From an uncultured Gammaproteobacteria bacterium (GTDB lineage: Bacteria > Patescibacteriota > Patescibacteriia > UBA1558 > UBA10009), in contig CAZPMS010000003.1 of assembly GCA_964588165.1 (NCBI GenBank), forward strand, positions 74,031-138,030: a stretch of DNA of 64,000 nucleotides. The letters run 5' to 3'. Numbering within the stretch: the first letter of the stretch is position 1; every line of letters begins with the position of its first letter. Positions 1 to 64,000 of the stretch are shown one piece after another. A model generated the notes under the pieces. The model saw only the letters and a program-made list of their open reading frames with translations, was not told the origin of the DNA and ran no database searches. The translations under genes were made by a program, and so were the position numbers.

Positions 1-1082
1 ATAGTGTTTCTTTTTTGCCTGTCACAGGCATTTAAAAGTGATCCCAACGGAAAATTTAAAAATAAAAACATTAAACTAACTACCAAAATCTGCAAAGTTA
101 AAATAGAGGGTTCATATTCCGGAGTGTAAACTTTTAAAATTAGCGGCTTAGCTAAAGCTATTGCTCCAAGTGTAATAGGTACAGCAATTATACCTAAATA
201 AACCATAGCTTTTTCAAAAGTTTTCCTTAATAAATCTTTTGAACTAACAAAGTAAGATGCGAAGGCCGGATATAATGAGGCCACAAAAGCCATAGGAATA
301 AACTGCAGAGAGAAAACAATTTTATAAGGAATACTGTAATAGCCTACGGCCGTTTCATCTATCATTTGGTTTAGTAAAACCGTATCCAGATAACCGTAGA
401 CCCTAGTAAAAATAGCAGCCAAAGCAAATGGGATTGTAATGATGATGATTGACTTAATTATTGGTTTTTCTGCCTTCTTAAAAAATTTAAGTTTGAGTTT
501 GGTTTTTATTAAAGTAAAAGAATAGATGAAGTTGAAACTACTGGCCGCAAGTATTGCCAACATTAAAATTCTTAAATCACCGGTTAGATTTACTATAGTA
601 ATACCAATAACGGTAACAATTAGCTGGAAGATGATGGTACCAATACTTTCCAATTTTAAATTTTGGTGTCCACGTAGGAAAGCATAAAAAGTTAAAGTAA
701 ATGAATCCAAAACCATTATAATGCCGGTGATATAAACTAATTGACGAACCAGTTCGGGATTATCTAAAAAGTTAATTAAAACTACAGCCAATAAATAAGT
801 GAAAATTGCCAAAGGTATTTTAATGGCCATGGCTGCTGATAAATACTTCTGGCTTTTTTCTTTGTATTTAGATACTTCCCTTACTAAAACGTTGGAAATG
901 CCAATATCTATTATTACCGCCAAAATGGTGGTAAAGAATAAAGCAAAAGCATATTGGCCCAGATTAGCCGCCCCGATTTTGACTGCAATATACGAAAAAT
1001 ATCCAAATGAAATTAGCTTTTGGATAATTAAGGCCAGCGTAAAATAGCTGGTGTTTTTAGCAATTTTTTCTTCGTTATACAT
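1..1082 (-). CDS. Partial CDS (C-terminal part lies beyond window start): MOP-superfamily polysaccharide/oligosaccharide flippase (Wzx/MurJ-like) membrane protein
   Basis: Own translation of the minus strand from the ATG at about 1080-1082 gives a continuous, highly hydrophobic multi-TM protein (MYNEEKIAKNTSYFTLALIIQKLISFGYFSYIAVKIGAANLGQYAFALFF...). It has a polysaccharide-biosynthesis-protein-like N-terminus. It is not in the ORF track because it runs off the window edge. Confidence 0.5.
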   Translation of the reverse strand, partial: MYNEEKIAKNTSYFTLALIIQKLISFGYFSYIAVKIGAANLGQYAFALFFTTILAVIIDIGISNVLVREVSKYKEKSQKYLSAAMAIKIPLAIFTYLLAVVLINFLDNPELVRQLVYITGIIMVLDSFTLTFYAFLRGHQNLKLESIGTIIFQLIVTVIGITIVNLTGDLRILMLAILAASSFNFIYSFTLIKTKLKLKFFKKAEKPIIKSIIIITIPFALAAIFTRVYGYLDTVLLNQMIDETAVGYYSIPYKIVFSLQFIPMAFVASLYPAFASYFVSSKDLLRKTFEKAMVYLGIIAVPITLGAIALAKPLILKVYTPEYEPSILTLQILVVSLMFLFLNFPLGSLLNACDRQKRNT

Positions 1083-1169
1083 AGAAAAAGTGGGCTTATT
1101 ATACCAAAAATAAAGGTATTTGTAAAAAAATACCCTTTCCACAATTAGTTGTGTACTCGGGTATTAAGT

Positions 1170-2138
1170 TTAGGCTTCAAAAGACCTGGTGCCAGAAAGG
1201 AGCAGGCCGATTTTCCTTTCTACCTCGTTAAGTTGAGTAGGAATGAGTTCATATCCTGCCTGTTGGAATTCTTCCACTAAATCATCCAAGTTAGGCAAAG
1301 AAATGGTCTCGTTCCCAGGGACCAAATTTGGTTTGTAAGGAGAAAGTTTTACCATGAACAAATCTGGAGAAAGCACTTGAACAATTTCCTCCACCCGGCA
1401 GTGCGATGTTGTGGTTAGAGTAAAAGCTAAGGTTGGTTTTCTGCCAGTTTGCTCCAGCCATTCTTCGGCCACCTTTCTGATTTTCCAATCATTCATCAAG
1501 GCCTGCCGCCCATACTGTTGCCGGATATCTTGGCTGGTACTAACCATGGAAATCTGCAGATGGATTATATTGCTGTAAAGTTGGTTAAAGCTTATCAATG
1601 AATCCAAATTCTCCCTAACCAACTCACTATCCGGCAAAACTGTTGAAACTTTAAGATAAGCCGGCAGTACTTCCGTTAGTTTTCCAATAATTTGCATGCA
1701 ATCTGGGTTTAACAATAGTTCCCCTCCGTCAGTAAAACTAAACTTAAACGGAGGCCTTATTTGGGCTCCTACTTTTTGTGCTTGCTGTACCAAAATTGCT
1801 ACCTGTTCTACAACTTCACTTACTTCCAAATTTCTACTGAACCCTGGTACGCCACAAAACGGACAATTGAATCTACATCCAATCTGAGGCGATAACTCAA
1901 AAGTTGACCCTCTGTCTAAAAAATCATTTGGAAATAAAGTGAAGGTAGTTATTCTTCTTGGCTCTTGATTCGCATAATTTACAAAGGCCGTAACAAACTT
2001 ATCTCCAAAAACGTTAAACTCACCCGACCTGACTTTTAAGACATTTGTTAGGTTAATGGCAGTTTCTGCAAAAGATTGAACAGATTGCCTGCTCTGGGCT
2101 AAACACATAGTATCTCCTTTTTTGAAAAGAACAAACAA
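1170..2138 (-). CDS. Radical SAM enzyme, RlmN/Cfr-like (rRNA/tRNA adenine C2-methyltransferase family)
   Basis: CxxxCxxC cluster in QIGCRFNCPFCGVPGFSRNLEVSEVVEQV. This matches the RlmN pattern GCxxxCxFCxTGxxGxxRNLxxxEIVxQ. The RlmN-type C-terminal AACGQL motif is not seen, so the precise family is uncertain. Confidence 0.55.
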   Translation of the reverse strand: MFVLFKKGDTMCLAQSRQSVQSFAETAINLTNVLKVRSGEFNVFGDKFVTAFVNYANQEPRRITTFTLFPNDFLDRGSTFELSPQIGCRFNCPFCGVPGFSRNLEVSEVVEQVAILVQQAQKVGAQIRPPFKFSFTDGGELLLNPDCMQIIGKLTEVLPAYLKVSTVLPDSELVRENLDSLISFNQLYSNIIHLQISMVSTSQDIRQQYGRQALMNDWKIRKVAEEWLEQTGRKPTLAFTLTTTSHCRVEEIVQVLSPDLFMVKLSPYKPNLVPGNETISLPNLDDLVEEFQQAGYELIPTQLNEVERKIGLLLSGTRSFEA

Positions 2139-2299
2139 AAAAGATCTCCGTTGTAGGAGCTCTTTGTAATTTTTTATCTTATATATTTAATCAAAGAAGT
2201 CCCACAACGTTTAATCGAGGTTTCTTGATTTTCTTTGAATTTAAATATATATTTCTCATCCTGAGATAATATTATCACAAACCATAATTTTGTCAAAAC

Positions 2300-2335
2300 T
2301 TGAAAAAATAGCCAACAAAGAGTAGAATTCTTAGT
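2300..2335 (+). promoter_or_regulatory. Predicted sigma70-like promoter of dus (TTGAAA-17-TAGAAT), ending 7 nt before the ATG (likely leaderless mRNA)
   Basis: ttgaaa at 2300-2305, tagaat at 2323-2328, ATG at 2336. Confidence 0.3.
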
Positions 2336-3307
2336 ATGTCTAACTTCTGGGAAAAACTGAATAAGCCTTTTACTGTCCTCTCCCCTATGTGCGGAGTGAC
2401 TGATTTGCCGTACCGTCTAATCTGCCATAAATACGGTGCTGATGTGGTTTATACTGAAATGATTATGGTCCAAGCCTTAAGCCATGGTGGTGAGAAGACG
2501 TTAAGGCTGGCAAAAATTGATAAAAAAGAAAAGCCGGTCGTTTTACAACTGGGCGGCAAAGATCCGGAACTTTTTTATAAATCTGCCAAAATTGCAGCTG
2601 ATGAGATAAAACCGGACGGGATTGATATTAACTTTGGCTGCCCTGCTAAAAAAGTAGCCGGCCATGGCAGTGGCGTGGCCTTGCTTAGAGATTTAAATTT
2701 AGCTAAAGAAATTACCCAAGCCACTATAGAGGGTGCCAGCGGACTTCCAGTTTCTATAAAAACAAGGTCCATGATTAAATCTAAGGACAAAAGTAAAACA
2801 ATTACCAGTTTGGATTTACTTGATAAGATTAATGACCTGCCTATTGCTGCTGTAATGATCCATGGTCGGAGTTTTGAAGCACCTTGGATAGAAGAAGTTG
2901 ATTATGATTATATAAAAAGTGTAAGGGATTATTATAAAGGAATTTTAATTGCCAATGGTGGCATTAATGAACCAGCTAAAGCCAAAAAAGTTTTAGATAT
3001 TACTAAAGCTGACGGTGTGGCTATTGGCCACGGTGTTTATGGCCGGCCCTGGATTTTTAACCAGATTAAACAATACCTCAAATCCGGTAAATTTGATGAA
3101 ATGAGTTGGCCTGAAAAAAGAAAAATTGCCATAGAACATGCCAAGCTGGCTTACAAACTTAAAGGTGACCACGGATTGATTGAACTGCGGAAACAACTGT
3201 TGTGGTATGTAAAAGGCCTGCCTAATGCCACTGATTACAGATCTACTCTAGTAAGACTTAAAGCTGTTGATGAAATAAAAAAAGCTTTAATGGATATTAA
3301 CCTTTAG
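2336..3307 (+). CDS. dus: tRNA-dihydrouridine synthase
   Basis: LSPMCGVTDLPYRLICHKYGADVVYTEMI N-terminal Dus signature; TIM-barrel length 323 aa. Confidence 0.9.
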   Translation: MSNFWEKLNKPFTVLSPMCGVTDLPYRLICHKYGADVVYTEMIMVQALSHGGEKTLRLAKIDKKEKPVVLQLGGKDPELFYKSAKIAADEIKPDGIDINFGCPAKKVAGHGSGVALLRDLNLAKEITQATIEGASGLPVSIKTRSMIKSKDKSKTITSLDLLDKINDLPIAAVMIHGRSFEAPWIEEVDYDYIKSVRDYYKGILIANGGINEPAKAKKVLDITKADGVAIGHGVYGRPWIFNQIKQYLKSGKFDEMSWPEKRKIAIEHAKLAYKLKGDHGLIELRKQLLWYVKGLPNATDYRSTLVRLKAVDEIKKALMDINL

Positions 3308-3974
3308 AGCTTTTGATCTTTTTATCACCTTCTTTTTTAGTCTTATTATAAGAATCAATTAGAATTTTATGCATATATAAAACTCCTTCAATATATTTAC
3401 CTTTATCAGCCAAATTTAAACTATCTAAATACTTATTTTTATTTTTACTAATAATAAAATTTATTAGTACCGGGAAAGATATTTCTGACAACCCTTCATA
3501 TCTTAAAACAAGGCACATTAATAACCTAGCCATTCTTCCATTTCCATCTACAAAAGGATGAATAATTATAAATTTATGGTGAATATACCAAGCAATGAAA
3601 ATTTTATAGAAAATTCTTTTATCTATTACTTTAAGATTTTTATAATTCTTTACATTTTTAATAAAATGTTTCCTATATTTCGGTCCCCATTTATGCTTAT
3701 TATTAATAAAATCGATTAAGTCAATAATTTCACTTTCAATTTTCCATGCTTTAGTTGGACTAAATGTTTTCTTTGCAATTTCCAGTTTATGTAATTTAGT
3801 TCTATACTTACCTGCATCTTTAGGCTTATGTGCTAATAAATCTTTATGAATCATTAGAAAAAAACTCCCTCTTAAGCGGAGTTTATTTCTCTTAAATCTA
3901 TCTAAGTAGAAAGCTGCATTTTGAGATGCCTTATATAGATTTTTTACCTCTTTAATAGGTAAATTCTTAGACAT
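3297..3974 (-). CDS. fic: Fic family protein (AMPylation/filamentation induced by cAMP domain)
   Basis: Canonical Fic motif HPFVDGNGRMARLLM. The track ORF starts at a TTG at 4004; an in-frame ATG (MSKNLPIKEV) at about 3974 is the more likely start. Confidence 0.8.
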   Translation of the reverse strand: MSKNLPIKEVKNLYKASQNAAFYLDRFKRNKLRLRGSFFLMIHKDLLAHKPKDAGKYRTKLHKLEIAKKTFSPTKAWKIESEIIDLIDFINNKHKWGPKYRKHFIKNVKNYKNLKVIDKRIFYKIFIAWYIHHKFIIIHPFVDGNGRMARLLMCLVLRYEGLSEISFPVLINFIISKNKNKYLDSLNLADKGKYIEGVLYMHKILIDSYNKTKKEGDKKIKSSKG

Positions 3975-3978
3975 ACTT

Positions 3979-4158
3979 CTAATTAGAAATCTTCTGACTT
4001 TCAATTTTTACAGAGCTTTCACTTTCAATATAAAATAAATCTTTAGTTATACTTTTACGTTTTTGTTTGCCGAGCTTTTTAAAATCATTAAAAGACTTCC
4101 TATAACCATTGTAGGCACTGTGAAATTTTTCTAATTCTTTCTTATTTAAAGCGACCAT
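3979..4158 (-). CDS. Small ORF (59 aa) directly upstream of and translationally coupled to fic; candidate Fic partner/antitoxin-like protein
   Basis: Own translation: MVALNKKELEKFHSAYNGYRKSFNDFKKLGKQKRKSITKDLFYIESESSVKIESQKISN. The stop lies 5 nt before the fic ATG. There is only a partial match (SVKIES) to the Fic inhibitory [ST]xxxE[GN] motif. Confidence 0.3.
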   Translation of the reverse strand: MVALNKKELEKFHSAYNGYRKSFNDFKKLGKQKRKSITKDLFYIESESSVKIESQKISN

Positions 4159-4301
4159 TTTAATTTTTTAATAGACTTTTTAGTAGCTAAAATATTATAC
4201 TATATATATCAAATAAACTCAAGCAACAAAAAACCCGCCAATTTGACAAGGTTTTTTATATAAAATTTTTGATACGTGATATACGATACAAGATACACAA
4301 T

Positions 4302-4883
4302 TTACCTCTTTGCCCACTGTGGCGCACGTCTGGCTCTTTTTAAGCCAGGTTTTTTTCGTTCTTTTTTTCTGGAATCTCTGGTTAAATAACCTTCGCCTCT
4401 TAAAGTTTTCTTTAGGCTTTCATCCATTTTTAGTAAAACTCTGCCTATGCCATGCCTTACAGCTTCGGCCTGGCCTCTTTTGCCGCCACCAGTAACTTTT
4501 ACAGTAACTCTGTATTTGCCTAAAAAATTTAGTTTTTTAAATGGCGCTTCTACAATTTGTTGATATTCAAAAAATGGAAAATATAATTTATAATCTTTTT
4601 CATTAACAATAATTTCACCTTTATTATCTTTAGTATATAAACGTACTCTGGCAGTTGAAGTTTTTCTTCTGCCCACAGCATAAAGATAAGGTAATTTTTT
4701 TACCCGCTTTGCCGGAGCCGAAGCGAGGCGAGCCACCTTTTTAGGTTTTACAGCCTCTGACTCTTTTTTAACAAGAGGTTTTTTTTCGCCCGAAGCGGAT
4801 CTGCCTTTGGCGGAAGCTTTTGGTTTAGCAGGAGCTTTTTTCTCAGTTTTCTTCTTTGGAGTTGTTTTCTTAGTAGTTGGCAT
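4302..4883 (-). CDS. rpsI: 30S ribosomal protein S9 with about 60-aa lysine/alanine/proline-rich N-terminal extension
   Basis: C-terminal GGGKRGQAEAVRHGIGRVLL S9 signature; ends in the conserved ...KR; histone-H1-like N-tail. Confidence 0.9.
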   Translation of the reverse strand: MPTTKKTTPKKKTEKKAPAKPKASAKGRSASGEKKPLVKKESEAVKPKKVARLASAPAKRVKKLPYLYAVGRRKTSTARVRLYTKDNKGEIIVNEKDYKLYFPFFEYQQIVEAPFKKLNFLGKYRVTVKVTGGGKRGQAEAVRHGIGRVLLKMDESLKKTLRGEGYLTRDSRKKERKKPGLKRARRAPQWAKR

Positions 4884-4884
4884 A

Positions 4885-5265
4885 TTAACTAATGGTAAGT
4901 CTTTTTATCATTTCTTTTCTTAATTTATTTTTTGGCAGCATTTGGAAAACCATTTTTCTAAATAACTTATCTGGATTTTCTTTAAAAATTTTAGATAAAG
5001 GAGTTGTTTTTATACCACCCGGATACTGGGTATGCCTGTGATAAACTTTTTTTTCTAACTTTTTACCTGTAAATTTTAATTGGGAAATATTTTCTATAGC
5101 CACAAAATCACCCTGGTCTAAATGAGGTTGGTAATTAACCTTATGCTTGCCCATCAATAAAATGGCCACCTCCGAAGCTAATCTTCCGGGCACTTTGCCG
5201 GTTGCATCTATTTTATGTTTTTCTCTGCCCGCCGGATTGGAGGGACTGATATTTTCTGGAGTCAT
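4885..5265 (-). CDS. rplM: 50S ribosomal protein L13
   Basis: IDATGKVPGRLASEVAILLMGKHK...YPGG L13 signature. Confidence 0.9.
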   Translation of the reverse strand: MTPENISPSNPAGREKHKIDATGKVPGRLASEVAILLMGKHKVNYQPHLDQGDFVAIENISQLKFTGKKLEKKVYHRHTQYPGGIKTTPLSKIFKENPDKLFRKMVFQMLPKNKLRKEMIKRLTIS

Positions 5266-5270
5266 ATAAT

Positions 5271-5621
5271 TTAAACAAATTCAATTTGGGCCATTTTGGC
5301 ACCGTCGCCTTTCCTGGGTCCCATTTTAATTATTCTTAAATAACCGCCCTTTCTTTCTTTATATCTTGGCCCTAATACCTCAAAAGCTTTTTTAACGGCA
5401 TTCTTAATAGGCAACCTAGAAATTATTAAACGCCGGTTGGCCAAAGTGTCTTTTTTAGCCCTGGTAATAATTTTTTCTACAATTGGCTTAACTGTTTTAG
5501 CCTTGGCTTCAGTTGTTTTAATTTTTTCGTACAAAATTATTTGGCAAGCTAAACTGCCCAGCAAGGCTTTTCTGGGAGCTTTTTTTCTATCTAAAATTTT
5601 CTTTTTATTCCTGTGTCTCAT
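5271..5621 (-). CDS. rplQ: 50S ribosomal protein L17
   Basis: MRHRNKKKILDRKKAPRKALLGSLA... typical L17. Confidence 0.9.
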   Translation of the reverse strand: MRHRNKKKILDRKKAPRKALLGSLACQIILYEKIKTTEAKAKTVKPIVEKIITRAKKDTLANRRLIISRLPIKNAVKKAFEVLGPRYKERKGGYLRIIKMGPRKGDGAKMAQIEFV

Positions 5622-5687
5622 ATATTAATAATTGAAAATTGATGACTAATGACTGATTATAATTTATTAATCATCGATCATTAATTT

Positions 5688-6572
5688 TTATTTATCAGTT
5701 TTTTTAGGTCTGCCTCTTTTTTTCTTAGGTTTATCTTCTTTATCCTCCGTAGCCTCAGCAGAGGAAGATTCCTCTTTTTTTATTTCTTCTTTCTCTTCTT
5801 TATCGTCTGTAGCTTCCTGACTGCCGGCAGGCACGGCAGTGGAAGAAGATTTTTTGGCTTTCTTGGTTTTCTTTTTTGCTTCTTTAGGAGTGCTTTCTTC
5901 AAAAATAAATTGGAATTGTTCCACTAAAATTTCACTGGCCTTGGCAATTGCCTCTTGTGGAGTGATAGAACCGTCAGTTTCCAGTTTTAAAACAAGTTTT
6001 TCAAAGTCTGTCCTGTCGCCAACACGAATATTTTCAATTTCAAAACCAACACTAACCAATGGAGAGTAAAAAGCGTCTACTAAAATTGTGCCTGTATCAA
6101 TTTTTTCTTTAGACCTATCATCAACAGTTACATATCCCCTGCCTTTTTCTACAATAAGTTCCATTTCTAAAGCTGCATCTTTGGAAGTTAAAGTTGCAAT
6201 TTCTGCATCACTATTAATAATTTCTACTTGGGCGTTCTTTTCGATATCAGCGGCAGTAACTTTTTTTTCGCCCTTGGCATTAAGCTTTAGAATAACCGGC
6301 TCATCAGAAAAAAACTTAAGCCTTATTTTTTTAATGTTTAAAACCAATTCAACCATATCTTCTTTTATATTTGGCAGTGCTGAAAATTCATGTTGAGTGC
6401 CTTCAATTTTTACAGCAGTTATGGCAGCGCCTTCTATAGAAGAAAGCAAAACCCTTCTTAAAGAATTTCCCAAAGTAACACCATAGCCGGAAAAGCAAGG
6501 GCCAATACTTACCTCGGCTTTATTGCCTTTGGCTTCTTTAATTTCTAAATTTTGTGGTAATGGTATATTCAT
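5688..6572 (-). CDS. rpoA: DNA-directed RNA polymerase alpha subunit. The canonical alpha-CTD is apparently replaced by an acidic/lysine-rich tail ending in an AT-hook.
   Basis: N-terminal alpha-NTD (GPCFSGYGVTLGNSLRRVLLSSIEGAAITAVKIEG). The C-terminus is ...DKEDKPKKKRGRPKKTDK, with an RGRP AT-hook core. Confidence 0.9.
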   Translation of the reverse strand: MNIPLPQNLEIKEAKGNKAEVSIGPCFSGYGVTLGNSLRRVLLSSIEGAAITAVKIEGTQHEFSALPNIKEDMVELVLNIKKIRLKFFSDEPVILKLNAKGEKKVTAADIEKNAQVEIINSDAEIATLTSKDAALEMELIVEKGRGYVTVDDRSKEKIDTGTILVDAFYSPLVSVGFEIENIRVGDRTDFEKLVLKLETDGSITPQEAIAKASEILVEQFQFIFEESTPKEAKKKTKKAKKSSSTAVPAGSQEATDDKEEKEEIKKEESSSAEATEDKEDKPKKKRGRPKKTDK

Positions 6573-6630
6573 ATAACCTCCGTTGAATTTTTAATTTTAA
6601 CTTTTGAAATTTATAATTTATAATTTATTT

Positions 6631-7266
6631 CTATCTTGAATAAAACTCAATTATTAACTGCGGATCAAATGGTGCTTGGAGTTCTTCTTTTTTGGGCAAG
6701 GCCACCATTTTACCTTGAAAATTTTTAGCATCTAAAGTAAGCCAACCCGGCACTTCTGAAACTTTTTCCAATTTAGGAGCTCTGGTTTGCCAATATGTTT
6801 TCTTGCGATAAGAATCTTTAACTTCAAAAACATCACCAACTTTTACCTGATAACTGGGAATATCCAATTTTTTGCCATTTACAACAAAGTGGGCGTGGTT
6901 AACCAATTGCCTAGCTTGGTCTCTGCTATCGCCAAAACCGCATCTATAAACCACATTATCCAAACGGGTTTCTAAAAGTCGTAGCAGATTTTCTGAAGTA
7001 TCGCCTGCCTGCTTATTAGCCTTAAGATAATAGTTATGAAACTGTTTTTCTAAAATCCGATACATTCTTTTAGCCTTCTGTTTCTCTCTTAAACGGATTC
7101 CATAGCCGGAAAGCCTATTAAACTTTTTCATGGGTCCATGAACACCCGGCGGATATGGCCTTTTTACAATTGGATTTTTAGAAGAAAAGCTTTTTTCACC
7201 CTTTAAAAAAAGTTTGGTTCCTTCTCTTCTTTCTATTTTACCTTTTGGTCTTAAATCTCTTCCCAT
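6631..7266 (-). CDS. rpsD: 30S ribosomal protein S4
   Basis: MGRDLRPKGKIERREGTKLFLKGEKS... S4 signature; S4 domain in the C-terminal half. Confidence 0.9.
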   Translation of the reverse strand: MGRDLRPKGKIERREGTKLFLKGEKSFSSKNPIVKRPYPPGVHGPMKKFNRLSGYGIRLREKQKAKRMYRILEKQFHNYYLKANKQAGDTSENLLRLLETRLDNVVYRCGFGDSRDQARQLVNHAHFVVNGKKLDIPSYQVKVGDVFEVKDSYRKKTYWQTRAPKLEKVSEVPGWLTLDAKNFQGKMVALPKKEELQAPFDPQLIIEFYSR

Positions 7267-7381
7267 ATATTAATTAATGATTGATAATTGATGATTAATT
7301 ATTTAAATCTTTCCCTACCTGCCTCGCTCTGCCTCGCCGGCAGGCAGGCGGCAGGCTGGCTAGCTAGCTACTAGCTACTCG

Positions 7382-7780
7382 CTAGACTCTTCTTGGTTTT
7401 CGTGGCCTGCAACCGTTATGAGGAATAGGCGTCATGTCTTTAATTGATAAAACTTCTATGCCGTTGGCATGTAAAGCCCTTACAGCCGATTCCCGACCAG
7501 AACCCACGCCTTTAACAAAAACTTCAACCTGTTGCATTCCGGTATCTTTAATTTTTTCAACAACGTTTCTTACAATAATTCCGGCAGCATAAGGAGTAGA
7601 CTTTTTAGGCCCTTTAAAACCGTTTTGGCCAGCGGATGAACTTGCCACAACGCTGCCATTTTGATCGGTAATGGTAATAATAGTATTATTATAAGTTGCT
7701 AAAATATGCGCCTGTCCGCGCCTGATATTTCGCTTTACTTTCTTTTTTCTTTTTTTAGTAACTTTTTTTACAGTTGCCAT
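7382..7780 (-). CDS. rpsK: 30S ribosomal protein S11
   Basis: GQAHILATYNNTIITITDQNGSVV...GFKGPKKSTPYAAG S11 signature. Confidence 0.9.
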   Translation of the reverse strand: MATVKKVTKKRKKKVKRNIRRGQAHILATYNNTIITITDQNGSVVASSSAGQNGFKGPKKSTPYAAGIIVRNVVEKIKDTGMQQVEVFVKGVGSGRESAVRALHANGIEVLSIKDMTPIPHNGCRPRKPRRV

Positions 7781-7904
7781 TTTTTTAATAGAATAATAGC
7801 TTAATAGTGTAATTGTGAAATTGTCTATTTTATTAATTCGTTTATTTGTCTGATAATTTTCATCTCAATTAACCTATTATACAATTACACAATAAGTCAA
7901 TTAA

Positions 7905-8297
7905 TTATGTTTTCTGAGCAGTTGGTTTTCTGCCACTACCCATAGTTCTTCTTTTATTACCTCTAGAAGTTCTGGAATTAGTTTTTGTTCTTTGGCCCCT
8001 AGCCGGTAAATTTTTAGAATGCCTGGCGCCTCTATAACTTTTAATTTCCTTTAATCTTTTAATATTTGATAAAACCTCTCTTCTTAATTCACCCTCTACT
8101 TTGAATTCCTTTTCAATATAATCTCTCAAATTTTTACCTTCTGTATCAGTTAAATCTTTAACTCTGGTATCGGGGCTAATATTTAATTCAGTCAAAATCT
8201 TTCTGGCCCTAGTTGAACCAACGCCATAAATAGCCAAAAGACCTGCTTCTATTCTTTTTTCATTTGGTAAGGTTATGCCTGCTATTCTTAATGCCAT
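7905..8297 (-). CDS. rpsM: 30S ribosomal protein S13
   Basis: MALRIAGITLPNEKRIEAGLLAIYGVG... S13 signature. Confidence 0.9.
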   Translation of the reverse strand: MALRIAGITLPNEKRIEAGLLAIYGVGSTRARKILTELNISPDTRVKDLTDTEGKNLRDYIEKEFKVEGELRREVLSNIKRLKEIKSYRGARHSKNLPARGQRTKTNSRTSRGNKRRTMGSGRKPTAQKT

Positions 8298-8374
8298 AAA
8301 ATTTAGTAAATAGTAATTAGTAACTGGTAACTAGTTTATTTTTGATTACTGATTACTAGTTACTAGTCCCCGAC

Positions 8375-8488
8375 TTATCCCTGCCTCTGTTTATGTTTAG
8401 GATTTTTGCATAAGCAAACCAAGCGGCCTTTTCTTCTGACCACTTTACAATCTTTGCACATCTTTTTTACTGAAGCACGAACTTTCAT
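8375..8488 (-). CDS. rpmJ: 50S ribosomal protein L36 (37 aa; below the ORF-track size cutoff)
   Basis: Own translation: [37 protein letters not shown]. This has the Zn-ribbon CxxC...CxC L36 signature. It sits between infA and rpsM, as in the canonical operon order. Confidence 0.8.
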
Positions 8489-8700
8489 TTGTTTATTTAA
8501 TCTTTTTAATAATTAATATTTATTCTAAATCAGTCCTGAGCTTGCCGAAGGGCACATCTTTTTTACTGAAGCACGAACTTTTATAAATATTTAGGTAATT
8601 TAGGATGCTAGGAGGTTAGGAAATTAGTTAAATAAAAAATTAGTTAAAAATATTAATCTTCTGTTATTCTGTCATTCTAACCTTCTGTCATTCTAAAAAC

Positions 8701-8949
8701 TTAAAGCCTAAAAGTAATTCTTCCTTTGGTTAAATCGTATGGGGTCATTTCTACCTTAACTTTATCCCCGGGAACCAGTTTAATATGGTACATTCTCATT
8801 TTTCCGGAAAGGTGGGCCAAAATTTCATGGCCGTTTTCCAGCTTTACCCTAAAACTGGCTGCCGGCAGAAGTTCTTCAACAGTACCGACCACCTCAATAA
8901 ACCCCTTTTTATTTGTTTTTGGTTGATTATCCTCCATTTTAAGTAACAA
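8701..8949 (-). CDS. infA: Translation initiation factor IF-1 (likely start at MEDNQ..., about 8937)
   Basis: [63 protein letters not shown], an S1-like IF-1 signature. Confidence 0.9.
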
Positions 8950-9121
8950 AAAAGGAATTCCACATACTCTTTGTCAGGTTTTTAACTAGAACTCAAAAAT
9001 ATGGGGAATTTTCCAATAATTTAAGGAAAATTAAATTGTTTTACTTATAAATATTACGTAAGGCTTATTTTACATTAAAGGCTAAATATGTCAAGGATAT
9101 TACTGTTAATATTTATTAAAC

Positions 9122-9150
9122 TTGACATTTTTCATAAAATATGCTATTAT
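9122..9150 (+). promoter_or_regulatory. Strong sigma70-like promoter TTGACA-17-TATTAT upstream of the structured leader of the 9321 ORF
   Basis: cttgacatttttcataaaatatgctattat read directly. Confidence 0.35.
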
Positions 9151-9320
9151 TAAATATTGTTCTTTACTAAATCAATTGTATTCGTAGCAGTGAAAAAAGT
9201 GCTAAATTAAAGTTCTCTTTTCGTTGCTACGGATGAGCCGTAGCGACAAAACCTTACGTTTATTCGGGTACTCCACCCTGAATGAACTCATCTGCCTACA
9301 ACGGGCAAAAGGAGTGTTGT

Positions 9321-9713
9321 ATGATTGCGACCAAGTTTAGCAAAGGTGTAAGGTTAGCATTGGCTTTCCTTATAAGTATCCAATTTGGTGAAGTAAACGG
9401 TTTACCAAAACCAAACTGGGAAAACTTCCACTTTTTTTACAGGATTACCGCGACTAAACCAGCCAAAGGCAGAAAGAGAACAGGCGAAGGATCTCCCTAT
9501 CAAGAATTAACTCGAAGAGTTCGATTCTATGGATATAAAGGTGAGCTTCTTGCAGTAATTTGGCTTAAAGGCCATCAATTTACTTCTACCCCAGTTACCT
9601 ATTGGCGGGTAATGAAGGTTGAGTATCGCCGGCAATATTTTGAAGGCAATATAAATGTTGAACCTGATTGGTTCGAAACTTCTATCTCAGCAGTTCAATC
9701 TAGTTTGGTATAA
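9321..9713 (+). CDS. Hypothetical protein (130 aa) with hydrophobic N-terminus; GC content clearly above local background
   Basis: The ORF-track frame 9282-9713 contains an internal ATG at about 9321. That ATG is preceded by a strong SD (aaaaggag, 6 nt spacer). No family was recognised. Basic Trp/Tyr-rich C-terminal half. Confidence 0.45.
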   Translation: MIATKFSKGVRLALAFLISIQFGEVNGLPKPNWENFHFFYRITATKPAKGRKRTGEGSPYQELTRRVRFYGYKGELLAVIWLKGHQFTSTPVTYWRVMKVEYRRQYFEGNINVEPDWFETSISAVQSSLV

Positions 9714-9774
9714 GCTACCAGATTACTCAACATTACTCAACCCTTACAGAAATTATTCTGTCGGGGTTTTTATT

Positions 9775-11640
9775 TTATTCTAAAACAGCTTTTATTCTTC
9801 TAATGCCGGCAGATGAAGCTTGTTCTTTTTTAATTTTGAACTTACCTAAACTTCCAATTGACTCCACATGAGGACCGCCACAAATCTCTTTTGACCAGTC
9901 ACCAACTGAATATACCTTTACTTTGTTGCCATATTTATCGCCAAACAATCCAATTGCTCCTGCCTTCTTAGCCTCATCAACACTCATTTCTTCAAAACTA
10001 ACTGGTATATCTTCTTTAATTTTTGTATTGACGATTTCTTCAACTTTAGTTTTTTCCTCATCTGTTAGTTTTTCCGGATGAGAAAAATCAAACCGCAATC
10101 TTTTTTCGGTAATGTTACTCCCCTTTTGTTGAACATGATCGCCTAAAACTTCCCGCAAAGCCTGGTGTAACATATGTGTTGCTGTGTGATACCTTATAGA
10201 CATCTCGGAGGTATCAACCAAGCCTCCCTTAAACATTCCGGCTGAAGAAGTTTTAGAAAGGTCTTGATGCTTTTTCATTTCTTCACGAAATTCATTTTTA
10301 ATTCTTTCTAGCTGAGGAATTACAAAATGATAACCTCTACTTTTTAATTCTTCTATTGATAATTCATAAGGGAACCCAAATGTTTGATATAAATCAAATA
10401 GCCATTTTCCATCAATATCATTAGGGTCTGAAGGTGTGAATCCAATATGTCCTTCGACTGGACTTAAATCCTGAACAACAACTTTCTTACCTGAAATTTT
10501 TGTATTAGATTCCATAGATTTATTTAAAACCTTCAAACCTTTTACTAAAGTTTTTTCAAAACCCTCCTCTTCTTTATTTAATTCATCAATTACCTTTTGC
10601 TTATTCCTTTCCAATTCAGGATAATTTTTTTTATATAAATCCACGACAATATTTACGATTGGAGTTGTAACGTCTTCTTTTAGCGGAATACCAATTTTTT
10701 TAGCATGCCTTATAGCCCTTCTGATTAATTTTCTTAGCACATAGCCCTGATCTAAATTTGAAGGTGATATACCGTGGTCATCGGCCATAATAAAAATGGC
10801 AGCCCGTAGATGGTCCACTATAATTCTGCCGGATTCTTCGTTATAATCTTTAGCTTCTAATTTTACTTGATTAATCAGTTTTGATAAATTTTCAGTTTCG
10901 TAAATATTACTTTTATTTTGCATCACTGCCGCAACTCTTTCTAAGCCTAAACCTGTATCAACATTTTTCTTTTTGAGTGAAATATATTTTCCTGTCTTAG
11001 TTCTTTCATATTCCATAAAAACATTATTCCAAATTTCAAGCCACCTATTGTCGTCCGGATTAAAAACTTCGGGTACATCCAGCTCAGCTGGACCGGTCCA
11101 ATAAAATATTTCTGTATCCGGGCCTTGTGGTCCAACAAATTTACCACCGGCTGGCCACCAGTTTTCATCTTTATCCAATTTAGCAATTCTTTTTTCTGAT
11201 ATACCTAAGTCTTTCCATAAATTATATGACTCCTCATCAAACTGACTATCATCATCACCTTCAAAAACAGAAACGGCCAATTTATTTGAATCTAAACCCA
11301 ACCAATTTTTATCAGTTAAAAATTCATAAGACCATTTTATAGCCTCTTCTTTCCAATAATCACCAAGAGACCAGTTGCCCATCATTTCAAAAAAAGTTAA
11401 ATGCGAGTTATCACCTACTTCATCTATATCGCCGGTTCTGATACATTTTTGAAAATTGACCAACTTGTTGCCTGCTGGATGTTTTTCGCCCATTAAAAAA
11501 GGCACCAAAGGGTGCATACCGGCAGTAGTAAATAAAACTGAAGGGTCATTTTCCGGAATTAAAGAAGCAGAAGGGATTATACTGTGCTCCTTCTCCTTAA
11601 AAAAATCCAAGTATTTTTGCCTGATTTCGTTTGCTTTCAT
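9775..11640 (-). CDS. alaS: Alanine--tRNA ligase, short CPR-type (catalytic + editing domains, no C-Ala domain)
   Basis: FTTAGMHPLVPF class II aaRS motif near the N-terminus. Editing-domain HTATHMLHQALREVLGDHVQQKGS. Ends in ...CGGPHVESIGSLGKFKIKKE. The likely start is MKANEIRQKY. Confidence 0.9.
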   Translation of the reverse strand: MKANEIRQKYLDFFKEKEHSIIPSASLIPENDPSVLFTTAGMHPLVPFLMGEKHPAGNKLVNFQKCIRTGDIDEVGDNSHLTFFEMMGNWSLGDYWKEEAIKWSYEFLTDKNWLGLDSNKLAVSVFEGDDDSQFDEESYNLWKDLGISEKRIAKLDKDENWWPAGGKFVGPQGPDTEIFYWTGPAELDVPEVFNPDDNRWLEIWNNVFMEYERTKTGKYISLKKKNVDTGLGLERVAAVMQNKSNIYETENLSKLINQVKLEAKDYNEESGRIIVDHLRAAIFIMADDHGISPSNLDQGYVLRKLIRRAIRHAKKIGIPLKEDVTTPIVNIVVDLYKKNYPELERNKQKVIDELNKEEEGFEKTLVKGLKVLNKSMESNTKISGKKVVVQDLSPVEGHIGFTPSDPNDIDGKWLFDLYQTFGFPYELSIEELKSRGYHFVIPQLERIKNEFREEMKKHQDLSKTSSAGMFKGGLVDTSEMSIRYHTATHMLHQALREVLGDHVQQKGSNITEKRLRFDFSHPEKLTDEEKTKVEEIVNTKIKEDIPVSFEEMSVDEAKKAGAIGLFGDKYGNKVKVYSVGDWSKEICGGPHVESIGSLGKFKIKKEQASSAGIRRIKAVLE

Positions 11641-11932
11641 GATGTAATAATAAACCAACAAAATATTGATGTCAATTTAAATCAAAAAAAGGCGGATTTA
11701 TTAGAAAATAGATAATGTAATTAGTAATAATCTTGACAAAATTTGTAATCAAGTCTAAGATACGGCAAGTAAAAAAATGTATGTCCTTTTAAAAAATTTT
11801 AACAGTAGATATTTGGAAATTATAAACTATAAATTTTGAATATCTGCTGTTAAATTAGCAGAAAACAGAAAGTTGTCAGGCAAGAAGTCTGGCGTAAAAC
11901 AAATCTTTCTAACTCATTTGGGAGGATGTACC

Positions 11933-12658
11933 ATGAAGACCGCAACTACTATATTTATGTTATTGATCCTTCTGTTTTTCATCTCTGGGTCTATCGCTTT
12001 GGGACAAGTTTCAATTACAATTACTCCTCATGATCCGCCAGTTACAATCCCAAACGAGGGAGGCGATATCTACTACGACATATTGGTTATAAACAATACA
12101 GCAAACGAAGTTCAGGGTGATGTTTGGACCGCAATCGGTTTTCCGGGCGGTGGCTCTGACTCGCCTGTCGCACGGTGGCTAGGTTACTCAATTGATCCCT
12201 ACGACTCCCTCGGCTTTACAGACTGCCTGTTAGTTATACCCGGCAGCGCCCCAACCGGATGGTACACCTACCGCGCTAATGTTGGTCAGTTAACTGCTCC
12301 TCCCACAGTTGTAGACTATGACCAGTTTCAGTTTTTAAAACTAGGTCCTTTCGGACCTTCCGACATCTTAGGGCAGAAATTTTCGCTACCAACCGAGTTT
12401 GGCCTAGTGAACATCTTCCCCAATCCGTTCAACGCGCAAGCAACAGTTGAGATCTCGCTACCGAGTGAATCTGAGTTAACGCTGAACGTCTACAATTTAC
12501 AAGGACGTTTGGTGGCAACTTTAGCCGAGGAATCATACCCGGCCGGTGAACACCAATTCAGCTTTAATGCCAGCCGTCTGGCCAGTGGCATGTACATCAT
12601 CCACGCACAGGTTCCTGGACAGCTAAGCGCAACCCAGCGAGTTACCTTGCTGAAATAG
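11933..12658 (+). CDS. Secreted protein with signal peptide and a C-terminal T9SS/Por-secretion-type sorting domain (CTD); GC content about 50%, atypical for this window
   Basis: ATG at 11933, preceded by ggagg. Signal peptide MKTATTIFMLLILLFFISGSIALG. C-terminus LVNIFPNPFNAQATVEISLPSESELTLNVYNLQGRLVATLAEESYPAGEHQFSFNASRLASGMYIIHAQV...RVTLLK, which fits the TIGR04183-like pattern. Confidence 0.7.
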   Translation: MKTATTIFMLLILLFFISGSIALGQVSITITPHDPPVTIPNEGGDIYYDILVINNTANEVQGDVWTAIGFPGGGSDSPVARWLGYSIDPYDSLGFTDCLLVIPGSAPTGWYTYRANVGQLTAPPTVVDYDQFQFLKLGPFGPSDILGQKFSLPTEFGLVNIFPNPFNAQATVEISLPSESELTLNVYNLQGRLVATLAEESYPAGEHQFSFNASRLASGMYIIHAQVPGQLSATQRVTLLK

Positions 12659-12682
12659 TTTCAAATTCAAAAACCGCAACCA

Positions 12683-12722
12683 AAACAGCCTTCTCTAAAT
12701 CAGAGGAGGCTGTATTTTTATA
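12683..12722 (+). terminator. Rho-independent terminator after the T9SS-CTD gene
   Basis: acagccttctctaaatcagaggaggctgt hairpin followed by atttttat. Confidence 0.5.
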
Positions 12723-12750
12723 CTTCAATTAGTTTACTTAACATCTGATC

Positions 12751-13398
12751 TCATTTGCTTTCATTATGCCTATATTCCAGCGTATTTTTTAATATATAAC
12801 CATAAAAATATCTATAAATTAATAAGCTGGCTGTTAAACCACCGGCAAAATCTGCTAATAAATCATAAAGCGTATCGTAATATACTTCACCAAATTTACC
12901 CAGCATATCAGCTCCTTCAAAAATGGAATCTATGGCATATTCATAGAATTCCCAAATAAAAGAACCGAAAATTATTAAAACAAAGTTTGCCAATAAAACA
13001 AACCACAAATTAACTCTGCCAAAAAAATGTTTTTGGAAAAAAATCGGTAAAATTGGAGTAATGGAAAAAATTAAAGCCGGATTTATAAAATGGGTAAATT
13101 TATCGTAGCCGGAATATGTTGGATCATAATAACCTGCCAGTGAGCCGAGTAAATTCAAAAAACTAACTATAGCGGCAACCAACTGAATTAAATTAATATA
13201 TTCCAGGCTTACATTTTTTCTTATCCTGGGAGAACGGGAATAAATATAAAAAGGTAGCATTATTAAAACCATAGAAAATGCATAACCGGCAAATTTTAAA
13301 TAATCCCCAAAACCAAAAAACATTAGGCAAGAAATTCCTAAAAGCCAAAGTATTAATGATACTACGAAATGATGCCTGCCTCTTAATGATGTTTTCAT
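12751..13398 (-). CDS. Hypothetical polytopic membrane protein
   Basis: 215 aa, several hydrophobic helices; overlaps the mnmA stop by 4 nt (same operon). Confidence 0.45.
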   Translation of the reverse strand: MKTSLRGRHHFVVSLILWLLGISCLMFFGFGDYLKFAGYAFSMVLIMLPFYIYSRSPRIRKNVSLEYINLIQLVAAIVSFLNLLGSLAGYYDPTYSGYDKFTHFINPALIFSITPILPIFFQKHFFGRVNLWFVLLANFVLIIFGSFIWEFYEYAIDSIFEGADMLGKFGEVYYDTLYDLLADFAGGLTASLLIYRYFYGYILKNTLEYRHNESK

Positions 13399-14459
13399 AA
13401 AATTTTACCTCCTCCTAAACATAGTTTATCTTTATAAAAAACTACAAATTGGCCGGGAGTTATAGCCCGCTGTTTTTCTTTAAATTTGACATTGATTCGT
13501 GCTACGTGATTCGTGCTACGTGTTACGTGACACTCTTGATCTTCCTGGCGATAACGGATTTTACATTTACATTTTAAAGGGAGCTTGGGTTCTGCTCCGT
13601 CAATCCAATGTATTTCATTAGCTACCAGCTCATTTTTAAACAAAGCTTCATCCTTATCGCCTCTGGATACAATTAATTTATTGCTATCCAGATTTTTGTC
13701 AACCACATAATAAGGAATCCCTCCGCCAACGCCTATGCCCCGGCGCTGGCCGATTGTATAATACCAAACCCCTTCGTGTTCCCCTATTTTTTTTCCTTCG
13801 GTTGTAATAATTTCACCGGTTTTTGGTTTTATTCTTGATTTTAAAAACTCTTTCATTTCAACCTCGCCTACAAAACAAATTCCTTGGCTATCTTTTTTTT
13901 CGGCAGTTGCCAAGCCATATTTTTTTGCCAACAAACGAACCTTGGTTTTTTTGAACTCGCCGATCGGAAAAAGGCATTTTGATAACTGTTCTTTGGTTAT
14001 TTGATATAAAAAATACGATTGGTCTTTATTGCTATCTTTTCCCTTGGCTAACTTATTATTTTTATTTCTAACATAGTGGCCGGTGGCCACAAAATCCGCT
14101 CCACGATCTAAAGCATAATCTAAAAAAGCTTTAAACTTAATTTTGCTGTTACATAAAATATCCGGATTAGGCGTTCGGCCATCTTTATATTCTTTAAATA
14201 AGTATTCAACAACCTGTTCTCTATATTCTTTTTCAAAACTTACCACTGATAAGTTTATACCCAGCTGGCTGGCTACCAAGCGGGCATCTTTTTCGTCTGC
14301 CTTTAATGGGCACATCATTAGGCCTTCAGCTGCCGATTTTGGCGTCCAATTTTTCATAAAAACCGCTTCCACCTCAAAACCCTGCTCTAAAAGCAGGGCG
14401 CAGGTAACGGAAGAATCTACTCCCCCAGACAATGCCACTATTACTTTCTTTTTATCCAT
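13395..14459 (-). CDS. mnmA: tRNA-specific 2-thiouridylase MnmA
   Basis: VIVALSGGVDSSVTCALLLEQGFEVEAVFMKNW PP-loop signature and full-length MnmA architecture. Confidence 0.9.
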   Translation of the reverse strand: MDKKKVIVALSGGVDSSVTCALLLEQGFEVEAVFMKNWTPKSAAEGLMMCPLKADEKDARLVASQLGINLSVVSFEKEYREQVVEYLFKEYKDGRTPNPDILCNSKIKFKAFLDYALDRGADFVATGHYVRNKNNKLAKGKDSNKDQSYFLYQITKEQLSKCLFPIGEFKKTKVRLLAKKYGLATAEKKDSQGICFVGEVEMKEFLKSRIKPKTGEIITTEGKKIGEHEGVWYYTIGQRRGIGVGGGIPYYVVDKNLDSNKLIVSRGDKDEALFKNELVANEIHWIDGAEPKLPLKCKCKIRYRQEDQECHVTRSTNHVARINVKFKEKQRAITPGQFVVFYKDKLCLGGGKIL

Positions 14460-14554
14460 TAGCTTATATTATACAAAATAACCAGATTAAATAAACCTTT
14501 TTTAAAAATATATGGTATAATTAAGTTAATAAATTTGAATTTTTTGGTTATTTT

Positions 14555-15232
14555 ATGAAAAAAAGACATAGATTCGGAGCTATTATGATAATTATTGTAA
14601 TAGCTTTTTTAGTTTTAGTAAGCACTGCCTACATTGGTCCTGTCAAAGATTACGGTTGTGCACAACAATCCCTTTACAATCATAAATGGAAAGATGCCTT
14701 TGAAGCTAAATACGTTATTTGCCAAAGATCTAAGCCAGCAGGTTGGATTTATCCTGGCGCCTTTGTCCAACATAATACCAAACAAGTTACCCGAGGCATT
14801 CTTATTGAAGGCAACCTAATTAAAGGAAGCAGCAATTATATTCCTATTTTTAGATTTGATAATTATTTATTAGCTTTTAATTTAATCGAAAATAAATCTA
14901 AAATTATTTTTATAGATGAAGCCGGTTTGCATCTAACAAAAAATGATGTAAATTTTATTAATTTAAAAAATGTCGTAAGGTATAGCGATGGAAAACTTTT
15001 TTTTGTTAAAAATGATAAATCATTAAACACCTACGATCTAACTAACAATAGTATAAAAACAGTTGATGATGCAATTAATGGTTTAGTTAACGGTTCATCA
15101 AAAAAATATGGCATTATTATTCCAAGTGATCCAGAAAATGTAATTGTTAAAGGCGACCCTTCGGATTTTGGACTTAAATATAATTTTGATTTTTGGTTTA
15201 ATGTTCATCAATCAATGTTTTATTTTAAATAA
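14555..15232 (+). CDS. Hypothetical secreted/membrane-anchored protein
   Basis: N-terminal TM/signal anchor IMIIIVIAFLVLVSTAYIG; no recognised domain. Confidence 0.45.
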   Translation: MKKRHRFGAIMIIIVIAFLVLVSTAYIGPVKDYGCAQQSLYNHKWKDAFEAKYVICQRSKPAGWIYPGAFVQHNTKQVTRGILIEGNLIKGSSNYIPIFRFDNYLLAFNLIENKSKIIFIDEAGLHLTKNDVNFINLKNVVRYSDGKLFFVKNDKSLNTYDLTNNSIKTVDDAINGLVNGSSKKYGIIIPSDPENVIVKGDPSDFGLKYNFDFWFNVHQSMFYFK

Positions 15233-15255
15233 ATTTAATTATTAATATAATCTCA

Positions 15256-16242
15256 ATGAACTATTTAATAGTCGTTTGCCTAATTGTTTTATCCGGTTTG
15301 TTTTCTGGATTAACTTTAGGCTTATTAAGTTTGGATAAAAATGAATTAAAAAGAAAAATTTCCTTAGGCAATAAAGAAGCTAAAAAAGTTTATCCTGTAA
15401 GAAAAAAGGGGAACCTCTTGTTATGTACTTTGCTGTTAGGAAACGTGGGGGTAAATTCCGCACTTGCTATTTTTTTAGGAGATTTAGCCAGCGGAGTTAT
15501 TGCCGGTTTTACCGCTACCGGTTTAATTGTTATTTTTGGTGAAATTATCCCCCAAGCTACCTTTGCCAGGCACGCCCTTAAAGTTGGTGCCAAAACCGCC
15601 TGGTTGGTTAAAATATTTATTTTTATTTTGTATCCTATCTGCAAACCTATTTCCTGGATTTTAGATAAAACTTTAGGCGATGAAATGCCCACAATTTATT
15701 CAAAAAAAGAATTAATTAAAATAGTTGAAGAGCATGAAAGCAATAAGGAAAGTGATGTAGATGCCGACGAAGAAAGGATTATTAAAGGCGCTCTTTCTTA
15801 TTCTGACGAAACAGTAAAAGATGTCATGACTCCTAAATCAGTAATTTACGCTTTAAATATTAACTCTGCCTTAAACCAAAAACAATTAGACGAAATCAAA
15901 AAACATGGCTTTACCAGGATTCCGGTTTACAAAAATGAAATTGATAATATCATTGGCCTTTTATATGTTAAAGATATTATTGATGTAAAACTGGGTACTA
16001 AAGTAAAAAATGTTTATAGAAAAGAAAAGTTACTATTTGTCCCGCCAAATTTAAAACTGGACCGGCTGTTAAATTTATTCATAAAATCAAAAAAGCATTT
16101 AGCTTTTGTAAAAAACAATGGCCAGACTTTGGAAGGTGTAGCTACCTTAGAAGATGTTATTGAAGAAATTCTTAAAGTGGAAATTGTTGATGAAACTGAT
16201 ACCATTACTGATATGCAAAAAGAAGCTAAAAATAAAAAATAG
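15256..16242 (+). CDS. CNNM/CorC/TlyC-family transporter (DUF21 membrane domain + CBS pair), putative Mg2+/Co2+ efflux
   Basis: N-terminal DUF21-like TM region, then CBS-domain-like stretches (DVMTPKSVIYALNINS..., ...LLYVKDII...). Confidence 0.75.
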   Translation: MNYLIVVCLIVLSGLFSGLTLGLLSLDKNELKRKISLGNKEAKKVYPVRKKGNLLLCTLLLGNVGVNSALAIFLGDLASGVIAGFTATGLIVIFGEIIPQATFARHALKVGAKTAWLVKIFIFILYPICKPISWILDKTLGDEMPTIYSKKELIKIVEEHESNKESDVDADEERIIKGALSYSDETVKDVMTPKSVIYALNINSALNQKQLDEIKKHGFTRIPVYKNEIDNIIGLLYVKDIIDVKLGTKVKNVYRKEKLLFVPPNLKLDRLLNLFIKSKKHLAFVKNNGQTLEGVATLEDVIEEILKVEIVDETDTITDMQKEAKNKK

Positions 16243-16243
16243 T

Positions 16244-16657
16244 ATGGAAAAATGTCCAAAAATAGGTGTTGGCGTAATAGTAACTAAAGACAACAAAGTT
16301 TTATTGGGCCAAAGAAAAGGCTCTCATGGTAATGGTTATTGGTGTTTTCCGGGAGGGCATTTGGAATTTAATGAAGAAGTTGAAGCCTGTGCTAAACGTG
16401 AGGTTTTGGAAGAAGCCGGTATAGAGATTGATAAATTAAAAATAGGCCCTTATACCAATGATTTCCATCTAGATGAAGATAAGCACTATATAACTTTATT
16501 TGTGGTTTCTGAATATAAATCGGGTGATATCCAAATCTTAGAGCCGGATAAAATGGTTAAATGGGATTGGTTTAGCTGGGACAATCTGCCGGAACCACTG
16601 TTTTTACCCGTAAAAAACTTACTTAAACAAGGCTATAACCCTTTTAAATGTAACTAA
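16244..16657 (+). CDS. NUDIX hydrolase (MutT-like)
   Basis: Nudix box GGHLEFNEEVEACAKREVLEEAGI. The track ORF starts earlier, overlapping the upstream gene; ATG at 16244 (MEKCPKIGVGVIV) is preferred. Confidence 0.8.
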   Translation: MEKCPKIGVGVIVTKDNKVLLGQRKGSHGNGYWCFPGGHLEFNEEVEACAKREVLEEAGIEIDKLKIGPYTNDFHLDEDKHYITLFVVSEYKSGDIQILEPDKMVKWDWFSWDNLPEPLFLPVKNLLKQGYNPFKCN

Positions 16658-16689
16658 AAACTGCTAGATTCTATCGCCTCTCGACAAGC

Positions 16690-16750
16690 TCGAGACTCCC
16701 CGCCTGCCGTGCCTAGCACTGGCGGGCAGGCAGAATAACAGCAGTTTTTT
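16690..16750. terminator. GC-rich hairpin plus T-run; bidirectional terminator between NUDIX (+) and the convergent 83-aa gene (-)
   Basis: cctgccgtgcctagcactggcgggcagg hairpin followed by aataacagcagtttttttta. Confidence 0.5.
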
Positions 16751-16757
16751 TTATAAA

Positions 16758-17009
16758 TTAAGATTTGGCAAAACCTTTCTCCAATTCTAACAGCCTTCTA
16801 TCGTGCTCCCATAATGAAGCTTTGACTTCTTTACGTTCATGATCATAACTTTGAACAATATTAAGAATTAACTGCAATTTTTTATCTTGCTCATCAAAAC
16901 GTTTATCTACCCCATCAAAACGTTTATCTACTTCAATAAAACGCTCTTGAATGGCTGTAAAATACTGTTCTAAAGTTTTTTTACTCATAGTTTCTTTATT
17001 TTTTGACAT
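16758..17009 (-). CDS. Small coiled-coil hypothetical protein with internal VDKRFDG/VDKRFDE repeat
   Basis: 83 aa; tandem 18-19 bp DNA repeat (catcaaaacgtttatctac x2) encodes the repeat. Confidence 0.4.
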   Translation of the reverse strand: MSKNKETMSKKTLEQYFTAIQERFIEVDKRFDGVDKRFDEQDKKLQLILNIVQSYDHERKEVKASLWEHDRRLLELEKGFAKS

Positions 17010-17124
17010 AGGATCAATTGTTAATAGTAATTGACCCCGGACTTATATTTTAATTTATTAATATATTAGTGTCAATTAAAAAACCGCCCTGCGCAGTCGA
17101 AGGACGGTTTTATTTTTACTTATT

Positions 17125-17349
17125 TTATTTTTCATAATCTTCCGGTTTGCCCGAAGCCGCAACTTCATTCATAGATTCACCTTTCCCGACCTTGTTTAAT
17201 AAATCAACCAATTCTTCTAGCTGACCATCATCAAGGGTAGACAAGTCGGCGTTTTCCCAATCAACCTCTTTTAGTAAATCTCTTACTTGCTTCTCAAGAG
17301 CTTCCCTGCCCTCACTATCCTCATGAAAATCTCTTTCTTGGTTTTCCAT
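17125..17349 (-). CDS. Small acidic hypothetical protein (74 aa), higher GC
   Basis: Glu/Asp-rich; followed by terminator-like hairpin aaaaccgccctgcgcagtcgaaggacggtttt at 17070-17105. Confidence 0.4.
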   Translation of the reverse strand: MENQERDFHEDSEGREALEKQVRDLLKEVDWENADLSTLDDGQLEELVDLLNKVGKGESMNEVAASGKPEDYEK

Positions 17350-17412
17350 ATATTTTTTATTAATTATTATAACCTTTGCTTATTTTACCTTCAATTACCT
17401 TTAAAGGCAAAT

Positions 17413-17940
17413 TTACTTCAGTTGGCCTTTTTTATAGGAAATGATAACTGATATGATGGCCAATAACCATAAAGCTATTTCCAGATACCAAATCCAATGG
17501 TGGAAATAATTTTCTATCATTAAGCCGCCGGTAAAATTAACATTATAAATGCCGATCATTTTATCATAAAACGGCCAAAGCCATTTAATTCCAACAAAGG
17601 TTGTATCTAAAATCAGATGAGTAAAAAAATTGGCAAATACCACAATTATGCCGTACTTTAACCATGGCTTTTTTACAATAAAATAAATGATAACTAGGAT
17701 TACTAATAAGGCTAAATATAAAATGGGATAATTAGTGTAATAATTCCTATGGCTACCAGTGCCGTATTCATCAAATAACATCCAATAAACAATATCAAAA
17801 TCCGGGGCAATGGAGGCAACCAAGCCAGCTAAAAATAACCATTTCCCCATGGTATTATTGATGGGAATTTTTAGTTTTTTTAAAATTGATTTAGTTACAA
17901 AGTAGCCGGCAGGTAAATGTCCAATTAACATATTTGACAA
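17413..17940 (-). CDS. Membrane protein, YdjM/DUF457-like (membrane-bound metal-dependent hydrolase family) candidate
   Basis: MSNMLIGHLPAGYFVTK N-terminus and 4-5 predicted TM helices. Confidence 0.4.
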   Translation of the reverse strand: MSNMLIGHLPAGYFVTKSILKKLKIPINNTMGKWLFLAGLVASIAPDFDIVYWMLFDEYGTGSHRNYYTNYPILYLALLVILVIIYFIVKKPWLKYGIIVVFANFFTHLILDTTFVGIKWLWPFYDKMIGIYNVNFTGGLMIENYFHHWIWYLEIALWLLAIISVIISYKKGQLK

Positions 17941-18010
17941 ATAGTTAAATAATTAATAAAGTACTAATGTTTTTGAACTTAAATTTAGATAAATACAGGA
18001 GGGTTTCAGG

Positions 18011-18313
18011 ATGAGTGGTTCAAACAGATGGCCCGGATTAAGTACCAAGCACACTACCGCACTGGCCAATATATTCAGGGCCATAATACAGGCAGATGGA
18101 ACAATCCCAAATGGCATCACTGCCGATAATGTCAGTGTAACACCTGGTGATATACTGCTTGACGCGGCTGAAGTTATGATTGATGACGAAGCTTATTGGG
18201 ATGATTTTCCGCCTGAAATCGATTACCCAATCGGGGAAACATTGGCACCATCTCAAATGAGGCAACGATTACGGAACACCGTTGATGAAGCCAAGCGGCC
18301 CAAACAAACCTAA
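18011..18313 (+). CDS. Hypothetical acidic protein (100 aa), higher GC
   Basis: No recognised domain; followed by hairpin cgccatcttataaaacaggtggcgtttt. Confidence 0.35.
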   Translation: MSGSNRWPGLSTKHTTALANIFRAIIQADGTIPNGITADNVSVTPGDILLDAAEVMIDDEAYWDDFPPEIDYPIGETLAPSQMRQRLRNTVDEAKRPKQT

Positions 18314-18380
18314 CATCAACTCTCAAAACATTCGCCATCTTATAAAACAGGTGGCGTTTTATTTTAATATTATACCACTA

Positions 18381-18409
18381 TTGACTTAATTATTAAAAAA
18401 GTATAGAAT
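18381..18409 (+). promoter_or_regulatory. Predicted sigma70-like promoter of rpmA (TTGACT-17-TAGAAT)
   Basis: ttgact at 18381-18386, tagaat at 18404-18409; the 5' UTR contains the conserved 18-mer TTACCAGTTACTAATTAC. Confidence 0.35.
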
Positions 18410-18449
18410 AAACCTCGTACTATTTACCAGTTACTAATTACCAAATTAT

Positions 18450-18728
18450 ATGGCACATAAGAAAGCGGGCGGATCTACAGGCTTGGGCCGTGATTCTAAA
18501 TCTAAAAGGCTTGGCATAAAAAAACACAGCGGCGAGGAAGTAAAAGCCGGCATGGTTTTGGTCAGGCAAAGAGGCACCAAATACAGGCCCGGCAAAAATG
18601 TTAAAAAAGGCAAAGATGATACTTTATTTGCCGTGATTGCCGGAATTGTAAAATTCACTCAAAAAAAGATTGTAAAATTTGACGGCTCCAGAAGACTAAG
18701 TAAATTCGTCCACATAGAAAAAAAATAA
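18450..18728 (+). CDS. rpmA: 50S ribosomal protein L27
   Basis: [24 protein letters not shown]... L27 signature. Confidence 0.9.
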
Positions 18729-18729
18729 A

Positions 18730-18800
18730 AAGCCGCTGTCATTCTGGACCCTAGAAAACGAAGTGAATCTAGGGGATAGAATCTAGCGGTTTTTTTGTTT
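18730..18800. terminator. Compound hairpin plus T-run; bidirectional terminator between rpmA (+) and ftsX (-)
   Basis: gccgctgtcattctggaccctag...ctaggggatagaatctagcggttttttt, with inner perfect ccctag/ctaggg stem. Confidence 0.5.
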
Positions 18801-18802
18801 AT

Positions 18803-19726
18803 CTAAACTTTTAAATAACGCCTGACTGCAATAAAACTGCTAAGGACTGTTATTACTATAGCCACTAACAGCTGGGTTCCAAAAACTTTTATAAAATTAT
18901 TATTTAAAAGCTGGACTAAATTGGTGGTGTATTCTTTAAAAAAGCTATCGGCATAAGGCTGTAAAAATGACAAAATTGGATATAAAAGGGCCACCAAAAT
19001 AATTACCGATATAATGCTATAAACTGTTCCTTCTATTAAAAAAGGTGAGCGTACAAATCTGTTAGAGGCCCCTACTAGCTTCATTATGCCGATTTCTTCC
19101 TTATGGGTATAAATTCCTACCTGAATTGTATTAAATACCACCAGAATAGAAATAATAATAAATATTAAACTCACAAGCAAACCTGCATTTTGAATTTTAT
19201 TTGAATACTCAGAAATACCCTCTATAAGCAATTTTGAATCGGTAAATTCCTTATCTTCTATTTCTAAATAACCAGCATATTCTTTTTTAGAAAGCTCCGT
19301 TAAAATTATTGGGAACTCTTCTATATTATGGACGTTGAGCCTAATGCTCCCTTGGAAAGGGTTTTCTTCCAAAGAATCTAAAGATTGAATAATCAATTCA
19401 TTATCCTTGTGGCGTTCTTTGAATGTTTCTAAGGTTTTTTCTGGCGTTATAAACTCTACTTTTTTAACGGCAGAAAGTTTGCCAAGTTCATCCACTAAAA
19501 TTTCTGCCTGATCCTCGTTAGCTTCTTTGGTTAAATCTATATAAACATCGGTTTTTGTTTCTACAACAGTAAGAACGTGATCGGTAACCAAATTAAACAT
19601 CAATAAAAAACTGATAGAAAATAAAGCCAAGGATACAATGGTAATAGTAACTACCGAAAGCCAAATGTTTCTAAACAAGCTTTGGATGGCAAATTTTAAT
19701 ATTCTGGTAAATTCTACTAAAAACAT
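18803..19726 (-). CDS. ftsX: Cell division permease-like protein FtsX
   Basis: N-terminal TM, large extracellular loop, C-terminal 3 TM; immediately downstream of ftsE. Confidence 0.85.
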   Translation of the reverse strand: MFLVEFTRILKFAIQSLFRNIWLSVVTITIVSLALFSISFLLMFNLVTDHVLTVVETKTDVYIDLTKEANEDQAEILVDELGKLSAVKKVEFITPEKTLETFKERHKDNELIIQSLDSLEENPFQGSIRLNVHNIEEFPIILTELSKKEYAGYLEIEDKEFTDSKLLIEGISEYSNKIQNAGLLVSLIFIIISILVVFNTIQVGIYTHKEEIGIMKLVGASNRFVRSPFLIEGTVYSIISVIILVALLYPILSFLQPYADSFFKEYTTNLVQLLNNNFIKVFGTQLLVAIVITVLSSFIAVRRYLKV

Positions 19727-19868
19727 ACTTAATAAATTTTAAAATATAAATTTTAAATGAAATTCTAATTTTAAATTTTAAAACATTTATAATCCATAGA
19801 TTAAACTCCAGCAAATAAAGTTTTACTAATTTAAAATTCTTTCAAAATTTGAAATTTCTACTTTAAAA

Positions 19869-20549
19869 TTAAAGTACGTATCTTCCTTTTGATTGATCGC
19901 TAATTATCTGGCCTTCATCAATTGTTACCACCCTTTTCTTTAAACTGTTTACCACATCCCTATCGTGCGTGACTAAAATAACGGTAGTTCCCAACTGATT
20001 TATCTTTTTTAATAAATCAATAATTTCTCTGGTATTTATTGAATCCAAATTTCCGGTTGGCTCATCAGCCACCAGCAGTTTTGGCTTATGAACCAAAGAC
20101 CTGGCAATAACCACTCTTTGCTGTTCTCCGCCAGAAAGTTGGAATGGATAGCGGTTCTCTTTGCCGTCTAGGCCCACTATTTTCATAACCTGGGGCACAA
20201 TTTTATGGACCCTGCCCTTGGGCGAGCCACAAGTTTGCAATGCAAAGGCAACATTTTCAAAAACTGTTTTCTTCTGAAGCAATTTAAAATCTTGGAAAAC
20301 CACCCCAATCTGACGCCTTAAGTAAGGGACTTCTTTATCCCTAATGCCTGTTATATCCCAGCCGCCAACAATAATTTTGCCTTCTGTTGGTTTTTCTTCA
20401 GCAATAACTAAACGGATAATGGTTGTTTTACCTGTTCCACTTAAACCAACGATAGAAACAAAATCACCGGGCGGGATATCAAGGTTAACATTCTTAAGCG
20501 CCACGGAATTATTTCTATAATACTTTGATACGTTTACAAATTTTATCAT
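19869..20549 (-). CDS. ftsE: Cell division ATP-binding protein FtsE
   Basis: Walker A GLSGTGKTT, ABC signature LSGGEQQRVVIARSL, Walker B LLVADEPT. Confidence 0.9.
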   Translation of the reverse strand: MIKFVNVSKYYRNNSVALKNVNLDIPPGDFVSIVGLSGTGKTTIIRLVIAEEKPTEGKIIVGGWDITGIRDKEVPYLRRQIGVVFQDFKLLQKKTVFENVAFALQTCGSPKGRVHKIVPQVMKIVGLDGKENRYPFQLSGGEQQRVVIARSLVHKPKLLVADEPTGNLDSINTREIIDLLKKINQLGTTVILVTHDRDVVNSLKKRVVTIDEGQIISDQSKGRYVL

Positions 20550-20629
20550 ATATTGGTAGTTTGTAGTTGGTAGTTTGTAGTTGGTAGAAAAAGCTTTTTA
20601 AAAAAATACTACCCACTACAACCTACTCA

Positions 20630-21910
20630 CTAATCAATAACCTCAATTTTAACTGAAGTTACTCCAGCCCTTAAATTACTTATGGCATTAAAAGCCACTT
20701 TATCTAAATCAATTATCCTGCCTGTCCACAGTTCTGGACCGTAATCATTTACTTCCACAATAACTGATTTACCCCTATTGGAACCGGCTGACTGATTGGT
20801 AACCTTAAGCTTGGTGCCTTTAGGGAAATCCCTGGAAGCTGCATACAGGCCGCCCTTCCAAGAATACCAACTGGCTTCGCCCACCCATCCATCAGTTTCT
20901 TCAAATAAAGAAATTTTTTCTTCTTGGCCTTTTAAAATAGCTGTTACTGTTTTATTTCTATAATCGTCGAATGATTCTAATTTTTCCCAATCCGTTCCGT
21001 TTAAAAAATAAGCGCTCTTAGCTTGCTTGCCGGATTCTGAATATGGGATAGAAACTTCATAAGAATAACTGTCTGGAGTTTTAGCGCAGTAAACCTGGTT
21101 TATTTTTTCCAAAGTGGTTCCCAAAACCCACCCGGTGCCGGAACTTAAGCCCCAGGGCGCCAAAACCTCAGCTGCATATTTTTCCTGAAATTGCTTTACC
21201 GAACCATAAGTTAAGTTGCCGTAATAACCGGTAGAAGGCAGCTCAGAAAAACCTTCGTACTCTCTTAAAAAAGTTTGGAGTTTTTTAACTTCTTCTTCGC
21301 TATTGGTTTTATTTGATTTAAAATAATTTGTTAAATACGGCAGGCAAACTTCTTTATATTCTAAATCGCTAATTGATTGGTTAACATCAAAATTAAAAGT
21401 ATCTGATACCTTACTTTTATCTTCATTATTTGCTGTTAGAGCTAAATTAGTGCCCACCACCACCAGCTTATTTTTTTTACCCGATAATTTAAAAGTTAAA
21501 TTATTTAGGAAGGCCCGGTTACTGGCCATCTGCCATTTTTTTAACCGGCTATTGTAATAATAAATCGTTTTACCACTTGCATGATCATTCTCATGATAAC
21601 TAATAGTGATAGTAAATTCTGAATCCTCATTTACTTCTGATGAATAAATATAATAAGAATATATTTCTGTTAAGCTGTTAATATCATCTTTAATTTCTGC
21701 AGACGGTAGTTTATAAAGGTATACATCTATTGGCTGCGTATATTCTTCCGCTGGAATACTTAATTTAAAAGTTGAATCCTGACTTACAAATTCACTACCA
21801 AGCTGAACCTCTTCTGGATTAAAATGCAAGCTTTCGGCTCTTAAGCCACTAATTGGCCATAATAAAAAAAGGCTAAAAAAAATAACTAAAATAGTGTACC
21901 TAAATTGCAT
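20630..21910 (-). CDS. Secreted cell-wall protein with peptidoglycan-binding-like domain and C-terminal RlpA-like double-psi beta-barrel (DPBB) domain
   Basis: Signal peptide. PG_binding_1-like LTYGSVKQFQEKYAAEVLAPWGLSSGTGWVLGTTLEKINQVY. C-terminal GEASWYSWKGGLYAASRDFPKGTKLKVTNQSAGSNRGKSVIVEVNDYGP, an RlpA/3D-like fold. Confidence 0.6.
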   Translation of the reverse strand: MQFRYTILVIFFSLFLLWPISGLRAESLHFNPEEVQLGSEFVSQDSTFKLSIPAEEYTQPIDVYLYKLPSAEIKDDINSLTEIYSYYIYSSEVNEDSEFTITISYHENDHASGKTIYYYNSRLKKWQMASNRAFLNNLTFKLSGKKNKLVVVGTNLALTANNEDKSKVSDTFNFDVNQSISDLEYKEVCLPYLTNYFKSNKTNSEEEVKKLQTFLREYEGFSELPSTGYYGNLTYGSVKQFQEKYAAEVLAPWGLSSGTGWVLGTTLEKINQVYCAKTPDSYSYEVSIPYSESGKQAKSAYFLNGTDWEKLESFDDYRNKTVTAILKGQEEKISLFEETDGWVGEASWYSWKGGLYAASRDFPKGTKLKVTNQSAGSNRGKSVIVEVNDYGPELWTGRIIDLDKVAFNAISNLRAGVTSVKIEVID

Positions 21911-22021
21911 ATTTTAATAATTTGTTTATAATGTTAATCTACAAACAGGTATAGTTTAGCTGTAACTATGTCCGCCGAAATCTGAAAGACGAAGGCGGAA
22001 CTTCTGTTACCTGCTCCATTT

Positions 22022-22098
22022 GCCAGGATAGCTCAGTTGGCTAGAGCAATGCTTTCGTAAAGCAGAGGTCGTGGGTTCGATTCCCGCTCCTGGCTCCA
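22022..22098 (+). tRNA. tRNA-Thr (anticodon CGT), CCA encoded
   Basis: Manual fold. Acceptor gccagga/tcctggc, D-arm gctc-agttggcta-gagc, anticodon loop ttCGTaa with U33 and A37, variable loop aggtc, T-arm gtggg-ttcgatt-cccgc, discriminator t plus cca. One A-G mismatch tops the anticodon stem. Confidence 0.8.
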
Positions 22099-22162
22099 CT
22101 CAATTCGTACAGATAAACTGGATTCACATGTGATTTTATTACTGATTACCAGTTACCAATCC

Positions 22163-23512
22163 CTATATTTTTATTAAAGTCAAAACCTTGGCTTTTTTAA
22201 TTTGCTGATCTAAATAATCTTTAAACGAAGGCGTTTGCCTAAAAATATGGCTGGCTTTAAAAGTTGTCTGCCCATCCGGACTTATAACCCTTTCTTCTAA
22301 TTTTATAATATGCAGGCCAAACCGGGTTTCTATAATTTGGCTAATTCTGCCTTCTTCCATATCCAGAATGGCCAGTTCAAACTCGGGTACCATATCACCT
22401 AAAGAAAACCAGCCTAAATCACCACCTACAAACTTAGTATTATCATCATTAACCCCAGAAGCAATCTCAGCAAATTTTTCTGGACTGATTTCTAACTTAT
22501 TTAAATAACCTGCCATATCTGCTTCTAAATAAGACATAATATCGGAGTTATTAAAATCTTCTTCCACTTTTTGGGCCAAAAGAAGCGGTGCTAAAACATT
22601 TTGGGTATATTCCTCAATATTCCAATCATACAATTGTTTTATTAATTCTTCCACTTCCTCCCCTTCTTCAACTTTTAAAAAATCTATCATCTCATTTATT
22701 TCTTGATCGCTAAGGCTGATGCCTTTTTCTTGTGCAATATTGTAAATAACATTCTTTTCTATTAAACTTTGAATTACCTGTTTTTTTAACTGGCTTTGGC
22801 TGGCTGGAACGGCCAAGCGTTCCATATATTTCTCCAAAGCATCTAAATCATTTAAAAAAGTATAGGCTTTTACCATATTGCCGTCTACATATAAAGCTGG
22901 AAATGGAATTATCTTGGCTACTTTATTAACTATACTGCCCCGCCAGCCGCCTAAATATATTCCGGAAATAAAAATAACAATTAAAATAACGATTGAAACT
23001 ACAACCGTCTTTAAAAATTGGTGGTTATTTATGCCCTTGGCTTTTTTTGCCACTTTTTCCTTATTTATGTTTATAAGTTCTTTTCCTTCCTTTTTTTTTA
23101 TAATACTCATTTTTTTTGTTTTAGGAAAAAATGCCTTATGGGTAATTTTTTTAAGTTTTTTTTGTGAATAAAAAGATACTTTTTCTTTCTTTCCTGATAC
23201 CTTTTCTTTAGGCTGCTCTTTTTTAACTTTTTTGAATCTAAACTTTGGTTTTTCGGGCAGTTCTTCTTTTCTTTTTAACTCATTTAAAATAGCTTCCCTA
23301 ATCGCCTTTAAATCACTGCTTAATTTGCTAATTACTTTTTTTTCCTTTTTTAGAGGTTGGCTAGCCGGTACCGGTACTTGAGTAGATTCTGGCTTAGATT
23401 TTTCTGAAGTAACCAAAAAGCCATTTACTTCATTTTTTAATTTATTTTGGTACTTTTTTTCTTGAGCCTTTTTTGTATTTGCTGTTACTGGCTTTTTTTG
23501 ATTATTTGCCAT
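22163..23512 (-). CDS. Membrane-anchored PpiC/parvulin-type peptidyl-prolyl isomerase (PrsA/SurA-like foldase) with long lysine-rich N-terminal tail
   Basis: C-terminal parvulin signature GGDLGWFSLGDMVPEFELAILDMEEGRISQIIETRFGLHIIKL; single TM after about 170 aa of K-rich sequence. Confidence 0.7.
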   Translation of the reverse strand: MANNQKKPVTANTKKAQEKKYQNKLKNEVNGFLVTSEKSKPESTQVPVPASQPLKKEKKVISKLSSDLKAIREAILNELKRKEELPEKPKFRFKKVKKEQPKEKVSGKKEKVSFYSQKKLKKITHKAFFPKTKKMSIIKKKEGKELININKEKVAKKAKGINNHQFLKTVVVSIVILIVIFISGIYLGGWRGSIVNKVAKIIPFPALYVDGNMVKAYTFLNDLDALEKYMERLAVPASQSQLKKQVIQSLIEKNVIYNIAQEKGISLSDQEINEMIDFLKVEEGEEVEELIKQLYDWNIEEYTQNVLAPLLLAQKVEEDFNNSDIMSYLEADMAGYLNKLEISPEKFAEIASGVNDDNTKFVGGDLGWFSLGDMVPEFELAILDMEEGRISQIIETRFGLHIIKLEERVISPDGQTTFKASHIFRQTPSFKDYLDQQIKKAKVLTLIKI

Positions 23513-23927
23513 TGTATGCTACTTTAAAAAAATAATTCCACCATCTTTGGGGGTTAGATAAAGAATCTACTTCAGTTTTAAGAATATTTGAATAGTCATC
23601 AGTTTCTTCTGTTAAACCTTCTGCTTCTTCTGGAACAATAATAATTTTTTCTCCGGGCTTTCTTAAATTTAGCTTGGTCCTGGCTTCATTTTCCACAAAA
23701 TCCAAGCTTTTAAAATAGTTTATCAAGCTGGAAAGTTCTTGGTTACCACTTTCTAATTCGTTTATTTCCGCTTGTAAATTACTAATATCTTCCTTTAAAT
23801 CCTTTCTGTTTATGAGTTCTTTAACTAAATTTACAGAAAAGAAGATTAGAATAAACAAACTTACAAAAAATAGAATCTTTGAAGAAGCTAAAAATCTTCC
23901 AACAGATTTACGATTATACTGAACCAT
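23502..23927 (-). CDS. FtsB/DivIC/FtsL-like septum-formation bitopic coiled-coil protein (candidate)
   Basis: N-terminal TM, then leucine-zipper-like coiled coil (ISNLQAEINELESGNQELSSLINYF); neighbourhood of cell-wall genes. Confidence 0.45.
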   Translation of the reverse strand: MVQYNRKSVGRFLASSKILFFVSLFILIFFSVNLVKELINRKDLKEDISNLQAEINELESGNQELSSLINYFKSLDFVENEARTKLNLRKPGEKIIIVPEEAEGLTEETDDYSNILKTEVDSLSNPQRWWNYFFKVAYNGK

Positions 23928-23951
23928 AGAACAAAAAAATTATAACATAAA

Positions 23952-24452
23952 TTAGTCATTTTCGCTAGCGGACTCGTTCTTTTTTATTCTTAATAAAAGC
24001 TGCTGGATATTCCGAGGTTTAGGGATCTTACTAACAATAATTGGAGTTTTAGTTTCAGCTATCTGGAGCCTAACAGAGCCATATCTAAATACTGTTTGCC
24101 CGGCACCTTTAATCCGATAAGAAATATCCTGGATTGTTCCATGCTCTGCCTCCGAAACCCTTTTATTAAATAATCCAAACTGCCTGCTTAAAATTACCCT
24201 GTGGCTGGTTATTAAAAAAACATTATTGCTCCACATAACAATTAATCTAACTACAGCGATTATTCCAACAACTAAAAGTATAAAAAATAAAACCAAGCCT
24301 ATTACTTCCCACTTAAATAATAAAAACATTAAAAAGAAAGGTAGCAACAATAAAATGATTGATACTAAACCGGACTTTAAAAATACCAACGGATGTTGCC
24401 TGATTAACCTGATTGGCTCTTCATTATTTTTTAAATATTTGCTATACTTCAT
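23952..24452 (-). CDS. Membrane protein with bacterial PH (YdbT/DUF304-like) domain
   Basis: Two TM helices followed by a PH-like segment (NVFLITSHRVILSRQFGLFNKRVSEAEHGTIQDISYR). Confidence 0.45.
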   Translation of the reverse strand: MKYSKYLKNNEEPIRLIRQHPLVFLKSGLVSIILLLLPFFLMFLLFKWEVIGLVLFFILLVVGIIAVVRLIVMWSNNVFLITSHRVILSRQFGLFNKRVSEAEHGTIQDISYRIKGAGQTVFRYGSVRLQIAETKTPIIVSKIPKPRNIQQLLLRIKKNESASEND

Positions 24453-24766
24453 AAAGTTAAACTAATTTTAAGCTAAGAAGAAAAGCCTGTACTATGTCCG
24501 TTCTTGTCGGTGTCGTCCGCGTGAGTCGGTGAAAGTCTATTTACGGTCTTACGCGGACAATTACTGACGGCACGGTCAGGCGCTGACCCACACAGACAAT
24601 TTATTTTCAAAATATGAGAAGAAAAACAATTAAAATTATTTGGATATTCTTAAGTGTCTTTATTATCTTTTCCATGCTTGTCTGGACACTTGGAGCTTTC
24701 TATTATTAATTTTACAGGATTACTTGATTTTAAAAAACTGAGGATAAGTATCATCAGTTTTTTTAA

Positions 24767-25498
24767 TTATAATAATTCAATAATACTTCTGGGAACTTCA
24801 ATATCTAATTTTCTAACAATCTTAATATACTCTTTCAACTTTTTTTTATTTTCAATCCAACTTTCTGGGTGATTCAAATAATCAATATAGTATTCATATA
24901 ATTTATCGGGGATAGCGTCATTTTTATGAATACCTTCAACTAATTCTAACCAAGTGTATAAATAATGAATCTTAATACCTTCTTTCTTGAGCCAAATTCT
25001 GGCGGGATCGTTTTGAAAAAATTCAGCCATAGCAGCCCAAATTACAAGTAAATCATTAACTTTGATTTTACATTTCTTAAGATTCTCAACCATTAATTTC
25101 TTAGTTTTACCATTAGCCATTAAATCATCAACTAGCAAAGCAGTCATGCCAGGTTTATAATCCCCTTCAATATAATCCATTTTACCTGTTTTTTTAGGTT
25201 CTTTTCTAATATAACAAAAAGGTATATCTAATTCATATCCTAAGGCAGCGGCTAAGGGAATGCCAGCTGTCTCAATACCGCAAATTATATCAAAATTTAA
25301 ATCTTTAATTTTTTCGGATAGAAATTTTACTACTAACTTAAAAGCCACTGGATGAGAATATAAAACTCTGTTATCAGCTCCCATTGGAATAATACCTACC
25401 GAAACTAATCTTGGCTTGTAATTATTATGGAAACTTTCAGCGAATTTAGCACACTCTTTAAAAATTTCTTCCTTATAATTCATAAAAGCTTTTATCAA
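24767..25498 (-). CDS. Orotate phosphoribosyltransferase-like protein, paralog 1 (most canonical PRPP loop)
   Basis: YIRKEPKKTGKMDYIEG (OPRT YxRKExKxxG...IEG motif) and PRPP-binding LLVDDLMANGKT; extra about 80-aa C-terminal extension. Confidence 0.65.
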   Translation of the reverse strand: MIKAFMNYKEEIFKECAKFAESFHNNYKPRLVSVGIIPMGADNRVLYSHPVAFKLVVKFLSEKIKDLNFDIICGIETAGIPLAAALGYELDIPFCYIRKEPKKTGKMDYIEGDYKPGMTALLVDDLMANGKTKKLMVENLKKCKIKVNDLLVIWAAMAEFFQNDPARIWLKKEGIKIHYLYTWLELVEGIHKNDAIPDKLYEYYIDYLNHPESWIENKKKLKEYIKIVRKLDIEVPRSIIELL

Positions 25499-26183
25499 AA
25501 ATTAAATTCTTTTCCTTAAAGGCTAATTCCTTGAAACGTTTCCTATTTTCTAAAACACCTGTCCAGTTTGAATGGAAATTCTTAATCATTTCCAATGTTA
25601 TATCTGTAAACCCTTGGCTCCAAAATCCGGTTTTGCCATAATATTCAATAATTTCGGCCCAACTCAAAACATAGCAATAACCCAATTCTTTAAGCCACTT
25701 AATTTTTTCTTCAAAAACAGGATCGCCACCTAAAGCATTTAAAAAAACGGCCACGCCAACTACTTCGTGCCCTAACTTTTGCACCGCCTCAACAGTATTT
25801 TTTTTGCTTTTAGAACTTGAAGTTGCATCATCAATAATTAAAACCTTACTATTTTTAGGAATTTCCCCTTCCAGTTGCTTGCCAAGCTGCATATCTTTAA
25901 CCTCGCCTCGCATATAGCCCATGCCTATATTTAGTTCTTCGGCTACACCGTGGGCCCAAACAATGCCGGCAGTAGCCAAGCCAACAACAAAGTTGGGTTG
26001 CCAACCTGCACTTTTTACCTCATCAACTAAGGCCTTAATGATTAATCTTCTTTTCTTGGGATAAGAATAAAGTGCCCTAAGATCAGGATACAAAACTCCA
26101 TTTATACCAGCTCTGGTTTTAAAATCACCAACATACTGGAATGTCGGGTACAATAATTCTTTTAAAATTTTATCTTTTTCCAT
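25473..26183 (-). CDS. OPRT-like phosphoribosyltransferase-fold protein, paralog 2 (degenerate PRPP loop VLIIDDATSSSKS)
   Basis: Type I PRTase fold pattern with a non-canonical loop; overlaps paralog 1 by 26 nt. Confidence 0.55.
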   Translation of the reverse strand: MEKDKILKELLYPTFQYVGDFKTRAGINGVLYPDLRALYSYPKKRRLIIKALVDEVKSAGWQPNFVVGLATAGIVWAHGVAEELNIGMGYMRGEVKDMQLGKQLEGEIPKNSKVLIIDDATSSSKSKKNTVEAVQKLGHEVVGVAVFLNALGGDPVFEEKIKWLKELGYCYVLSWAEIIEYYGKTGFWSQGFTDITLEMIKNFHSNWTGVLENRKRFKELAFKEKNLIFDKSFYEL

Positions 26184-26185
26184 AA

Positions 26186-26965
26186 TTAAAATTTTATCCC
26201 GTCGGGCAATTCATGATACTTGCCCACTGTTTTTGAATCTTCTACCAGCATTTCCCAAGTTAATGATTCATTTTCTATAGGCCAGCCATCTTTTTTTGCA
26301 ACTTCTAAAACTTTCATGAATTTTTCTTTATTAATAGACCAGCGTTCTATATTATAATCAGCATAACCATCCCAAACTAAATTATATAACTCTTTAGAAA
26401 TATAGCCGACCTTTAAAGCATAATGGAAAAATTCTTCTATTAGCATTACTTGATGATGTCCAATATTATTTTCTTGGTACCAAGGAACTAAAGGATGGCC
26501 AGTATAATAAATAACTACCATATCGGTAACTTTTATACCTTCCTTTTCCAGATGTTCGGCAAATTTATTTTTGCCTTCGCCGGCACCGGTAGCGTCATCA
26601 ATTAAAATGGCTTTCTTCCAGGATTTATTGACCTGCCCCATTACAGCCGACTTTACTCCATAACCTTTTACTTCTTTCCTTAAGTATAGAATCGGCTTAT
26701 CCATTTCTAAAGAAACTGCTGTGGCCACCGGAAAGCCGCCTAACTCACAGCCAGCCAAAAGATCTACATCCAATTGGTTAACTATATAAGCAATCTTTTG
26801 AGCTATCAGTTTAATTGATAAAGGTTCAGAAAATAACCATCTGGTTTCCGGATAAAAAGGCACTGCTCCTAAGGCTGCAATTAAATAGCCAAACTTAAGT
26901 ATTTTTTTATCTATCATTAACTGAAAAACTTCCTCCTTGTCTTTTTGTGAAATATCAACTGCCAT
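26186..26965 (-). CDS. OPRT-like phosphoribosyltransferase-fold protein, paralog 3 (degenerate PRPP loop ILIDDATGAGEG)
   Basis: YLRKEVKGYGVKSAVMG and hydrophobic-DDA-T-G pattern; immediately downstream of the kinase-like gene. Confidence 0.55.
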   Translation of the reverse strand: MAVDISQKDKEEVFQLMIDKKILKFGYLIAALGAVPFYPETRWLFSEPLSIKLIAQKIAYIVNQLDVDLLAGCELGGFPVATAVSLEMDKPILYLRKEVKGYGVKSAVMGQVNKSWKKAILIDDATGAGEGKNKFAEHLEKEGIKVTDMVVIYYTGHPLVPWYQENNIGHHQVMLIEEFFHYALKVGYISKELYNLVWDGYADYNIERWSINKEKFMKVLEVAKKDGWPIENESLTWEMLVEDSKTVGKYHELPDGIKF

Positions 26966-26967
26966 AA

Positions 26968-27978
26968 TTATTTAATTAATTCTTTATTGTTTAACAAATC
27001 TTTACCTAAATTCCTGACTTTTTCTTCCACTTCCTTATCCTTAACATACGAACCGTGCTTGCCGTCTACTCTGGATAAAAGGTAAATTCCCAGCCACTTA
27101 TTTGACCTTTTAATTATACCGCCCAGATGATCTGCTGAATCACTCACATGCCCAAGCCAAACCTTTTTATATTCTTCTATAAAATCATCAATAAACTTTT
27201 TTGACCCTTGTTTGATATCATCATCAGCTTCTTGCGACTTAATAAACCAGTGAGAAAGAAATATTCCTAAATCTATAGCCGGATCTAAGTGCAGGCAAAA
27301 TTCAAAATCTATTAACCTAAAATCGTTTTTACTCACAAAAATATTCCGATGAACCGGATCTATCCAAATTAATGAAGGATTAGTAAGATAGCTTTCCTTA
27401 ACAATCTTTTTTATAACTTCTTCAGGAAAATGTTTTCTTGCACCCCAGGTTAAATGTAATGGAATATAATAAGTTTCCATTAACTCCCTTTCAGCAGTTG
27501 AAAGGTCTTCATCTATTTTATAAGTTCTGGCATGAAACCTGCCAAAGAATTCACCAAACTGTTTAGCTAAATTGGCATGCAAATTATTTTTTTCCAATTC
27601 ATCTACTAAACATTTTCTATCTTGTTCAACATCAGACATTATTAGAACAAAATTTTCCTTATCTAAATAAAATATCTCTGGAACAAAATTTTCTCCAATC
27701 CATTCCTTAATTTTTTCCAGAACTTTAGCTTCAGTAATAATTCTTTCTAAAGGCATTTCAATATCTTCATCTTCCCTCTTTATCTGGCTTAAAACCTGTT
27801 TTAAAACTAATTTATTTATCCCAGAATCTGATTCAATTTCTACAGCAAAAACATAACTAACATTGCCTCCGGAAAGCTCTTTTATTTTTTTTATCTTATT
27901 GATTTTAAAAGACAGATGTTTCTTAACATCTTCTAAATAATCCTTAATATTTTCTAAATATAAGACTTTTTGTACCAT
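26968..27978 (-). CDS. Protein kinase-like (APH/ChoK/MtnK fold) small-molecule kinase homolog with non-canonical catalytic loop
   Basis: N-terminal ELSGGNVSYVFAV (MtnK-like GxGNxNxVFxV). Catalytic region VHRNIFVSKNDFRLIDFEF: the D of HGD is apparently replaced (HRN), while a DFE/DFG-like segment is retained. Confidence 0.5.
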   Translation of the reverse strand: MVQKVLYLENIKDYLEDVKKHLSFKINKIKKIKELSGGNVSYVFAVEIESDSGINKLVLKQVLSQIKREDEDIEMPLERIITEAKVLEKIKEWIGENFVPEIFYLDKENFVLIMSDVEQDRKCLVDELEKNNLHANLAKQFGEFFGRFHARTYKIDEDLSTAERELMETYYIPLHLTWGARKHFPEEVIKKIVKESYLTNPSLIWIDPVHRNIFVSKNDFRLIDFEFCLHLDPAIDLGIFLSHWFIKSQEADDDIKQGSKKFIDDFIEEYKKVWLGHVSDSADHLGGIIKRSNKWLGIYLLSRVDGKHGSYVKDKEVEEKVRNLGKDLLNNKELIK

Positions 27979-28063
27979 TATCCATATCTTAACCCATTTT
28001 TAACAAAAAGAAAAACCGCGATCCGTAATGGTCGCGGCTATATTGATCATTGTCCAAAAGTAA

Positions 28064-28630
28064 TCAAGCGGATAAATTTGTCGCCCAAATTACTGCCTGT
28101 TTGGCATCTTCAAGAGAAAAAAATCGAATATTATCACTGTTGGTGTTTCTTATAAGGGTTTTGAAAGATAATTCCTCCAAATAACCCCAACCAACAATGG
28201 CAACTCTGACTGTTTGCTTCTTGGAAGCAAAGGCCAAAAACGGAAATAGATGAGCCAGCGTACCCATTTCTCCCGGAAAAAAAATGACTCCGTCGGCAGT
28301 GTCAACCAATGAGCCCAAGCGACTACCCCATGAATATGCAGGGTACCCCTCATGATATGTGCTGATAGAATGGCCATGGCTTGGAATTTTTCCCTTATCA
28401 CTCTTACAGAAATAGCTAACAACTTTCGCGCCTGACTGATGTGCCAATTCAACGATATTGCCGTGCGAGCCGGTTAAAACTTTAACTTTATTTTGCCGGC
28501 ACCACTCAAACACTTTCTTAAGCATGTCTGCTTCTGAATTGGAGGTTTTAGCACTGCCTTGAAAAAAGATTCCCTTTTTCACGAGATTCTCCTTTACTCT
28601 ATAGAGCTTTGCGTTGTTTTTAAATTTCAA
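28064..28630 (-). CDS. LOG/SLOG-family Rossmann protein (TIGR00730-like; putative nucleotide 5'-monophosphate nucleosidase)
   Basis: 188 aa. FFPGEMGTLAHLF resembles the LOG PGGxGTxxEL motif. Assignment is tentative. Confidence 0.45.
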   Translation of the reverse strand: MKFKNNAKLYRVKENLVKKGIFFQGSAKTSNSEADMLKKVFEWCRQNKVKVLTGSHGNIVELAHQSGAKVVSYFCKSDKGKIPSHGHSISTYHEGYPAYSWGSRLGSLVDTADGVIFFPGEMGTLAHLFPFLAFASKKQTVRVAIVGWGYLEELSFKTLIRNTNSDNIRFFSLEDAKQAVIWATNLSA

Positions 28631-28703
28631 GAATAAATCATCATATCATATTTACAAAATTTTGTCAATATTAAAACAGAGTTCATATTCTCTGTTAAAT
28701 TTT

Positions 28704-29867
28704 TCATATTTTTCTAACAATACCTTTATTTGCATCAACCTCAACTAAATCTCCATCTTTCAAAACTTCAGTGGCTATTTTAGTTCCAACAATACAAGGG
28801 ATCTTTAATTCTCTGGAAATTACTGCGGCATGAGATAAGACACCACCGGTATTAGTTATAATGGCTCCACTCTTTCTAATGGCTGGCATATAATCAAGCG
28901 AAGTGCTAACTGTAACAATCACCTGGCCTTTTTTCATTTTTTTTATCTCATTATTAAAGGCTCTGCCCACATGATGAGGAATAATCTTAACTTTACCTTT
29001 AACATTGCCAGGAAAAGTAGTTTTGCCTCTAATTAAATTTAATTTGGGATTATTTTTAACTTTTGGCTTGGGTTTAGTAATTTTAATATTAAAATTACTT
29101 TTATTATAGACAAATTTATAATAATTTATTCTTTTATTTACTTTATTAATATCGGGTAATATATTTTTTAATAATAAATTACTTACCTCACTATATGTGC
29201 AATTTACAATTTGTAAATAATTTAATGAATTTCTTTTAGCAATTTCTCTATAAATCTTTCTGGCTTTTAAAAATGAATTTAACCATATTTTGTGCATTCG
29301 CAATCTTTCTTCTCCAATTTCTATAATTTTTAAAAATGTATTTTTGATGTCTGAATTTAAATTAAAATTTAATTTATCAAAATTTTTACTCAAAATATAT
29401 TCTATATTTTTATTTTTTGGTGCTGGGAAATCTTTTGCCAATTTTTTTAGCGCTAATTCATAATTCTCTGGTCGTATACATCTATATATTCCAAGTAAAC
29501 TAGAATAGTTATTATAAAATCTTGAATAATAATTAAATAATTCTTTATTATTTGTCTTCTTAAAATTTAATTTATCAATTTTTCGAATAAATTTAATATT
29601 CTGTTCTTTTATTTTTTTGATGTTCTTTGTAAAATCATTTAGAAGTTTTAAATTTGAATATATTTTTTCTCCCTTCTTGGCTACATACTTTTTTGTCTTA
29701 ATATCCATAAAAAAAGTAACTTTTTGATTTTCAGAAATAAAATAATGATTATTAAAACTATGGGCTAAAATTTCGCCTCTCTTTACAACATCACCAAACC
29801 AAACCATTTCAACCATGGTAAGAGGTAGATCTTCCATAGTCCATGTTTTTTCATATTTTTTTGACAT
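28704..29867 (-). CDS. Protein with C-terminal PEP-utilizing-enzyme mobile (phosphohistidine swivel) domain and uncharacterised N-terminal domain
   Basis: C-terminus GGVLSHAAVISRELKIPCIVGTKIATEVLKDGDLVEVDANKGIVRKI. No ATP-grasp and no PEP-binding TIM barrel is present. Confidence 0.65.
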   Translation of the reverse strand: MSKKYEKTWTMEDLPLTMVEMVWFGDVVKRGEILAHSFNNHYFISENQKVTFFMDIKTKKYVAKKGEKIYSNLKLLNDFTKNIKKIKEQNIKFIRKIDKLNFKKTNNKELFNYYSRFYNNYSSLLGIYRCIRPENYELALKKLAKDFPAPKNKNIEYILSKNFDKLNFNLNSDIKNTFLKIIEIGEERLRMHKIWLNSFLKARKIYREIAKRNSLNYLQIVNCTYSEVSNLLLKNILPDINKVNKRINYYKFVYNKSNFNIKITKPKPKVKNNPKLNLIRGKTTFPGNVKGKVKIIPHHVGRAFNNEIKKMKKGQVIVTVSTSLDYMPAIRKSGAIITNTGGVLSHAAVISRELKIPCIVGTKIATEVLKDGDLVEVDANKGIVRKI

Positions 29868-29873
29868 ATAATT

Positions 29874-31643
29874 CTATCTTTTTAAAACTGCCATAAAGGC
29901 TTCTTGAGGAATGTCCACCTTAGCGCCTTTCATCATCTTCTTTTTACCTTTTTTCTGTTTTTCTAACAGTTTGCGCTTTCTGGTTACATCACCGCCGTAC
30001 AGATTAGCGGTAACATCTTTTCTTAAAGCAGAAAGGCGTTCAGCAGCAATAACTTTTCCACCAAGAGCTGCCTGAATTTTTAACGGAAACTGCTGTTTTG
30101 GTAAAACCTCTTTTAATGACTTAACGATCTTCTTGCCGGTGTTAAAAGCAGTATCACGATAGACAATTGTAGCCAAAGCTTCTACCGGCTCTTCGGCAAC
30201 TAAAATATCCATCCTAACCACATCTGCCAGCCTATATTCTAAAAATTCATAATTAAGTGAAGCATAGCCAGAAGAAACAGTTTTTAATATATCGTAAAAA
30301 TCCACAAGGATTGATGCTAAGGGGATTTCATAATGTAAAATTACTCTGTTTTGATCTAAGTATTCGGTATTTTTATATTCACCTCTTTTATCCTGAACCA
30401 GCTTCATAATTTCACCAATATAATCTTTGGGCGTTATAACATCTATGGTTACAAAAGGCTCTTTAATTTCTTCTATATAATTTTGGTCTGGAAGTTCTTG
30501 CGGGCTATGGATGGTAACTTCTTCCCCTGATGACTGCTTTACTTTATAAGCAACTGATGGGGTGGTTATTACCAAGTCTAAATCATATTCCCTACTTAGC
30601 CTTTCTTGGAAAATTTCTAAATGAAGCAGGCCTAAAAAGCCGCATCTAAAACCAAACCCCAAAGCCGGTGAATTTTCCGGTTCATAAAATAAGGATGAAT
30701 CACTAAGTTTAAGTTTTTCTATGGCTTCCCTTAATTTTTGATATTCATCCCCCTCCTTGCAAAAAATACCGGCATAAACCATGGGCTTTACTTCTTTATA
30801 GCCGGCCAATGACTCTGCCGGATCTTTAGCCAATGTTATTGTATCGCCTACTCGGACATTTTCCAGATCTTTAAGGCCGGTAACAATATAACCGATTTCT
30901 CCGGCCGATAAGCTTTTTGATTTATGGTAAGCCGGATTAAAAAAACCGACTTCAAGTACTTCTGACTTGGTTCCGGTAGCATTAAAAAATATTTTATCGC
31001 CCGGCTTAACCTCACCATTTACTAGCCTGACATAAGCCACCACTCCTTTATATTCATCAAAAGTTGAATCAAAAATTAAAGCCTGAACTTTATCTTCTAC
31101 TTTGCCCGATGGATTTGCAGTTTGACTGATGATAGCTTTAAGGACTTCTTCTACATTATTTCCGGTTTTAGCAGAAACTTCTATAATTTCCTCTTCCCTG
31201 CAGCCAAGTAAGCTGACAACTTCTTTTTTTACCTTTTTTGGGTGTGCTGCTGGTAAATCAATCTTATTAATAACCGGAATTATGGTTAAGTCCTGATCCA
31301 AGGCTAAATATAAATTAGCCACTGTTTGAGCCTCTACCCCTTGGGTGGCATCAACCAATAAAACGGCTGATTCAACTGCGGCAAGCGACCTAGAAACTTC
31401 ATAGGTAAAATCTACATGTCCCGGAGTATCAATTAAGTTAAGTTGGTAACCTTGATATTCCATTCTAACTGGCTGAAGTTTAATGGTAATGCCTCGTTCT
31501 CTTTCTAAATCCATAGTATCTAAAACCTGGTCCTTCATTTTTCTTTTATCAACTGTATTGGTAATTTCCAAAAAACGGTCAGCTAAAGTTGACTTGCCGT
31601 GATCAATATGGGCGATGATACAAAAATTACGTATGTTTTCCAT
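29874..31643 (-). CDS. lepA: Elongation factor 4 (LepA)
   Basis: IRNFCIIAHIDHGKSTLADR G1 motif, DTPGHVDF, NKID; full-length LepA C-terminal domain. Confidence 0.9.
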   Translation of the reverse strand: MENIRNFCIIAHIDHGKSTLADRFLEITNTVDKRKMKDQVLDTMDLERERGITIKLQPVRMEYQGYQLNLIDTPGHVDFTYEVSRSLAAVESAVLLVDATQGVEAQTVANLYLALDQDLTIIPVINKIDLPAAHPKKVKKEVVSLLGCREEEIIEVSAKTGNNVEEVLKAIISQTANPSGKVEDKVQALIFDSTFDEYKGVVAYVRLVNGEVKPGDKIFFNATGTKSEVLEVGFFNPAYHKSKSLSAGEIGYIVTGLKDLENVRVGDTITLAKDPAESLAGYKEVKPMVYAGIFCKEGDEYQKLREAIEKLKLSDSSLFYEPENSPALGFGFRCGFLGLLHLEIFQERLSREYDLDLVITTPSVAYKVKQSSGEEVTIHSPQELPDQNYIEEIKEPFVTIDVITPKDYIGEIMKLVQDKRGEYKNTEYLDQNRVILHYEIPLASILVDFYDILKTVSSGYASLNYEFLEYRLADVVRMDILVAEEPVEALATIVYRDTAFNTGKKIVKSLKEVLPKQQFPLKIQAALGGKVIAAERLSALRKDVTANLYGGDVTRKRKLLEKQKKGKKKMMKGAKVDIPQEAFMAVLKR

Positions 31644-33243
31644 TTTTTTGAAATATTGGTTTTAAATATTTACCCGACCACTTCTTTACCATATCCACTT
31701 CTTCACATTTAGTAAGTAAGCTGATTCCCAAATAAAATAAGATGCCAATTGTTCCAGCAACTAATCCTTGCAGAAAAACACCCACAAAAGTCTGCATATC
31801 TACCATCGTTGCCATAGCCCTAAGCATTAAATAAACTACCCCGCCGGATAAAAGTGAATTAATACTTATTTTAAAAGTGGACCAAATTATTTTCTTATCA
31901 TCTAAATATCCCACCCTAAGGCGCAGTACCACCATAAGCAGTATCATATTTAAAATTGAAGCAATAGAAAAAGCTAAAGCCAACCCAACAACTCCATATT
32001 TTGAACCTAAAAAGATAGTGCCAATAATATTTATTACTATGGCTACAAAACTGATAATAACCGGCGTTTTAGTATCTTCTAAAGCATAAAATGACCTGGC
32101 CAACATAGGAATTAGGCTTTGGGCAAATAAAGAAATGGTAAACCAGCCTAAAGTTTGAGCTGTAAAATAAGTGTCAGACCAGTCAAAATTACCTGATCCT
32201 AATATTACTCTAACCAATTGAGCTCTCAGTAAAAGGATGAAAATTGAAACAGGAATTATTAAAAATATTACTCGCCTAAAATGAATAGAAAAAGCCGTAA
32301 CAAACATTCTTTGATCATGCCGTGCTAAAGCTTCAGAAAAAACCGGGAAAACCGCAATGGCTAATGAAACACCAAAAATAGATATGGGAAAACTTTGCAA
32401 GTTATTGGCCAAGTTAAAAATAGCAATAGAGCCAGCCATTAAAGTGGAAGCTACCATGGTTATAACTAACTGATTAATCTGGCCGGCTGCCAAACCAATT
32501 GTCCTGGGCAACATTAATTTTAAAACTTTTTTTACTTCTGCTGTAAACTTCCAATTAAACTTATATTTCCAGCCTGATTTTATAACTTCCGGCAGTTGGA
32601 TTAAAAAATGTAAAAAAGAACCAAAAACCACTCCCCAGGCTAAACCATTAATACCAAAATTTGGATAAAAAACAATAATACCCAAAATAATTCCTAAATT
32701 ATATAAAACTGGAGCTAAAGAAAAACTAAAAAACTTCCTTAAAGAATTTAAAATTCCACCAACCACATTGCTTAAGCCAAAAAAGATAATGGAGATTAGC
32801 ATTATCCTGGTTAAATCAATGGTCTGGTTAAGTTGGTCGCCACTAAATCCGGGCACGATTACACCCACAATCCCTGGGGCAATTAAAATAAAAACTGCGG
32901 CCAAAACAATTAGAGTAGTAACTAAATAATTTAAAATAGCATTAGAAAGCCTTAAGGCTTTAGTTTTATCTTCCAGCCAGATCCTGGTAAAAACCGGAAT
33001 AAAAGCCGAAGCCAAGGCGCCAAGAACCAAAGTGTTAAAAATTAAATCTGGCAGTTTAAAAGCGGCATAGTAACTATCTAATAAACTGCCTGCACCAAAA
33101 TGGCCGGCTAAAAGCCTATCTCTGTAAAAACCTAACAGTTTGCTGATAACTGAAAAAAAGGCAATCAAAACTGCCCCTCCGGCTGTGGTAGTAACCAATT
33201 TATTCCAAAATGACTTTAGCATAAGTATACAAATAATCCTCAA
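31627..33243 (-). CDS. murJ: Lipid II flippase MurJ (MviN)
   Basis: GAVLIAFFSVISKLLGFYRDRLLAGHFGAGSLLDSYYAAFKLPDLIFN... typical MurJ N-terminus; about 14 TM. Confidence 0.85.
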   Translation of the reverse strand: MRIICILMLKSFWNKLVTTTAGGAVLIAFFSVISKLLGFYRDRLLAGHFGAGSLLDSYYAAFKLPDLIFNTLVLGALASAFIPVFTRIWLEDKTKALRLSNAILNYLVTTLIVLAAVFILIAPGIVGVIVPGFSGDQLNQTIDLTRIMLISIIFFGLSNVVGGILNSLRKFFSFSLAPVLYNLGIILGIIVFYPNFGINGLAWGVVFGSFLHFLIQLPEVIKSGWKYKFNWKFTAEVKKVLKLMLPRTIGLAAGQINQLVITMVASTLMAGSIAIFNLANNLQSFPISIFGVSLAIAVFPVFSEALARHDQRMFVTAFSIHFRRVIFLIIPVSIFILLLRAQLVRVILGSGNFDWSDTYFTAQTLGWFTISLFAQSLIPMLARSFYALEDTKTPVIISFVAIVINIIGTIFLGSKYGVVGLALAFSIASILNMILLMVVLRLRVGYLDDKKIIWSTFKISINSLLSGGVVYLMLRAMATMVDMQTFVGVFLQGLVAGTIGILFYLGISLLTKCEEVDMVKKWSGKYLKPIFQKNGKHT

Positions 33244-33341
33244 ATATTAGTTTGAGGCATGGCAATAAAATTATACCAGAAATGATAGTTTTTGACTAGA
33301 ATAGAAAAACCCCGCACTTTATAAGTACGAGGTTTGAATTA

Positions 33342-34262
33342 CTACCAAGTAATCCTTAAGTTAGTAGCCGATAGATAAGGATGCACACTACCTTCACCAT
33401 CAGCGATTTCCCAACCGAATACTACACCTTTATGACGTCCTCTAAAATCCTGCGGCCTGATAATAGACTTCCCCGGCCTGCTATAGCCTTTATCATCAAG
33501 ATAAACGGCATTGAACTTTTCATCATTTATATCATGGTAAACTCCAACCCCCCTCAACTGCATAAGAATTGTTTTGTAAAATCCTTCCAAAAGTGTTGAA
33601 GCTTTCCAGCCTTCTGGTAAAAGTTTTAGTTTGTTTTCCCAATGCATGGATCTTGTTGTAGAACCTTGTGAACCGGGAACACCATCCAGCCTAACCAAAT
33701 ACCAGCCCCGTTCAAGGAACGGCCAATCGGGTATGCCGAATAGCGCCTGGAAAAAATATTTTGATGTCTCTTTTTTAAAAAGTGACTTCACAATATCTTT
33801 TTCTATAGGTGGATTTTCCCAATCCAATCTTCCGGGTGAATAAAATAAAAAAGTATAGTGTCCTAAAGTCACGGATGACTTGTTATCTCCTTCGAAGGGT
33901 GATTCTTGATGAAGAAGATCCAAGATATTATCCGGGAGATGGGAATATATTTCCGCCAACTCCTCCTCGCTAAACCATAACCCAAAATATTGCGACCAGT
34001 GAAAGGGTAAAAAACAATTACGCTGTAAAAAATTCATCAGCTCATCTTCAATTTCTGGGGCTTTTTCTCCGCACCTGATTATAGCTTTGGCGATCTGATC
34101 AGCTGGGTAGTCAGTATGACCAACACCATCGCGGTTGCGAATGCTTTTTAAATGAAATGTTTTAACTCCGCGTCTCGCTAATTGTTCCAGTGTGGCATTC
34201 AACTCACTATTAGGGGTTTTTACAACACTTTCTACACTTGAAACACTTTTAGGCTCACTCAT
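33342..34262 (-). CDS. Hypothetical protein (about 307 aa from internal ATG preceded by aaggag SD); GC content about 45%, no recognised domain
   Basis: The track ORF 33342-34361 runs over its own predicted promoter. The MSEPKSVSS... start has a strong SD. Trp/Tyr-rich soluble protein. Confidence 0.45.
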   Translation of the reverse strand: MSEPKSVSSVESVVKTPNSELNATLEQLARRGVKTFHLKSIRNRDGVGHTDYPADQIAKAIIRCGEKAPEIEDELMNFLQRNCFLPFHWSQYFGLWFSEEELAEIYSHLPDNILDLLHQESPFEGDNKSSVTLGHYTFLFYSPGRLDWENPPIEKDIVKSLFKKETSKYFFQALFGIPDWPFLERGWYLVRLDGVPGSQGSTTRSMHWENKLKLLPEGWKASTLLEGFYKTILMQLRGVGVYHDINDEKFNAVYLDDKGYSRPGKSIIRPQDFRGRHKGVVFGWEIADGEGSVHPYLSATNLRITW

Positions 34263-34333
34263 GATGAGTTCTCCTTTTTCCTTGGTTGTTGGCTCTCCCT
34301 TTTTGGGCTCGCCGATGAAATGAACTAAACGTA

Positions 34334-34362
34334 CTTTATAAAAATTATTAACTTTTGTCAAA
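34334..34362 (-). promoter_or_regulatory. Predicted sigma70-like promoter (TTGACA-17-TAAAGT) for the 307-aa gene
   Basis: Minus-strand reading of 34334-34362: ttgacaaaagttaataatttttataaagt. Confidence 0.3.
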
Positions 34363-34502
34363 AACCAAAAAGCTGTGCCCTACTAGGCAATGTATAGGTT
34401 ATAAAATCTTGAGGAGAGAGATTTTCCTTGGAACAACACAGGGTTGCCAAAGAAAGATTTTATAGCCTAACATCTAGCAATGGGCACAGCTTTTTGGTTT
34501 TA
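34361..34502. repeat. Approximately 140-bp hairpin: 20-bp perfect inverted repeat enclosing a second imperfect inverted repeat. Candidate bidirectional terminator or MITE-like element.
   Basis: Outer arms aaaaaccaaaaagctgtgccc (34361-34381) and gggcacagctttttggtttt (34483-34502). Inner arms ggttataaaatctt and aagattttatagcc. Confidence 0.5.
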
Positions 34503-34518
34503 AGCTTTAGCTTAAAGA

Positions 34519-34740
34519 GCAAATATTGGAGGGCGAACCGGCCTGGTGGGCCAAAGGCCCACATTATGGCCGGCAGTGGCAATAAATTCCTGGAAAACCC
34601 GAGCTTACGCCAAGGTGATATATCTAGGTTTTACTGCCTTAAGCTCTCCTTTTTATTGAAAAAAATCGCTAATCGATTAATTTATAAGGTTAGCTCTCTC
34701 TCCCTCCAATATCTGCTCTTTTTTGCCTATTTTTCAAAGA
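34519..34740 (-). ncRNA. Candidate structured small RNA (about 220 nt to the closing stem; about 380 nt if it ends at the 34361-34502 hairpin) transcribed from its own promoter
   Basis: The 5' and 3' ends pair over 15 bp (gcagauauuggaggg with cccuccaauauuugc; the single G-U wobble only forms on the minus-strand transcript). Internal GC hairpin ccggcctggtgggccaaaggcccacattatggccgg (34539-34574). No coding potential on the minus strand. Confidence 0.3.
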
Positions 34741-34748
34741 ATATATTA

Positions 34749-34777
34749 GTATAGCATATATTTAATATCTTGTCAAG
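34749..34777 (-). promoter_or_regulatory. Predicted sigma70-like promoter (TTGACA-17-TATACT) driving the candidate ncRNA
   Basis: Minus-strand reading of 34749-34777: ttgacaagatattaaatatatgctatact. Nearly identical in layout to the promoter at 35424-35452. Confidence 0.35.
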
Positions 34778-34888
34778 CTTCTTTAAATTAAAAGAACTCT
34801 ACTATTTATTTTTAGTAAAGTCCCTTTGTGTTTGCTTAATTTTAAGCAAAATTTTAAGGGCACTCGTTACTTCTAATACAACTGCCTA

Positions 34889-35356
34889 CTACTGTTCACT
34901 ACAAAGCTCATTTAAGAGCGGTCTAATCTGCCATTCCAGCAATAGATTTAAGCCGTCTGGCAACCTCTCAATACTCCTTAGAGCAAGCCTGATATTTTCG
35001 ATAAGTTGTCTTCGAAACTTATCTTGTACTTCAGGAGAGCACTGGTTAAACAAATCAACCAGTTTACTCCATTTAACTACCAGTCTAGCCAGTTCCAGAG
35101 AGCCATCGGCCCTACCATCAGGACTTACTGATGAAGCATCTCGAATTGCATCGCCAAATTCGCCACTGAGCGGGTAGAAGCATAATTCTCTAAGCTGAAT
35201 TTCAGCCCGCCATGTTCTGTACCGTGCACGAATCCGACGATAGCGCTTTCCTGTTGATAAAGCCTTATCGAAAGATCTTCGAAAAGCCCAGACTGCATTC
35301 GTAAGCATAGCTCCTACCATAATGCCAAGTATGTCGCTAAGCAGTTCTGCATCCAT
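34889..35356 (-). CDS. Hypothetical protein (155 aa) with N-terminal TM helix and Arg-rich soluble part; GC about 48%
   Basis: ILGIMVGAMLTNAVWAF TM segment; no recognised domain. Confidence 0.4.
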   Translation of the reverse strand: MDAELLSDILGIMVGAMLTNAVWAFRRSFDKALSTGKRYRRIRARYRTWRAEIQLRELCFYPLSGEFGDAIRDASSVSPDGRADGSLELARLVVKWSKLVDLFNQCSPEVQDKFRRQLIENIRLALRSIERLPDGLNLLLEWQIRPLLNELCSEQ

Positions 35357-35423
35357 CTTCTTGCCCTTTCGTGTTGTTTACCTCCAACGTCTTGTTGGAA
35401 GCTATGAATGATCTTAATATAAC

Positions 35424-35452
35424 AATATAACATATATTTATTACTTTGTCAA
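35424..35452 (-). promoter_or_regulatory. Predicted sigma70-like promoter (TTGACA-17-TATATT) for the 155-aa gene
   Basis: Minus-strand reading: ttgacaaagtaataaatatatgttatatt. Shares an aagcTTGACAa-type motif with the 34749-34777 promoter. Confidence 0.35.
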
Positions 35453-35467
35453 GCTTACTTAACAATA

Positions 35468-35530
35468 TAAAAAAGCCTTACCTAAATGTACGAACGCGCC
35501 TCGGCGCGTTCCGACAAAATAGGAAAGGCT
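35468..35530 (-). terminator. Nested hairpin terminator downstream of the DUF4012 gene
   Basis: aaaagcctt...gaacgcgcctcggcgcgttc...aaggcttttt: perfect 9-bp inner stem and 9-bp outer stem. Confidence 0.45.
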
Positions 35531-35532
35531 TT

Positions 35533-38133
35533 TTACTTGCTAATTAAAGCGCCATATGAATAATCTTTATCTAAAGCAGTTTCAAATTTTAAGAAAATAT
35601 CGCCCACTTCCATACCTTTATTGGTTGATGAATTATACCATTCCAAATCCATATTCTCCGGCAAATACAGCCGGCTTTCAAAACTGGAATTTATGACGCC
35701 TGATTGGTTTTGGACAAGCAAATTATAAGTATCTTGAGCTAAACTATCTCTAAAACCAATTGAGCCTAAAAATTTTTCAAACTCATTGGCATCTTCCACA
35801 AAATTCAATCTAAAAGGCAGTTCATAAGAAAAAGTTAAAGTCTTACTCTCCCCTACATCCAGCTGTAACCAATTGCCAAAAACTGTTTTACCAAATTCGT
35901 TATTAATACTGGTATTTGATTTTGCCTCAATTAAAGGCAAGCCGCTGATTCTTAATAAATCTCCATCCTGCTTAAAACCTGGGTAAACTTCTTTAAACAA
36001 TTCAGGATCTATAACATCATAACCCGTGGCTTCTATTAACTGGCTGCCTAAAGGAACATATACTCTAATGTATGAGTTGTTTCTGACTCTTTCAAAAACA
36101 TCTTCTGGATTGCCATTATGAGTTAATGTAATAGCCGCAGTGTTTACTAAAGAACCATCCTCTTGGATGTATGAAAAATGCTGGATGTTCTGATCAATCA
36201 CCAAATCGGTTTTGCCACCGGCAATATTTGTCCTAACCACCATTAAATAATCTTTTTCATAATCTTTAAGCTCGCCGGTCCAGCCAAACTTTTGAGCTTG
36301 GTTTTGTAAATTTTCTTTTGTGAAAAAAAGTTGAATATCTTTTTTACTGAAGCTTTCATTAAAAGTTAACAAAGTTGGCAAAAGCTGATCTGTTGGGATA
36401 TCCAATAGCCTATCAATTAAAACTGGCAATAGATCACCAATAATTTTTTTGGGTCGGTTTTCTTCCCTGTCGTATTCAAACTCTGCTTCGTGCTGTAAGG
36501 CTAAAATAACATTATCCGGTGTTAAAAGCTGGTTATAAGCCGGTAACTCTATATTACCTACCACTTCTAATATCTTAGGGAGTACCGTAGCATTAATTGC
36601 AATTACACCATCATAAGTCGGCCAGCCCGATTTTTCAAATGACCACAGTAACTTTTGTGCTGAGGTTGGAAAATCCGGCCACCAGTTATGATCCCAAGGC
36701 ATCCAAGGTGTTCCCAAAAGATGCATTGGCTGGGGTGAAATTATTTTTTCTAAAAAGTCATGTTTTAAATCATAAAGTCCACCACCTGGAACTTCCATGT
36801 TGGCAATCTTTCCATCATCAACATCAACTAAGGCAAAGCTACCCAAAAAACCGCCGGTACCTCTTAATTCGTTATTGTTTTGGAAAAGAAATAAATATCT
36901 TTTAGGAAAGTCGTAACCGAGTATGGCAAAGGTTGAATCAATAAGTTGGTTAACCACATTTAAACTTTCTAATAATTCCGGCAACCTGTTTTGAATTTGT
37001 TCAAAACTTTTCTGGTATTCACTAGGTAAGCTAGAGTGATCTATTTCTGAAAAAAGTTTTAAAGCGCTTTCTAAATCAATTATGGTAGAATGCAGGCTTT
37101 CTCTTACCTGCGGTAAAGAATCTGCTATGGCATTTTCTAGATCATCTGATTTATTTAAACTGGCAAAAGTTACAGAAAAATTGGTAGCGGCACTGGAAAT
37201 TAATTCGCCTGACTCTAAAAGCTTCTTACTATCAGCAACTTTTTTGCCGGCCACAGGCAGGCTTTCTAAAAATTCAACTAATGACTGGTTATACTGGAGT
37301 AAAACATCTTGTGCCTGTGAAAAATAGCTGCTTGCCTGGCTGAAGTTTATACTGGCTGAATTCCAATCGGAAAAAGAGATGGCTTCTACAGCCTGTTCAA
37401 ATTCATTAAAAGCTTCTTCGGTTGCACCCAGTACCTGACCCTTGGTTTTTACAACTCTATCATATAAATAAATCCCTCTAATTGGTAAAACAATCAGCAA
37501 CGCTATTAAAGCAAAATTAAGTGCAGTTTTTAAATTCTGCCACCGTAAATCAATAGGCGCTGATGGCGATTCAACTTTTCTTTTTTTGATCCTAGGTTTT
37601 GGCTTAAAAAAATCAACCACCACAGCTAAATTATCTTTGAAAAAATTCCTTTTTATTAAGCTAGGCTTAGGAATTTCTAATTTTGAACTTTCTATTCTAA
37701 ATTCTTTAAAAAGATGGTCGCTTTTATTTAATTTTGACTTTGCCTTCTTACCCTTGCTTAGATCTAAAGTATATAAAGAATTATTCAAGGATTGGAAATT
37801 AACACTTGATTTGTTTTTAGCCCTATTGCTGTAAGAGATATTAATTGAATTACGGTTTGTAACTTGTTTTTCGGATTGTTGGGGTTTAATAATTTGATCA
37901 GAATCTACTTGGCCATAAATAATTTCATCCAATTCATTAATAACTGGCTTTATTTTATCCTGATTTCTTTTTAATTCTTTATCCAGTTGTTGTGAATAAT
38001 AAATTTGTTCATCTATTAAAAGATTATCCACTTCTAAACTAAGGGCCTCGGACTCGTTTTTATTCAGATTCAAACTGACATCTTTTTTAGTTGTTTTTTT
38101 CGGCCTGCCTCTTTTTTTATTTTTTTGTATCAT
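35533..38133 (-). CDS. Large membrane-anchored DUF4012-domain protein with N-terminal cytoplasmic AT-hook (glycan-locus associated)
   Basis: N-terminus MIQKNKKRGRPKKTTKK; TM LNFALIALLIVLPIRGIYLY; DUF4012 core FQNNNELRGTGGFLGSFALVDVDDGKIANMEVPGGGLYDL. Confidence 0.7.
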   Translation of the reverse strand: MIQKNKKRGRPKKTTKKDVSLNLNKNESEALSLEVDNLLIDEQIYYSQQLDKELKRNQDKIKPVINELDEIIYGQVDSDQIIKPQQSEKQVTNRNSINISYSNRAKNKSSVNFQSLNNSLYTLDLSKGKKAKSKLNKSDHLFKEFRIESSKLEIPKPSLIKRNFFKDNLAVVVDFFKPKPRIKKRKVESPSAPIDLRWQNLKTALNFALIALLIVLPIRGIYLYDRVVKTKGQVLGATEEAFNEFEQAVEAISFSDWNSASINFSQASSYFSQAQDVLLQYNQSLVEFLESLPVAGKKVADSKKLLESGELISSAATNFSVTFASLNKSDDLENAIADSLPQVRESLHSTIIDLESALKLFSEIDHSSLPSEYQKSFEQIQNRLPELLESLNVVNQLIDSTFAILGYDFPKRYLFLFQNNNELRGTGGFLGSFALVDVDDGKIANMEVPGGGLYDLKHDFLEKIISPQPMHLLGTPWMPWDHNWWPDFPTSAQKLLWSFEKSGWPTYDGVIAINATVLPKILEVVGNIELPAYNQLLTPDNVILALQHEAEFEYDREENRPKKIIGDLLPVLIDRLLDIPTDQLLPTLLTFNESFSKKDIQLFFTKENLQNQAQKFGWTGELKDYEKDYLMVVRTNIAGGKTDLVIDQNIQHFSYIQEDGSLVNTAAITLTHNGNPEDVFERVRNNSYIRVYVPLGSQLIEATGYDVIDPELFKEVYPGFKQDGDLLRISGLPLIEAKSNTSINNEFGKTVFGNWLQLDVGESKTLTFSYELPFRLNFVEDANEFEKFLGSIGFRDSLAQDTYNLLVQNQSGVINSSFESRLYLPENMDLEWYNSSTNKGMEVGDIFLKFETALDKDYSYGALISK

Positions 38134-38284
38134 TAAAAAAATTTATCAACAGTTTTGTTAATTTATCCATTACCACTTTTTTGATTTATCAAGAAAGATA
38201 CTCTTAATTTATCCGCAATCTTAAAAGAATTTATAAAATCCAAATGTATTTTAAAAGTGGTAATGGATAAATTATAACACAAAT

Positions 38285-39379
38285 TTAACTTATACGACAA
38301 TATAAATTGTGGGTTTCTTTTATCATTTTCTGCCAACTGAATCTTTTAATATTTTCTCGGCCTTTGGCAATTAAAATCTTCCGTAATTTATCATCAGCTA
38401 TAACTTGCTCAATTGATTTTTTAATCTCTAAATCATTTTTAGGATTAAAGTAAATGGCTGAATCAGCTAAAACTTCCGGCAAACTTGAAGTATTAGATGA
38501 AACAACCGGCAAGCTATGGGCCTGGGCTTCTATAGCGGGTAAGCCAAAGCCTTCGTGTAAAGTGGGATAAATATAAGCCACAGCTTTAGCATACAGCCCG
38601 GAAAGCTCACTTTCCGAAACATAGCCGGTAAAAATTATATCCTTATAATCTTTAACAATCTTTTTTAACCTTTTATAAAAATAGTCCTGCCAACCAACTA
38701 AAACCAATTGGAATTTATTAGACGAGTTAAATTCTTTAAAAACATTTACCAGCCTTTCTAAATTTTTATGAGGATAAGCTGCGCCTACATATAATAAATA
38801 CGGCTTAGAAATATTAAAATGATTAATAGCAGTTGGTTGATGTTTATCTTTAAGAAAATAACCTTCGTAGGTAACTTCAATTTTTTCTGCAGGAACTTGG
38901 TAATAGCTTAAAATATCTTTTTTAACGAAATTTGTTGGCACTATAATTTTTTTTGAAGTTTTTACAGCATGCTTTAATATTGTTTTATAGCCCCAAAGCT
39001 TAATTTTATACTGCCATTTTGGCAAAGTGGTTGAACGGGAGCTCGGAAAATGATTAATAATTAAATCATGAATGGTAACAATATATTTATCACTGAAAAA
39101 AAGTGGTACATTAAAATGAGGAAAATGAACCAGATCCAGTTTTTCTTTTTTAATTATTTTTGGTACTAAAAACTGCTCCTTTAAACTATACCATCTGGCA
39201 TCTAGTAAAACCTTTTTAGCTTTGCTATTATTAAATTCGTCAAAATTATCTTTGCTTAAAAAAATTACGTATTTATTTTTTTTATCATACTCAAGCAGGC
39301 CGTCTACTAGCTTTTTTACGTACCTGCCCAAGCCCCTATGTTTAGTGCCATATAATCTGGCATCTATGCCTATTTTCAT
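38285..39379 (-). CDS. Glycosyltransferase family 4 (GT-B, RfaB-like)
   Basis: MKIGIDARLYGTKHRGLGRYVKKL... N-terminus; C-terminal EGFGLPAIEAQAHSLPVVSSNTSSLPEV GT4 motif. Confidence 0.8.
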   Translation of the reverse strand: MKIGIDARLYGTKHRGLGRYVKKLVDGLLEYDKKNKYVIFLSKDNFDEFNNSKAKKVLLDARWYSLKEQFLVPKIIKKEKLDLVHFPHFNVPLFFSDKYIVTIHDLIINHFPSSRSTTLPKWQYKIKLWGYKTILKHAVKTSKKIIVPTNFVKKDILSYYQVPAEKIEVTYEGYFLKDKHQPTAINHFNISKPYLLYVGAAYPHKNLERLVNVFKEFNSSNKFQLVLVGWQDYFYKRLKKIVKDYKDIIFTGYVSESELSGLYAKAVAYIYPTLHEGFGLPAIEAQAHSLPVVSSNTSSLPEVLADSAIYFNPKNDLEIKKSIEQVIADDKLRKILIAKGRENIKRFSWQKMIKETHNLYCRIS

Positions 39380-39440
39380 ATAACTACTAGTTTACGAATT
39401 AATACTAATATACAAATTGGATATTCTCTATAATTATTAT

Positions 39441-39561
39441 TTTATTTTCTTAATTATACCTTTATTAGTCCCGATATAAAATCGGGACGTCGCGAGGTTA
39501 ATATTTATATTTTCCTTACGATGCCTCGCTCCGCATCAACTTCAACTAAATCACCGTCTTT
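39441..39561. repeat. Perfect direct repeat copy 1 (about 121 bp), spanning the 3' end and 3' flank of paralog A. Copy 2 is at 40921-41041.
   Basis: Copy 1 (39441-39561) and copy 2 (40921-41041) share the identical sequence tttattttcttaattatacctttattagtcccgatataaaatcgggacgtcgcgaggttaatatttatattttccttacgatgcctcgctccgcatcaacttcaactaaatcaccgtcttt. The flank contains the hairpin tcccgat-ataaa-atcggga. Confidence 0.9.
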
Positions 39562-40920
39562 TAAAATTTTTGTTACAGCTTTAACACCGATTATTGTCGG
39601 AATCTTCAGTTCTCTGGAAATTATAGAAGCATGAGATAATACCCCGCCCTCTTCGGTTATAACTGCCTTGACTTTTTTTAATACAGGCAAATAATTTGGC
39701 TGTGTTGAACTTGCCACTAAAATATTTCCAGTTTTAACTTTTTTAAAATCATCTGGGCCGTTTACAATCACAGCCGATCCGGAAGCCTTGCCTTTATATG
39801 CTGTTTGGCCTTTTATGATTTTATTATTTATAGTATAAAATTTAATCTTTTTTGCAATTTTTTTTGATTCCTTGCCTTCATAAATGGTGGATTGGCTAAA
39901 ATTAGTAATATAAATGAAAGATTCCTTTCTTCTCTTTAGTAAACTTTGATCCACTTTTTTATTTTCTTCTAATAAGCTTATTACCTCAAAGACTGTAAAA
40001 TTAAAAATTTCTTTATAATTTTTTATATTGATTCTCTTAGATATTTCCTTCAATAAATTCATTAAATAAATTCCCGAACGATAAAACTCCTCGCTGCGAA
40101 AACTTCTAAAATAAATGGATTCATTAATAGTTTTTATTAAATAGATTAAAGATTTTTTATTTTTGTATTTACCCAATATTTTATTAAATCTTTCTTTTTG
40201 CTTATTTTTCTCATTTTGCGCTTTGGAAAGACTTTTTTCAGGATCTAATTTAGCTTGTCTTTTTATTCTATTTAAATAATAGCTCCCATTATAATAATCG
40301 CCGTAGTAACCAGTGTCTTTAAGCCAAGAATAATTAAAAATATGCTTTTCTAAATCTTTCTCAATATTTTGATTATTCTTGAATTTAATAGAGATTTTTA
40401 ATAATGAAATTTTTTCATCTAATTCACGAGAATTTTTTACTGGTGACAAAATCGTGCTTAATTCATCGTTATTAACCTGCTTAATTATCTCGTCAGTTAT
40501 TTTATCCTCAACATAAAGAGGTAATAATGCGTAAGCGGCAAAATTTGTCATCCTACTGATAAAATCCTTAATTAGTCTTGATAGTTGTTTGTTAGAATAA
40601 CTACTATAATTTTTAATTTTATAAACTCCCTTTAAAAAAATAATTAATTGTTTATGCTCTTTATAACAATGTGATAGTTGCTGATAAAGGAAATTTGGAC
40701 TTTTTTTTAAATAATTCCATAATCTATTTTGCATTTCTTGCCAATCTTTTTTAGAAAAAACTACCTTATTATCAATCGCCCCAACATGCCTCATCCAGTA
40801 TTTAATATTTTCCATTTTTACTGATTGAATGGCAAAACTTCTAAAAACAACATGGACATACCATAAGCTCCTTTGTCTTGTATGTACATAATGCCAGTTT
40901 ATTTTAGACAGATCAATCAT
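39505..40920 (-). CDS. PEP-utilizing-enzyme swivel-domain protein (471 aa), tandem paralog A
   Basis: C-terminus ...EGGVLSHASIISRELKIPTIIGVKAVTKILKDGDLVEVDAERGIVRKI. The last 19 codons and the 64-bp 3' flank are identical to paralog B. Confidence 0.65.
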   Translation of the reverse strand: MIDLSKINWHYVHTRQRSLWYVHVVFRSFAIQSVKMENIKYWMRHVGAIDNKVVFSKKDWQEMQNRLWNYLKKSPNFLYQQLSHCYKEHKQLIIFLKGVYKIKNYSSYSNKQLSRLIKDFISRMTNFAAYALLPLYVEDKITDEIIKQVNNDELSTILSPVKNSRELDEKISLLKISIKFKNNQNIEKDLEKHIFNYSWLKDTGYYGDYYNGSYYLNRIKRQAKLDPEKSLSKAQNEKNKQKERFNKILGKYKNKKSLIYLIKTINESIYFRSFRSEEFYRSGIYLMNLLKEISKRINIKNYKEIFNFTVFEVISLLEENKKVDQSLLKRRKESFIYITNFSQSTIYEGKESKKIAKKIKFYTINNKIIKGQTAYKGKASGSAVIVNGPDDFKKVKTGNILVASSTQPNYLPVLKKVKAVITEEGGVLSHASIISRELKIPTIIGVKAVTKILKDGDLVEVDAERGIVRKI

Positions 40921-41041
40921 TTTATTTTCTTAATTATACCTTTATTAGTCCCGATATAAAATCGGGACGTCGCGAGGTTAATATTTATATTTTCCTTACG
41001 ATGCCTCGCTCCGCATCAACTTCAACTAAATCACCGTCTTT
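40921..41041. repeat. Perfect direct repeat copy 2 (see 39441-39561)
   Basis: Identical to 39441-39561 on direct reading of both lines. Confidence 0.9.
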
Positions 41042-42436
41042 GAAAACTTTGGTGGCAACTAAAGTATTTACAACACAAGGCTTGCCTAATTCTCTGGAAA
41101 CTATAGCAGCATGGCAAGTAATGCCACCAACTTCCGTAACCACAGCCACTGATTTTTTCATAGCGGTAACAAAATCAACAGATGTAGAGGGAACCACTAA
41201 CACTTCGCCATCTTTCATTTTAGATAATTCAGAGATGCTGCTTATTACTCTGGCCTTGCCTTTAGCTTTACCAGGAGAAGCACCTAAGCCGCAAAGTTCT
41301 TTTTTATTACCTAATGATACTTTTGGCTTATCTTTTAAACATTCTTGATTAATCTTAGAGTGCAAATTTTTAGCCTGCTTGCCGGTGATTATCTTTTGTT
41401 TGTCTAAATTTATAACTTGAACAGCAAACGACTGCCTTTCTTTAATAATTTTTTTAAAATTACTATTACTGATTTTACCTACAAGGCCTTTCCTGATTTC
41501 CTGGGGTGTTAAGAATTTAAGCTCACTAAAAGTAACTTTAAATTCCTCAGCGATTCTTTCATAAATAGGCTTGGCTTTATGAACAATATAACTGGTATGC
41601 AAATCCACTCTGGTTCTGATTAAAGTAAAATATCTTAACATATTAATATCTTTAAGTAATCTACCTGAAAGGCTAAGCTCTTTTATGGTTTTTTTATTTA
41701 ATAACTTTGTCTTATTTGAATAATTTTTTATGTCAGACATCCTTTTTTTAATATCTTTAGCCTTTAGTTCTTGGTTTAGTCTAAACATTAGATCTTCCAT
41801 TTCCCACGGTTCATTGTCATACCATACAGGAATCCATTCAAATTTCTTAAGATGTTTTTTGAATATTGGTTTTATATCATCAATTAAGCCACCTTTAAAC
41901 TTGCTGACAATTTCTAAAAAATTAAGCTCTTCTTTTTGCGTTTCTAAAAATTCCCAAGGCGTGGTTACAGCAATCAATTTGTTAGTAAACTGCTCTTCCT
42001 TTCTTTGTTTCTTTAAAATATCTTTAAACTTTTTACTAATTCTTTCTAAATATATTTCATCAATGGCATGATTAATATCACCAATTGGTTCAGCTAAAAA
42101 CAATAGGTTCCAATATTTGTTAAATGATTTTAAAAGTTTTGCCCGATTAATATTTTTGATATCGGCTAAATTATTATTAAGAAATTTATTAAGATTTCTA
42201 AAATTCTTTTCATGATTTTGGCCGTATCTTTTGATATAATATGGATCTTTATCAATTCTAGTCCACCAAATTTTATGCATCCTCTTATAATCAGAAGTAT
42301 AAGTATAATAATGAGCCAATAAATCCTTATGTACTCTAATTACTCTCTTAAAAACCACTTCTCGCCTGTCCCAATAATAAAGGCTGTAATGAAGTATGCT
42401 GATAGACCATGATCCAAACTTATGATATTTTGACAT
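40985..42436 (-). CDS. PEP-utilizing-enzyme swivel-domain protein (483 aa), tandem paralog B
   Basis: C-terminus ...GGITCHAAIVSRELGKPCVVNTLVATKVFKDGDLVEVDAERGIVRKI. Confidence 0.65.
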   Translation of the reverse strand: MSKYHKFGSWSISILHYSLYYWDRREVVFKRVIRVHKDLLAHYYTYTSDYKRMHKIWWTRIDKDPYYIKRYGQNHEKNFRNLNKFLNNNLADIKNINRAKLLKSFNKYWNLLFLAEPIGDINHAIDEIYLERISKKFKDILKKQRKEEQFTNKLIAVTTPWEFLETQKEELNFLEIVSKFKGGLIDDIKPIFKKHLKKFEWIPVWYDNEPWEMEDLMFRLNQELKAKDIKKRMSDIKNYSNKTKLLNKKTIKELSLSGRLLKDINMLRYFTLIRTRVDLHTSYIVHKAKPIYERIAEEFKVTFSELKFLTPQEIRKGLVGKISNSNFKKIIKERQSFAVQVINLDKQKIITGKQAKNLHSKINQECLKDKPKVSLGNKKELCGLGASPGKAKGKARVISSISELSKMKDGEVLVVPSTSVDFVTAMKKSVAVVTEVGGITCHAAIVSRELGKPCVVNTLVATKVFKDGDLVEVDAERGIVRKI

Positions 42437-42439
42437 ATT

Positions 42440-43564
42440 TTAAATTGTTGATTCAAATATATTTAAAATCTCTTTAGCTGTGTTTTGCCAATCAAACTTT
42501 TTAACTTGCTGATAGCTTTTGTTAATCAAATTTTGACGCAACTGATCATCGATTAGTATTTGATTCATTGCTGACGTGATTTCTTTAACATTATACGGAT
42601 CAACAAGTATGGCTGCGTCCCCTACCACTTCGGGTAAAGATGAATTAGTTGAAGTTATAACCGGACAGCCAACACTCATAGCTTCCAATGGCGGAAAACC
42701 AAAACCCTCATAAAAACTGGGCCAGATAAATAAGTCAGCCAGTTGATACAAGGCTGACCTATCTGCCGGATCAACATAATCTATAAACTTGATTTTATCT
42801 TTGGCTGATGACCTGCTGGCTTTTTTATAAATCTTCCTATAAAGCCAGCCTTTGCCTCCGCCAATTACTAAACTATAACCTGAATCAGTTATTTGTTCAA
42901 AAGCAGATATGATTCCTTCTACATTTTTCCTGGGTTCCAAGGTTCCAAGGTAAAGAATAAATTTATGAGGTAAACTATATTTCTCTTTAATTAGTCCCTC
43001 GTCCCTCGTCCCTCGTCCTACATTCACGCCTGAATATATAACACTAACTTTATTCTCAGGAATACCATAAACCTCAACCAGATCTTTTTTAGTACTATTA
43101 GAAACTGCAATAATTTTATCAGCTGACTTTAATTTCTGGCCGGGCTTTACAACCTTATGCCAAAAACTCATTTTTTTTGAATAAGCCCAAGGAATTTTTT
43201 TAAAGGATAAATCATGAACTGTAATAATCGATTTACAATTTTTAGAAATGGACCAAAAGTTTAAATTAGGAAACCAAAATAAATCACAACCGCCAACCAT
43301 TTTATCCAACTTTGGCCAATTAAAAAAAGTTATTGCTAAATTCAATAACTTATTGGGATAATTAAACTTATATATTTTTACATTAGGAAACTTTTTTAGC
43401 TCTTCAATTTTAGTTTGATCTGATGATCTAGCTGAATTAAAAAAAAGTTTATATTGATTTTTTTGATCAATTTCTAATAAATTCTTTAAAACCTCATAAG
43501 TATAAATACCAACTCCGGTTAAATTGTTAGCCAAAAGCGGCCTAATATCAATACCAATTATCAT
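42440..43564 (-). CDS. Glycosyltransferase family 4
   Basis: MIIGIDIRPLLANNLTGVGIYTYE... and C-terminal EGFGFPPLEAMSVGCPVITSTNSSLPEV. Contains an in-frame (GTCCCTC)x3.5 heptamer repeat at about 42990-43018. Confidence 0.8.
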   Translation of the reverse strand: MIIGIDIRPLLANNLTGVGIYTYEVLKNLLEIDQKNQYKLFFNSARSSDQTKIEELKKFPNVKIYKFNYPNKLLNLAITFFNWPKLDKMVGGCDLFWFPNLNFWSISKNCKSIITVHDLSFKKIPWAYSKKMSFWHKVVKPGQKLKSADKIIAVSNSTKKDLVEVYGIPENKVSVIYSGVNVGRGTRDEGLIKEKYSLPHKFILYLGTLEPRKNVEGIISAFEQITDSGYSLVIGGGKGWLYRKIYKKASRSSAKDKIKFIDYVDPADRSALYQLADLFIWPSFYEGFGFPPLEAMSVGCPVITSTNSSLPEVVGDAAILVDPYNVKEITSAMNQILIDDQLRQNLINKSYQQVKKFDWQNTAKEILNIFESTI

Positions 43565-43646
43565 AGAATTGATTGTATTATAGAAAATCTATGCCATTTA
43601 GAAAAGCCCTCTTTAAAATAAGGGCCTTTCTATATATTATTGCCTT

Positions 43647-43769
43647 TTACTTTGTTTTACACCCGCAACTGCAGTTTTCATCGTGGTCACAGCAATGGTT
43701 GCAGCAATTTTCATCGCAATTGCATTTGTTATCTTTATCCAAAGACATTTGGCACTTTGAACAATTCAT
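43647..43769 (-). CDS. Cysteine-rich small protein (40 aa; 12 Cys), metallothionein-like candidate
   Basis: Own translation: MNCSKCQMSLDKDNKCNCDENCCNHCCDHDENCSCGCKTK. Followed by hairpin gaaaagccct...agggcctttc. Below the ORF-track size cutoff. Confidence 0.4.
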   Translation of the reverse strand: MNCSKCQMSLDKDNKCNCDENCCNHCCDHDENCSCGCKTK

Positions 43770-43844
43770 AACTAATTTGATTAATAATTAGCCAAAAACT
43801 CAAAATATTGAACCCTTGTTAATATAATATATCAAAAAATCTGT

Positions 43845-44963
43845 TTATTGTAAATTCATGGAACTGCCTGAAAATTCCTGCCAGGCCTTTCCAACAAAAT
43901 CTTTCATTTCCTTTTCAAACCTGGCTACTGAAAACTTTTCGGCATGCGCTTTAATATCTTGCGGATTGAACTGCTTTAATTCTTGTTGGAACCTAATTAC
44001 TGTATTAGCCAGCTCTTCCCAGCTTTGTTCGTTAATGAATCTGCCGGTTACCCCGTCTATAACAGTTTCTATGGCTCCGCCAGATTTATAAGCAATCACC
44101 GGCCTACCGCAGGCCATAGCTTCTACAGCTGCAATGCCAAAGTCTTCTTCCTGCGGATGGATAAAAGCTTTAGCTCCGGCAATCACTTTATTCCTTTCAG
44201 CATTTGGCAGTTCACCCAAAAATTCAATATTACTTTTAGCAATCTTTTTAAGTTTTGCCCCTTCTTCACCTGTTCCAATAATTTTTAAAGGAATTCGTAA
44301 TTGATTGAAAGCTTTAATGGCAATATCCACTCTTTTATACGGCCTAAGCCTTGAAACAATCACGTAGTAATCACTTATTTCTGGTGAAATGCTGAACTGT
44401 TTGGTAGCAACCGGCGGATAAATAACTGTTGACTCCCGCTGATAATACTTTTTTATTCTTTTGGCTACAAACTCTGAATTGGCAATAAACTTATCTACCC
44501 TTTGGGCTGAAGTATAATCCCAAGTTCTAAGTCTATTTAAAATTAACGGCAAAATCTTTTTAATAATTTTAGGCTGGTTAAGCTCTTCAACATACCTATG
44601 GGCATCGGACCATAAATATCTGGTTGGTGAATGGCAGTAGCTGATGTGCAAAGTATTTGGCGGAGTTATGACTCCCTTGGAAAAAGCAGAGGATGATGAA
44701 ATGACTATATCGTAAGCAGAAAAGTCAAACTGTTCCCAAGCAATCGGCATAAGCCCCAGGTACCATTTAAAATGCCGTTTGGAAAATGGCATCTTTTGCA
44801 GGAATGAAGGTTCAATATTGAAATCTTTAAATAAGCCGGACTTTTCCGGATTATGGATTAAAGTATAAACCGGGCTTTCCGGAAAAATTTTATGCAATTC
44901 AAATAAAACATGCTCGGCTCCGCCGATTTGGAATAAATGATCATGTGTTAAAGCTATTTTCAT
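43845..44963 (-). CDS. Glycosyltransferase family 4 (RfaG-like)
   Basis: MKIALTHDHLFQIGGAEHVL... and EDFGIAAVEAMACGRPVIAYKSGGAIETV motif. Confidence 0.8.
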   Translation of the reverse strand: MKIALTHDHLFQIGGAEHVLFELHKIFPESPVYTLIHNPEKSGLFKDFNIEPSFLQKMPFSKRHFKWYLGLMPIAWEQFDFSAYDIVISSSSAFSKGVITPPNTLHISYCHSPTRYLWSDAHRYVEELNQPKIIKKILPLILNRLRTWDYTSAQRVDKFIANSEFVAKRIKKYYQRESTVIYPPVATKQFSISPEISDYYVIVSRLRPYKRVDIAIKAFNQLRIPLKIIGTGEEGAKLKKIAKSNIEFLGELPNAERNKVIAGAKAFIHPQEEDFGIAAVEAMACGRPVIAYKSGGAIETVIDGVTGRFINEQSWEELANTVIRFQQELKQFNPQDIKAHAEKFSVARFEKEMKDFVGKAWQEFSGSSMNLQ

Positions 44964-45442
44964 ATTAAATCTAAATAACTTTTATTTTTACAATTAAAAA
45001 TTGAATCTAACGCGGAGTTTATTATTTCTTCCTTAATCATATCTTGTTTGATAATATTCTTTAAATTATCTAGCTGGCCTGATATACCATAATTAACTAA
45101 AGTTTCATCAACAAATGATATACTACCTCTGAAAATATCAAGTTTTTCATAATAGCTATTTATATTTTGAGTTTTGTCACATGATTTTATAAATTCTAAA
45201 TCATCACTGTTTATTGATTTCCATCTATAATTAGGAATCATATCTAAATTACTATATGTTGCTATATGATCATCATCAGCTTCTTTTATTAACTCAAGAG
45301 ATTTTTTAGTAGTATTAATTTCTCCTTTTAACATCTCTAATAAATTATTTTGATGATTTAAATTATTTTTCCATAAAACAATCTCACTACCAATATAGCC
45401 TGAGAGAAGTGGAATAATAATTATTAATAAAATAAATTTCAT
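44960..45442 (-). CDS. Hypothetical secreted/membrane-anchored protein (160 aa)
   Basis: N-terminal signal anchor MKFILLIIIIPLLSGYIG; overlaps the upstream GT stop by 4 nt. Confidence 0.4.
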   Translation of the reverse strand: MKFILLIIIIPLLSGYIGSEIVLWKNNLNHQNNLLEMLKGEINTTKKSLELIKEADDDHIATYSNLDMIPNYRWKSINSDDLEFIKSCDKTQNINSYYEKLDIFRGSISFVDETLVNYGISGQLDNLKNIIKQDMIKEEIINSALDSIFNCKNKSYLDLI

Positions 45443-45600
45443 AGTTTAATATTTCTTTTAGAAAAATTTTAACTTAGCCTGTCATTCCGAGCCTGCCGAG
45501 GAATCCCGTATTAGATGGTACATACCAGGATAACGGGATCTCTCCGCTTCCCCACCGAATCGGTGGGTTCGGTCGAGATGACAAAGGAGTTAAAACTTTT

Positions 45601-46989
45601 TCATGAAGCCTTCCTTTTCCCCAACACCGCTCTTGGTGTTTTAAATAATATTTGAATATCCAAGCCTAAGCTCCAGTTTTCTACATAATAAGTATCTAGC
45701 CGCACCTCTTCTTCCCAAGCCAGATCGCTTCTGCCTGATACCTGGGCCATGCCGGTTATACCGGGCTTTATGGCTAATAATTTTTTATGACGAACTTGAT
45801 ATTGGGCTACCTCTTGCGGTTCATGGGGCCTGGGCCCAACCAAGCTCATCTTGCCAAAAATGACATTAACCAGTTGAGGAAGTTCATCTAAACTCCACTT
45901 TCTGATAAATTTGCCAAACTTGGTTACCCTGGGATCTGTTTCCATTTTAAATAATGGTCCGTCGGCTCGTTCATTTTGAGTTTGCAGATCAGGTTTTAAG
46001 CTATGGGCATCTTTAACCATTGATCTGAATTTATACATTTTAAACTTTTTACCGTGCGAACCAATCCGTTCCAGCTTAACAATCATCGGACCTTTGGAAG
46101 TAAAAATAACTATTAGACCAATCATTAATAATAATGGTGATAATATGACGAGTAGAGTTAGTGCTAATAAAAAATCAAAAATCCTTTTTAAAATTCGGCC
46201 CCAACCGTCTAATCTGGTCTGCCTAACTTCTATTAAGGGTACCCCGCCGATAGTGGAGAGGTCAAAATTAATCAGCTTAGTTTCTAAAAGTGATGCAGCA
46301 TACTTATAATTAAGATTATGTTCTACGCAAAAATTAACTAAATTGGCTTTTTCACCATTAGGTAAATTTGAATCGGCTAAAATAACATCATCAATTTTAT
46401 TTTCCTTAATTAAATCTGTTAATTGGCCTTCTACCTGTTCGGTAAAACCAGAATAAACACCAACAACCCTAAAACCAAAGGAAGGCTTATGTTTAAATTC
46501 ATCTATAATATCCTGAGAATTTTTGCTGGCTCCAATAATTATAACTTGGCGAATCCCGATGCTTTTTTTATAAAAAATCTTTTTTATGTAATGAATTATA
46601 ACTCTTTCAAAACTAATAATAATTATGGATAAAAGCCAGCCGGTTAAAATAATTAATCTGGAAGAGAATAACTGAAAATTAAAAAAGAAAGCTACTACGA
46701 TAATTAAGGTAGCAGCGCTGCAAGCCACAAAAATTTTAGAAAAATCACTCAGCAAGCTGGTCCGTTTAATATTGTATAGGCCGTTTAAAGCGAAAATCGG
46801 CAGCCAGGCAATAGCCACAACAATAATAATCTGGAAAAAATCCGTATAGCCCATTTCAAACACTACCGGCCTAATTTCGGTAACAAATGATTCAAAACGT
46901 AAAAAATAGGCCAAACTACCAGCCAATAAAAGGGCCAAATAATCCAAAGGGACTAAGATAGCGGTAAATGTCAATTCGAGCTTTTTCAT
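45601..46989 (-). CDS. Polyprenyl-phosphate glycosyl-1-phosphate transferase (WbaP/CpsE-like bacterial sugar transferase), priming enzyme of the glycan locus
   Basis: C-terminal catalytic domain with RSMVKDAH...MYKFRSM and DELPQLVNVIFGKMSLVGPRPHEP; N-terminal multi-TM region. Confidence 0.85.
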   Translation of the reverse strand: MKKLELTFTAILVPLDYLALLLAGSLAYFLRFESFVTEIRPVVFEMGYTDFFQIIIVVAIAWLPIFALNGLYNIKRTSLLSDFSKIFVACSAATLIIVVAFFFNFQLFSSRLIILTGWLLSIIIISFERVIIHYIKKIFYKKSIGIRQVIIIGASKNSQDIIDEFKHKPSFGFRVVGVYSGFTEQVEGQLTDLIKENKIDDVILADSNLPNGEKANLVNFCVEHNLNYKYAASLLETKLINFDLSTIGGVPLIEVRQTRLDGWGRILKRIFDFLLALTLLVILSPLLLMIGLIVIFTSKGPMIVKLERIGSHGKKFKMYKFRSMVKDAHSLKPDLQTQNERADGPLFKMETDPRVTKFGKFIRKWSLDELPQLVNVIFGKMSLVGPRPHEPQEVAQYQVRHKKLLAIKPGITGMAQVSGRSDLAWEEEVRLDTYYVENWSLGLDIQILFKTPRAVLGKRKAS

Positions 46990-47044
46990 AAAGATATAAT
47001 AGCAGATTTTAGCCTATTTTAACATAAAACTCAAATAATCATAT

Positions 47045-47073
47045 TGACAATTGTTTAAATGTGTGATATATTC
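47045..47073 (+). promoter_or_regulatory. Predicted sigma70-like promoter of rnpB (TTGACA-17-TATATT)
   Basis: ttgacaattgtttaaatgtgtgatatatt. Confidence 0.35.
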
Positions 47074-47079
47074 ATTTTG

Positions 47080-47497
47080 CTCATTCAAATTTAGATGATC
47101 GCCCCGACGTTACCCTTATCGGGTAAGCCGGGGAGGAAAGTCCGAACACCAAGGTTTCCCGCTCTTAAGTGGGAGGATAATTGGTAACACCAACCGTTTG
47201 ATCTGTGAGGATTAAATAGGACAAGTGCAACAGAAAATATTTCTATTTGTGGGCCAAAGAGTATACTCTCCGCAAATTAAGAGTGAAAAGGTCAGATGAT
47301 TAGCTGACCCGTTCCTATAGTGATATAGGAAAAGAGGTAAACTTCTATCCGGTGCAATCCCAAATTTGGTAGGGAGCATGATCCCGACGGCAACGTCGGG
47401 GCTAGATAGATGATCATCCTTCGACTCACTTGAGTTCGCTCAGGACAAGTCGTAGACAGAATTCGGCTTATTAATTTGAGTGGGCAATAAAAAACCG
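47080..47497 (+). ncRNA. rnpB: RNase P RNA (bacterial type A-like)
   Basis: P4 5' strand gggAGGAAAGTCCGaacacc and P4 3' strand ACAGAAttCGGCTTAtt. P1 pairing is gctcattcaaatt with aatttgagtgggc. P3-like hairpin gttaccc-ttatc-gggtaa. Followed by an intrinsic terminator. Confidence 0.8.
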
Positions 47498-47550
47498 TTG
47501 TTATTCTAGAATTCAGCTATGCTGAATGATAGAACCTAACGGTTTTTTGT
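47488..47550 (+). terminator. Intrinsic terminator after rnpB
   Basis: aaaaaaccgttg...attcagctatgctgaat...aacggttttttg. Confidence 0.55.
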
Positions 47551-47561
47551 TTTACAAATAT

Positions 47562-48671
47562 TTAAACTGATTCTATAACTTCCAAAGTTTCTTTAGCACA
47601 TTTTTCCCAGCTAAACTGTTTTGCCCTTTCTAAACCTTTATTAATTAAATCTTGCCTTAAATTTTTATCCTCAATAACCTTTTCCATGGCTTCGGTAAAA
47701 CTTTCAATATCATGGGCATCTTTTATAATTCCTGCCTGGCCTACTATTTCTGGTAATGAACCGGAAGAACTGGCAATAACCGGAACGCCGCAAGCCATTG
47801 CCTCTATTGTGGGCAGGCCAAAACCCTCATAAATAGAAGGGTAAACCATAGCTTGCGCTCCACTAACTAAAATCGGTAACTGATCCATTGGCACCCAGCC
47901 AATTTTTTTTATTTCGTTAGTAAAAGGAGAAGCTTTTATTTCAGCGTCTATCTCGTTTTGGAAAGGCGCCTGACTACCTACCAATATTAAATTATGTGGC
48001 CTTCTTACTTTTTCTCTAAAGCGGTTATAAATTCTTATTAAGCCGGTTATATTCTTTCTTAAAGCCAGCCTGCCCACAAAAATAAAATATGGCAAAGTTA
48101 TATTTAACTCTCTTAAATAATTTTTAATTTCATTTTCTGGCGGCCGATACCAGCGGTCATGGTTGCATCCGAGATAAATTACTTTAATTTTCTCAGGATC
48201 AATTTGATGGCGTTCAATAATTTCTGATTTAGTATAATTAGAAACAGTAATAATTTTATCAGCTATCTTAAAAGCTCTTCTGGCACCCTGTTTTAAAGAA
48301 GCCAGTTCCCAGGCAGTATAAGTTTCTGGATATCTTTCATAACCGATATCATGCCAAGTAATTACATTCTTTTTACCGCCAAACAAAGGGAAAGTATGCG
48401 AAGGAATAAATAAAACATCAGGCTTGTTAACTAATATTTCTATACTCATCCTTCCTAATGTCCATAATTTAGAAAAAGGCCACTTTAATATTTTTTCTTG
48501 AAAATTATTGAAAGATGGCCTTAAGTATTCATTTAATTTTTTATCTGTATATAAAATAAATTGATTCTTACGATCAAGTTTAAAAAAATTACTAATAATA
48601 TGGTGTGAATACCACTCTACTCCACTTTTATTAAGTTTATTGCCCCTGGAAGCATCCACTCCTATCTTCAT
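47562..48671 (-). CDS. Glycosyltransferase family 4
   Basis: Preferred start MKIGVDASRG... (the track start at 48722 would overlap mreB); EGFGLPTIEAMACGVPVIASSSGSLPEIVG motif. Confidence 0.8.
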   Translation of the reverse strand: MKIGVDASRGNKLNKSGVEWYSHHIISNFFKLDRKNQFILYTDKKLNEYLRPSFNNFQEKILKWPFSKLWTLGRMSIEILVNKPDVLFIPSHTFPLFGGKKNVITWHDIGYERYPETYTAWELASLKQGARRAFKIADKIITVSNYTKSEIIERHQIDPEKIKVIYLGCNHDRWYRPPENEIKNYLRELNITLPYFIFVGRLALRKNITGLIRIYNRFREKVRRPHNLILVGSQAPFQNEIDAEIKASPFTNEIKKIGWVPMDQLPILVSGAQAMVYPSIYEGFGLPTIEAMACGVPVIASSSGSLPEIVGQAGIIKDAHDIESFTEAMEKVIEDKNLRQDLINKGLERAKQFSWEKCAKETLEVIESV

Positions 48672-48684
48672 AATATTAAAAAGA

Positions 48685-49698
48685 TTATTTGGCAAATAAA
48701 ATGCTTCTTTTATAAGACTCAAGGTTATCCAAAGCTACGCCCGTGCCCTTGGCCACACATAATAAAGATTCGTCAGCTACATACGCCGGCACGCCGGTAA
48801 CCTGCGAAAGCAAGTTATCCATATTCCTTAAAAGCGAACTGCCGCCGGTTAAAACCATGCCTTTATCCATAACATCAGCAGAAAGTTCTGGCGGAGTTTT
48901 AAATAAAACTGACTTCACAGCTGAAATTACGCCCTGAAGTTCATTTTGCAGGGCCTCTGTAACATCATCAGAATTTACTTCAATAGTTCTAGGTAATCCG
49001 GAAATCATATCCCGCCCCCTAATATTCATTTTAAACTTTTCTTCATCATCCAAATACATGGCTGAACCTATTTTAATTTTAATTTCCTCAGCTGTGCCTT
49101 CGCCAATTGCCAAACCATACTTTTTACGGATGAATTCAGCTATTGCAGCATCAAACTTGGTGCCGCCAATCCTGATAGAAGTATTGGCCACAATTCCGCC
49201 TAAAGAAATAACAGCGATTTCTGATGTGCCACCGCCCATATCCACCACCATATGCCCGGAAGCAGAACCAATAGGGATGTTTGCTCCAATAGCGGCAGCA
49301 ATAGGCTCTTTAATAATATAAGCGGCCCTGGCACCGGCTGCTACCGTAGCATCTATTACAGCCCTTCTTTCTGTAGAAGTAATTCCGGCCGGTACAGCAA
49401 TCATTACCTCTGGCCTAAATAATTTTGCTCCGCCTACCGCTTTATTAATAAAATACCTTAACATGCTTTCGGTAGTTTTATAATCGGCAATTACTCCATC
49501 TCTTAAAGGACGTTTGGCTACAATTGTATCTGGTGTTCTCCCTAACATTTCCTTTGCTTCATCGCCCACAGCTAAAACCTTCTTATCTAAAGAAGAAATA
49601 GCTACCACCGAAGGTTCATTAATTATAATTCCCCTTTTGGGAATATGAACCAAGGTATAAGTAGTGCCTAAATCTATGCCGATCTTTTTATTAAACAT
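48685..49698 (-). CDS. mreB: Rod shape-determining actin homolog MreB (paralog 1)
   Basis: [29 protein letters not shown] and [16 protein letters not shown] actin-fold motifs. Confidence 0.9.
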
Positions 49699-49793
49699 AT
49701 ATCAATTATTTGTTTTGGATAATTTAGTTAGTTAAAATAATCCGTGAGCTATCTGTGATCCATCAGTGAGCTATCTGTGCCTATCCACGAAAA

Positions 49794-50252
49794 TTAATCT
49801 ATCTTTTTCACTTTATAAGTATTGGTGCCGTTTGGCGTTTCTACGCTTGCTATTTCGCCAACTTTTTTGCCAAGCAAAGATTGGCCTAGTGGTGAATCAC
49901 AAGAAAGCATTCCTAGGGTTGGATCCCCCTCATGAGAACCTACAATACTATAGATAATCTCTTGGCCATTAAATTCGGCAGTAACTTTTGAGCCAACCTC
50001 AACATGGCCCTTGCCATTACTTTTAGCCATAATGGAATTTTTAAGGATGTTTTCAATTTCCAAAATTCTGCCTTCCATAAAAGACTGCTCATTACGGGCT
50101 TCTTGATATTCGGCGTTTTCACTTAAATCACCGTGTTCTTTTGCCAGCTCTATTCTTTCGGTAATTTCTTTACGCTTAACATTTTTTAAATTATTAAGCT
50201 CTTCTTCTAATTTTAGCTTCCCCTCTTGGGTTAAAATTGTTTGATCTGTCAT
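49794..50252 (-). CDS. greA: Transcription elongation factor GreA
   Basis: LTQEGKLKLEEELNNLKNVKRKEITERIELAKEHGDLSENAEYQEARNEQ, with the D-SENAEY acidic tip. Confidence 0.9.
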   Translation of the reverse strand: MTDQTILTQEGKLKLEEELNNLKNVKRKEITERIELAKEHGDLSENAEYQEARNEQSFMEGRILEIENILKNSIMAKSNGKGHVEVGSKVTAEFNGQEIIYSIVGSHEGDPTLGMLSCDSPLGQSLLGKKVGEIASVETPNGTNTYKVKKID

Positions 50253-50317
50253 ATAAATTTTATCGTAAATTAATAATTTTTTTATGTCAATATATACACT
50301 GCTAATATAACACTTAT

Positions 50318-52234
50318 TTACAATCTATTTTGCGAATACCAGCTTAAAATATCTCTGGCAATAGGCACAGCAGCTTCTGAGCCATCTCCTCCATTTTCCA
50401 CCAAAACCGTTAAAACTAGCTGGGGGTTATCATAGGGAATAAAGCCGGTAAACCAAGCGTGGGGGGCTTTATTACCGCCAACCTGGGCAGTGCCGGTTTT
50501 TCCAGCTGCCTGCGCCCCTATTTCATATATGCCCCTGGCACTTCCGTTTGTAACTGCCTCTTTCATTCCATTTCTAATTATTTCTATATTTGAAGTTGAA
50601 GCTAAATTCTGGCTAATTATATCTGATTCAACGTTAAATGATTCACCAGTAGATGAATCCACTATCTTATCCAGCAACTGGGTTTTATATAAAGTTCCTC
50701 CATTGGCCACTGCGCTTGTAAATCCAGCTACCTGCAGTGGCGTAACTAAAATATCTCCCTGGCCAATTGCCAAATGAAGTGTATCTCCAGGATACCAAAC
50801 TTCTCCCTTTGTTTCTTCCTTCCATTCTTTAGTAGGTAAAAAGCCTTCTTTTTCTCCTTCTAAATCTATGCCCAAGCTGCTGCCCAAACCAAATTTATCA
50901 AAATAATAAAGCATTTTATCCAAACCCATGCCTTTTTTATCTTCAAATTCTTCTAGAGCCAAATAATAAAAATATGTGTTAACTGATTCTGCTATTGCCT
51001 TAATTATATTTGTATATCCGTGGCCTCCGGCCTTCCAATCAGGAAAAAACCATTTATCATACCAAATGCCTCCTGTGCTATAAAAACTGGTATTCCTAGT
51101 AATTAAGCCTTCTTCCAGGCCGGCCAACCCCATAATAAGCTTAATGGTTGAACCGGAAGGGTATTCTCCGGCTATAAGCCGGTTAAATAACGGTTTAAAG
51201 GGATTGTCTATTAAGCTTTGGTAATCTTCAACCGAAATTCCCTGGCTGAATTCATTGTTATCAAAAGTGGGCCAAGATACAAAAGCCCTAACCTTGCCGG
51301 AATTAGGATCTAAGGCCACAACTGCTCCTGCCTTATAGGGCACTCTGCTTTTTAAAGTTTGATAAATTTTTTCCTGCAAACCTGCATCAATACTTAAAAA
51401 TATATCTTTTCCGTTCCTGGATTCCTCTTCAGCAATAATTTTCATTTCCCTTCCTAAAGAATCAACTTCAATCTGCTGTCTGCCTGGTACGCCCCTTAAT
51501 TCTTCTTGATAATAACCCTCTATGCCCAAGCGGCCGACTTTCTCTGTGAGCAAATAACCTAAATCTAAATAATAATCTTTTTCTTCCTGATTAATCCTAC
51601 TGGTATAACCCAAAAGATGGGCTAAAGCCATGTTTTCTTTATAATTCCTCTGCTGGTCTATTTCTACCTTTAAACCACTGAGATCTTTAATTTTTATTAA
51701 AAGGTCTATAGCTTCTTGGTAAGGCAAATTTTCTTTAACTGGAACCGGCAAATAACTTCCTCTGGCTATGATTTCCTCAATAACCTTTTCTTCTAAACCT
51801 ATTTCTTTAAACAAATTAATTGTTGGCTCTGTTTGTTCCGGATGGACCTTTAATTCATTATTACTTAAAAATAATGTAAAGGTTGCCATGTTTTCAACTA
51901 AAGAAACTCCAAACCTATCAAAAATAATTCCTCTGGCAGGCGTTACCTGCTCTAACCTTAAACGATTTCCTTCTGCCATTGTCCTAAACTCATTTCCTTT
52001 TATAAACTGCAAATAAAACAATTTACCAAAAAGTATTACAAAAATTAATAACAAAAACAATAAAAAATATCTTACTTTTTTTTGAACTATTAAACGGCCC
52101 AGCCATAAAGAATGGCCTTCGCCGACCAAAAAAGATCCGCTGACTTCATTTAGGCGGCTATTATGATCCATTTTACTTTCCTTTAAATTATTAGCCCCAT
52201 AGCGCGAAATAAATGGGTTGTTAGAAAGTTTCAT
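50318..52234 (-). CDS. mrdA: Penicillin-binding protein 2 (elongasome transpeptidase)
   Basis: SGSTIK (SxxK), SVN and KTGTAQ motifs; N-terminal TM and dimerisation domain; located in the mreBCD cluster. Confidence 0.85.
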   Translation of the reverse strand: MKLSNNPFISRYGANNLKESKMDHNSRLNEVSGSFLVGEGHSLWLGRLIVQKKVRYFLLFLLLIFVILFGKLFYLQFIKGNEFRTMAEGNRLRLEQVTPARGIIFDRFGVSLVENMATFTLFLSNNELKVHPEQTEPTINLFKEIGLEEKVIEEIIARGSYLPVPVKENLPYQEAIDLLIKIKDLSGLKVEIDQQRNYKENMALAHLLGYTSRINQEEKDYYLDLGYLLTEKVGRLGIEGYYQEELRGVPGRQQIEVDSLGREMKIIAEEESRNGKDIFLSIDAGLQEKIYQTLKSRVPYKAGAVVALDPNSGKVRAFVSWPTFDNNEFSQGISVEDYQSLIDNPFKPLFNRLIAGEYPSGSTIKLIMGLAGLEEGLITRNTSFYSTGGIWYDKWFFPDWKAGGHGYTNIIKAIAESVNTYFYYLALEEFEDKKGMGLDKMLYYFDKFGLGSSLGIDLEGEKEGFLPTKEWKEETKGEVWYPGDTLHLAIGQGDILVTPLQVAGFTSAVANGGTLYKTQLLDKIVDSSTGESFNVESDIISQNLASTSNIEIIRNGMKEAVTNGSARGIYEIGAQAAGKTGTAQVGGNKAPHAWFTGFIPYDNPQLVLTVLVENGGDGSEAAVPIARDILSWYSQNRL

Positions 52235-52718
52235 AATTTATTTTTACTGCTTTTTTATCAAAAACAGATGATAATAAAATAACTAATAGGCTATTAATTA
52301 CAAAATAATTTATTAAATTTATTATAGATAAATTAAAACTATAAAAAGCTACAGAAGTAAAAAACAAGCTAAAAGCTATAGTAATAAAATAATTAATTAA
52401 CAGGGATGACAATATTCCGCCCATGGTTGATAAAAATTTGGCAAAAAAATTATAACTGGAAATTTGGGAAGTAAATAAATCTAATAAAACAATCAATAAA
52501 AGCAAACTTAAAAGGTTAACTCCAAAAGTACCATACGCTAAATCTAATAATAAGCCTCCCCACCAGGCATAAAACCATCTTAGATAAGAGCGTTTTAAAC
52601 TTAACCAAACAATTAAAACAACAAAAAGGTTAATTATTATCGGCCAGCCAGAGAAAAAACTCTGAAGTAAAAAAACAGCCAAGCTTATTATAAAAGTAGC
52701 AATAACTTTAAGCCACAT
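52221..52718 (-). CDS. mreD: Rod shape-determining protein MreD (by position and hydrophobicity)
   Basis: 165-aa polytopic membrane protein between mreC and PBP2. Confidence 0.45.
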   Translation of the reverse strand: MWLKVIATFIISLAVFLLQSFFSGWPIIINLFVVLIVWLSLKRSYLRWFYAWWGGLLLDLAYGTFGVNLLSLLLLIVLLDLFTSQISSYNFFAKFLSTMGGILSSLLINYFITIAFSLFFTSVAFYSFNLSIINLINYFVINSLLVILLSSVFDKKAVKINYETF

Positions 52719-52721
52719 TTG

Positions 52722-53507
52722 TTAAAAAGATTTAATTATTGATAAAGTCTGCAGGCCCTGATAATTAATGGCTGGTGAAACTCTGGCCCGCTTAAATATT
52801 TGTCCAACTAAACTTTCTACCTCGTTTATTCTGCCAATAAGCAAAGCTCTGGGTATTTTCTCTTCTAAGCCGGAAGTGATAACAATATCATCTTCTTGAA
52901 TATCTTTATCTTGAGGGATTAAATCCACCAACAAACTGTTGCCTACCCGTCCGATTAAAAGACCATTAGTGCCTGTTAAATGGCTTAAACTAACAGCCAG
53001 TTGGCTTTCGATGTTTGTTAAAAGTTCAACATATGCTCTATCTGGCTCCGCCTCCATTATTTTACCCACAATAACCCCTTGGTTAACAGTAGCCGCCAAA
53101 CCCACTTCCAAACCATCATTAGTTCCTTTATTAATTATTATTATCTGGTCATTATACGGCTGCCTGCCAATCACGCTGGCAATTTCAAAAGTAAAATCTT
53201 TTTCTTTTAAAAAATTTAATTCTTTCCTTAAAAAATCATTTTCTGCCTCTAAATTAGACAGTTTAATATAATCTACGCCAAGCCGGGAAATTTCAATTCT
53301 CAACTTTTCGTTTTCATCCATAATTAATCTATAATTCCTAAAACTGGTAAAACCAATGCCCCACTTATAAAAAGTTGATTGCAAAGGTGAAATAAAACTA
53401 ATCACACCTTTCTCTACTGTTCCAAGCCAACCCACGCTATGAAAAAAAATAAGTAGCACAATTACTACTAGGGCGATTAAAAAATAACCTTTTTTGGGCT
53501 TTCTCAT
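52722..53507 (-). CDS. mreC: Rod shape-determining protein MreC
   Basis: N-terminal TM, coiled coil, and beta-domain GLAATVNQGVIVGKIMEAEPDRAYVELLT...DDIVITSGLEEKIPRALLIGRI. Confidence 0.8.
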   Translation of the reverse strand: MRKPKKGYFLIALVVIVLLIFFHSVGWLGTVEKGVISFISPLQSTFYKWGIGFTSFRNYRLIMDENEKLRIEISRLGVDYIKLSNLEAENDFLRKELNFLKEKDFTFEIASVIGRQPYNDQIIIINKGTNDGLEVGLAATVNQGVIVGKIMEAEPDRAYVELLTNIESQLAVSLSHLTGTNGLLIGRVGNSLLVDLIPQDKDIQEDDIVITSGLEEKIPRALLIGRINEVESLVGQIFKRARVSPAINYQGLQTLSIIKSF

Positions 53508-53626
53508 ATCTACTACTAATTACGAATTACTTACTAATATACGAATATACGAATTACGAATCATTAGTATGCTTATACAGATTAGTAACTCGTAGTTTTT
53601 TTTGATGCTTAAAACTTTATTTATAA

Positions 53627-54670
53627 TTAATCTTCAGAGGCAGAAGGCAATAAAACTTCTTTTAGATTTTCTAAATCCTCTAAAACAATCCCCGTTCCCC
53701 TTACAACAGCAGTTAAAGGATCATCTACTAAATGAACCGGCACTCTGGTTTCTTGGGCAATTAATTTATCCAAGCCTCTTAAATTAGCTCCTCCACCAGA
53801 TAAAATTAATCCCCTTTCAAAAATATCGGCAACCAGTTCTGGAGGGGTTTTTTCTAAAGTATCCCGGATAGCTTCTACAATCTGCCTAACTGACCTTATA
53901 ATAGCTTCTCTTATTTGAATATTAGAAACTATTACTTCTTTAGGCAGGCCGGAAATTAAATCCCTGCCTCTCATATTTGTTTCTTGTTTATTATTATCCG
54001 AAGTAACTGTGGCAATCCTTATTTTTATTTCTTCAGCTGTTTTTTGCCCCAAAAGTAAATTAAAATTTTCCCGTGCATACTGGATAATGTTTTCATCAAG
54101 TTCATTGCCGGCAATAGTAAGTGAATTGGAAGTAACCACTCCGCCTAAAGAAATAACTGCGATTTCTGTGGTGCCGCCACCAACTTCTACTATCATAAAA
54201 CCGGATGGCTCTTGAATCGGTATTCTGGCTCCAATAGCGGCTGCCAATGGCTGTTCTATCAAAAATACTTCTCTGGCACCGGCTGACTTAGTGGCATCTT
54301 CTACTGCTTTCCTTTCCACCTCTGTAACATTTAAAGGGATGCCAATAACAATCCTAGGCCTTGGTATTACACTAAAGCTTTCTTGGTGAATTTTATTAAT
54401 AAAATGCTTTATCATTTTTTCAGTAACTTCAAAATCCGAAATTACGCCATTTACCAAAGGAGTGGTGATTTTAATATGGGGAGGCGTTTTGCCTACCATT
54501 TTTTTAGCATCTTCACCAATGGAAATTATCTGATCGTTTCTGGTATTAATAGCCACTACAGAAGGTTCAGAAATTACGATGCCTTTATCCTTAACATAAA
54601 CAAGAGTATTGGTGGTTCCTAAATCAATACCTATATCGTGTGAAAATTTTCCAAAAAGTTTGTTTAACAT
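53627..54670 (-). CDS. mreB: MreB (paralog 2), head of the mreBCD-PBP2 operon
   Basis: [29 protein letters not shown]; [16 protein letters not shown]. Confidence 0.9.
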   Translation of the reverse strand: MLNKLFGKFSHDIGIDLGTTNTLVYVKDKGIVISEPSVVAINTRNDQIISIGEDAKKMVGKTPPHIKITTPLVNGVISDFEVTEKMIKHFINKIHQESFSVIPRPRIVIGIPLNVTEVERKAVEDATKSAGAREVFLIEQPLAAAIGARIPIQEPSGFMIVEVGGGTTEIAVISLGGVVTSNSLTIAGNELDENIIQYARENFNLLLGQKTAEEIKIRIATVTSDNNKQETNMRGRDLISGLPKEVIVSNIQIREAIIRSVRQIVEAIRDTLEKTPPELVADIFERGLILSGGGANLRGLDKLIAQETRVPVHLVDDPLTAVVRGTGIVLEDLENLKEVLLPSASED

Positions 54671-55908
54671 TTATAAATTTTACTTAATTCCCCGCTTACT
54701 TTATCATAGTTAATTTCTTTAGCAATAGAGCCATCTCTTAGCCTGAATTCAACGCTATTTTTGGTTTTTTTACCAACTATCAGCTGAATTGCCAAGCCCA
54801 TTAAATCAGCATCCTTTAGCTTAACCCCGGCTGATTCTTCCCTATCGTCATATAAAACCTCAAAACCTGATTTTACTAATTTTTCATACAGCTTATTTGT
54901 TTCAGTTTTTTTGCTTTCATCCAGTAAAACCAGATGGGCATGGAACGGACTTATTTCTTTAGGCCAGATAATGCCTTTATCATCATGATAAACTTCAACA
55001 ACTGATCCCATTACTCTGGAGGGTCCAAAACCGTAGCAGCCCATAATTACTTCCTGATCTTTTCCGCTTTCATCTGTATAGGTTAACTTCATATCATGGG
55101 AATATTTACACCCCAGTTTAAATATGTTTCCCACTTCAATAGATTTAATTAAATTTATCTTTTGGCGGCATTTAGGACATTTACCTCCGTCTTTTAATTT
55201 ACTGATCTCGGTATTTTCTGCAAAATCACATTTTTGGCATACTAAAACTTCATCCTCACCATAAGGCGTTGCTACCTGGAACTCATGGGAATTTTCATCA
55301 GAAAAATCACCACCCGAGGCTTCAGTTACTATAGACTTAAGCCCTAAACGCTTAAAAATATTCTGATATGCCCCAATGGCTTTTTGGTAAAAATCGTTCA
55401 AGTCTTTTTCGTCCTTATGGAAGCTATATAAATCTTTCATGCTAAATTCCCTGCCCCTAAGCAAACCGGATTTGGCTCTGGGTTCATTTCTAAACTTATC
55501 CTGAATCTGATACAAATAAACCGGCAGATCACGGTAAGATTTAATAAATTTCCTGGCAATATCTACAACAACTTCTTCGTGGCTTACGCCTAAACCGATT
55601 TCTTTTTCTTCTCTGCCTTTAAACTGGAACATTATCTCCTTTAATGTATCCCAGCGTCTTGTTTCCTGCCATAATTCTTTAGACTGTAAAGCAGGCATAT
55701 ATATTTCTTGGCTGCCAATGGCATCCATTTCTTCTCTTACAATATTTTGGATTTTTGTTAAAACCCTAACACCCAAAGGCAGATAGCTGTAAACTCCCGC
55801 CAGCTGCTTATTAATGTATCCTGCCCTGGCCAAAAGCTGGGCATTGGTTGAAACTTCATCCTTGGGCGCTTCTCTTAAGGTTTTGGAAAATAGTTGTGAT
55901 TGTAGCAT
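54664..55908 (-). CDS. proS: Proline--tRNA ligase (short bacterial type without INS editing domain)
   Basis: MLQSQLFSKTLREAPKDEVSTNAQLLARAGYINKQLAGVYSYLPLGVRVLTKIQNIVREEM; class II motifs; Cys-rich Zn-binding segment. Confidence 0.85.
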   Translation of the reverse strand: MLQSQLFSKTLREAPKDEVSTNAQLLARAGYINKQLAGVYSYLPLGVRVLTKIQNIVREEMDAIGSQEIYMPALQSKELWQETRRWDTLKEIMFQFKGREEKEIGLGVSHEEVVVDIARKFIKSYRDLPVYLYQIQDKFRNEPRAKSGLLRGREFSMKDLYSFHKDEKDLNDFYQKAIGAYQNIFKRLGLKSIVTEASGGDFSDENSHEFQVATPYGEDEVLVCQKCDFAENTEISKLKDGGKCPKCRQKINLIKSIEVGNIFKLGCKYSHDMKLTYTDESGKDQEVIMGCYGFGPSRVMGSVVEVYHDDKGIIWPKEISPFHAHLVLLDESKKTETNKLYEKLVKSGFEVLYDDREESAGVKLKDADLMGLAIQLIVGKKTKNSVEFRLRDGSIAKEINYDKVSGELSKIYKC

Positions 55909-55960
55909 AATATAATGATTGATTATTAATGACTAATGATTAATGACTAATGATTAGTTA

Positions 55961-56266
55961 TCAATCATTAATTATTAATTTTATTCTCTCTGCTTCCTCT
56001 TCTACTGCCGGCTCATCATAATCGGCGCTATGTGCTTTAGCCCCTTTATAAATTTCTTTTTTTTGATCTAAATGAAGATTGAATCTATAATCTGTTTCGG
56101 TATCATCTATATAAAGATGAAATCTTGGGTAGTGCTGATTTTTAGATAGCCTTCTTACATAACTTATCTTACCGGTAAATCTGTCCTGAAGGCCAAAGTA
56201 GCCGCAGTTTCTTAAAGTGTCTCTTAAATTTCGGCTGAAACTTTCCTTATTTATATTAAAATTCAT
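55961..56266 (-). CDS. Hypothetical protein (101 aa)
   Basis: No recognised domain. Confidence 0.35.
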   Translation of the reverse strand: MNFNINKESFSRNLRDTLRNCGYFGLQDRFTGKISYVRRLSKNQHYPRFHLYIDDTETDYRFNLHLDQKKEIYKGAKAHSADYDEPAVEEEAERIKLIIND

Positions 56267-56273
56267 GACTCAA

Positions 56274-57386
56274 TTAAAATAAATTCTTTACTTTTTCTAT
56301 TAGAGTAGAACTATATCTGGCAAAATCCCTATAAGTTATAACTACTATAAAAAGCATTAGTAAGCCAAAACCTAAATTATGAATAACATTCTCAATTACC
56401 CTATTATTAGGCCGGCCTCTTAATTTTTCAATAATAGTCCCGATAAATCTGCCGCCATCCAAAGCCGGGAATGGGAAAAAATTTAAAACGGCTAAGTTTA
56501 TGGATAAAATAGCGGTAAAACGCAAAACATACCTAAAACCTAAATCAACCATCTGGCCGGTAACAGCTGCTACACCAACCGGGCCGGCAATATCGGGAGA
56601 CAGGCCTTTGCCTACAATTAAATTAACAATTATAGAATAAAATGCAGAAATAATAGCAAGTAAAAGGCTGATGGTAGTTTTAAAACCATAATATATGCTT
56701 TCAAAAAAACCGTGCTTTACTATGCCAATTTGGATTAAATTAACTCCCATGGCCTTTGTTTCTAAAAAATTTTCTATAGACGCCTGAGTAACAATAATTT
56801 CCTCAATTTTTTCTTGCCTCCTAAATTGTATTAAAAGCTCTTTATCTTGATTTTCCCTTAAATACTGTTGCATCTGATCAACACTTTTTATTTCTTGCCC
56901 ATCTATTTTTAAAACATAATCTCCCAACTTTAATCCAGCCTGATCAGCCGGTGAATTATCTAATACGCCAGCTATTTGGACCTGAACTGCTGAAACACTA
57001 CTATTATCCGCTACATTACTATCTACCACGCTTGGCATGCCGATCATAAAGCCAAAAGAAATTAATACAAAGGCCAAAAATACATTCATAAAAACTCCGG
57101 CCGAAAGAACAACAGATTTTTTCCAAAAAGGCTTATTGGCAAAACTATCAGTTTCTTCTCGGCTACTGCCGTCTTCTCCTTTAATTTTTACAAAACCGCC
57201 CAAAGGTATCCAATTAATAGAATACATTGTTTCTTTCTTTTTAAAGCCCCAAATTCTGGGAGGAAAACCAAAACCAAATTCCTCAACTTTCATTCCGGAC
57301 TTTTTGGCAGTAATAAAATGTCCAAATTCATGGACAAATATCAATAAGCCTAAAATTATGATAAATACAATTATTGTTATAAACAT
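56274..57386 (-). CDS. rseP: Site-2 protease RseP (M50 zinc metalloprotease with PDZ domain)
   Basis: HEFGHFITAK HExxH in TM1; PDZ segment; C-terminal LDGG motif (FPALDGGRF). Confidence 0.85.
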   Translation of the reverse strand: MFITIIVFIIILGLLIFVHEFGHFITAKKSGMKVEEFGFGFPPRIWGFKKKETMYSINWIPLGGFVKIKGEDGSSREETDSFANKPFWKKSVVLSAGVFMNVFLAFVLISFGFMIGMPSVVDSNVADNSSVSAVQVQIAGVLDNSPADQAGLKLGDYVLKIDGQEIKSVDQMQQYLRENQDKELLIQFRRQEKIEEIIVTQASIENFLETKAMGVNLIQIGIVKHGFFESIYYGFKTTISLLLAIISAFYSIIVNLIVGKGLSPDIAGPVGVAAVTGQMVDLGFRYVLRFTAILSINLAVLNFFPFPALDGGRFIGTIIEKLRGRPNNRVIENVIHNLGFGLLMLFIVVITYRDFARYSSTLIEKVKNLF

Positions 57387-57514
57387 AAAATTTCTAAATT
57401 CTAATATCTAAACTCTAAATAAGTTCTAAATTCAAATTTTATTAACTTTTTATTATTTTAAATTTTGGCTATTAAAATTTGTTTAAAATTTATTATTTAG
57501 TGCTTAGAATTTAA

Positions 57515-58069
57515 TTATATGGTCATTATTTCTTCTTCTTTGTTTTTACTTAACTCCTTAACCTGCTCATTATAACTTTTAACCAATTCATCCAACTCTT
57601 CCAATCGCTTAAACTTATCATCTTCAGAAATTTCTTTGTTCTTTTCCTGATTAACCACTTGGTCTTTAGCTTTTTCTCTTTGGTTACGGATGCTCACCCT
57701 GGAATCTTCAGTTTTTTGATTCAATTTTTTACTAATCTCTTTCCTAGTTTCTTCTGTAAGCGGTGGAATGTTAATAATTATCAAATCATCTTTAACCACC
57801 GGACTGGCGCCAAGCTCTGCTTGCTGCAAAGCTCTTTCTATTTCTTTAAGCAAATTTTTATCCCAGGGTTGAATAGTGATTGTTTTAGGATCAGCGGCCG
57901 AAATGCTGGCCAGATGAATAATTGGCGTAGGAGTACCATAAGAATCAACCTGGATATTTTCCACCAATGAAGGTGTAGCCCGGCCAATTCTTAAATTATT
58001 AATTTCTTTTTTATAATACTCAATTATCTTCTCAAAATTTCCTTTAAAGTTATCTATGAAGTCGCTCAT
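57515..58069 (-). CDS. frr: Ribosome recycling factor
   Basis: LRIGRATPSLVENIQVDSYGTPTPI... RRF signature. Confidence 0.9.
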   Translation of the reverse strand: MSDFIDNFKGNFEKIIEYYKKEINNLRIGRATPSLVENIQVDSYGTPTPIIHLASISAADPKTITIQPWDKNLLKEIERALQQAELGASPVVKDDLIIINIPPLTEETRKEISKKLNQKTEDSRVSIRNQREKAKDQVVNQEKNKEISEDDKFKRLEELDELVKSYNEQVKELSKNKEEEIMTI

Positions 58070-58107
58070 AATATTATTAATTATTGGTTATGGATTATAG
58101 TTTTTAG

Positions 58108-59163
58108 TTATTTTATCTGTTTTACGCCAAGATATAAAATATTAGGATTAATAGGATCTAAAAATATATATTTAGCTGCCCTGGATGAAGGCAATGACCT
58201 AGTAATCCAGTTTTCTCCATTATCTAAAGATCTATACAAGGTTGAAGAAATGCCATAATAAATTTCCTTATCATCTTGGGGGTTTATGGCTAAAGAATAA
58301 ATAGTAGAAGTACTGGGAGGGGTTAATAGTTTAATATCCTGCCAGCTGGCTCCACCATCTCTGCTTCTGAGTAATCCATATTGAGAAGCATAAAGTAGTC
58401 CATCATCAACTGTTGGATCTAAAATGATATTCCTATATGTCATAACGTTTTTCTTTTCCTTTTTTATTTCATCCGAAATAATTTGGTTCCAGCTTGCTCC
58501 AGCATCGGTAGTTTTAAAAATACCTTTACTATTGGTAGCTACATAAATTATCCTAGTATCAGTATTATTTACTAAAACCTTAGTTACTCTGGAATCAAAA
58601 AACTTAACGGCATGCCAGGAAAAGCCGCCATCTTCACTCTTAAATAAACCATATCCGGAGGTTCCGGCATATATTATATTAGTGTTATACGAATCAACAG
58701 CCAATGAAGTAATTTGATTCTTAGGATCCTTTCTAGTTTCTATTAATTGATAAGTCCAGTGCCGGTTACAATCAGTGCTTTTATAAACTCTGTTTCCAAT
58801 GGCTGCATAAATAACACAGCGTTCTTGAGGGCTTACTTTTATATCATTAATTCTGCCCAAGCCAGTTAAGGCTTGATGCCAGCCAATGCCGCCATCGTAA
58901 GTGTAATACATGCCTTGCTCCTGGGTGCCAATATAAATGGCCTGGGTATCTGTTGGATCCATGGTCATACTGGTTAAATCCACTGTACTAAAGGTTTTCT
59001 TTAAATCTCCAACGCGATAAACCAAGGTAATTTGTTCCCAGTTGTCACCATAATCTGCTGTTTTATAAACTCCGCCATCTACACCTCCTCTGGTTTTAAA
59101 GCTAATGGAACAGCCTGTTAAAACTAAAATACCAAGAAGCGGGATAATAAAAAGTTTTTTCAT
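58108..59163 (-). CDS. Lipoprotein with BNR/Asp-box repeats (sortilin/Ycf48-like beta-propeller)
   Basis: Lipobox LVLTGC; repeated SxDxGxxW motifs (YDGGIGW, SEDGGFSWH, TDAGASWN, RDGGASWQ, LDNGENW). Confidence 0.6.
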   Translation of the reverse strand: MKKLFIIPLLGILVLTGCSISFKTRGGVDGGVYKTADYGDNWEQITLVYRVGDLKKTFSTVDLTSMTMDPTDTQAIYIGTQEQGMYYTYDGGIGWHQALTGLGRINDIKVSPQERCVIYAAIGNRVYKSTDCNRHWTYQLIETRKDPKNQITSLAVDSYNTNIIYAGTSGYGLFKSEDGGFSWHAVKFFDSRVTKVLVNNTDTRIIYVATNSKGIFKTTDAGASWNQIISDEIKKEKKNVMTYRNIILDPTVDDGLLYASQYGLLRSRDGGASWQDIKLLTPPSTSTIYSLAINPQDDKEIYYGISSTLYRSLDNGENWITRSLPSSRAAKYIFLDPINPNILYLGVKQIK

Positions 59164-60092
59164 AAGTTTAAGAGTAAATTTTCTAAAATCAATTTTGGTT
59201 GAACATTGCCTTTTAAATCACTTTTGGCCTGGTCGGTTAAATAAAGTAAGTTTAAGGCTTTTTTTGATGAAATATTAATATTTGAATTTATTGATTCCTT
59301 TGGATTTAAATAATCTATTTCAATATTTTTTAAAAGCAAGCTTCTGGCAACTGATTCAAAGTTATCTAAAAAAGTTAAGGCGGCCTTGGCTTTTGATTGC
59401 AGATCTTTTAAAGAATCCAATAATTCGGCAATTACCTGCCAGCGTTGGTTAATATCAGCCTTAAATAATTTAAAAATCAATTGCTGATACTTATCATATT
59501 TGCTAAACAATTCCTCATCATCAACTAAACCAGATGCTATGCCCGGGCGTCCATTAGACAGGCCCACTATCTGATTTAATTTATCTTTATCCTTAATTTT
59601 ATCTGCTAAATCTTTTTTTATCTCACTGGACGGTACCGGTAAAAATCTGACAACTATACTTCTGGAAATAATCGTATCCAAAAGCTTTTGCCAATCGGAA
59701 GTGATTATGATAATAACTGTTTTGTCAGTAGGTTCTTCTATAGTTTTAAGTAAAGCATTGGCTGACTGGCGGTTTAGTTTTTCCCCCTCATAAATTATTC
59801 CTACCTTATACTGATCAGAAAATGACTTTAAGGAAAGGGCCCTGCGCCACTGCCTTACTTGTTCTATGCTAATATCTTTTTTGCCTTCTTCCACCTTTAG
59901 CGGGTAAAGCTCGGTGGTGGCTGATTTACCACTGCCAATAATCTCTTGGGCAAATTTTTCAGCTACAGCTGTTTTACCTAAGCCTTCTATGCCATAAAAA
60001 AGATAGGTACTGGCCAACCTATTTTGTTTAATGCTGCTTATTAAGAATTTTACTATATTTTGATGTCCAATGATATCCCAATTTTGCTCCAT
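59160..60092 (-). CDS. holB: DNA polymerase III delta-prime-like clamp-loader subunit
   Basis: AAA+ P-loop YLFYGIEGLGKTAVAEKFAQEI; SRS/sensor-1-like region; 4-nt overlap with the upstream gene. Confidence 0.7.
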   Translation of the reverse strand: MEQNWDIIGHQNIVKFLISSIKQNRLASTYLFYGIEGLGKTAVAEKFAQEIIGSGKSATTELYPLKVEEGKKDISIEQVRQWRRALSLKSFSDQYKVGIIYEGEKLNRQSANALLKTIEEPTDKTVIIIITSDWQKLLDTIISRSIVVRFLPVPSSEIKKDLADKIKDKDKLNQIVGLSNGRPGIASGLVDDEELFSKYDKYQQLIFKLFKADINQRWQVIAELLDSLKDLQSKAKAALTFLDNFESVARSLLLKNIEIDYLNPKESINSNINISSKKALNLLYLTDQAKSDLKGNVQPKLILENLLLNL

Positions 60093-60211
60093 AAGTTAGT
60101 AAATTATAGCAGTTTAAAGGCTAAATTGTCAAAGAAATTAGCTATCTTGACAAAATATTCAATATATGCTATACTAATCTATTAAGTTCTTCACAAAACC
60201 CGGAGGAAGTG

Positions 60212-60763
60212 ATGAAAAAGGTATGGATATACCTGCTTATTGCGGCCTCCCTTATGGATGAGGTCGTAGTTATTATTGTTAGTTTTTTAACCAACAATGA
60301 TAAGATTCTTAGTCCAGCTATGGGAATCAGCCTTTTAAGCACAATTACAATCATTTGGTTAGTAATTCTGATTAAGCGTAATGAAAACAAGAGAAGACTT
60401 TGGGTGGGATTTACCGGAAAAGGCAGTGTATTAATAGGCCTTCTCTCAATTCTTATCTCAATTTTAGTAGTTCCCTTATTCTTCTCAATTTTAGAAAGTA
60501 CCATTGGCTTAGCTGATGGAGCTGGGTATCTTGGAATTATATTTGGAATGGCATTAGGTATGATGCCTGCTACTCTACTGGGGATAAGACCTTCCCTAAT
60601 TGCCAGTTTAGCTCCAGCCTTAGTCAACTTCCAATTGTGGCAGTTGAGCCTGGCAACATCGTTTGATCAGTATCTTCCAGTAACTATGCTTCTATGGGCC
60701 ACTGCGGCAATCTTGTCGGTTGGCACCAAGCATTACGTTGCTACAGGACGCTTAGCCCGTTGA
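60212..60763 (+). CDS. Hypothetical polytopic membrane protein; higher GC
   Basis: ATG at 60212 is preceded by ggagg (5-nt spacer). Preferred over the overlapping minus-strand ORF 60169-60627, which lacks an SD and looks like a low-complexity shadow. Confidence 0.5.
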   Translation: MKKVWIYLLIAASLMDEVVVIIVSFLTNNDKILSPAMGISLLSTITIIWLVILIKRNENKRRLWVGFTGKGSVLIGLLSILISILVVPLFFSILESTIGLADGAGYLGIIFGMALGMMPATLLGIRPSLIASLAPALVNFQLWQLSLATSFDQYLPVTMLLWATAAILSVGTKHYVATGRLAR

Positions 60764-60774
60764 TATTCAGTACA

Positions 60775-61194
60775 TCAGCGGGTTTTTCTTTTATCTAATT
60801 CCAAATTTACTAACCTATCGGCTGCTTTGTTCATTTCTCTGGAAATATGATTATATTCTACCTTTTTAATTTTTTGAGCCAGATTCCAAATTTTAACAAA
60901 CAAACTTTGCAGTTCCAGATTTTTTACTTTAAAATTTCCGCCCAGCTGATTAACTATCAGTTCGCTATCTAAATAAAAAACTACTTCTTCTGCTCCCAGC
61001 CTAATTGCCTCTTCCAATCCTAAAAGTGCGCCCTGGTATTCTGCCTGATTATTGGTTGCTTCACCCAAATATTTTGAGTGCTCCGAAATAACTTGGCCAG
61101 ATTCATCTTTAATAACTGCCCCGCAGGCAGCCGGACCCGGATTGCCTCTGGCTCCGCCATCAGAATAAATTAGAACTTTTTTATATTTTTCCAT
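60775..61194 (-). CDS. rnhA: Ribonuclease HI
   Basis: IYSDGGARGNPGPAACGAV...NNQAEYQGALLGLEEA, an RNase H type 1 signature (DEDD residues). Confidence 0.85.
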   Translation of the reverse strand: MEKYKKVLIYSDGGARGNPGPAACGAVIKDESGQVISEHSKYLGEATNNQAEYQGALLGLEEAIRLGAEEVVFYLDSELIVNQLGGNFKVKNLELQSLFVKIWNLAQKIKKVEYNHISREMNKAADRLVNLELDKRKTR

Positions 61195-61261
61195 ATTTTT
61201 TTTAAATCAATCTTTTAGTCCTTTATATAAAGATTATAAGATTAAAAGACTGGATAATTAA

Positions 61262-61753
61262 CTATTTTTTCTGTTTATAATATAAAACTTCAATGGCTCT
61301 AAGATTATCAGTTGGCTCGTCATTAGTAACTGATTCTATGATTTTATTTTCTTCAGTATCTTCAAATACTATAGTCCATTTGCCTTTATTTTTATTAAAT
61401 ATGCAATCTGGGAAAAGCATATGATGATGCCAATGAATATTTTGTTTATTAAAACTTTTAGCTTTTTCAAGTATTATCTTGATATTTTTATCAGTTATTT
61501 CTAATTCTTTCTCTTCAACTATTTTATCCCCGTGAAGTAATTGTACTAATTCCTTCCCTTCTTTCATATACCTTTTATCAGAATAAACAACAAATACCTC
61601 ATCATCTATTTCATTTTCTAAAATAAAAGCCTGTTTATCTTTATTCTTATTATACATGCAGTCAGGAGTCAGCATATGGAAATGCCACCTTTTACCCGAT
61701 GTATGTATTTGCTTGGCAATTGATATTAATTCCTTAATTGATATTTCTTCCAT
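61262..61753 (-). CDS. Hypothetical protein with two tandem copies of a His-rich domain (WHFHMLTPDCMYNKNK / WHHHMLFPDCIFNKNK)
   Basis: Internal duplication visible in the protein; no recognised family. Confidence 0.4.
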   Translation of the reverse strand: MEEISIKELISIAKQIHTSGKRWHFHMLTPDCMYNKNKDKQAFILENEIDDEVFVVYSDKRYMKEGKELVQLLHGDKIVEEKELEITDKNIKIILEKAKSFNKQNIHWHHHMLFPDCIFNKNKGKWTIVFEDTEENKIIESVTNDEPTDNLRAIEVLYYKQKK

Positions 61754-61770
61754 AGTTGAAAAATATTTTA

Positions 61771-63480
61771 TTAATCCAACTTCTTAATATCAATAAGTGA
61801 TAATTGTATCTCTTTACTGCCATTCCATTCGTTAACACCGATTTCACACACGGCATCAATTTTATCACCGGGATTTAATTGGTCGCAGACTTCACCAAAG
61901 CCAAAGCAGATAATCTTTTTTTGCTCTGCCCCCTGCTTTACAATAAGCTTTAAATGATTTCCCTTAGCACCTACAGTTTCACTTAAACCTACTTCCAAAT
62001 TTTTTATTAAAAACCTGGGTTGGTAATTACCCATGCCAAATGGCCTAAACTGTTCTAAAATTTCTATAAGTTCCCAACCGGCTTCCTTTAGGCTAATCTC
62101 TTTATCTATGGTAAGCGAAGGGACTAAATCAGCTTTTTTTAATTTTTTATTGCCATATTCTATAAATTTCTGCTTAAACTCATCAAACTTATCTTTAGTT
62201 ATACTAAAACCAGCTGCGCCTTTATGACCGCCGTATTTTATAAAATAATCGGAAAAATCATTTAAAGATTCAATTAAATTAAAGCCACTAATGCTACGGC
62301 CGGATCCAACATATCTGCTGCCATCAAAACTTAAAGCAATAGCTGGTTTGGCATATTCTTGAGTTATTTTTCCAGCCACTAAACCAATAACTCCTGGGTT
62401 CCAATCTTCACCCCAGGCAAATAAAACTTTATTATCTTTCTGCTTTTCAACTTGAATTTTAGCTTCATTAACCAGTTTTTCAGTTAATGATTGGCGATCT
62501 ATATTACTTTTATAAAGTTGGCTGGCTATAGTAATGGCTTCTTCTATATTTTCTGTGGTCAGTAATTGGTAGGCGTTATTGGCGTGGGCCATCCTGCCGG
62601 CCGCATTAATCCGTGGGGCAATCTGCCAGCCAATGGTTTTGGCATCAATTTTTTCTGTATTTATAGCGCCAACTTCAAATAATTTCTGCAGTCCTAAATT
62701 TTTAGTTTTAGCCAAGACAATAATGCCATGCTTAACTAAAGTTCTATTTTCACCAATTAAAGGAACCATGTCGGCTACGGTACTTATGGCCACTAAATCC
62801 AGCAACCATTTTTCAAAAACATCCTTTTCTTCGTCCCTTGTCCCTGATCTCTGATCCCTAATTATTGCTTGGGCCAATTTAAAAGCTACTCCCCCGCCAG
62901 CCAAATCATGAAAAGGATATTTTTTATCTAACCGTGGGTGGATAATGGCTACCGCTTTTGGCAAATCATCCGGAATATGGTGATGGTCGGTGATTACTAC
63001 ATCTATTCTCATTTCATTTGCAATATCCACTTCTTCTTTATTGCTGATTCCACAATCAACGGTAATAATTAAATTAACTTTTTTTTCTCCAAATTCTTTA
63101 ATAACTTTACTGTTAAGGCCATAACCTTCTTTTTCTCTGTCTGGCAGATAAGTTTCAAAATCAAGGCCTATTTTATTAAAGACCTTGGCTAAAATGGCTG
63201 AACCACAAACTCCGTCGGCATCATAGTCGCCATAGATAATTACTTTTTCATTTTTTTCTTTAGATTGATAAATTCTTTTAACTGCCTTTTTCATATCAGT
63301 GAACAAAAAAGGATCATGAATATCCTGCGAATAATCGGGATGTAAAAACTCGTCAATTTGATCTTGAGAAGTTAAACCTCTATCAAATAAAAGTTGTAAA
63401 GCAGCCGGATTTACCTCCGGGAATTGTTTTATTTTATCATCTGTTAATGGCTCTTTTACCAGCCATTTATATTTGTTCAT
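61771..63480 (-). CDS. recJ: Single-stranded-DNA-specific exonuclease RecJ
   Basis: DHH motifs (IIYGDYDADGVCG, VITDHHH), DHHA1 domain and C-terminal OB-fold. Confidence 0.9.
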   Translation of the reverse strand: MNKYKWLVKEPLTDDKIKQFPEVNPAALQLLFDRGLTSQDQIDEFLHPDYSQDIHDPFLFTDMKKAVKRIYQSKEKNEKVIIYGDYDADGVCGSAILAKVFNKIGLDFETYLPDREKEGYGLNSKVIKEFGEKKVNLIITVDCGISNKEEVDIANEMRIDVVITDHHHIPDDLPKAVAIIHPRLDKKYPFHDLAGGGVAFKLAQAIIRDQRSGTRDEEKDVFEKWLLDLVAISTVADMVPLIGENRTLVKHGIIVLAKTKNLGLQKLFEVGAINTEKIDAKTIGWQIAPRINAAGRMAHANNAYQLLTTENIEEAITIASQLYKSNIDRQSLTEKLVNEAKIQVEKQKDNKVLFAWGEDWNPGVIGLVAGKITQEYAKPAIALSFDGSRYVGSGRSISGFNLIESLNDFSDYFIKYGGHKGAAGFSITKDKFDEFKQKFIEYGNKKLKKADLVPSLTIDKEISLKEAGWELIEILEQFRPFGMGNYQPRFLIKNLEVGLSETVGAKGNHLKLIVKQGAEQKKIICFGFGEVCDQLNPGDKIDAVCEIGVNEWNGSKEIQLSLIDIKKLD

Positions 63481-63483
63481 ATT

Positions 63484-63770
63484 TATTCTAAATAATCAAT
63501 ATTAATAATTTCTTTCCCTGTATTGTGATGATTATGATAAGAAGAATAAAGCCAATCAATCGGATCATCAACTATTCTATGTTTAGCTGCGTTTTGATCA
63601 ATGTATTCCAGTTTATTGAATAGTTCTTCATCTGAACGGATTATTCTATCGTGGAATGATTTTTGCCAAACCGGTTTGCCAAGAATAAATTTCTCGGCTA
63701 CGTGGGGTGATTGGTTGAATTTCTCAGCTTCGTTGAGGAGCGCCCTCCTGTACTTATTGGCAAATCTACC
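63484..63770 (-). pseudogene. Remnant of an IS200/RAYT-family (Y1 HUH) transposase: C-terminal half only
   Basis: Own translation of the minus strand: ...ANKYRRALLNEAEKFNQSPHVAEKFILGKPVWQKSFHDRIIRSDEELFNKLEYIDQNAAKHRIVDDPIDWLYSSYHNHHN. It matches the RayT C-terminal pattern WQxRFxxHxIRxEEx...YIxxNPVKxGLVxxxxxWxWSS. No HuH N-terminal half is present; its expected position is occupied by the recJ-like duplicate. Confidence 0.5.
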
Positions 63771-64000
63771 TCTTCTTTATTACTGATTCCACAATCAACG
63801 GTAATAATTAAATTAACTTTTTTTTCTGCGAATTCTTTAATAATTTTACTATTAAGGCCATAGCCTTCTTTTTCCCTATCTGGTAAATAGGTTTCAAAAT
63901 CAAGGCCAATTTCTTTAAAAACCTTTGCTAAAATAGCTGAGCCACAAACTCCATCGGCATCATAATCACCATAAATAATTACTTTCTCATTTTTCTCTTT
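63765..64000. repeat. About 90%-identical duplicate of recJ codons about 70-150 (copy of 63030-63270), minus-strand frame open, runs off the window end
   Basis: Direct comparison of the 63031-63270 and 63765-64000 lines (cttctttattgctgattccacaatcaacggtaataattaaattaac... against ctcttctttattactgattccacaatcaacggtaataattaaattaac...). Translates to ...VIIYGDYDADGVCGSAILAKVF..., then diverges and stops at about 63690. Confidence 0.6.

Follow-up and report, generated by a model that had tools for sequence, protein, structure and literature searches.

Probable acceptor components of split RPH-family dikinases in a probable CPR bacterium, and a gene-conversion tract between two of their genes

What is the function of proteins that end in the phosphohistidine swivel domain of PEP synthase and lack the domains that normally accompany it? 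The question is raised by three genes in the 64-kb stretch of DNA analysed here (the window). Databases name these genes 'PEP synthase / pyruvate phosphate dikinase' or 'PEP-utilizing enzyme', judging from the names of the matches. Their layout is as follows (coordinates of swivel segments and His codons are derived from residue numbers).

39505-40920, minus strand: PEP1, open reading frame of 471 aa; helical domain resembling the RIF-binding domain (about aa 1-365), then C-terminal phosphohistidine swivel
39523-39735, minus strand: segment encoding the PEP1 swivel; His430 codon at 39631-39633
40985-42436, minus strand: PEP2, open reading frame of 483 aa; two-domain layout as in PEP1, of which it is an old paralog
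41003-41215, minus strand: segment encoding the PEP2 swivel; His442 codon at 41111-41113
28704-29867, minus strand: PEP3, open reading frame of 387 aa; short-class paralog, solitary, directly downstream of lepA
28722-28934, minus strand: segment encoding the PEP3 swivel; His346 codon at 28830-28832

PF00391 was the sole significant Pfam match in PEP1, PEP2 and PEP3 (E-values of 8e-24, 1.5e-22 and 6.8e-22, respectively). It is located at the extreme C-terminus of each protein, spanning aa 408-478 of PEP2 and aa 312-382 of PEP3. The Pfam search gave no match to PPDK_N (PF01326) or PEP-utilizers_C in any of the three. The first-pass annotation, which had described the swivel as their only PEP-utilizing-enzyme domain, with ATP-grasp and TIM-barrel domains missing, is thus confirmed. 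Epimerase_2 matches in PEP2 (E 0.06) and PEP3 (E 0.009) were far below cut-off, lay in or just before the swivel and were discarded as spurious, as was the PF02350 label on P0023. The PADLOC anti-phage defence models did not match PEP1, PEP2 or PEP3, and a reading as a defence system was dropped.

The catalytic His, whose presence in all three paralogs had been singled out for checking, is retained in each of them, within GGVLSH in PEP1 and PEP3 and GGITCH in PEP2. It is invariant in the family alignment (42/42). All 181 modules from related loci retain this His, together with the Arg that follows it, and with the GG motif included the counts are 179-181.

The N-terminal 350-400 aa had previously been considered unrecognised, but a helical RIF-binding-like domain can be recognised there by profile and fold. 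The N-terminal part of PEP1 and PEP2 is a predicted helical substrate-binding domain of the rifampin phosphotransferase (RPH) type. The structure of PEP1 was predicted with a pLDDT of 92.9, and RPH is the closest solved structure. Positions 161-478 of the family profile align to RPH residues 522-877. The C-terminal part of the NCBIfam RPH-like and PigC models aligns to PEP1 aa 228-469; the NCBIfam models of the ~600-aa PRK08296 group matched the swivel region only. PEP2 matches positions 9-479 of the family HMM, and PEP3 was matched as two overlapping pieces. Short-class members such as PEP3 align poorly, and the N-terminal domain of PEP3 was not confidently modelled (mean pLDDT of 61, below 50 for aa 1-170). 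Among the features that delimit the RPH superfamily, a C-terminal swivel with its His in a GGxxxH(A/S)A motif and a helical substrate-binding domain before it are present and an N-terminal ATP-grasp (Stogios et al. 2016) is missing, so that the proteins represent a split form and not the canonical RPH type. Their N-terminal domain is also shorter, about 360 aa versus more than 430 aa in RPH or HpeH. The only N-domain motif conserved family-wide, [RKQ]-D-x-R-K, aligns with Arg666-Glu667-x-x-Lys670 of RPH, a catalytic block of the acceptor site that is essential for the second phosphotransfer. Compared with RPH-Lm, the Glu and Lys of this block are out of register in PEP1-3. The block-9 motif of RPH is only partly kept in PEP1 (R-S-F-R-S-E) and PEP2 (R-T-R-V-D), PEP3 not being alignable there.

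From sequence and predicted structure, we consider it probable that PEP1, PEP2 and presumably PEP3 are acceptor components of split RPH-family small-molecule dikinases. A separate ATP-grasp protein would draw on ATP to place a phosphate on the swivel His (His430, His442 or His346), the swivel domain would swing back to its own helical domain, and the phosphate would be passed to a hydroxyl of the small molecule bound there. This scheme, and with it catalysis by PEP1-3, is inferred from RPH and HpeHI; our own analyses bear on architecture, fold, the His, the local absence of an ATP-grasp and its presence with relatives, paralog age and the conversion tract described below. The substrate domains of the three paralogs are almost unrelated (16-23% identity) and their swivels conserved (48-53%). 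Most likely, each paralog has a substrate of its own.

The ATP-grasp partner should then be encoded somewhere. A tblastn search of the 64-kb window with the N-terminal 330 aa of P0085 returned only noise (E ~1), and no ATP-grasp was found within 10 kb beyond the right end of the window, about 74 kb being examined in all. A putative partner would therefore lie elsewhere in the genome. Relatives are informative in this respect. Of 75 loci (window included), 24 have an ATP-grasp within 10 kb, 14 of them as a stand-alone gene and 10 fused N-terminally to multi-module proteins; the remaining 51 have none within that distance. The stand-alone PPDK_N genes next to swivel genes in relatives encode 245-357 aa. 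In L009, for example, such a gene and the end of a family gene overlap, and another closes a six-gene array containing P0002, the closest homolog of PEP1. The earlier idea of a partner acting in trans thus gains support from the relatives, the partner in this genome being deduced. A PEP-binding TIM-barrel partner was found near none of the arrays with a profile built from true PEP synthases, which matched only true PEP synthases in L082-L090; this candidate was rejected.

The ~74 kb and the 51 loci devoid of an ATP-grasp would also be compatible with a genome that encodes none, the proteins merely shuttling phosphate between phosphorylated and unphosphorylated small molecules or being regulatory or structural swivel proteins. 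HpeH alone can move phosphate from 4-phosphoacetophenone to acetovanillone (PMC12167813), and Bacillus pyruvate kinase (2e28) ends in a swivel that lacks its usual partners. Nevertheless, the near-perfect conservation of the GG, His and Arg positions argues for phosphohistidine catalysis, and the ATP-grasp adjoins or is fused to the modules in 24 loci, among them the array with the closest homolog of PEP1. We regard partner-less proteins as quite unlikely, and retain split dikinases as the preferred reading.

A second question concerns the identical 3' ends of PEP1 and PEP2, which carry a perfect direct repeat of 123 bp, the copies being offset by 1480 positions.

39439-39561, minus strand: repeat copy 1; last 18 codons and stop codon of PEP1 (57 nt), then 66 nt downstream
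39468-39488, minus strand: hairpin copy 1, GTCCCGA-N7-TCGGGAC; G+C-rich stem of 7-8 bp, loop of 5-7 nt
40919-41041, minus strand: repeat copy 2; last 18 codons and stop codon of PEP2, the 64-nt PEP2-PEP1 spacer and the 'AT' of the PEP1 start codon
40948-40968, minus strand: hairpin copy 2, identical to copy 1, 28 nt upstream of the PEP1 start

The first-pass annotation had reported a perfect repeat of 121 bp, made of 19 codons and 64 bp of flank, with a 7-bp-stem hairpin in both copies. The perfect identity and the hairpins stand; the length is 123 bp, and the extent 18 codons plus stop and 66 nt of flank. The hairpin has no further copy elsewhere within the window. As RNA, the hairpin segment has a predicted energy of -18.9 kcal/mol (z = -3.3); it was not scored as an intrinsic terminator, the stem being followed by no U tract. 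An Rfam search of the repeat segment gave no match, and a known RNA was dropped as a candidate. A promoter-like TTTATA-16-TATAAT overlaps hairpin copy 1 (39480-39453), and the promoter-like site of repeat copy 2 is located at 40960-40933.

The identity had been ascribed to recent duplication or ongoing gene conversion. PEP1 and PEP2 share only 31% identity overall, 16% in the N-terminal domain and 48% in the swivel, whereas PEP1 is 51% and 46% identical to its orthologs P0002 and P0003. Furthermore, the PEP1 ortholog of L005 likewise has a PEP2-like gene next to it on the upstream side. The paralogs were aligned to see where identity decays, as had been suggested. Within the tract, all 19/19 third codon positions are identical; over the 246 nt that precede it, the third base is common to only 16/31 codons for the same amino acid. 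The same terminal codons of PEP1 and PEP3 have the third base in common in 9/17 cases. Because PEP1 and PEP2 are old paralogs, the 123-bp identity is a recent gene-conversion or ectopic-recombination tract and not the mark of a recent duplication; the paralog and ortholog identities, together with the synonymous sites, exclude recent tandem duplication. The tract originated where the swivel coding sequence is conserved, at its 3' end, and continues through the spacer downstream. Exact 3'-end tracts between paralogs were also found in other arrays, of 100 and 92 bp in L022, 138 bp in L028, 68 bp in L075, 62 bp in L036 and 57 bp in L005.

It could be objected that the repeat was created in assembly, or that it records a tandem duplication which took place very recently. 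Assemblers do break at these positions, a short JGI contig (L004) spanning exactly from repeat copy to repeat copy (39443-41037). However, a contig ending inside both copies is what is expected at a real repeat, and three separately deposited assemblies each have a contig with both copies (L001, L002 and L003); these derive from nearly one strain (0-1 mismatch over 4.6-21 kb of the region) and confirm the structure without being independent lineages. Adding the low identity of PEP1 and PEP2, the saturation of synonymous sites immediately outside the tract and the closer orthologs of PEP1 in other genomes, we judge an artefact or a duplication highly improbable. The tract is a clean case of gene conversion between old paralogs, and through the direct repeats PEP1 could also be lost or gained within the population.

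PEP1 and PEP2 sit among genes for glycan synthesis, and the first-pass annotation had placed them, correctly, between glycosyltransferases and a WbaP-like gene.

38285-39379, minus strand: GT4 glycosyltransferase, 125 nt downstream of PEP1 (context only)
42440-43564, minus strand: GT4 glycosyltransferase, its stop 3 nt from the PEP2 start (context only)
45601-46989: Bac_transf (WbaP-like) gene, near PEP1 and PEP2

The suggested role in glycan modification is a special case of the split-dikinase explanation with a defined substrate class: PEP1 and PEP2 would add phosphate to a sugar, to a lipid-linked intermediate or to the completed polymer of the surrounding GT4 and WbaP-like genes. A precedent for such a role is Cj1418 of Campylobacter jejuni, the L-glutamine kinase for capsule O-methyl phosphoramidate synthesis. 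It is a PPDK-like ATP-grasp and swivel-His kinase serving surface-glycan modification, but a single polypeptide with its own ATP-grasp, and is likened to PEP1-3 by role and not by homology. The local context agrees with this role, GT4 genes lying on both sides and on the same strand, the upstream one stopping just 3 nt before PEP2 begins, and Bac_transf and DUF4012 genes nearby. Some relatives have comparable surroundings: the L005 array also adjoins GT2, DUF4012, MreB and GT4 genes, L019 and L066 have similar neighbours, the P0002 array contains an epimerase and an NTP_transferase, a cytidylyltransferase-like gene adjoins the L009 pair, and 11 loci have a TrmB-type 'sugar-specific' regulator. 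Across the family this support is lost. Within 10 kb, GT4 is present in 7, DUF4012 in 4 and Bac_transf in 3 of the 75 loci (window included), rates close to chance for such genomes by a rough estimate made with no computed background, and a conserved glycan context was thus not found. The common MreB-GT4-DUF4012 neighbourhood may be plain synteny of related CPR genomes, PEP3 lies outside any glycan locus, and the large arrays L007, L022, L062 and L072 have no glycosyltransferase neighbours. We therefore consider a glycan substrate rather unlikely, and the broader split-dikinase explanation remains the one we favour.

The modules of this family are found mostly in the genomes of ultra-small symbionts, CPR bacteria and DPANN archaea, where they are greatly multiplied and form tandem arrays; one 656-kb contig has at least 13 copies in 21 kb, about 3% of its DNA. 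They are also found in polyproteins, the longest of which (3761 aa) combines a single ATP-grasp with about nine modules. Within loci, median identity is 16% for the substrate domain versus 54% for the swivel, and array paralogs are as divergent from one another (16%) as from members in other genomes (15%). Phosphatase-type genes (HAD, HD, His_Phos_1, acylphosphatase) are located inside arrays; the recurring neighbours include ABC exporters at 11 loci and EamA transporters at 4. Our literature searches on the family in CPR and DPANN genomes found only a survey of the resistome of CPR genomes, which reported rph-like hits (PMC8651080), and no paper describing tandem arrays or polyproteins of these modules.

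These features raise a second special case of the split-dikinase explanation, in which each paralog would inactivate a different antibiotic or other toxic small molecule of hosts or competitors. RPH being the closest solved structure, such a function would agree with the resistome hits and with the exporters, and tandem amplification with a hypervariable substrate domain beside a conserved swivel fits diversification under selection. On the other hand, the rifampin-contacting residues are not traceable, and distant clades of the family do not confer rifampin resistance (Stogios et al., PMC4844700). The equal divergence within arrays and across genomes indicates that arrays are old and did not arise from a recent arms race, and the phosphatase-type genes fit metabolism better than detoxification. 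We accordingly give xenobiotic kinases a low probability.

The arrays, the polyproteins and the single shared ATP-grasp suggest a phosphorylation system with one donor and many acceptors. We tentatively propose, as a possibility still short of an even chance, an undescribed 'kinase battery', mostly of CPR and DPANN genomes, in which one ATP-grasp would charge many diversified acceptor modules and of which the window would be a small instance. The battery would be encoded as tandem arrays, as polyproteins or as dispersed genes like those of the window. Recurrent gene conversion would keep the swivel 3' ends similar while the substrate domains diverge to ~16% identity, and two modules of this genome may have been recruited to an envelope-glycan operon. 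If true, genome-reduced organisms would possess a modular means of phosphorylating many scavenged or hostile small molecules.

If, as sequence and models indicate, these proteins are acceptor halves of RPH-type small-molecule kinases and not PEP synthase or PPDK, current annotation wrongly implies gluconeogenic capacity in CPR and DPANN genomes. Very small genomes invest heavily in this family, which has apparently escaped study, and its substrates, once worked out, could explain how symbionts process host-derived metabolites or toxins.

Several known enzymes share parts of this organization. PEP synthase and PPDK have a homologous swivel, which scores best by sequence (8a8e, E 1e-50), and likewise carry phosphate on its His; however, they combine an N-terminal ATP-grasp, a central swivel and a C-terminal PEP/pyruvate TIM barrel, and PEP1-3 match the swivel only. 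The same is true of PTS Enzyme I (HPr-binding subdomain, swivel and TIM barrel), whose PtsI models and structures PEP1-3 match over the swivel only. The prodiginine ligases PigC, RedH and HapC belong to the same ATP-grasp/helical-domain/swivel superfamily, PigC (NCBIfam) aligning with PEP2 aa 202-481 (E 1.6e-24). They are single chains of ~880 aa that activate an aldehyde for condensation, and no biosynthetic cluster context is present here. RPH-Lm (PDB 5hv1, 5fbs, 5fbt, 5fbu; PMC4844700) carries its ATP-grasp fused N-terminally, in contrast to PEP1-3; identity is only 13-15%, the helical domain is shorter here and the rifampin-binding residues cannot be traced. The closest parallel, drawn from descriptions and not from sequence comparison, is with the two-component dikinases HpeHI, CreHI and PpsAB (the phenylphosphate synthase), which bear the RIF-binding-like domain and the swivel on one component and the ATP-grasp on the other (PMC12167813). 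The architecture is therefore not an undescribed one. HpeH, CreH and PpsA, about 45% identical among themselves, are likewise acceptors without an ATP-grasp; the latter is a separate protein of ~30-40 kDa, and the conserved His is essential (PMC12167813). HpeH is larger (~640 aa, 71 kDa) than PEP1 and PEP2 (471-483 aa). In these systems the partner is usually adjacent and the context is phenolic catabolism, with carboxylase genes for example, whereas PEP1 and PEP2 have no adjoining partner gene, and a scan of 20 neighbouring proteins showed no aromatic-catabolism or carboxylase genes. Finally, the known two-component systems consist of one acceptor and one ATP-grasp, whereas the CPR and DPANN family is organized in arrays and polyproteins.

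Three minus-strand genes of the window (G+C content 34%) encode proteins ending in a phosphohistidine swivel domain:

PEP1, 39505-40920, minus strand, ORF of 471 aa
PEP2, 40985-42436, minus strand, ORF of 483 aa
PEP3, 28704-29867, minus strand, ORF of 387 aa

PF00391, the mobile swivel domain found in PEP-utilising enzymes, was the sole significant Pfam family in PEP1, PEP2 and PEP3 (E values of 8e-24, 1.5e-22 and 6.8e-22, respectively), the match spanning the final ~75 residues of each protein. No Pfam match to the ATP-grasp domain (PPDK_N) or to the TIM barrel (PEP-utilizers_C) was obtained in any of them, in agreement with the swivel-only architecture proposed in the first-pass annotation. 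The GGxxxH(A/S)A motif is retained with its phosphocarrier histidine in all three paralogs. The segment 25473-28630, on PEP3's strand and downstream of it, carries a LOG/lysine-decarboxylase-like gene, an APH-family kinase-like gene and two genes for phosphoribosyltransferase-domain proteins; a small salvage cluster is one possible reading, Pfam coverage of the first and last ORFs being incomplete.

The N-terminal region had been described as unrecognised. In NCBIfam, residues 228-469 of PEP1 align with PRK06241 ("PEP synthase-like"), rifamycin phosphotransferase and PigC, over the C-terminal ~240 residues of these models. A profile built from 42 family members matches the rifampin phosphotransferase RPH-Lm over profile positions 161-478 (E ~1e-33), whereas the swivel alone was matched in true PEP synthases and PPDKs. 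The AlphaFold2 model of PEP1, computed on the 42-member alignment is confident (mean pLDDT 92.9, pTM 0.88) and has a nearly all-helical domain (~360 residues) N-terminal to the alpha/beta swivel. The profile match, the NCBIfam alignment and the model together show the N-terminal domain to be homologous to RPH's rifampin-binding domain. This domain is no ATP-grasp and no TIM barrel, so that the possibility of an ATP-grasp or PEP-binding N-terminus, envisaged earlier, does not hold. We consider it probable that the PEP genes encode the acceptor parts of small-molecule dikinases of the RPH type that are split between proteins. The initial observation stands, and its interpretation survives in part.

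A tblastn search with an ATP-grasp probe gave nothing in the 64-kb window, and no ATP-grasp gene was found in the 10 kb beyond its right end. This adjoining segment (positions 1-10000 of L091) encodes an IS1595-family transposase, a Y1 (IS200-like) transposase, a P63C-domain protein and a 531-aa ORF without Pfam match. Among 75 loci (the window and 74 related loci), an ATP-grasp domain lies within 10 kb in 24, stand-alone in 14 and as an N-terminal fusion with a family protein in 10. In locus L009, a 275-aa PPDK_N gene overlaps the stop codon of a family gene, and the array encoding P0002, the closest homolog of PEP1 (51% identity), consists of six family genes with a 314-aa PPDK_N gene at its end. 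No stand-alone PEP-binding TIM barrel was found near any of the 75 loci. Since ATP-grasp domains occur beside or fused with relatives and TIM barrels are missing from their vicinity, ATP rather than PEP is the likely phosphoryl donor.

Hundreds of ~470-500-aa proteins with PF00391 as their sole annotated domain came out of the family search. A profile of the N-terminal domain only, built from the three window paralogs, matched 818 cluster representatives among 1.84 billion proteins (E <=1e-3), and at least 573 relatives came from a scan of GTDB species representatives. Of the 80 loci fetched, about two thirds are labelled CPR or DPANN. Local HMM analysis of the fetched loci revealed same-strand tandem arrays in other genomes, mostly CPR and DPANN, and giant single ORFs (1311-3761 aa) in which one N-terminal ATP-grasp precedes 2-9 modules, each made of a helical domain plus a swivel:

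L007/L008, 1-21455, one strand, largest array, at least 13 genes within 21 kb (contig of 656 kb), extending past both ends of the fetched locus
L022, same strand, array of 10 genes
L072, same strand, array of 10 genes
L062, same strand, array of 9 genes
L005, 5504-14405, same strand, array of 6 genes
L028/L033, same strand, tandem array
L036, 812-12097, ORF of 3761 aa, one ATP-grasp then nine module matches
L075, 1-8814, ORF of 2937 aa cut at the contig end, 8 module matches
L065, 5565-11624, multi-module ORF of 2019 aa
L026, 6947-12931, multi-module ORF of 1994 aa
L077, 4205-8404, giant multi-module ORF
L030, 384-4319, giant multi-module ORF

Several database proteins are two-module fusions. 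In 181 modules the histidine and the following arginine are invariant, and the GG motif is present in 179-180. The N-terminal domains diverge within a locus to the same extent as between genomes (median identity 16%, against 15%), whereas identity among the swivels holds at 51-54%. A one-donor, many-acceptor arrangement is the simplest reading: acceptor modules differing in their substrate pockets would all be charged by the same ATP-grasp. Our literature search found no paper on the array and polyprotein organisation of the family in CPR and DPANN; a survey of the CPR resistome lists rph-like hits and nothing more on it (PMC8651080). The interest of the finding lies in this organisation, which is undescribed as far as we could find.

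The genomic context had suggested a glycan-modifying role for PEP1 and PEP2. In the window, all genes from the WbaP-like transferase through DUF4012 lie on a single strand, and only 3 nt separate the stop of the upstream GT4 gene from PEP2. However, within 10 kb of the 75 loci, GT4 homologs occur in 7, DUF4012 in 4 and Bac_transf in 3, rates that are about those expected by chance for genomes of this size (a rough estimate rather than a computed background). The association fails family-wide, and we therefore regard a glycan role as an unlikely, minority possibility. The common MreB-GT4-DUF4012 neighbourhood may be plain synteny among relatives. Recurrent neighbours of the family are TrmB-type regulators and ABC exporters (11 loci each), as well as hexapeptide acyltransferases, HAD, HD and histidine-phosphatase-like proteins, acylphosphatase and EamA transporters. 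In several genomes, genes of phosphatase type (HAD, histidine-phosphatase-like, HD, acylphosphatase) lie in or beside arrays (L014 9011-9727; L038 13299-14255; L057 6928-7548; L009 9428-10000; L005 14708-14983), which hints that the phosphorylated products undergo further processing.

Other features accompany the envelope cluster. The genes for GreA, PBP2 and MreC lie between two MreB paralogs (48685-49698 and 53627-54670), the first of which directly adjoins the glycosyltransferase cluster, as also in L005. On the plus strand, opposite to the minus-strand envelope cluster in which it is embedded, a class A bacterial RNase P RNA (163 bits, 47086-47482) separates the WbaP-like gene from a GT4 gene. 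Between the GT4 (38285-39379) and DUF4012 (35533-38133) genes is a 22-nt perfect inverted repeat with a 72-nt spacer (38159-38180 / 38253-38274). The segment 33300-35500 has a G+C content of 0.40-0.48 versus a window mean of 0.34; its ORFs 33342-34361 and 34889-35356 gave no Pfam or PADLOC match, and Rfam returned only spurious miRNA-precursor matches. Its repeats are a long hairpin whose 20-nt arms match perfectly (34361-34380 / 34482-34501), another inverted repeat (34514-34536 / 34699-34721) and two occurrences, at 34740 and 35416, of a 47-nt motif (81% identity); foreign origin or an unannotated RNA is a possible explanation.

A perfect direct repeat is common to PEP1 and PEP2; previously given as 121 bp, it measures 123 bp here (39439-39561 and 40919-41041, offset 1480 bp). 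It comprises 57 coding nt (the last 18 codons and the stop codon) and 66 nt of 3' flank, which in the upstream copy correspond to the entire 64-nt PEP2-PEP1 spacer and the two initial bases of the PEP1 start codon. As previously noted, the flank contains a hairpin with a G+C-rich stem (GTCCCGA-N7-TCGGGAC; stable when folded as RNA, -18.9 kcal/mol, z = -3.3), absent elsewhere in the window and without an intrinsic-terminator score; a promoter-like TTTATA-16-TATAAT, only a weak consensus match, overlaps it. The concern that the repeat is an assembly artefact can be dismissed, since both copies are found in three separately deposited assemblies and a 1595-nt JGI contig (L004, equivalent to 39443-41037) starts within copy 1 and ends within copy 2. 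These ends are consistent with an assembly-graph branch at a true repeat; the 1480-bp PEP1 unit possibly varies in copy number within the population.

Recent duplication and gene conversion had both been proposed to explain the repeat. PEP1 and PEP2 are only 31% identical (16% in the N-terminal domain, 48% in the swivel), whereas PEP1 has 51% identity to P0002 and 46% to P0003, both encoded in other genomes, and in L005 the PEP1 ortholog is likewise preceded by a PEP2-like gene; the duplication is therefore older than those lineages. Within the repeat, third codon positions are identical in 19/19 codons. In the 246 nt directly upstream, PEP1 and PEP2 share the third base in 16 of 31 same-amino-acid codons, and the PEP1-PEP3 comparison across the same terminal codons gives 9 of 17. 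The 3' flanks of PEP1 and PEP2 are 100% identical, versus 32% with that of PEP3. This abrupt step at the tract edge from saturated to zero divergence is the hallmark of a recent non-reciprocal exchange, and the repeat is a tract of gene conversion between paralogs that are themselves old. Its probable seed was the segment coding for KDGDLVEVDA, near-invariant in the 42-sequence alignment. Tracts of this kind recur in other arrays: L022 has one of 100 bp in two neighbouring genes, beginning 5 nt ahead of the stop and including 94 nt of flank, and further tracts lie at or near swivel-coding ends in L028 (138 bp), L022 (92), L075 (68), L036 (62) and L005 (57).

RPH has been placed in a wide "small-molecule dikinase" family having a fast-diverging middle domain (Stogios et al., PMC4844700), in which a two-component subfamily comprises HpeHI, CreHI and PpsAB (Dexter et al. 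2025, PMC12167813). HpeH combines RIF-binding-like and swivel domains and HpeI is the ATP-grasp component; the histidine is essential, and HpeH passes phosphate between products and substrates without HpeI (PMC12167813). PEP1 and PEP2 share this HpeH-type layout, being likened to HpeH, CreH and PpsA by described architecture rather than by direct sequence comparison. Unlike HpeHI, CreHI and PpsAB, they have neither an adjacent partner gene nor aromatic-catabolism neighbours, and they are shorter (~475 aa versus ~640 aa for HpeH). As the HpeH-type layout is already published (PMC12167813), their architecture is not new, contrary to the first-pass annotation; taken alone, PEP1, PEP2 and PEP3 are further members of an already known type of protein.

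Follow-up and report, generated by a model that had tools for sequence, protein, structure and literature searches.

A tandem partial duplication of a tnpA–recJ module beside an intact RAYT gene in an uncultured Patescibacteria bacterium

At the right-hand edge of the 64,000-nt stretch of DNA analysed here (the window), recJ is preceded by what looks like the second half of a transposase gene and, beyond that, by another piece of recJ; the question is what this arrangement represents and how it arose. The host is a Komeilibacteria-like member of the Patescibacteria in which a RAYT-type Y1 transposase gene (tnpA) leads the recJ operon. A sequence-only reading of the window had taken the arrangement for a decayed transposase remnant with its N-terminus replaced by recJ. 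Extension of the contig, the test set in advance for that idea, reveals instead a complete 195-aa transposase gene. L001, a 167-kb scaffold, extends the window (0 mismatches to it over 12,230 nt), and the minus-strand gene order, seen on contigs of three samples drawn from two data sources, is tnpA (195 aa), recJ' (173 aa) and recJ (569 aa). The second complete recJ that might have lain beyond the window proved to be this recJ', which is cut before the DHH motif.

The two-copy tandem structure of the duplicated haplotype, D, consists of intact tnpA followed by recJ' (codons 1–152 of recJ, cut off before the DHH motif), then a startless tnpA' (codons 82–195) and intact recJ. The repeat unit of 739–743 bp occurs twice in strict tandem and extends from about codon 82 of tnpA to codon 152 of recJ; the copy that ends in recJ' is termed A and the one that runs into intact recJ is termed B. 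The window holds the right-hand 1.3 repeat copies only, with partner sequence beyond base 64000. Its biggest repeat is the recJ direct repeat, 63018–63261 against 63757–64000, with 88% identity over 244 nt without gaps (recJ codons ~74–154), which bears out the duplicated recJ segment of the sequence-only reading at closely similar coordinates and identity (63030–63270 against 63765–64000, ~90%). The ~500-bp spacer that it had placed between the copies is actually the other half of the one tandem unit. The features are as follows, in window coordinates unless L001 is named, all on the minus strand.

61771..63480, minus strand: intact recJ, 569 aa, with DHH, DHHA1 and RecJ_OB domains (TIGR00644, E=2e-169)
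63025..63480, minus strand: recJ part of copy B (codons 1–152 of the intact gene), aligned to copy A
63483..63773, minus strand: tnpA', a startless copy of RAYT codons ~80–195 with the stop codon (profile match and alignment)
63655..63717, minus strand: longest perfectly identical run between the copies, 63 nt (L001 9764–9826 = 9021–9083)
63678..63701, minus strand: REP-like element within the RAYT frame, a GTAG foot with the hairpin CCGAGAA-attta-TTCTTGG
63698..63763, minus strand: out-of-frame tail of recJ', 21 codons and a stop, read from tnpA' DNA (translation)
63732..63751, minus strand: short G+C-rich hairpin AGGAG-ggcg-CTCCT, particular to the variable region of tnpA' (the intact gene has unrelated sequence there)
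63756..63766, minus strand: novel junction of recJ' codon 152 with RAYT codon ~82 (both copies and the intact gene aligned)
63764..64000, minus strand: recJ part of copy A (recJ' codons 74–152); the recJ' start lies 219 bp past the window end
L001 8671–9258, on the minus strand of the window: intact RAYT gene, 195 aa, directly upstream of recJ', 230 bp past the window end

Intact recJ has the full DHH, DHHA1 and OB architecture, with its DHH motif at residues 165–167, and scores 564 bits with TIGR00644 against a cut-off of 397. The gene is identical across the D-type contigs L001–L003; in contigs of a second type, S, described below, one base is changed, giving I283T. recJ' stops 13 residues short of the DHH motif and covers positions 1–57 of the 125 in the DHH profile; it is not a RecJ, because its TIGR00644 score of 146 bits is under the cut-off of 397 and both the DHH motif and DHHA1 are absent. 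Across its 152 recJ-homologous codons there are 0 stops and 0 frameshifts, and its start is as tightly coupled to the preceding stop codon as that of recJ. Its reading frame had been said to run on into the transposase region for about 25 codons; it does continue there, out of frame, but for 21 codons, to a stop at 63698.

By profile and alignment, tnpA is an intact RAYT with an HUH motif and a catalytic Tyr. Its product scores 111 bits with NF047646 (REP-associated tyrosine transposase; cut-off 80) and 28 bits with the IS200 model NF033573, under the cut-off of 55. The best solved structure by sequence is that of the RAYT E. coli TnpA_REP (YafM, PDB 4ER8), with which it shares the HUH motif (H59-V-H61 in alignment), a conserved W and the catalytic Tyr (Y155, aligning to 4er8 chain residue 115). 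It belongs to the same Y1/HUH fold family as IS200/IS605 TnpA (PF01797, 44 bits); unlike IS200/IS605 elements, however, it falls below the IS200 cut-off, is not multicopy (one intact copy and the tnpA' fragment within 73.5 kb) and has no terminal hairpins beyond a terminator that is kept in tnpA-less relatives. There is no room for an IS right end, because recJ or recJ' starts 2–3 nt past the stop codon. The hairpin upstream of tnpA was considered as an IS left end and rejected, the same terminator and -10-like sequence preceding recJ in tnpA-less relatives.

RAYT genes are typically single copy and found in a housekeeping-like setting (PMC5581495), and in-frame REP insertions, together with a variable region of repeats that separates HUH from Tyr, are described as unique to RAYT subclass 2.4 (PMC6006769), a subclass (Quentin et al., 2018) that is equivalent to RAYT group 4 (Bertels et al., 2017). 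As that subclass is described (PMC6006769), tnpA resembles it in having a variable, repeat-bearing insert between HUH and Tyr with in-frame GTAG-footed hairpins. It departs from RAYTs in lacking flanking REPs and in the absence of any dispersed REP family from 73.5 kb, and from known RAYTs in that its host belongs to the Patescibacteria (CPR) and in its position, squeezed in between the recJ start codon and the ancestral recJ promoter. Homologues of tnpA precede many different housekeeping genes in CPR bacteria (recO, topA and aspS; here recJ). A role for tnpA as a conserved partner of recJ was rejected, as tnpA is missing from the closest relatives, whose synteny is otherwise kept, and tnpA homologues front many genes.

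The fragment tnpA' keeps the Tyr half, without the HUH half and without a start codon (no ORF is listed in its frame); the sequence-only reading was right to see here the C-terminal half of a RAYT/IS200-type transposase, the match being to positions 101–146 of the 146 in NF047646 (E=1.2e-11, 44.7 bits, under the cut-off of 80). A PF01797 search had also been proposed, and the fragment alone does not reach that model. tnpA' is 74% identical to residues 80–194 of its intact neighbour (tblastn E=2e-52), lacks 21 codons of the variable region and ends 2 nt before the recJ ATG. It translates stop-free (63773..63486) as ...GRFANKY...VWQKSFHDRIIRSDEELFNKLEYIDQNAAKHRIV..., in a frame open for 97 codons, with the variable region reading ...KYRRALLNEAEKFNQSPHV...; from codon 118 onward it has the same sequence as the S-type RAYT P0083 C-terminus.

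The repeat-free form, S, is present on four contigs from other samples (L011–L014), where tnpA is followed directly by recJ in the same neighbourhood. D came from samples SAMN11854489, SAMN10231903 and JGI 3300009106, and S from SAMN10231923, SAMN11854485, SAMN11854493 and JGI 3300008625. S equals D up to L001 9084 and resumes as copy B from 9828, D being S plus L001 9085–9827 (743 bp), with flanks ~99.9% identical between the two. D and S differ by exactly one crossover within the 63-nt run, the longest identical one, which holds the GTAG-footed REP-like hairpin. At recJ nt 848 a T is found in 3/3 D contigs and a C in 3/3 S contigs covering the site (I283T), and pfkB is split in S only. At the level of contig sequence, this linked SNP shows that D and S are separate haplotypes and not alternative assembly paths. 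The identical D junction occurs on five contigs from at least three samples, in both JGI and ENA data. Of the deletion or inversion that the repeats had been expected to drive, deletion is consistent with the S contigs, which have the expected crossover form, but inversion is impossible between direct repeats.

The novel junction lies inside a 12-nt imperfect microhomology, GAT(A)TTGCNAAT, with 10 of 12 positions matching and one gap. This agrees with the earlier impression of illegitimate recombination, whereas nothing speaks for the transposition scar suggested alongside it, there being no IS ends and no target duplication. The REP-like element at 63678..63701 has one copy in the window, with zero expected by chance, and homologues of tnpA carry GTAG-footed hairpins at the equivalent place. 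In intact tnpA there are three hairpins in L001 8954–9060, two of them with a GTAG/CTAC foot, and as ssDNA the variable region has a strong fold (z=-4.8). The proposed search for REP-like palindromes found none dispersed in 73.5 kb (short multicopy palindromes were absent, and no hairpin with a GT[AG]G foot lay beyond the gene), the REP-like hairpins being confined to the RAYT gene; in the relatives L025, L026 and L034, REP-like cassette copies lie outside the gene. An Rfam search of the locus returned nothing significant, and a promoter/terminator scan gave promoter-like sites in numbers no higher than the shuffle expectation.

The recJ parts of copies A and B are identical at 392/456 nt (86%) and 136/152 aa (89%). 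Their differences are distributed 15/4/45 over the three codon positions (chi-square P=7e-10) and are mostly synonymous, with dN 0.067, dS 0.71 and dN/dS ~0.09; the tnpA part has a similar pattern (dN 0.03, dS 0.21). When the 16 amino acid differences in the recJ part were polarised by 10 outgroup RecJ proteins, 8 were derived in recJ', 7 in recJ and 1 was ambiguous. Simulated neutral drift of recJ' for half the divergence gave an expectation of ~45 amino acid changes and a stop gained in 90% of runs, with 0/5000 runs showing nine or fewer amino acid changes. By these measures the copies are too diverged, and in too gene-like a manner, for a simple local duplication. Given the predominance of synonymous change and the 8:7 split of amino acid differences, the divergence would therefore be older than the truncation, and the extra copy would come from a diverged tnpA–recJ module. 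A simple in-place tandem duplication with neutral decay was considered and fails on dN/dS of 0.09, the 8:7 symmetry, the absence of stops and the 0/5000 simulations.

The tnpA and recJ parts of the unit have also diverged unequally, by 6% and 14% respectively (Fisher P=0.001), and their third-position differences number 8/77 and 45/152 (P=0.0009). To account for this unevenness and for the 63-nt run, one must further assume that conversion has taken place between the two copies or that the REP-like hairpin is under constraint.

The locus is a real hybrid partial duplication with a deletion polymorphism, of a kind already known. As related contigs lack the repeat, it can be regarded as an ordinary recombination scar, the unusual point being copies that would come from two diverged lineages. 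We consider it probable that the partial duplication was drawn from a diverged tnpA–recJ module by illegitimate joining, with subsequent change from D to S the favoured direction. Copies A and B would be two diverged versions of one module, each having evolved as a working gene, and tnpA-B codon 82 may have been ligated to recJ-A codon 152 in one illegitimate event guided by microhomology. The most economical history would be that incoming DNA of a related lineage underwent homology-facilitated illegitimate recombination (HFIR): ordinary homologous exchange in the flank would have anchored one of its ends, the microhomology would have served to join the other, and the product would be a hybrid partial merodiploid. 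Deletion between the direct repeats would then convert D to S, although on the sequences the reverse direction is formally equivalent; the tnpA left by the deletion would be intact but chimeric, A-type at its N-terminus and B-type at its C-terminus. recJ' and tnpA' are probably non-functional by-products, recJ and tnpA being intact in both haplotypes.

The donor is hypothetical, because no genome with a pure A-type or B-type module was found in the collections searched. A protein search with recJ'(1–152) returned nothing above 62% identity except itself, and no truncated recJ' homologue above that value. With full recJ, for which the 8,000 candidates closest by word similarity were scored out of 5.8 billion clusters, the next-best RecJ reached 70% identity, and the 90% clusters of recJ and tnpA contained D and S members only. 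A search of GTDB representative genomes for a parental lineage gave a best value of 41%, and a RAYT-profile scan of metagenome_contigs a best of 55%. No exact 31-mer match turned up in metagenome_contigs, a weak negative as this collection is without the JGI sample of L002. Recurrent truncated recJ' genes were sought and rejected, the candidates P0051, P0066 and P0038 being split or frameshifted recJ and not duplications.

The structure observed, D as S plus L001 9085–9827, is formally identical to what would be expected if S were ancestral and a ~743-nt fragment (tnpA codon 82 to recJ codon 152) from a diverged lineage had been inserted to create D. Such a fragment, either closed into a circle through the microhomology or cut out of a tandem duplication that the donor lineage carried, would have entered resident tnpA through one Campbell-type crossover within the 63-nt run; the extra segment does have the junction internally, its variable tnpA part is unlike the resident one, and the closest relatives are without the duplication and even without tnpA. 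This scheme, however, requires an unusual 743-nt circle or two lineage-level steps, and the same unsampled donor, and the derived states (I283T and the split pfkB) sit in S, so that S as sampled is not the ancestor; we judge it possible but unlikely. Tandem layout and a microhomology junction are the classical signature of duplication in place by microhomology slippage, which would have to be followed by long divergence with recJ', or perhaps a recJ'–tnpA' product, functional. The coupling of recJ' to the upstream stop codon, like that of recJ, and the 97 open codons of tnpA' would suit this, but recJ' falls 13 residues short of the DHH motif (profile positions 1–57 of 125) and tnpA' is startless and HUH-less. 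With neutral decay of dead halves rejected, a putative function alone is left. No truncated recJ' homologue above 62% exists elsewhere in the search, the short DHH genes checked are split recJ, and the two parts of one unit have diverged unequally; we regard duplication in place as improbable.

The centring of the S/D crossover interval on a GTAG-footed hairpin raises the idea that the rearrangement is the work of the RAYT itself, which would have produced it or would resolve it by cleaving and rejoining single-stranded DNA at its own REP-like hairpin, with the 743-nt unit excised or integrated as a circle in the 'peel and paste' style of IS200/IS605. The RAYT is intact, with HUH and Tyr present, its variable region has the strong ssDNA fold (z=-4.8), and the same kind of cassette has been copied outside the gene in relatives. 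Against this, ordinary homologous recombination needs no more than the 63 nt of identity, no hairpin is present at the other junction (recJ|tnpA), and the presumed catalysis would leave the divergence of the copies unexplained, so that we give the idea little credence. A bolder version, to which we attach very little credence, would have D and S as two states of a RAYT-run switch, in which a 743-nt ssDNA circle is reversibly excised and integrated at the GTAG hairpin and brings an alternative RAYT C-terminus and recJ leader; if true, a RAYT in a CPR bacterium without dispersed REPs would here have its first natural substrate, along with a cellular role. Finally, all contigs are metagenome assemblies, and de Bruijn graphs, which a shared run of 63 nt can mislead, might have joined the reads of two strains chimerically or collapsed D into S. 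As the junction sequences have no common long k-mer, the artefact would require chimeric reads to exist; the D junction recurs in identical form on five contigs from at least three samples across JGI and ENA, the protein collection holds no orphan A-type recJ, and D and S are separated by the linked SNP and pfkB state, so that an assembly artefact is scarcely credible.

HFIR is known from Acinetobacter and pneumococcus. The D haplotype resembles HFIR products and transformation-generated merodiploids in its one new joint at a short microhomology beside homologous DNA, and in being a partial duplication with homeologous sequence; the pneumococcal merodiploids (PMC3784515) arise between long repeats, IS elements for example, and not at microhomology. 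Unlike in HFIR cases, the donor and the homologous anchor are unobserved here, and natural transformation in this organism is an assumption. In classical bacterial genetics, tandem duplications are unstable and are lost through recombination between the copies. D and S are like these in having direct repeats and a single-copy derivative that breaks within the longest stretch of identity, and unlike them in that the copies are 6–14% diverged, not identical; loss would therefore give a chimeric tnpA and hinge on the one 63-nt run.

The main value of these findings is corrective: the apparent "transposase remnant fused to recJ" is a window-edge view of a tandem partial duplication beside an intact gene. 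The locus also offers a clean natural case of a hybrid (homeologous) partial duplication in uncultured Patescibacteria, whose single-copy counterpart coexists in other samples, and provides indirect evidence that the reduced genomes of Patescibacteria exchange and recombine DNA between diverged lineages. In CPR bacteria, a RAYT with REP hairpins inside its own gene leads housekeeping operons, and the location of the crossover on the intragenic hairpin makes a RAYT-dependent mechanism testable.

The feature at the end of the window is real and had been described accurately by the sequence-only reading; it marks the inner boundary of a partial tandem duplication of hybrid make-up, which lies beside an intact gene for a REP-associated tyrosine transposase (RAYT), and a single-copy allele coexists with it. 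The elements inside the window are as follows.

63480..61771, minus strand: recJ, 569 aa, with DHH, DHHA1 and RecJ_OB domains (TIGR00644, 564 bits against a cut-off of 397)
63773..63486, minus strand: tnpA', a stop-free piece upstream of recJ that translates as a Y1/HUH transposase C-terminus
63764 to the window edge, minus strand: recJ', a partial recJ copy (63018-63261 versus 63757-64000, 88% identity)

In a profile search tnpA' matched positions 101-146 of 146 of NCBIfam REP_Tyr_transpos (E=1.2e-11), and ORF listing and translation found neither a start codon nor an HUH half in it, bearing out the claim of a C-terminal transposase part without its N-terminal half. The claimed duplication of a recJ segment at the window edge also held, with slightly different coordinates. 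The recJ' frame does run on into the transposase piece, out of frame and for 21 codons before a stop rather than about 25.

The 167-kb scaffold L001, which extends the window, encodes the exact RecJ protein and has 0 mismatches to the window over 12,230 nt; contigs from two other samples also encode this protein. The recJ' gene totals 173 aa; its codons 1-73 sit past base 64000, and three bases upstream of the gene is a complete 195-aa transposase gene, tnpA. The transposase had been taken for a remnant. Extension of the contig, the check proposed with that reading, overturns it by revealing the complete gene, and we reject it in favour of a hybrid partial tandem duplication with an intact RAYT alongside. 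The order is tnpA – recJ' (1-152), then tnpA' (about 82-195) – recJ, with a unit of ~740 bp occurring twice in tandem. At 111 bits the intact protein clears the cut-off of the RAYT equivalog model (80), whereas its 28 bits on the IS200 model fall short of the required 55. Its best solved-structure match is E. coli TnpA_REP, with H59-V-H61 aligning with the HUH motif of that protein and Y155 with its residue 115. About 6 kb past the window end (L001 1727-3479), an IS1595-family DDE transposase gene adjoins a P63C-domain gene.

The junction links recJ' codon 152 with tnpA codon ~82 and lies in GAT(A)TTGCNAAT, a motif imperfectly present in both parents. Of the two origins first proposed for this scar, transposition or illegitimate recombination, the microhomology favours the latter; the junction carries the signature of microhomology-guided illegitimate joining.

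In contigs from four other samples (haplotype S, L011-L014), recJ comes immediately after tnpA (194 aa) and the neighbours are unchanged. These contigs equal the duplicated haplotype (D, L001-L003) up to L001 9084 and resume as the second copy at L001 9828, with flanks about 99.9% identical; the switch point lies within window 63655-63717, a 63-nt stretch that is the longest over which the copies are perfectly identical. The repeats have thus recombined, or an extra unit has been inserted, as expected of direct repeats and in agreement with the earlier suggestion that they could drive deletion. Base 848 of recJ is T in all three D contigs and C in each of the three S contigs covering that site (I283T), Thr at RecJ 283 being the derived state. 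Because this difference is fixed by form, D and S are separate haplotypes and not alternative assembly paths. An assembly artefact is unlikely given this linkage and a pfkB gene split in S only (L011 1689-2675, L012 1662-2656, outside the window), which is intact in D and the outgroups.

The recJ parts of the two copies differ at 64 of 456 bases (codon positions 15/4/45, P=7e-10), with only 16 amino-acid changes (dN 0.067, dS 0.71); polarised with ten outgroup RecJ proteins, eight fall on recJ', seven on recJ and one is ambiguous. The tnpA parts show the same pattern (dN 0.03, dS 0.21). Neutral simulation of recJ' drifting through half of the divergence (5000 runs) expected about 45 recJ' changes, with a stop codon gained in 90% of runs, and none of the 5000 gave <=9 changes. 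The two are thus no recent copies of one another; both module versions probably evolved inside complete, working genes, and the truncating junction would be young compared with their divergence. Because recJ' stops 13 residues short of the DHH motif and covers less than half of the DHH profile, it is predicted to be incapable of nuclease activity. No parental lineage of either copy was found in the protein collection, where the next-closest RecJ, best among the 8,000 most word-similar candidates scored, is 70% identical (Komeilibacteria/Patescibacteria).

Homology-facilitated illegitimate recombination (HFIR) is a concept from work in Acinetobacter and pneumococcus. In the most likely history, an event of this type, in which two diverged tnpA–recJ modules were joined illegitimately once and exchanged DNA by ordinary homology in a flank, would have produced D in one step. 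S, with its chimeric tnpA, would have followed through crossing over within the 63-nt run. Formally indistinguishable from this on present data is the mirror image, in which a 743-nt homeologous circle enters S by one crossover to give D. In-place duplication followed by divergence of the copies has low probability, needing as it does a function for two truncated products. One of the intragenic hairpins of tnpA sits at the centre of the S/D crossover interval, which gives a RAYT-catalysed exchange some, though low, probability. Merodiploids made by transformation are described in PMC3784515.

In the closest relatives, whose RecJ is 66-69% identical, the order pfkB – TSP3 – recJ is retained, with RNase H downstream where the contig reaches that far, and tnpA is absent from the recJ neighbourhood. 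Because the terminator hairpin and -10-like sequence conserved before recJ in relatives here precede tnpA, the latter must have been inserted between the recJ promoter and start codon. RAYT homologues likewise sit before recO, topA, aspS and other housekeeping genes. On other CPR contigs (L015-L017, L022-L039) nearly all examined homologues are directly upstream of, and co-directional with, such a gene (judged from sequence: recO, aspS, topA, PPDK-N-like, inositol monophosphatase, thymidylyltransferase), and most of them overlap it or are no more than about 20 nt away, the gap being 70-125 nt in a few. Between recJ and RNase H, a 163-aa ORF (61262-61753, minus) contains two internal repeats of ~80 aa, each with W-H-x-H-M-L-x-P-D-C...N-K-N-K; it matched no Pfam family and is absent from this position in relatives L019 and L020.

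Elsewhere in the window, two tandem paralogues of 471 and 483 aa (39436-42436, minus) have PEP-utilising-enzyme-like C-termini. Local gene conversion is suggested because their 145-nt 3' ends are 95% identical (39436-39580 versus 40916-41060) while the remainder is much more diverged. At 34740-34777 and 60146-60183, in inverted orientation, lie two 92%-identical copies of a promoter-like sequence of 38 nt (TTGACA, 17 nt, TATACT).

Between its HUH and Tyr motifs, tnpA has a variable, repeat-rich stretch with strong single-stranded DNA folding (z=-4.8) and three hairpins, two with the GTAG/CTAC foot that is a REP hallmark. This matches the intragenic REP-type hairpin feature described as unique to TnpA_REP subclass 2.4 (PMC6006769). 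Other CPR homologues have perfect hairpins at the same place (stems of 6-12 bp, mostly >=8), many GTAG-footed. No REP-like elements were found outside tnpA in 73.5 kb of the source organism. In three of the CPR homologues the hairpin cassette is also extragenic (L025 1705-1804 versus 2190-2289; L026 4939-5272; L034 61-161 versus 521-603). The L025 copy, 100 nt long and 100% identical, is inserted in frame near the 3' terminus of the preceding gene, and L034 has tandem GCGTAGGCGAGGGatttaCCCTCGCC units. The locus falls into familiar classes: a scar of illegitimate recombination or merodiploidy, and a RAYT that carries REPs inside its gene. Three distant RAYT homologues (L038, L041 and L048) have direct repeats of 88-92% identity flanking or inside RAYT-like genes (for example L041 540-860 versus 1194-1517), a hint that local duplications at RAYT-like loci may be common.
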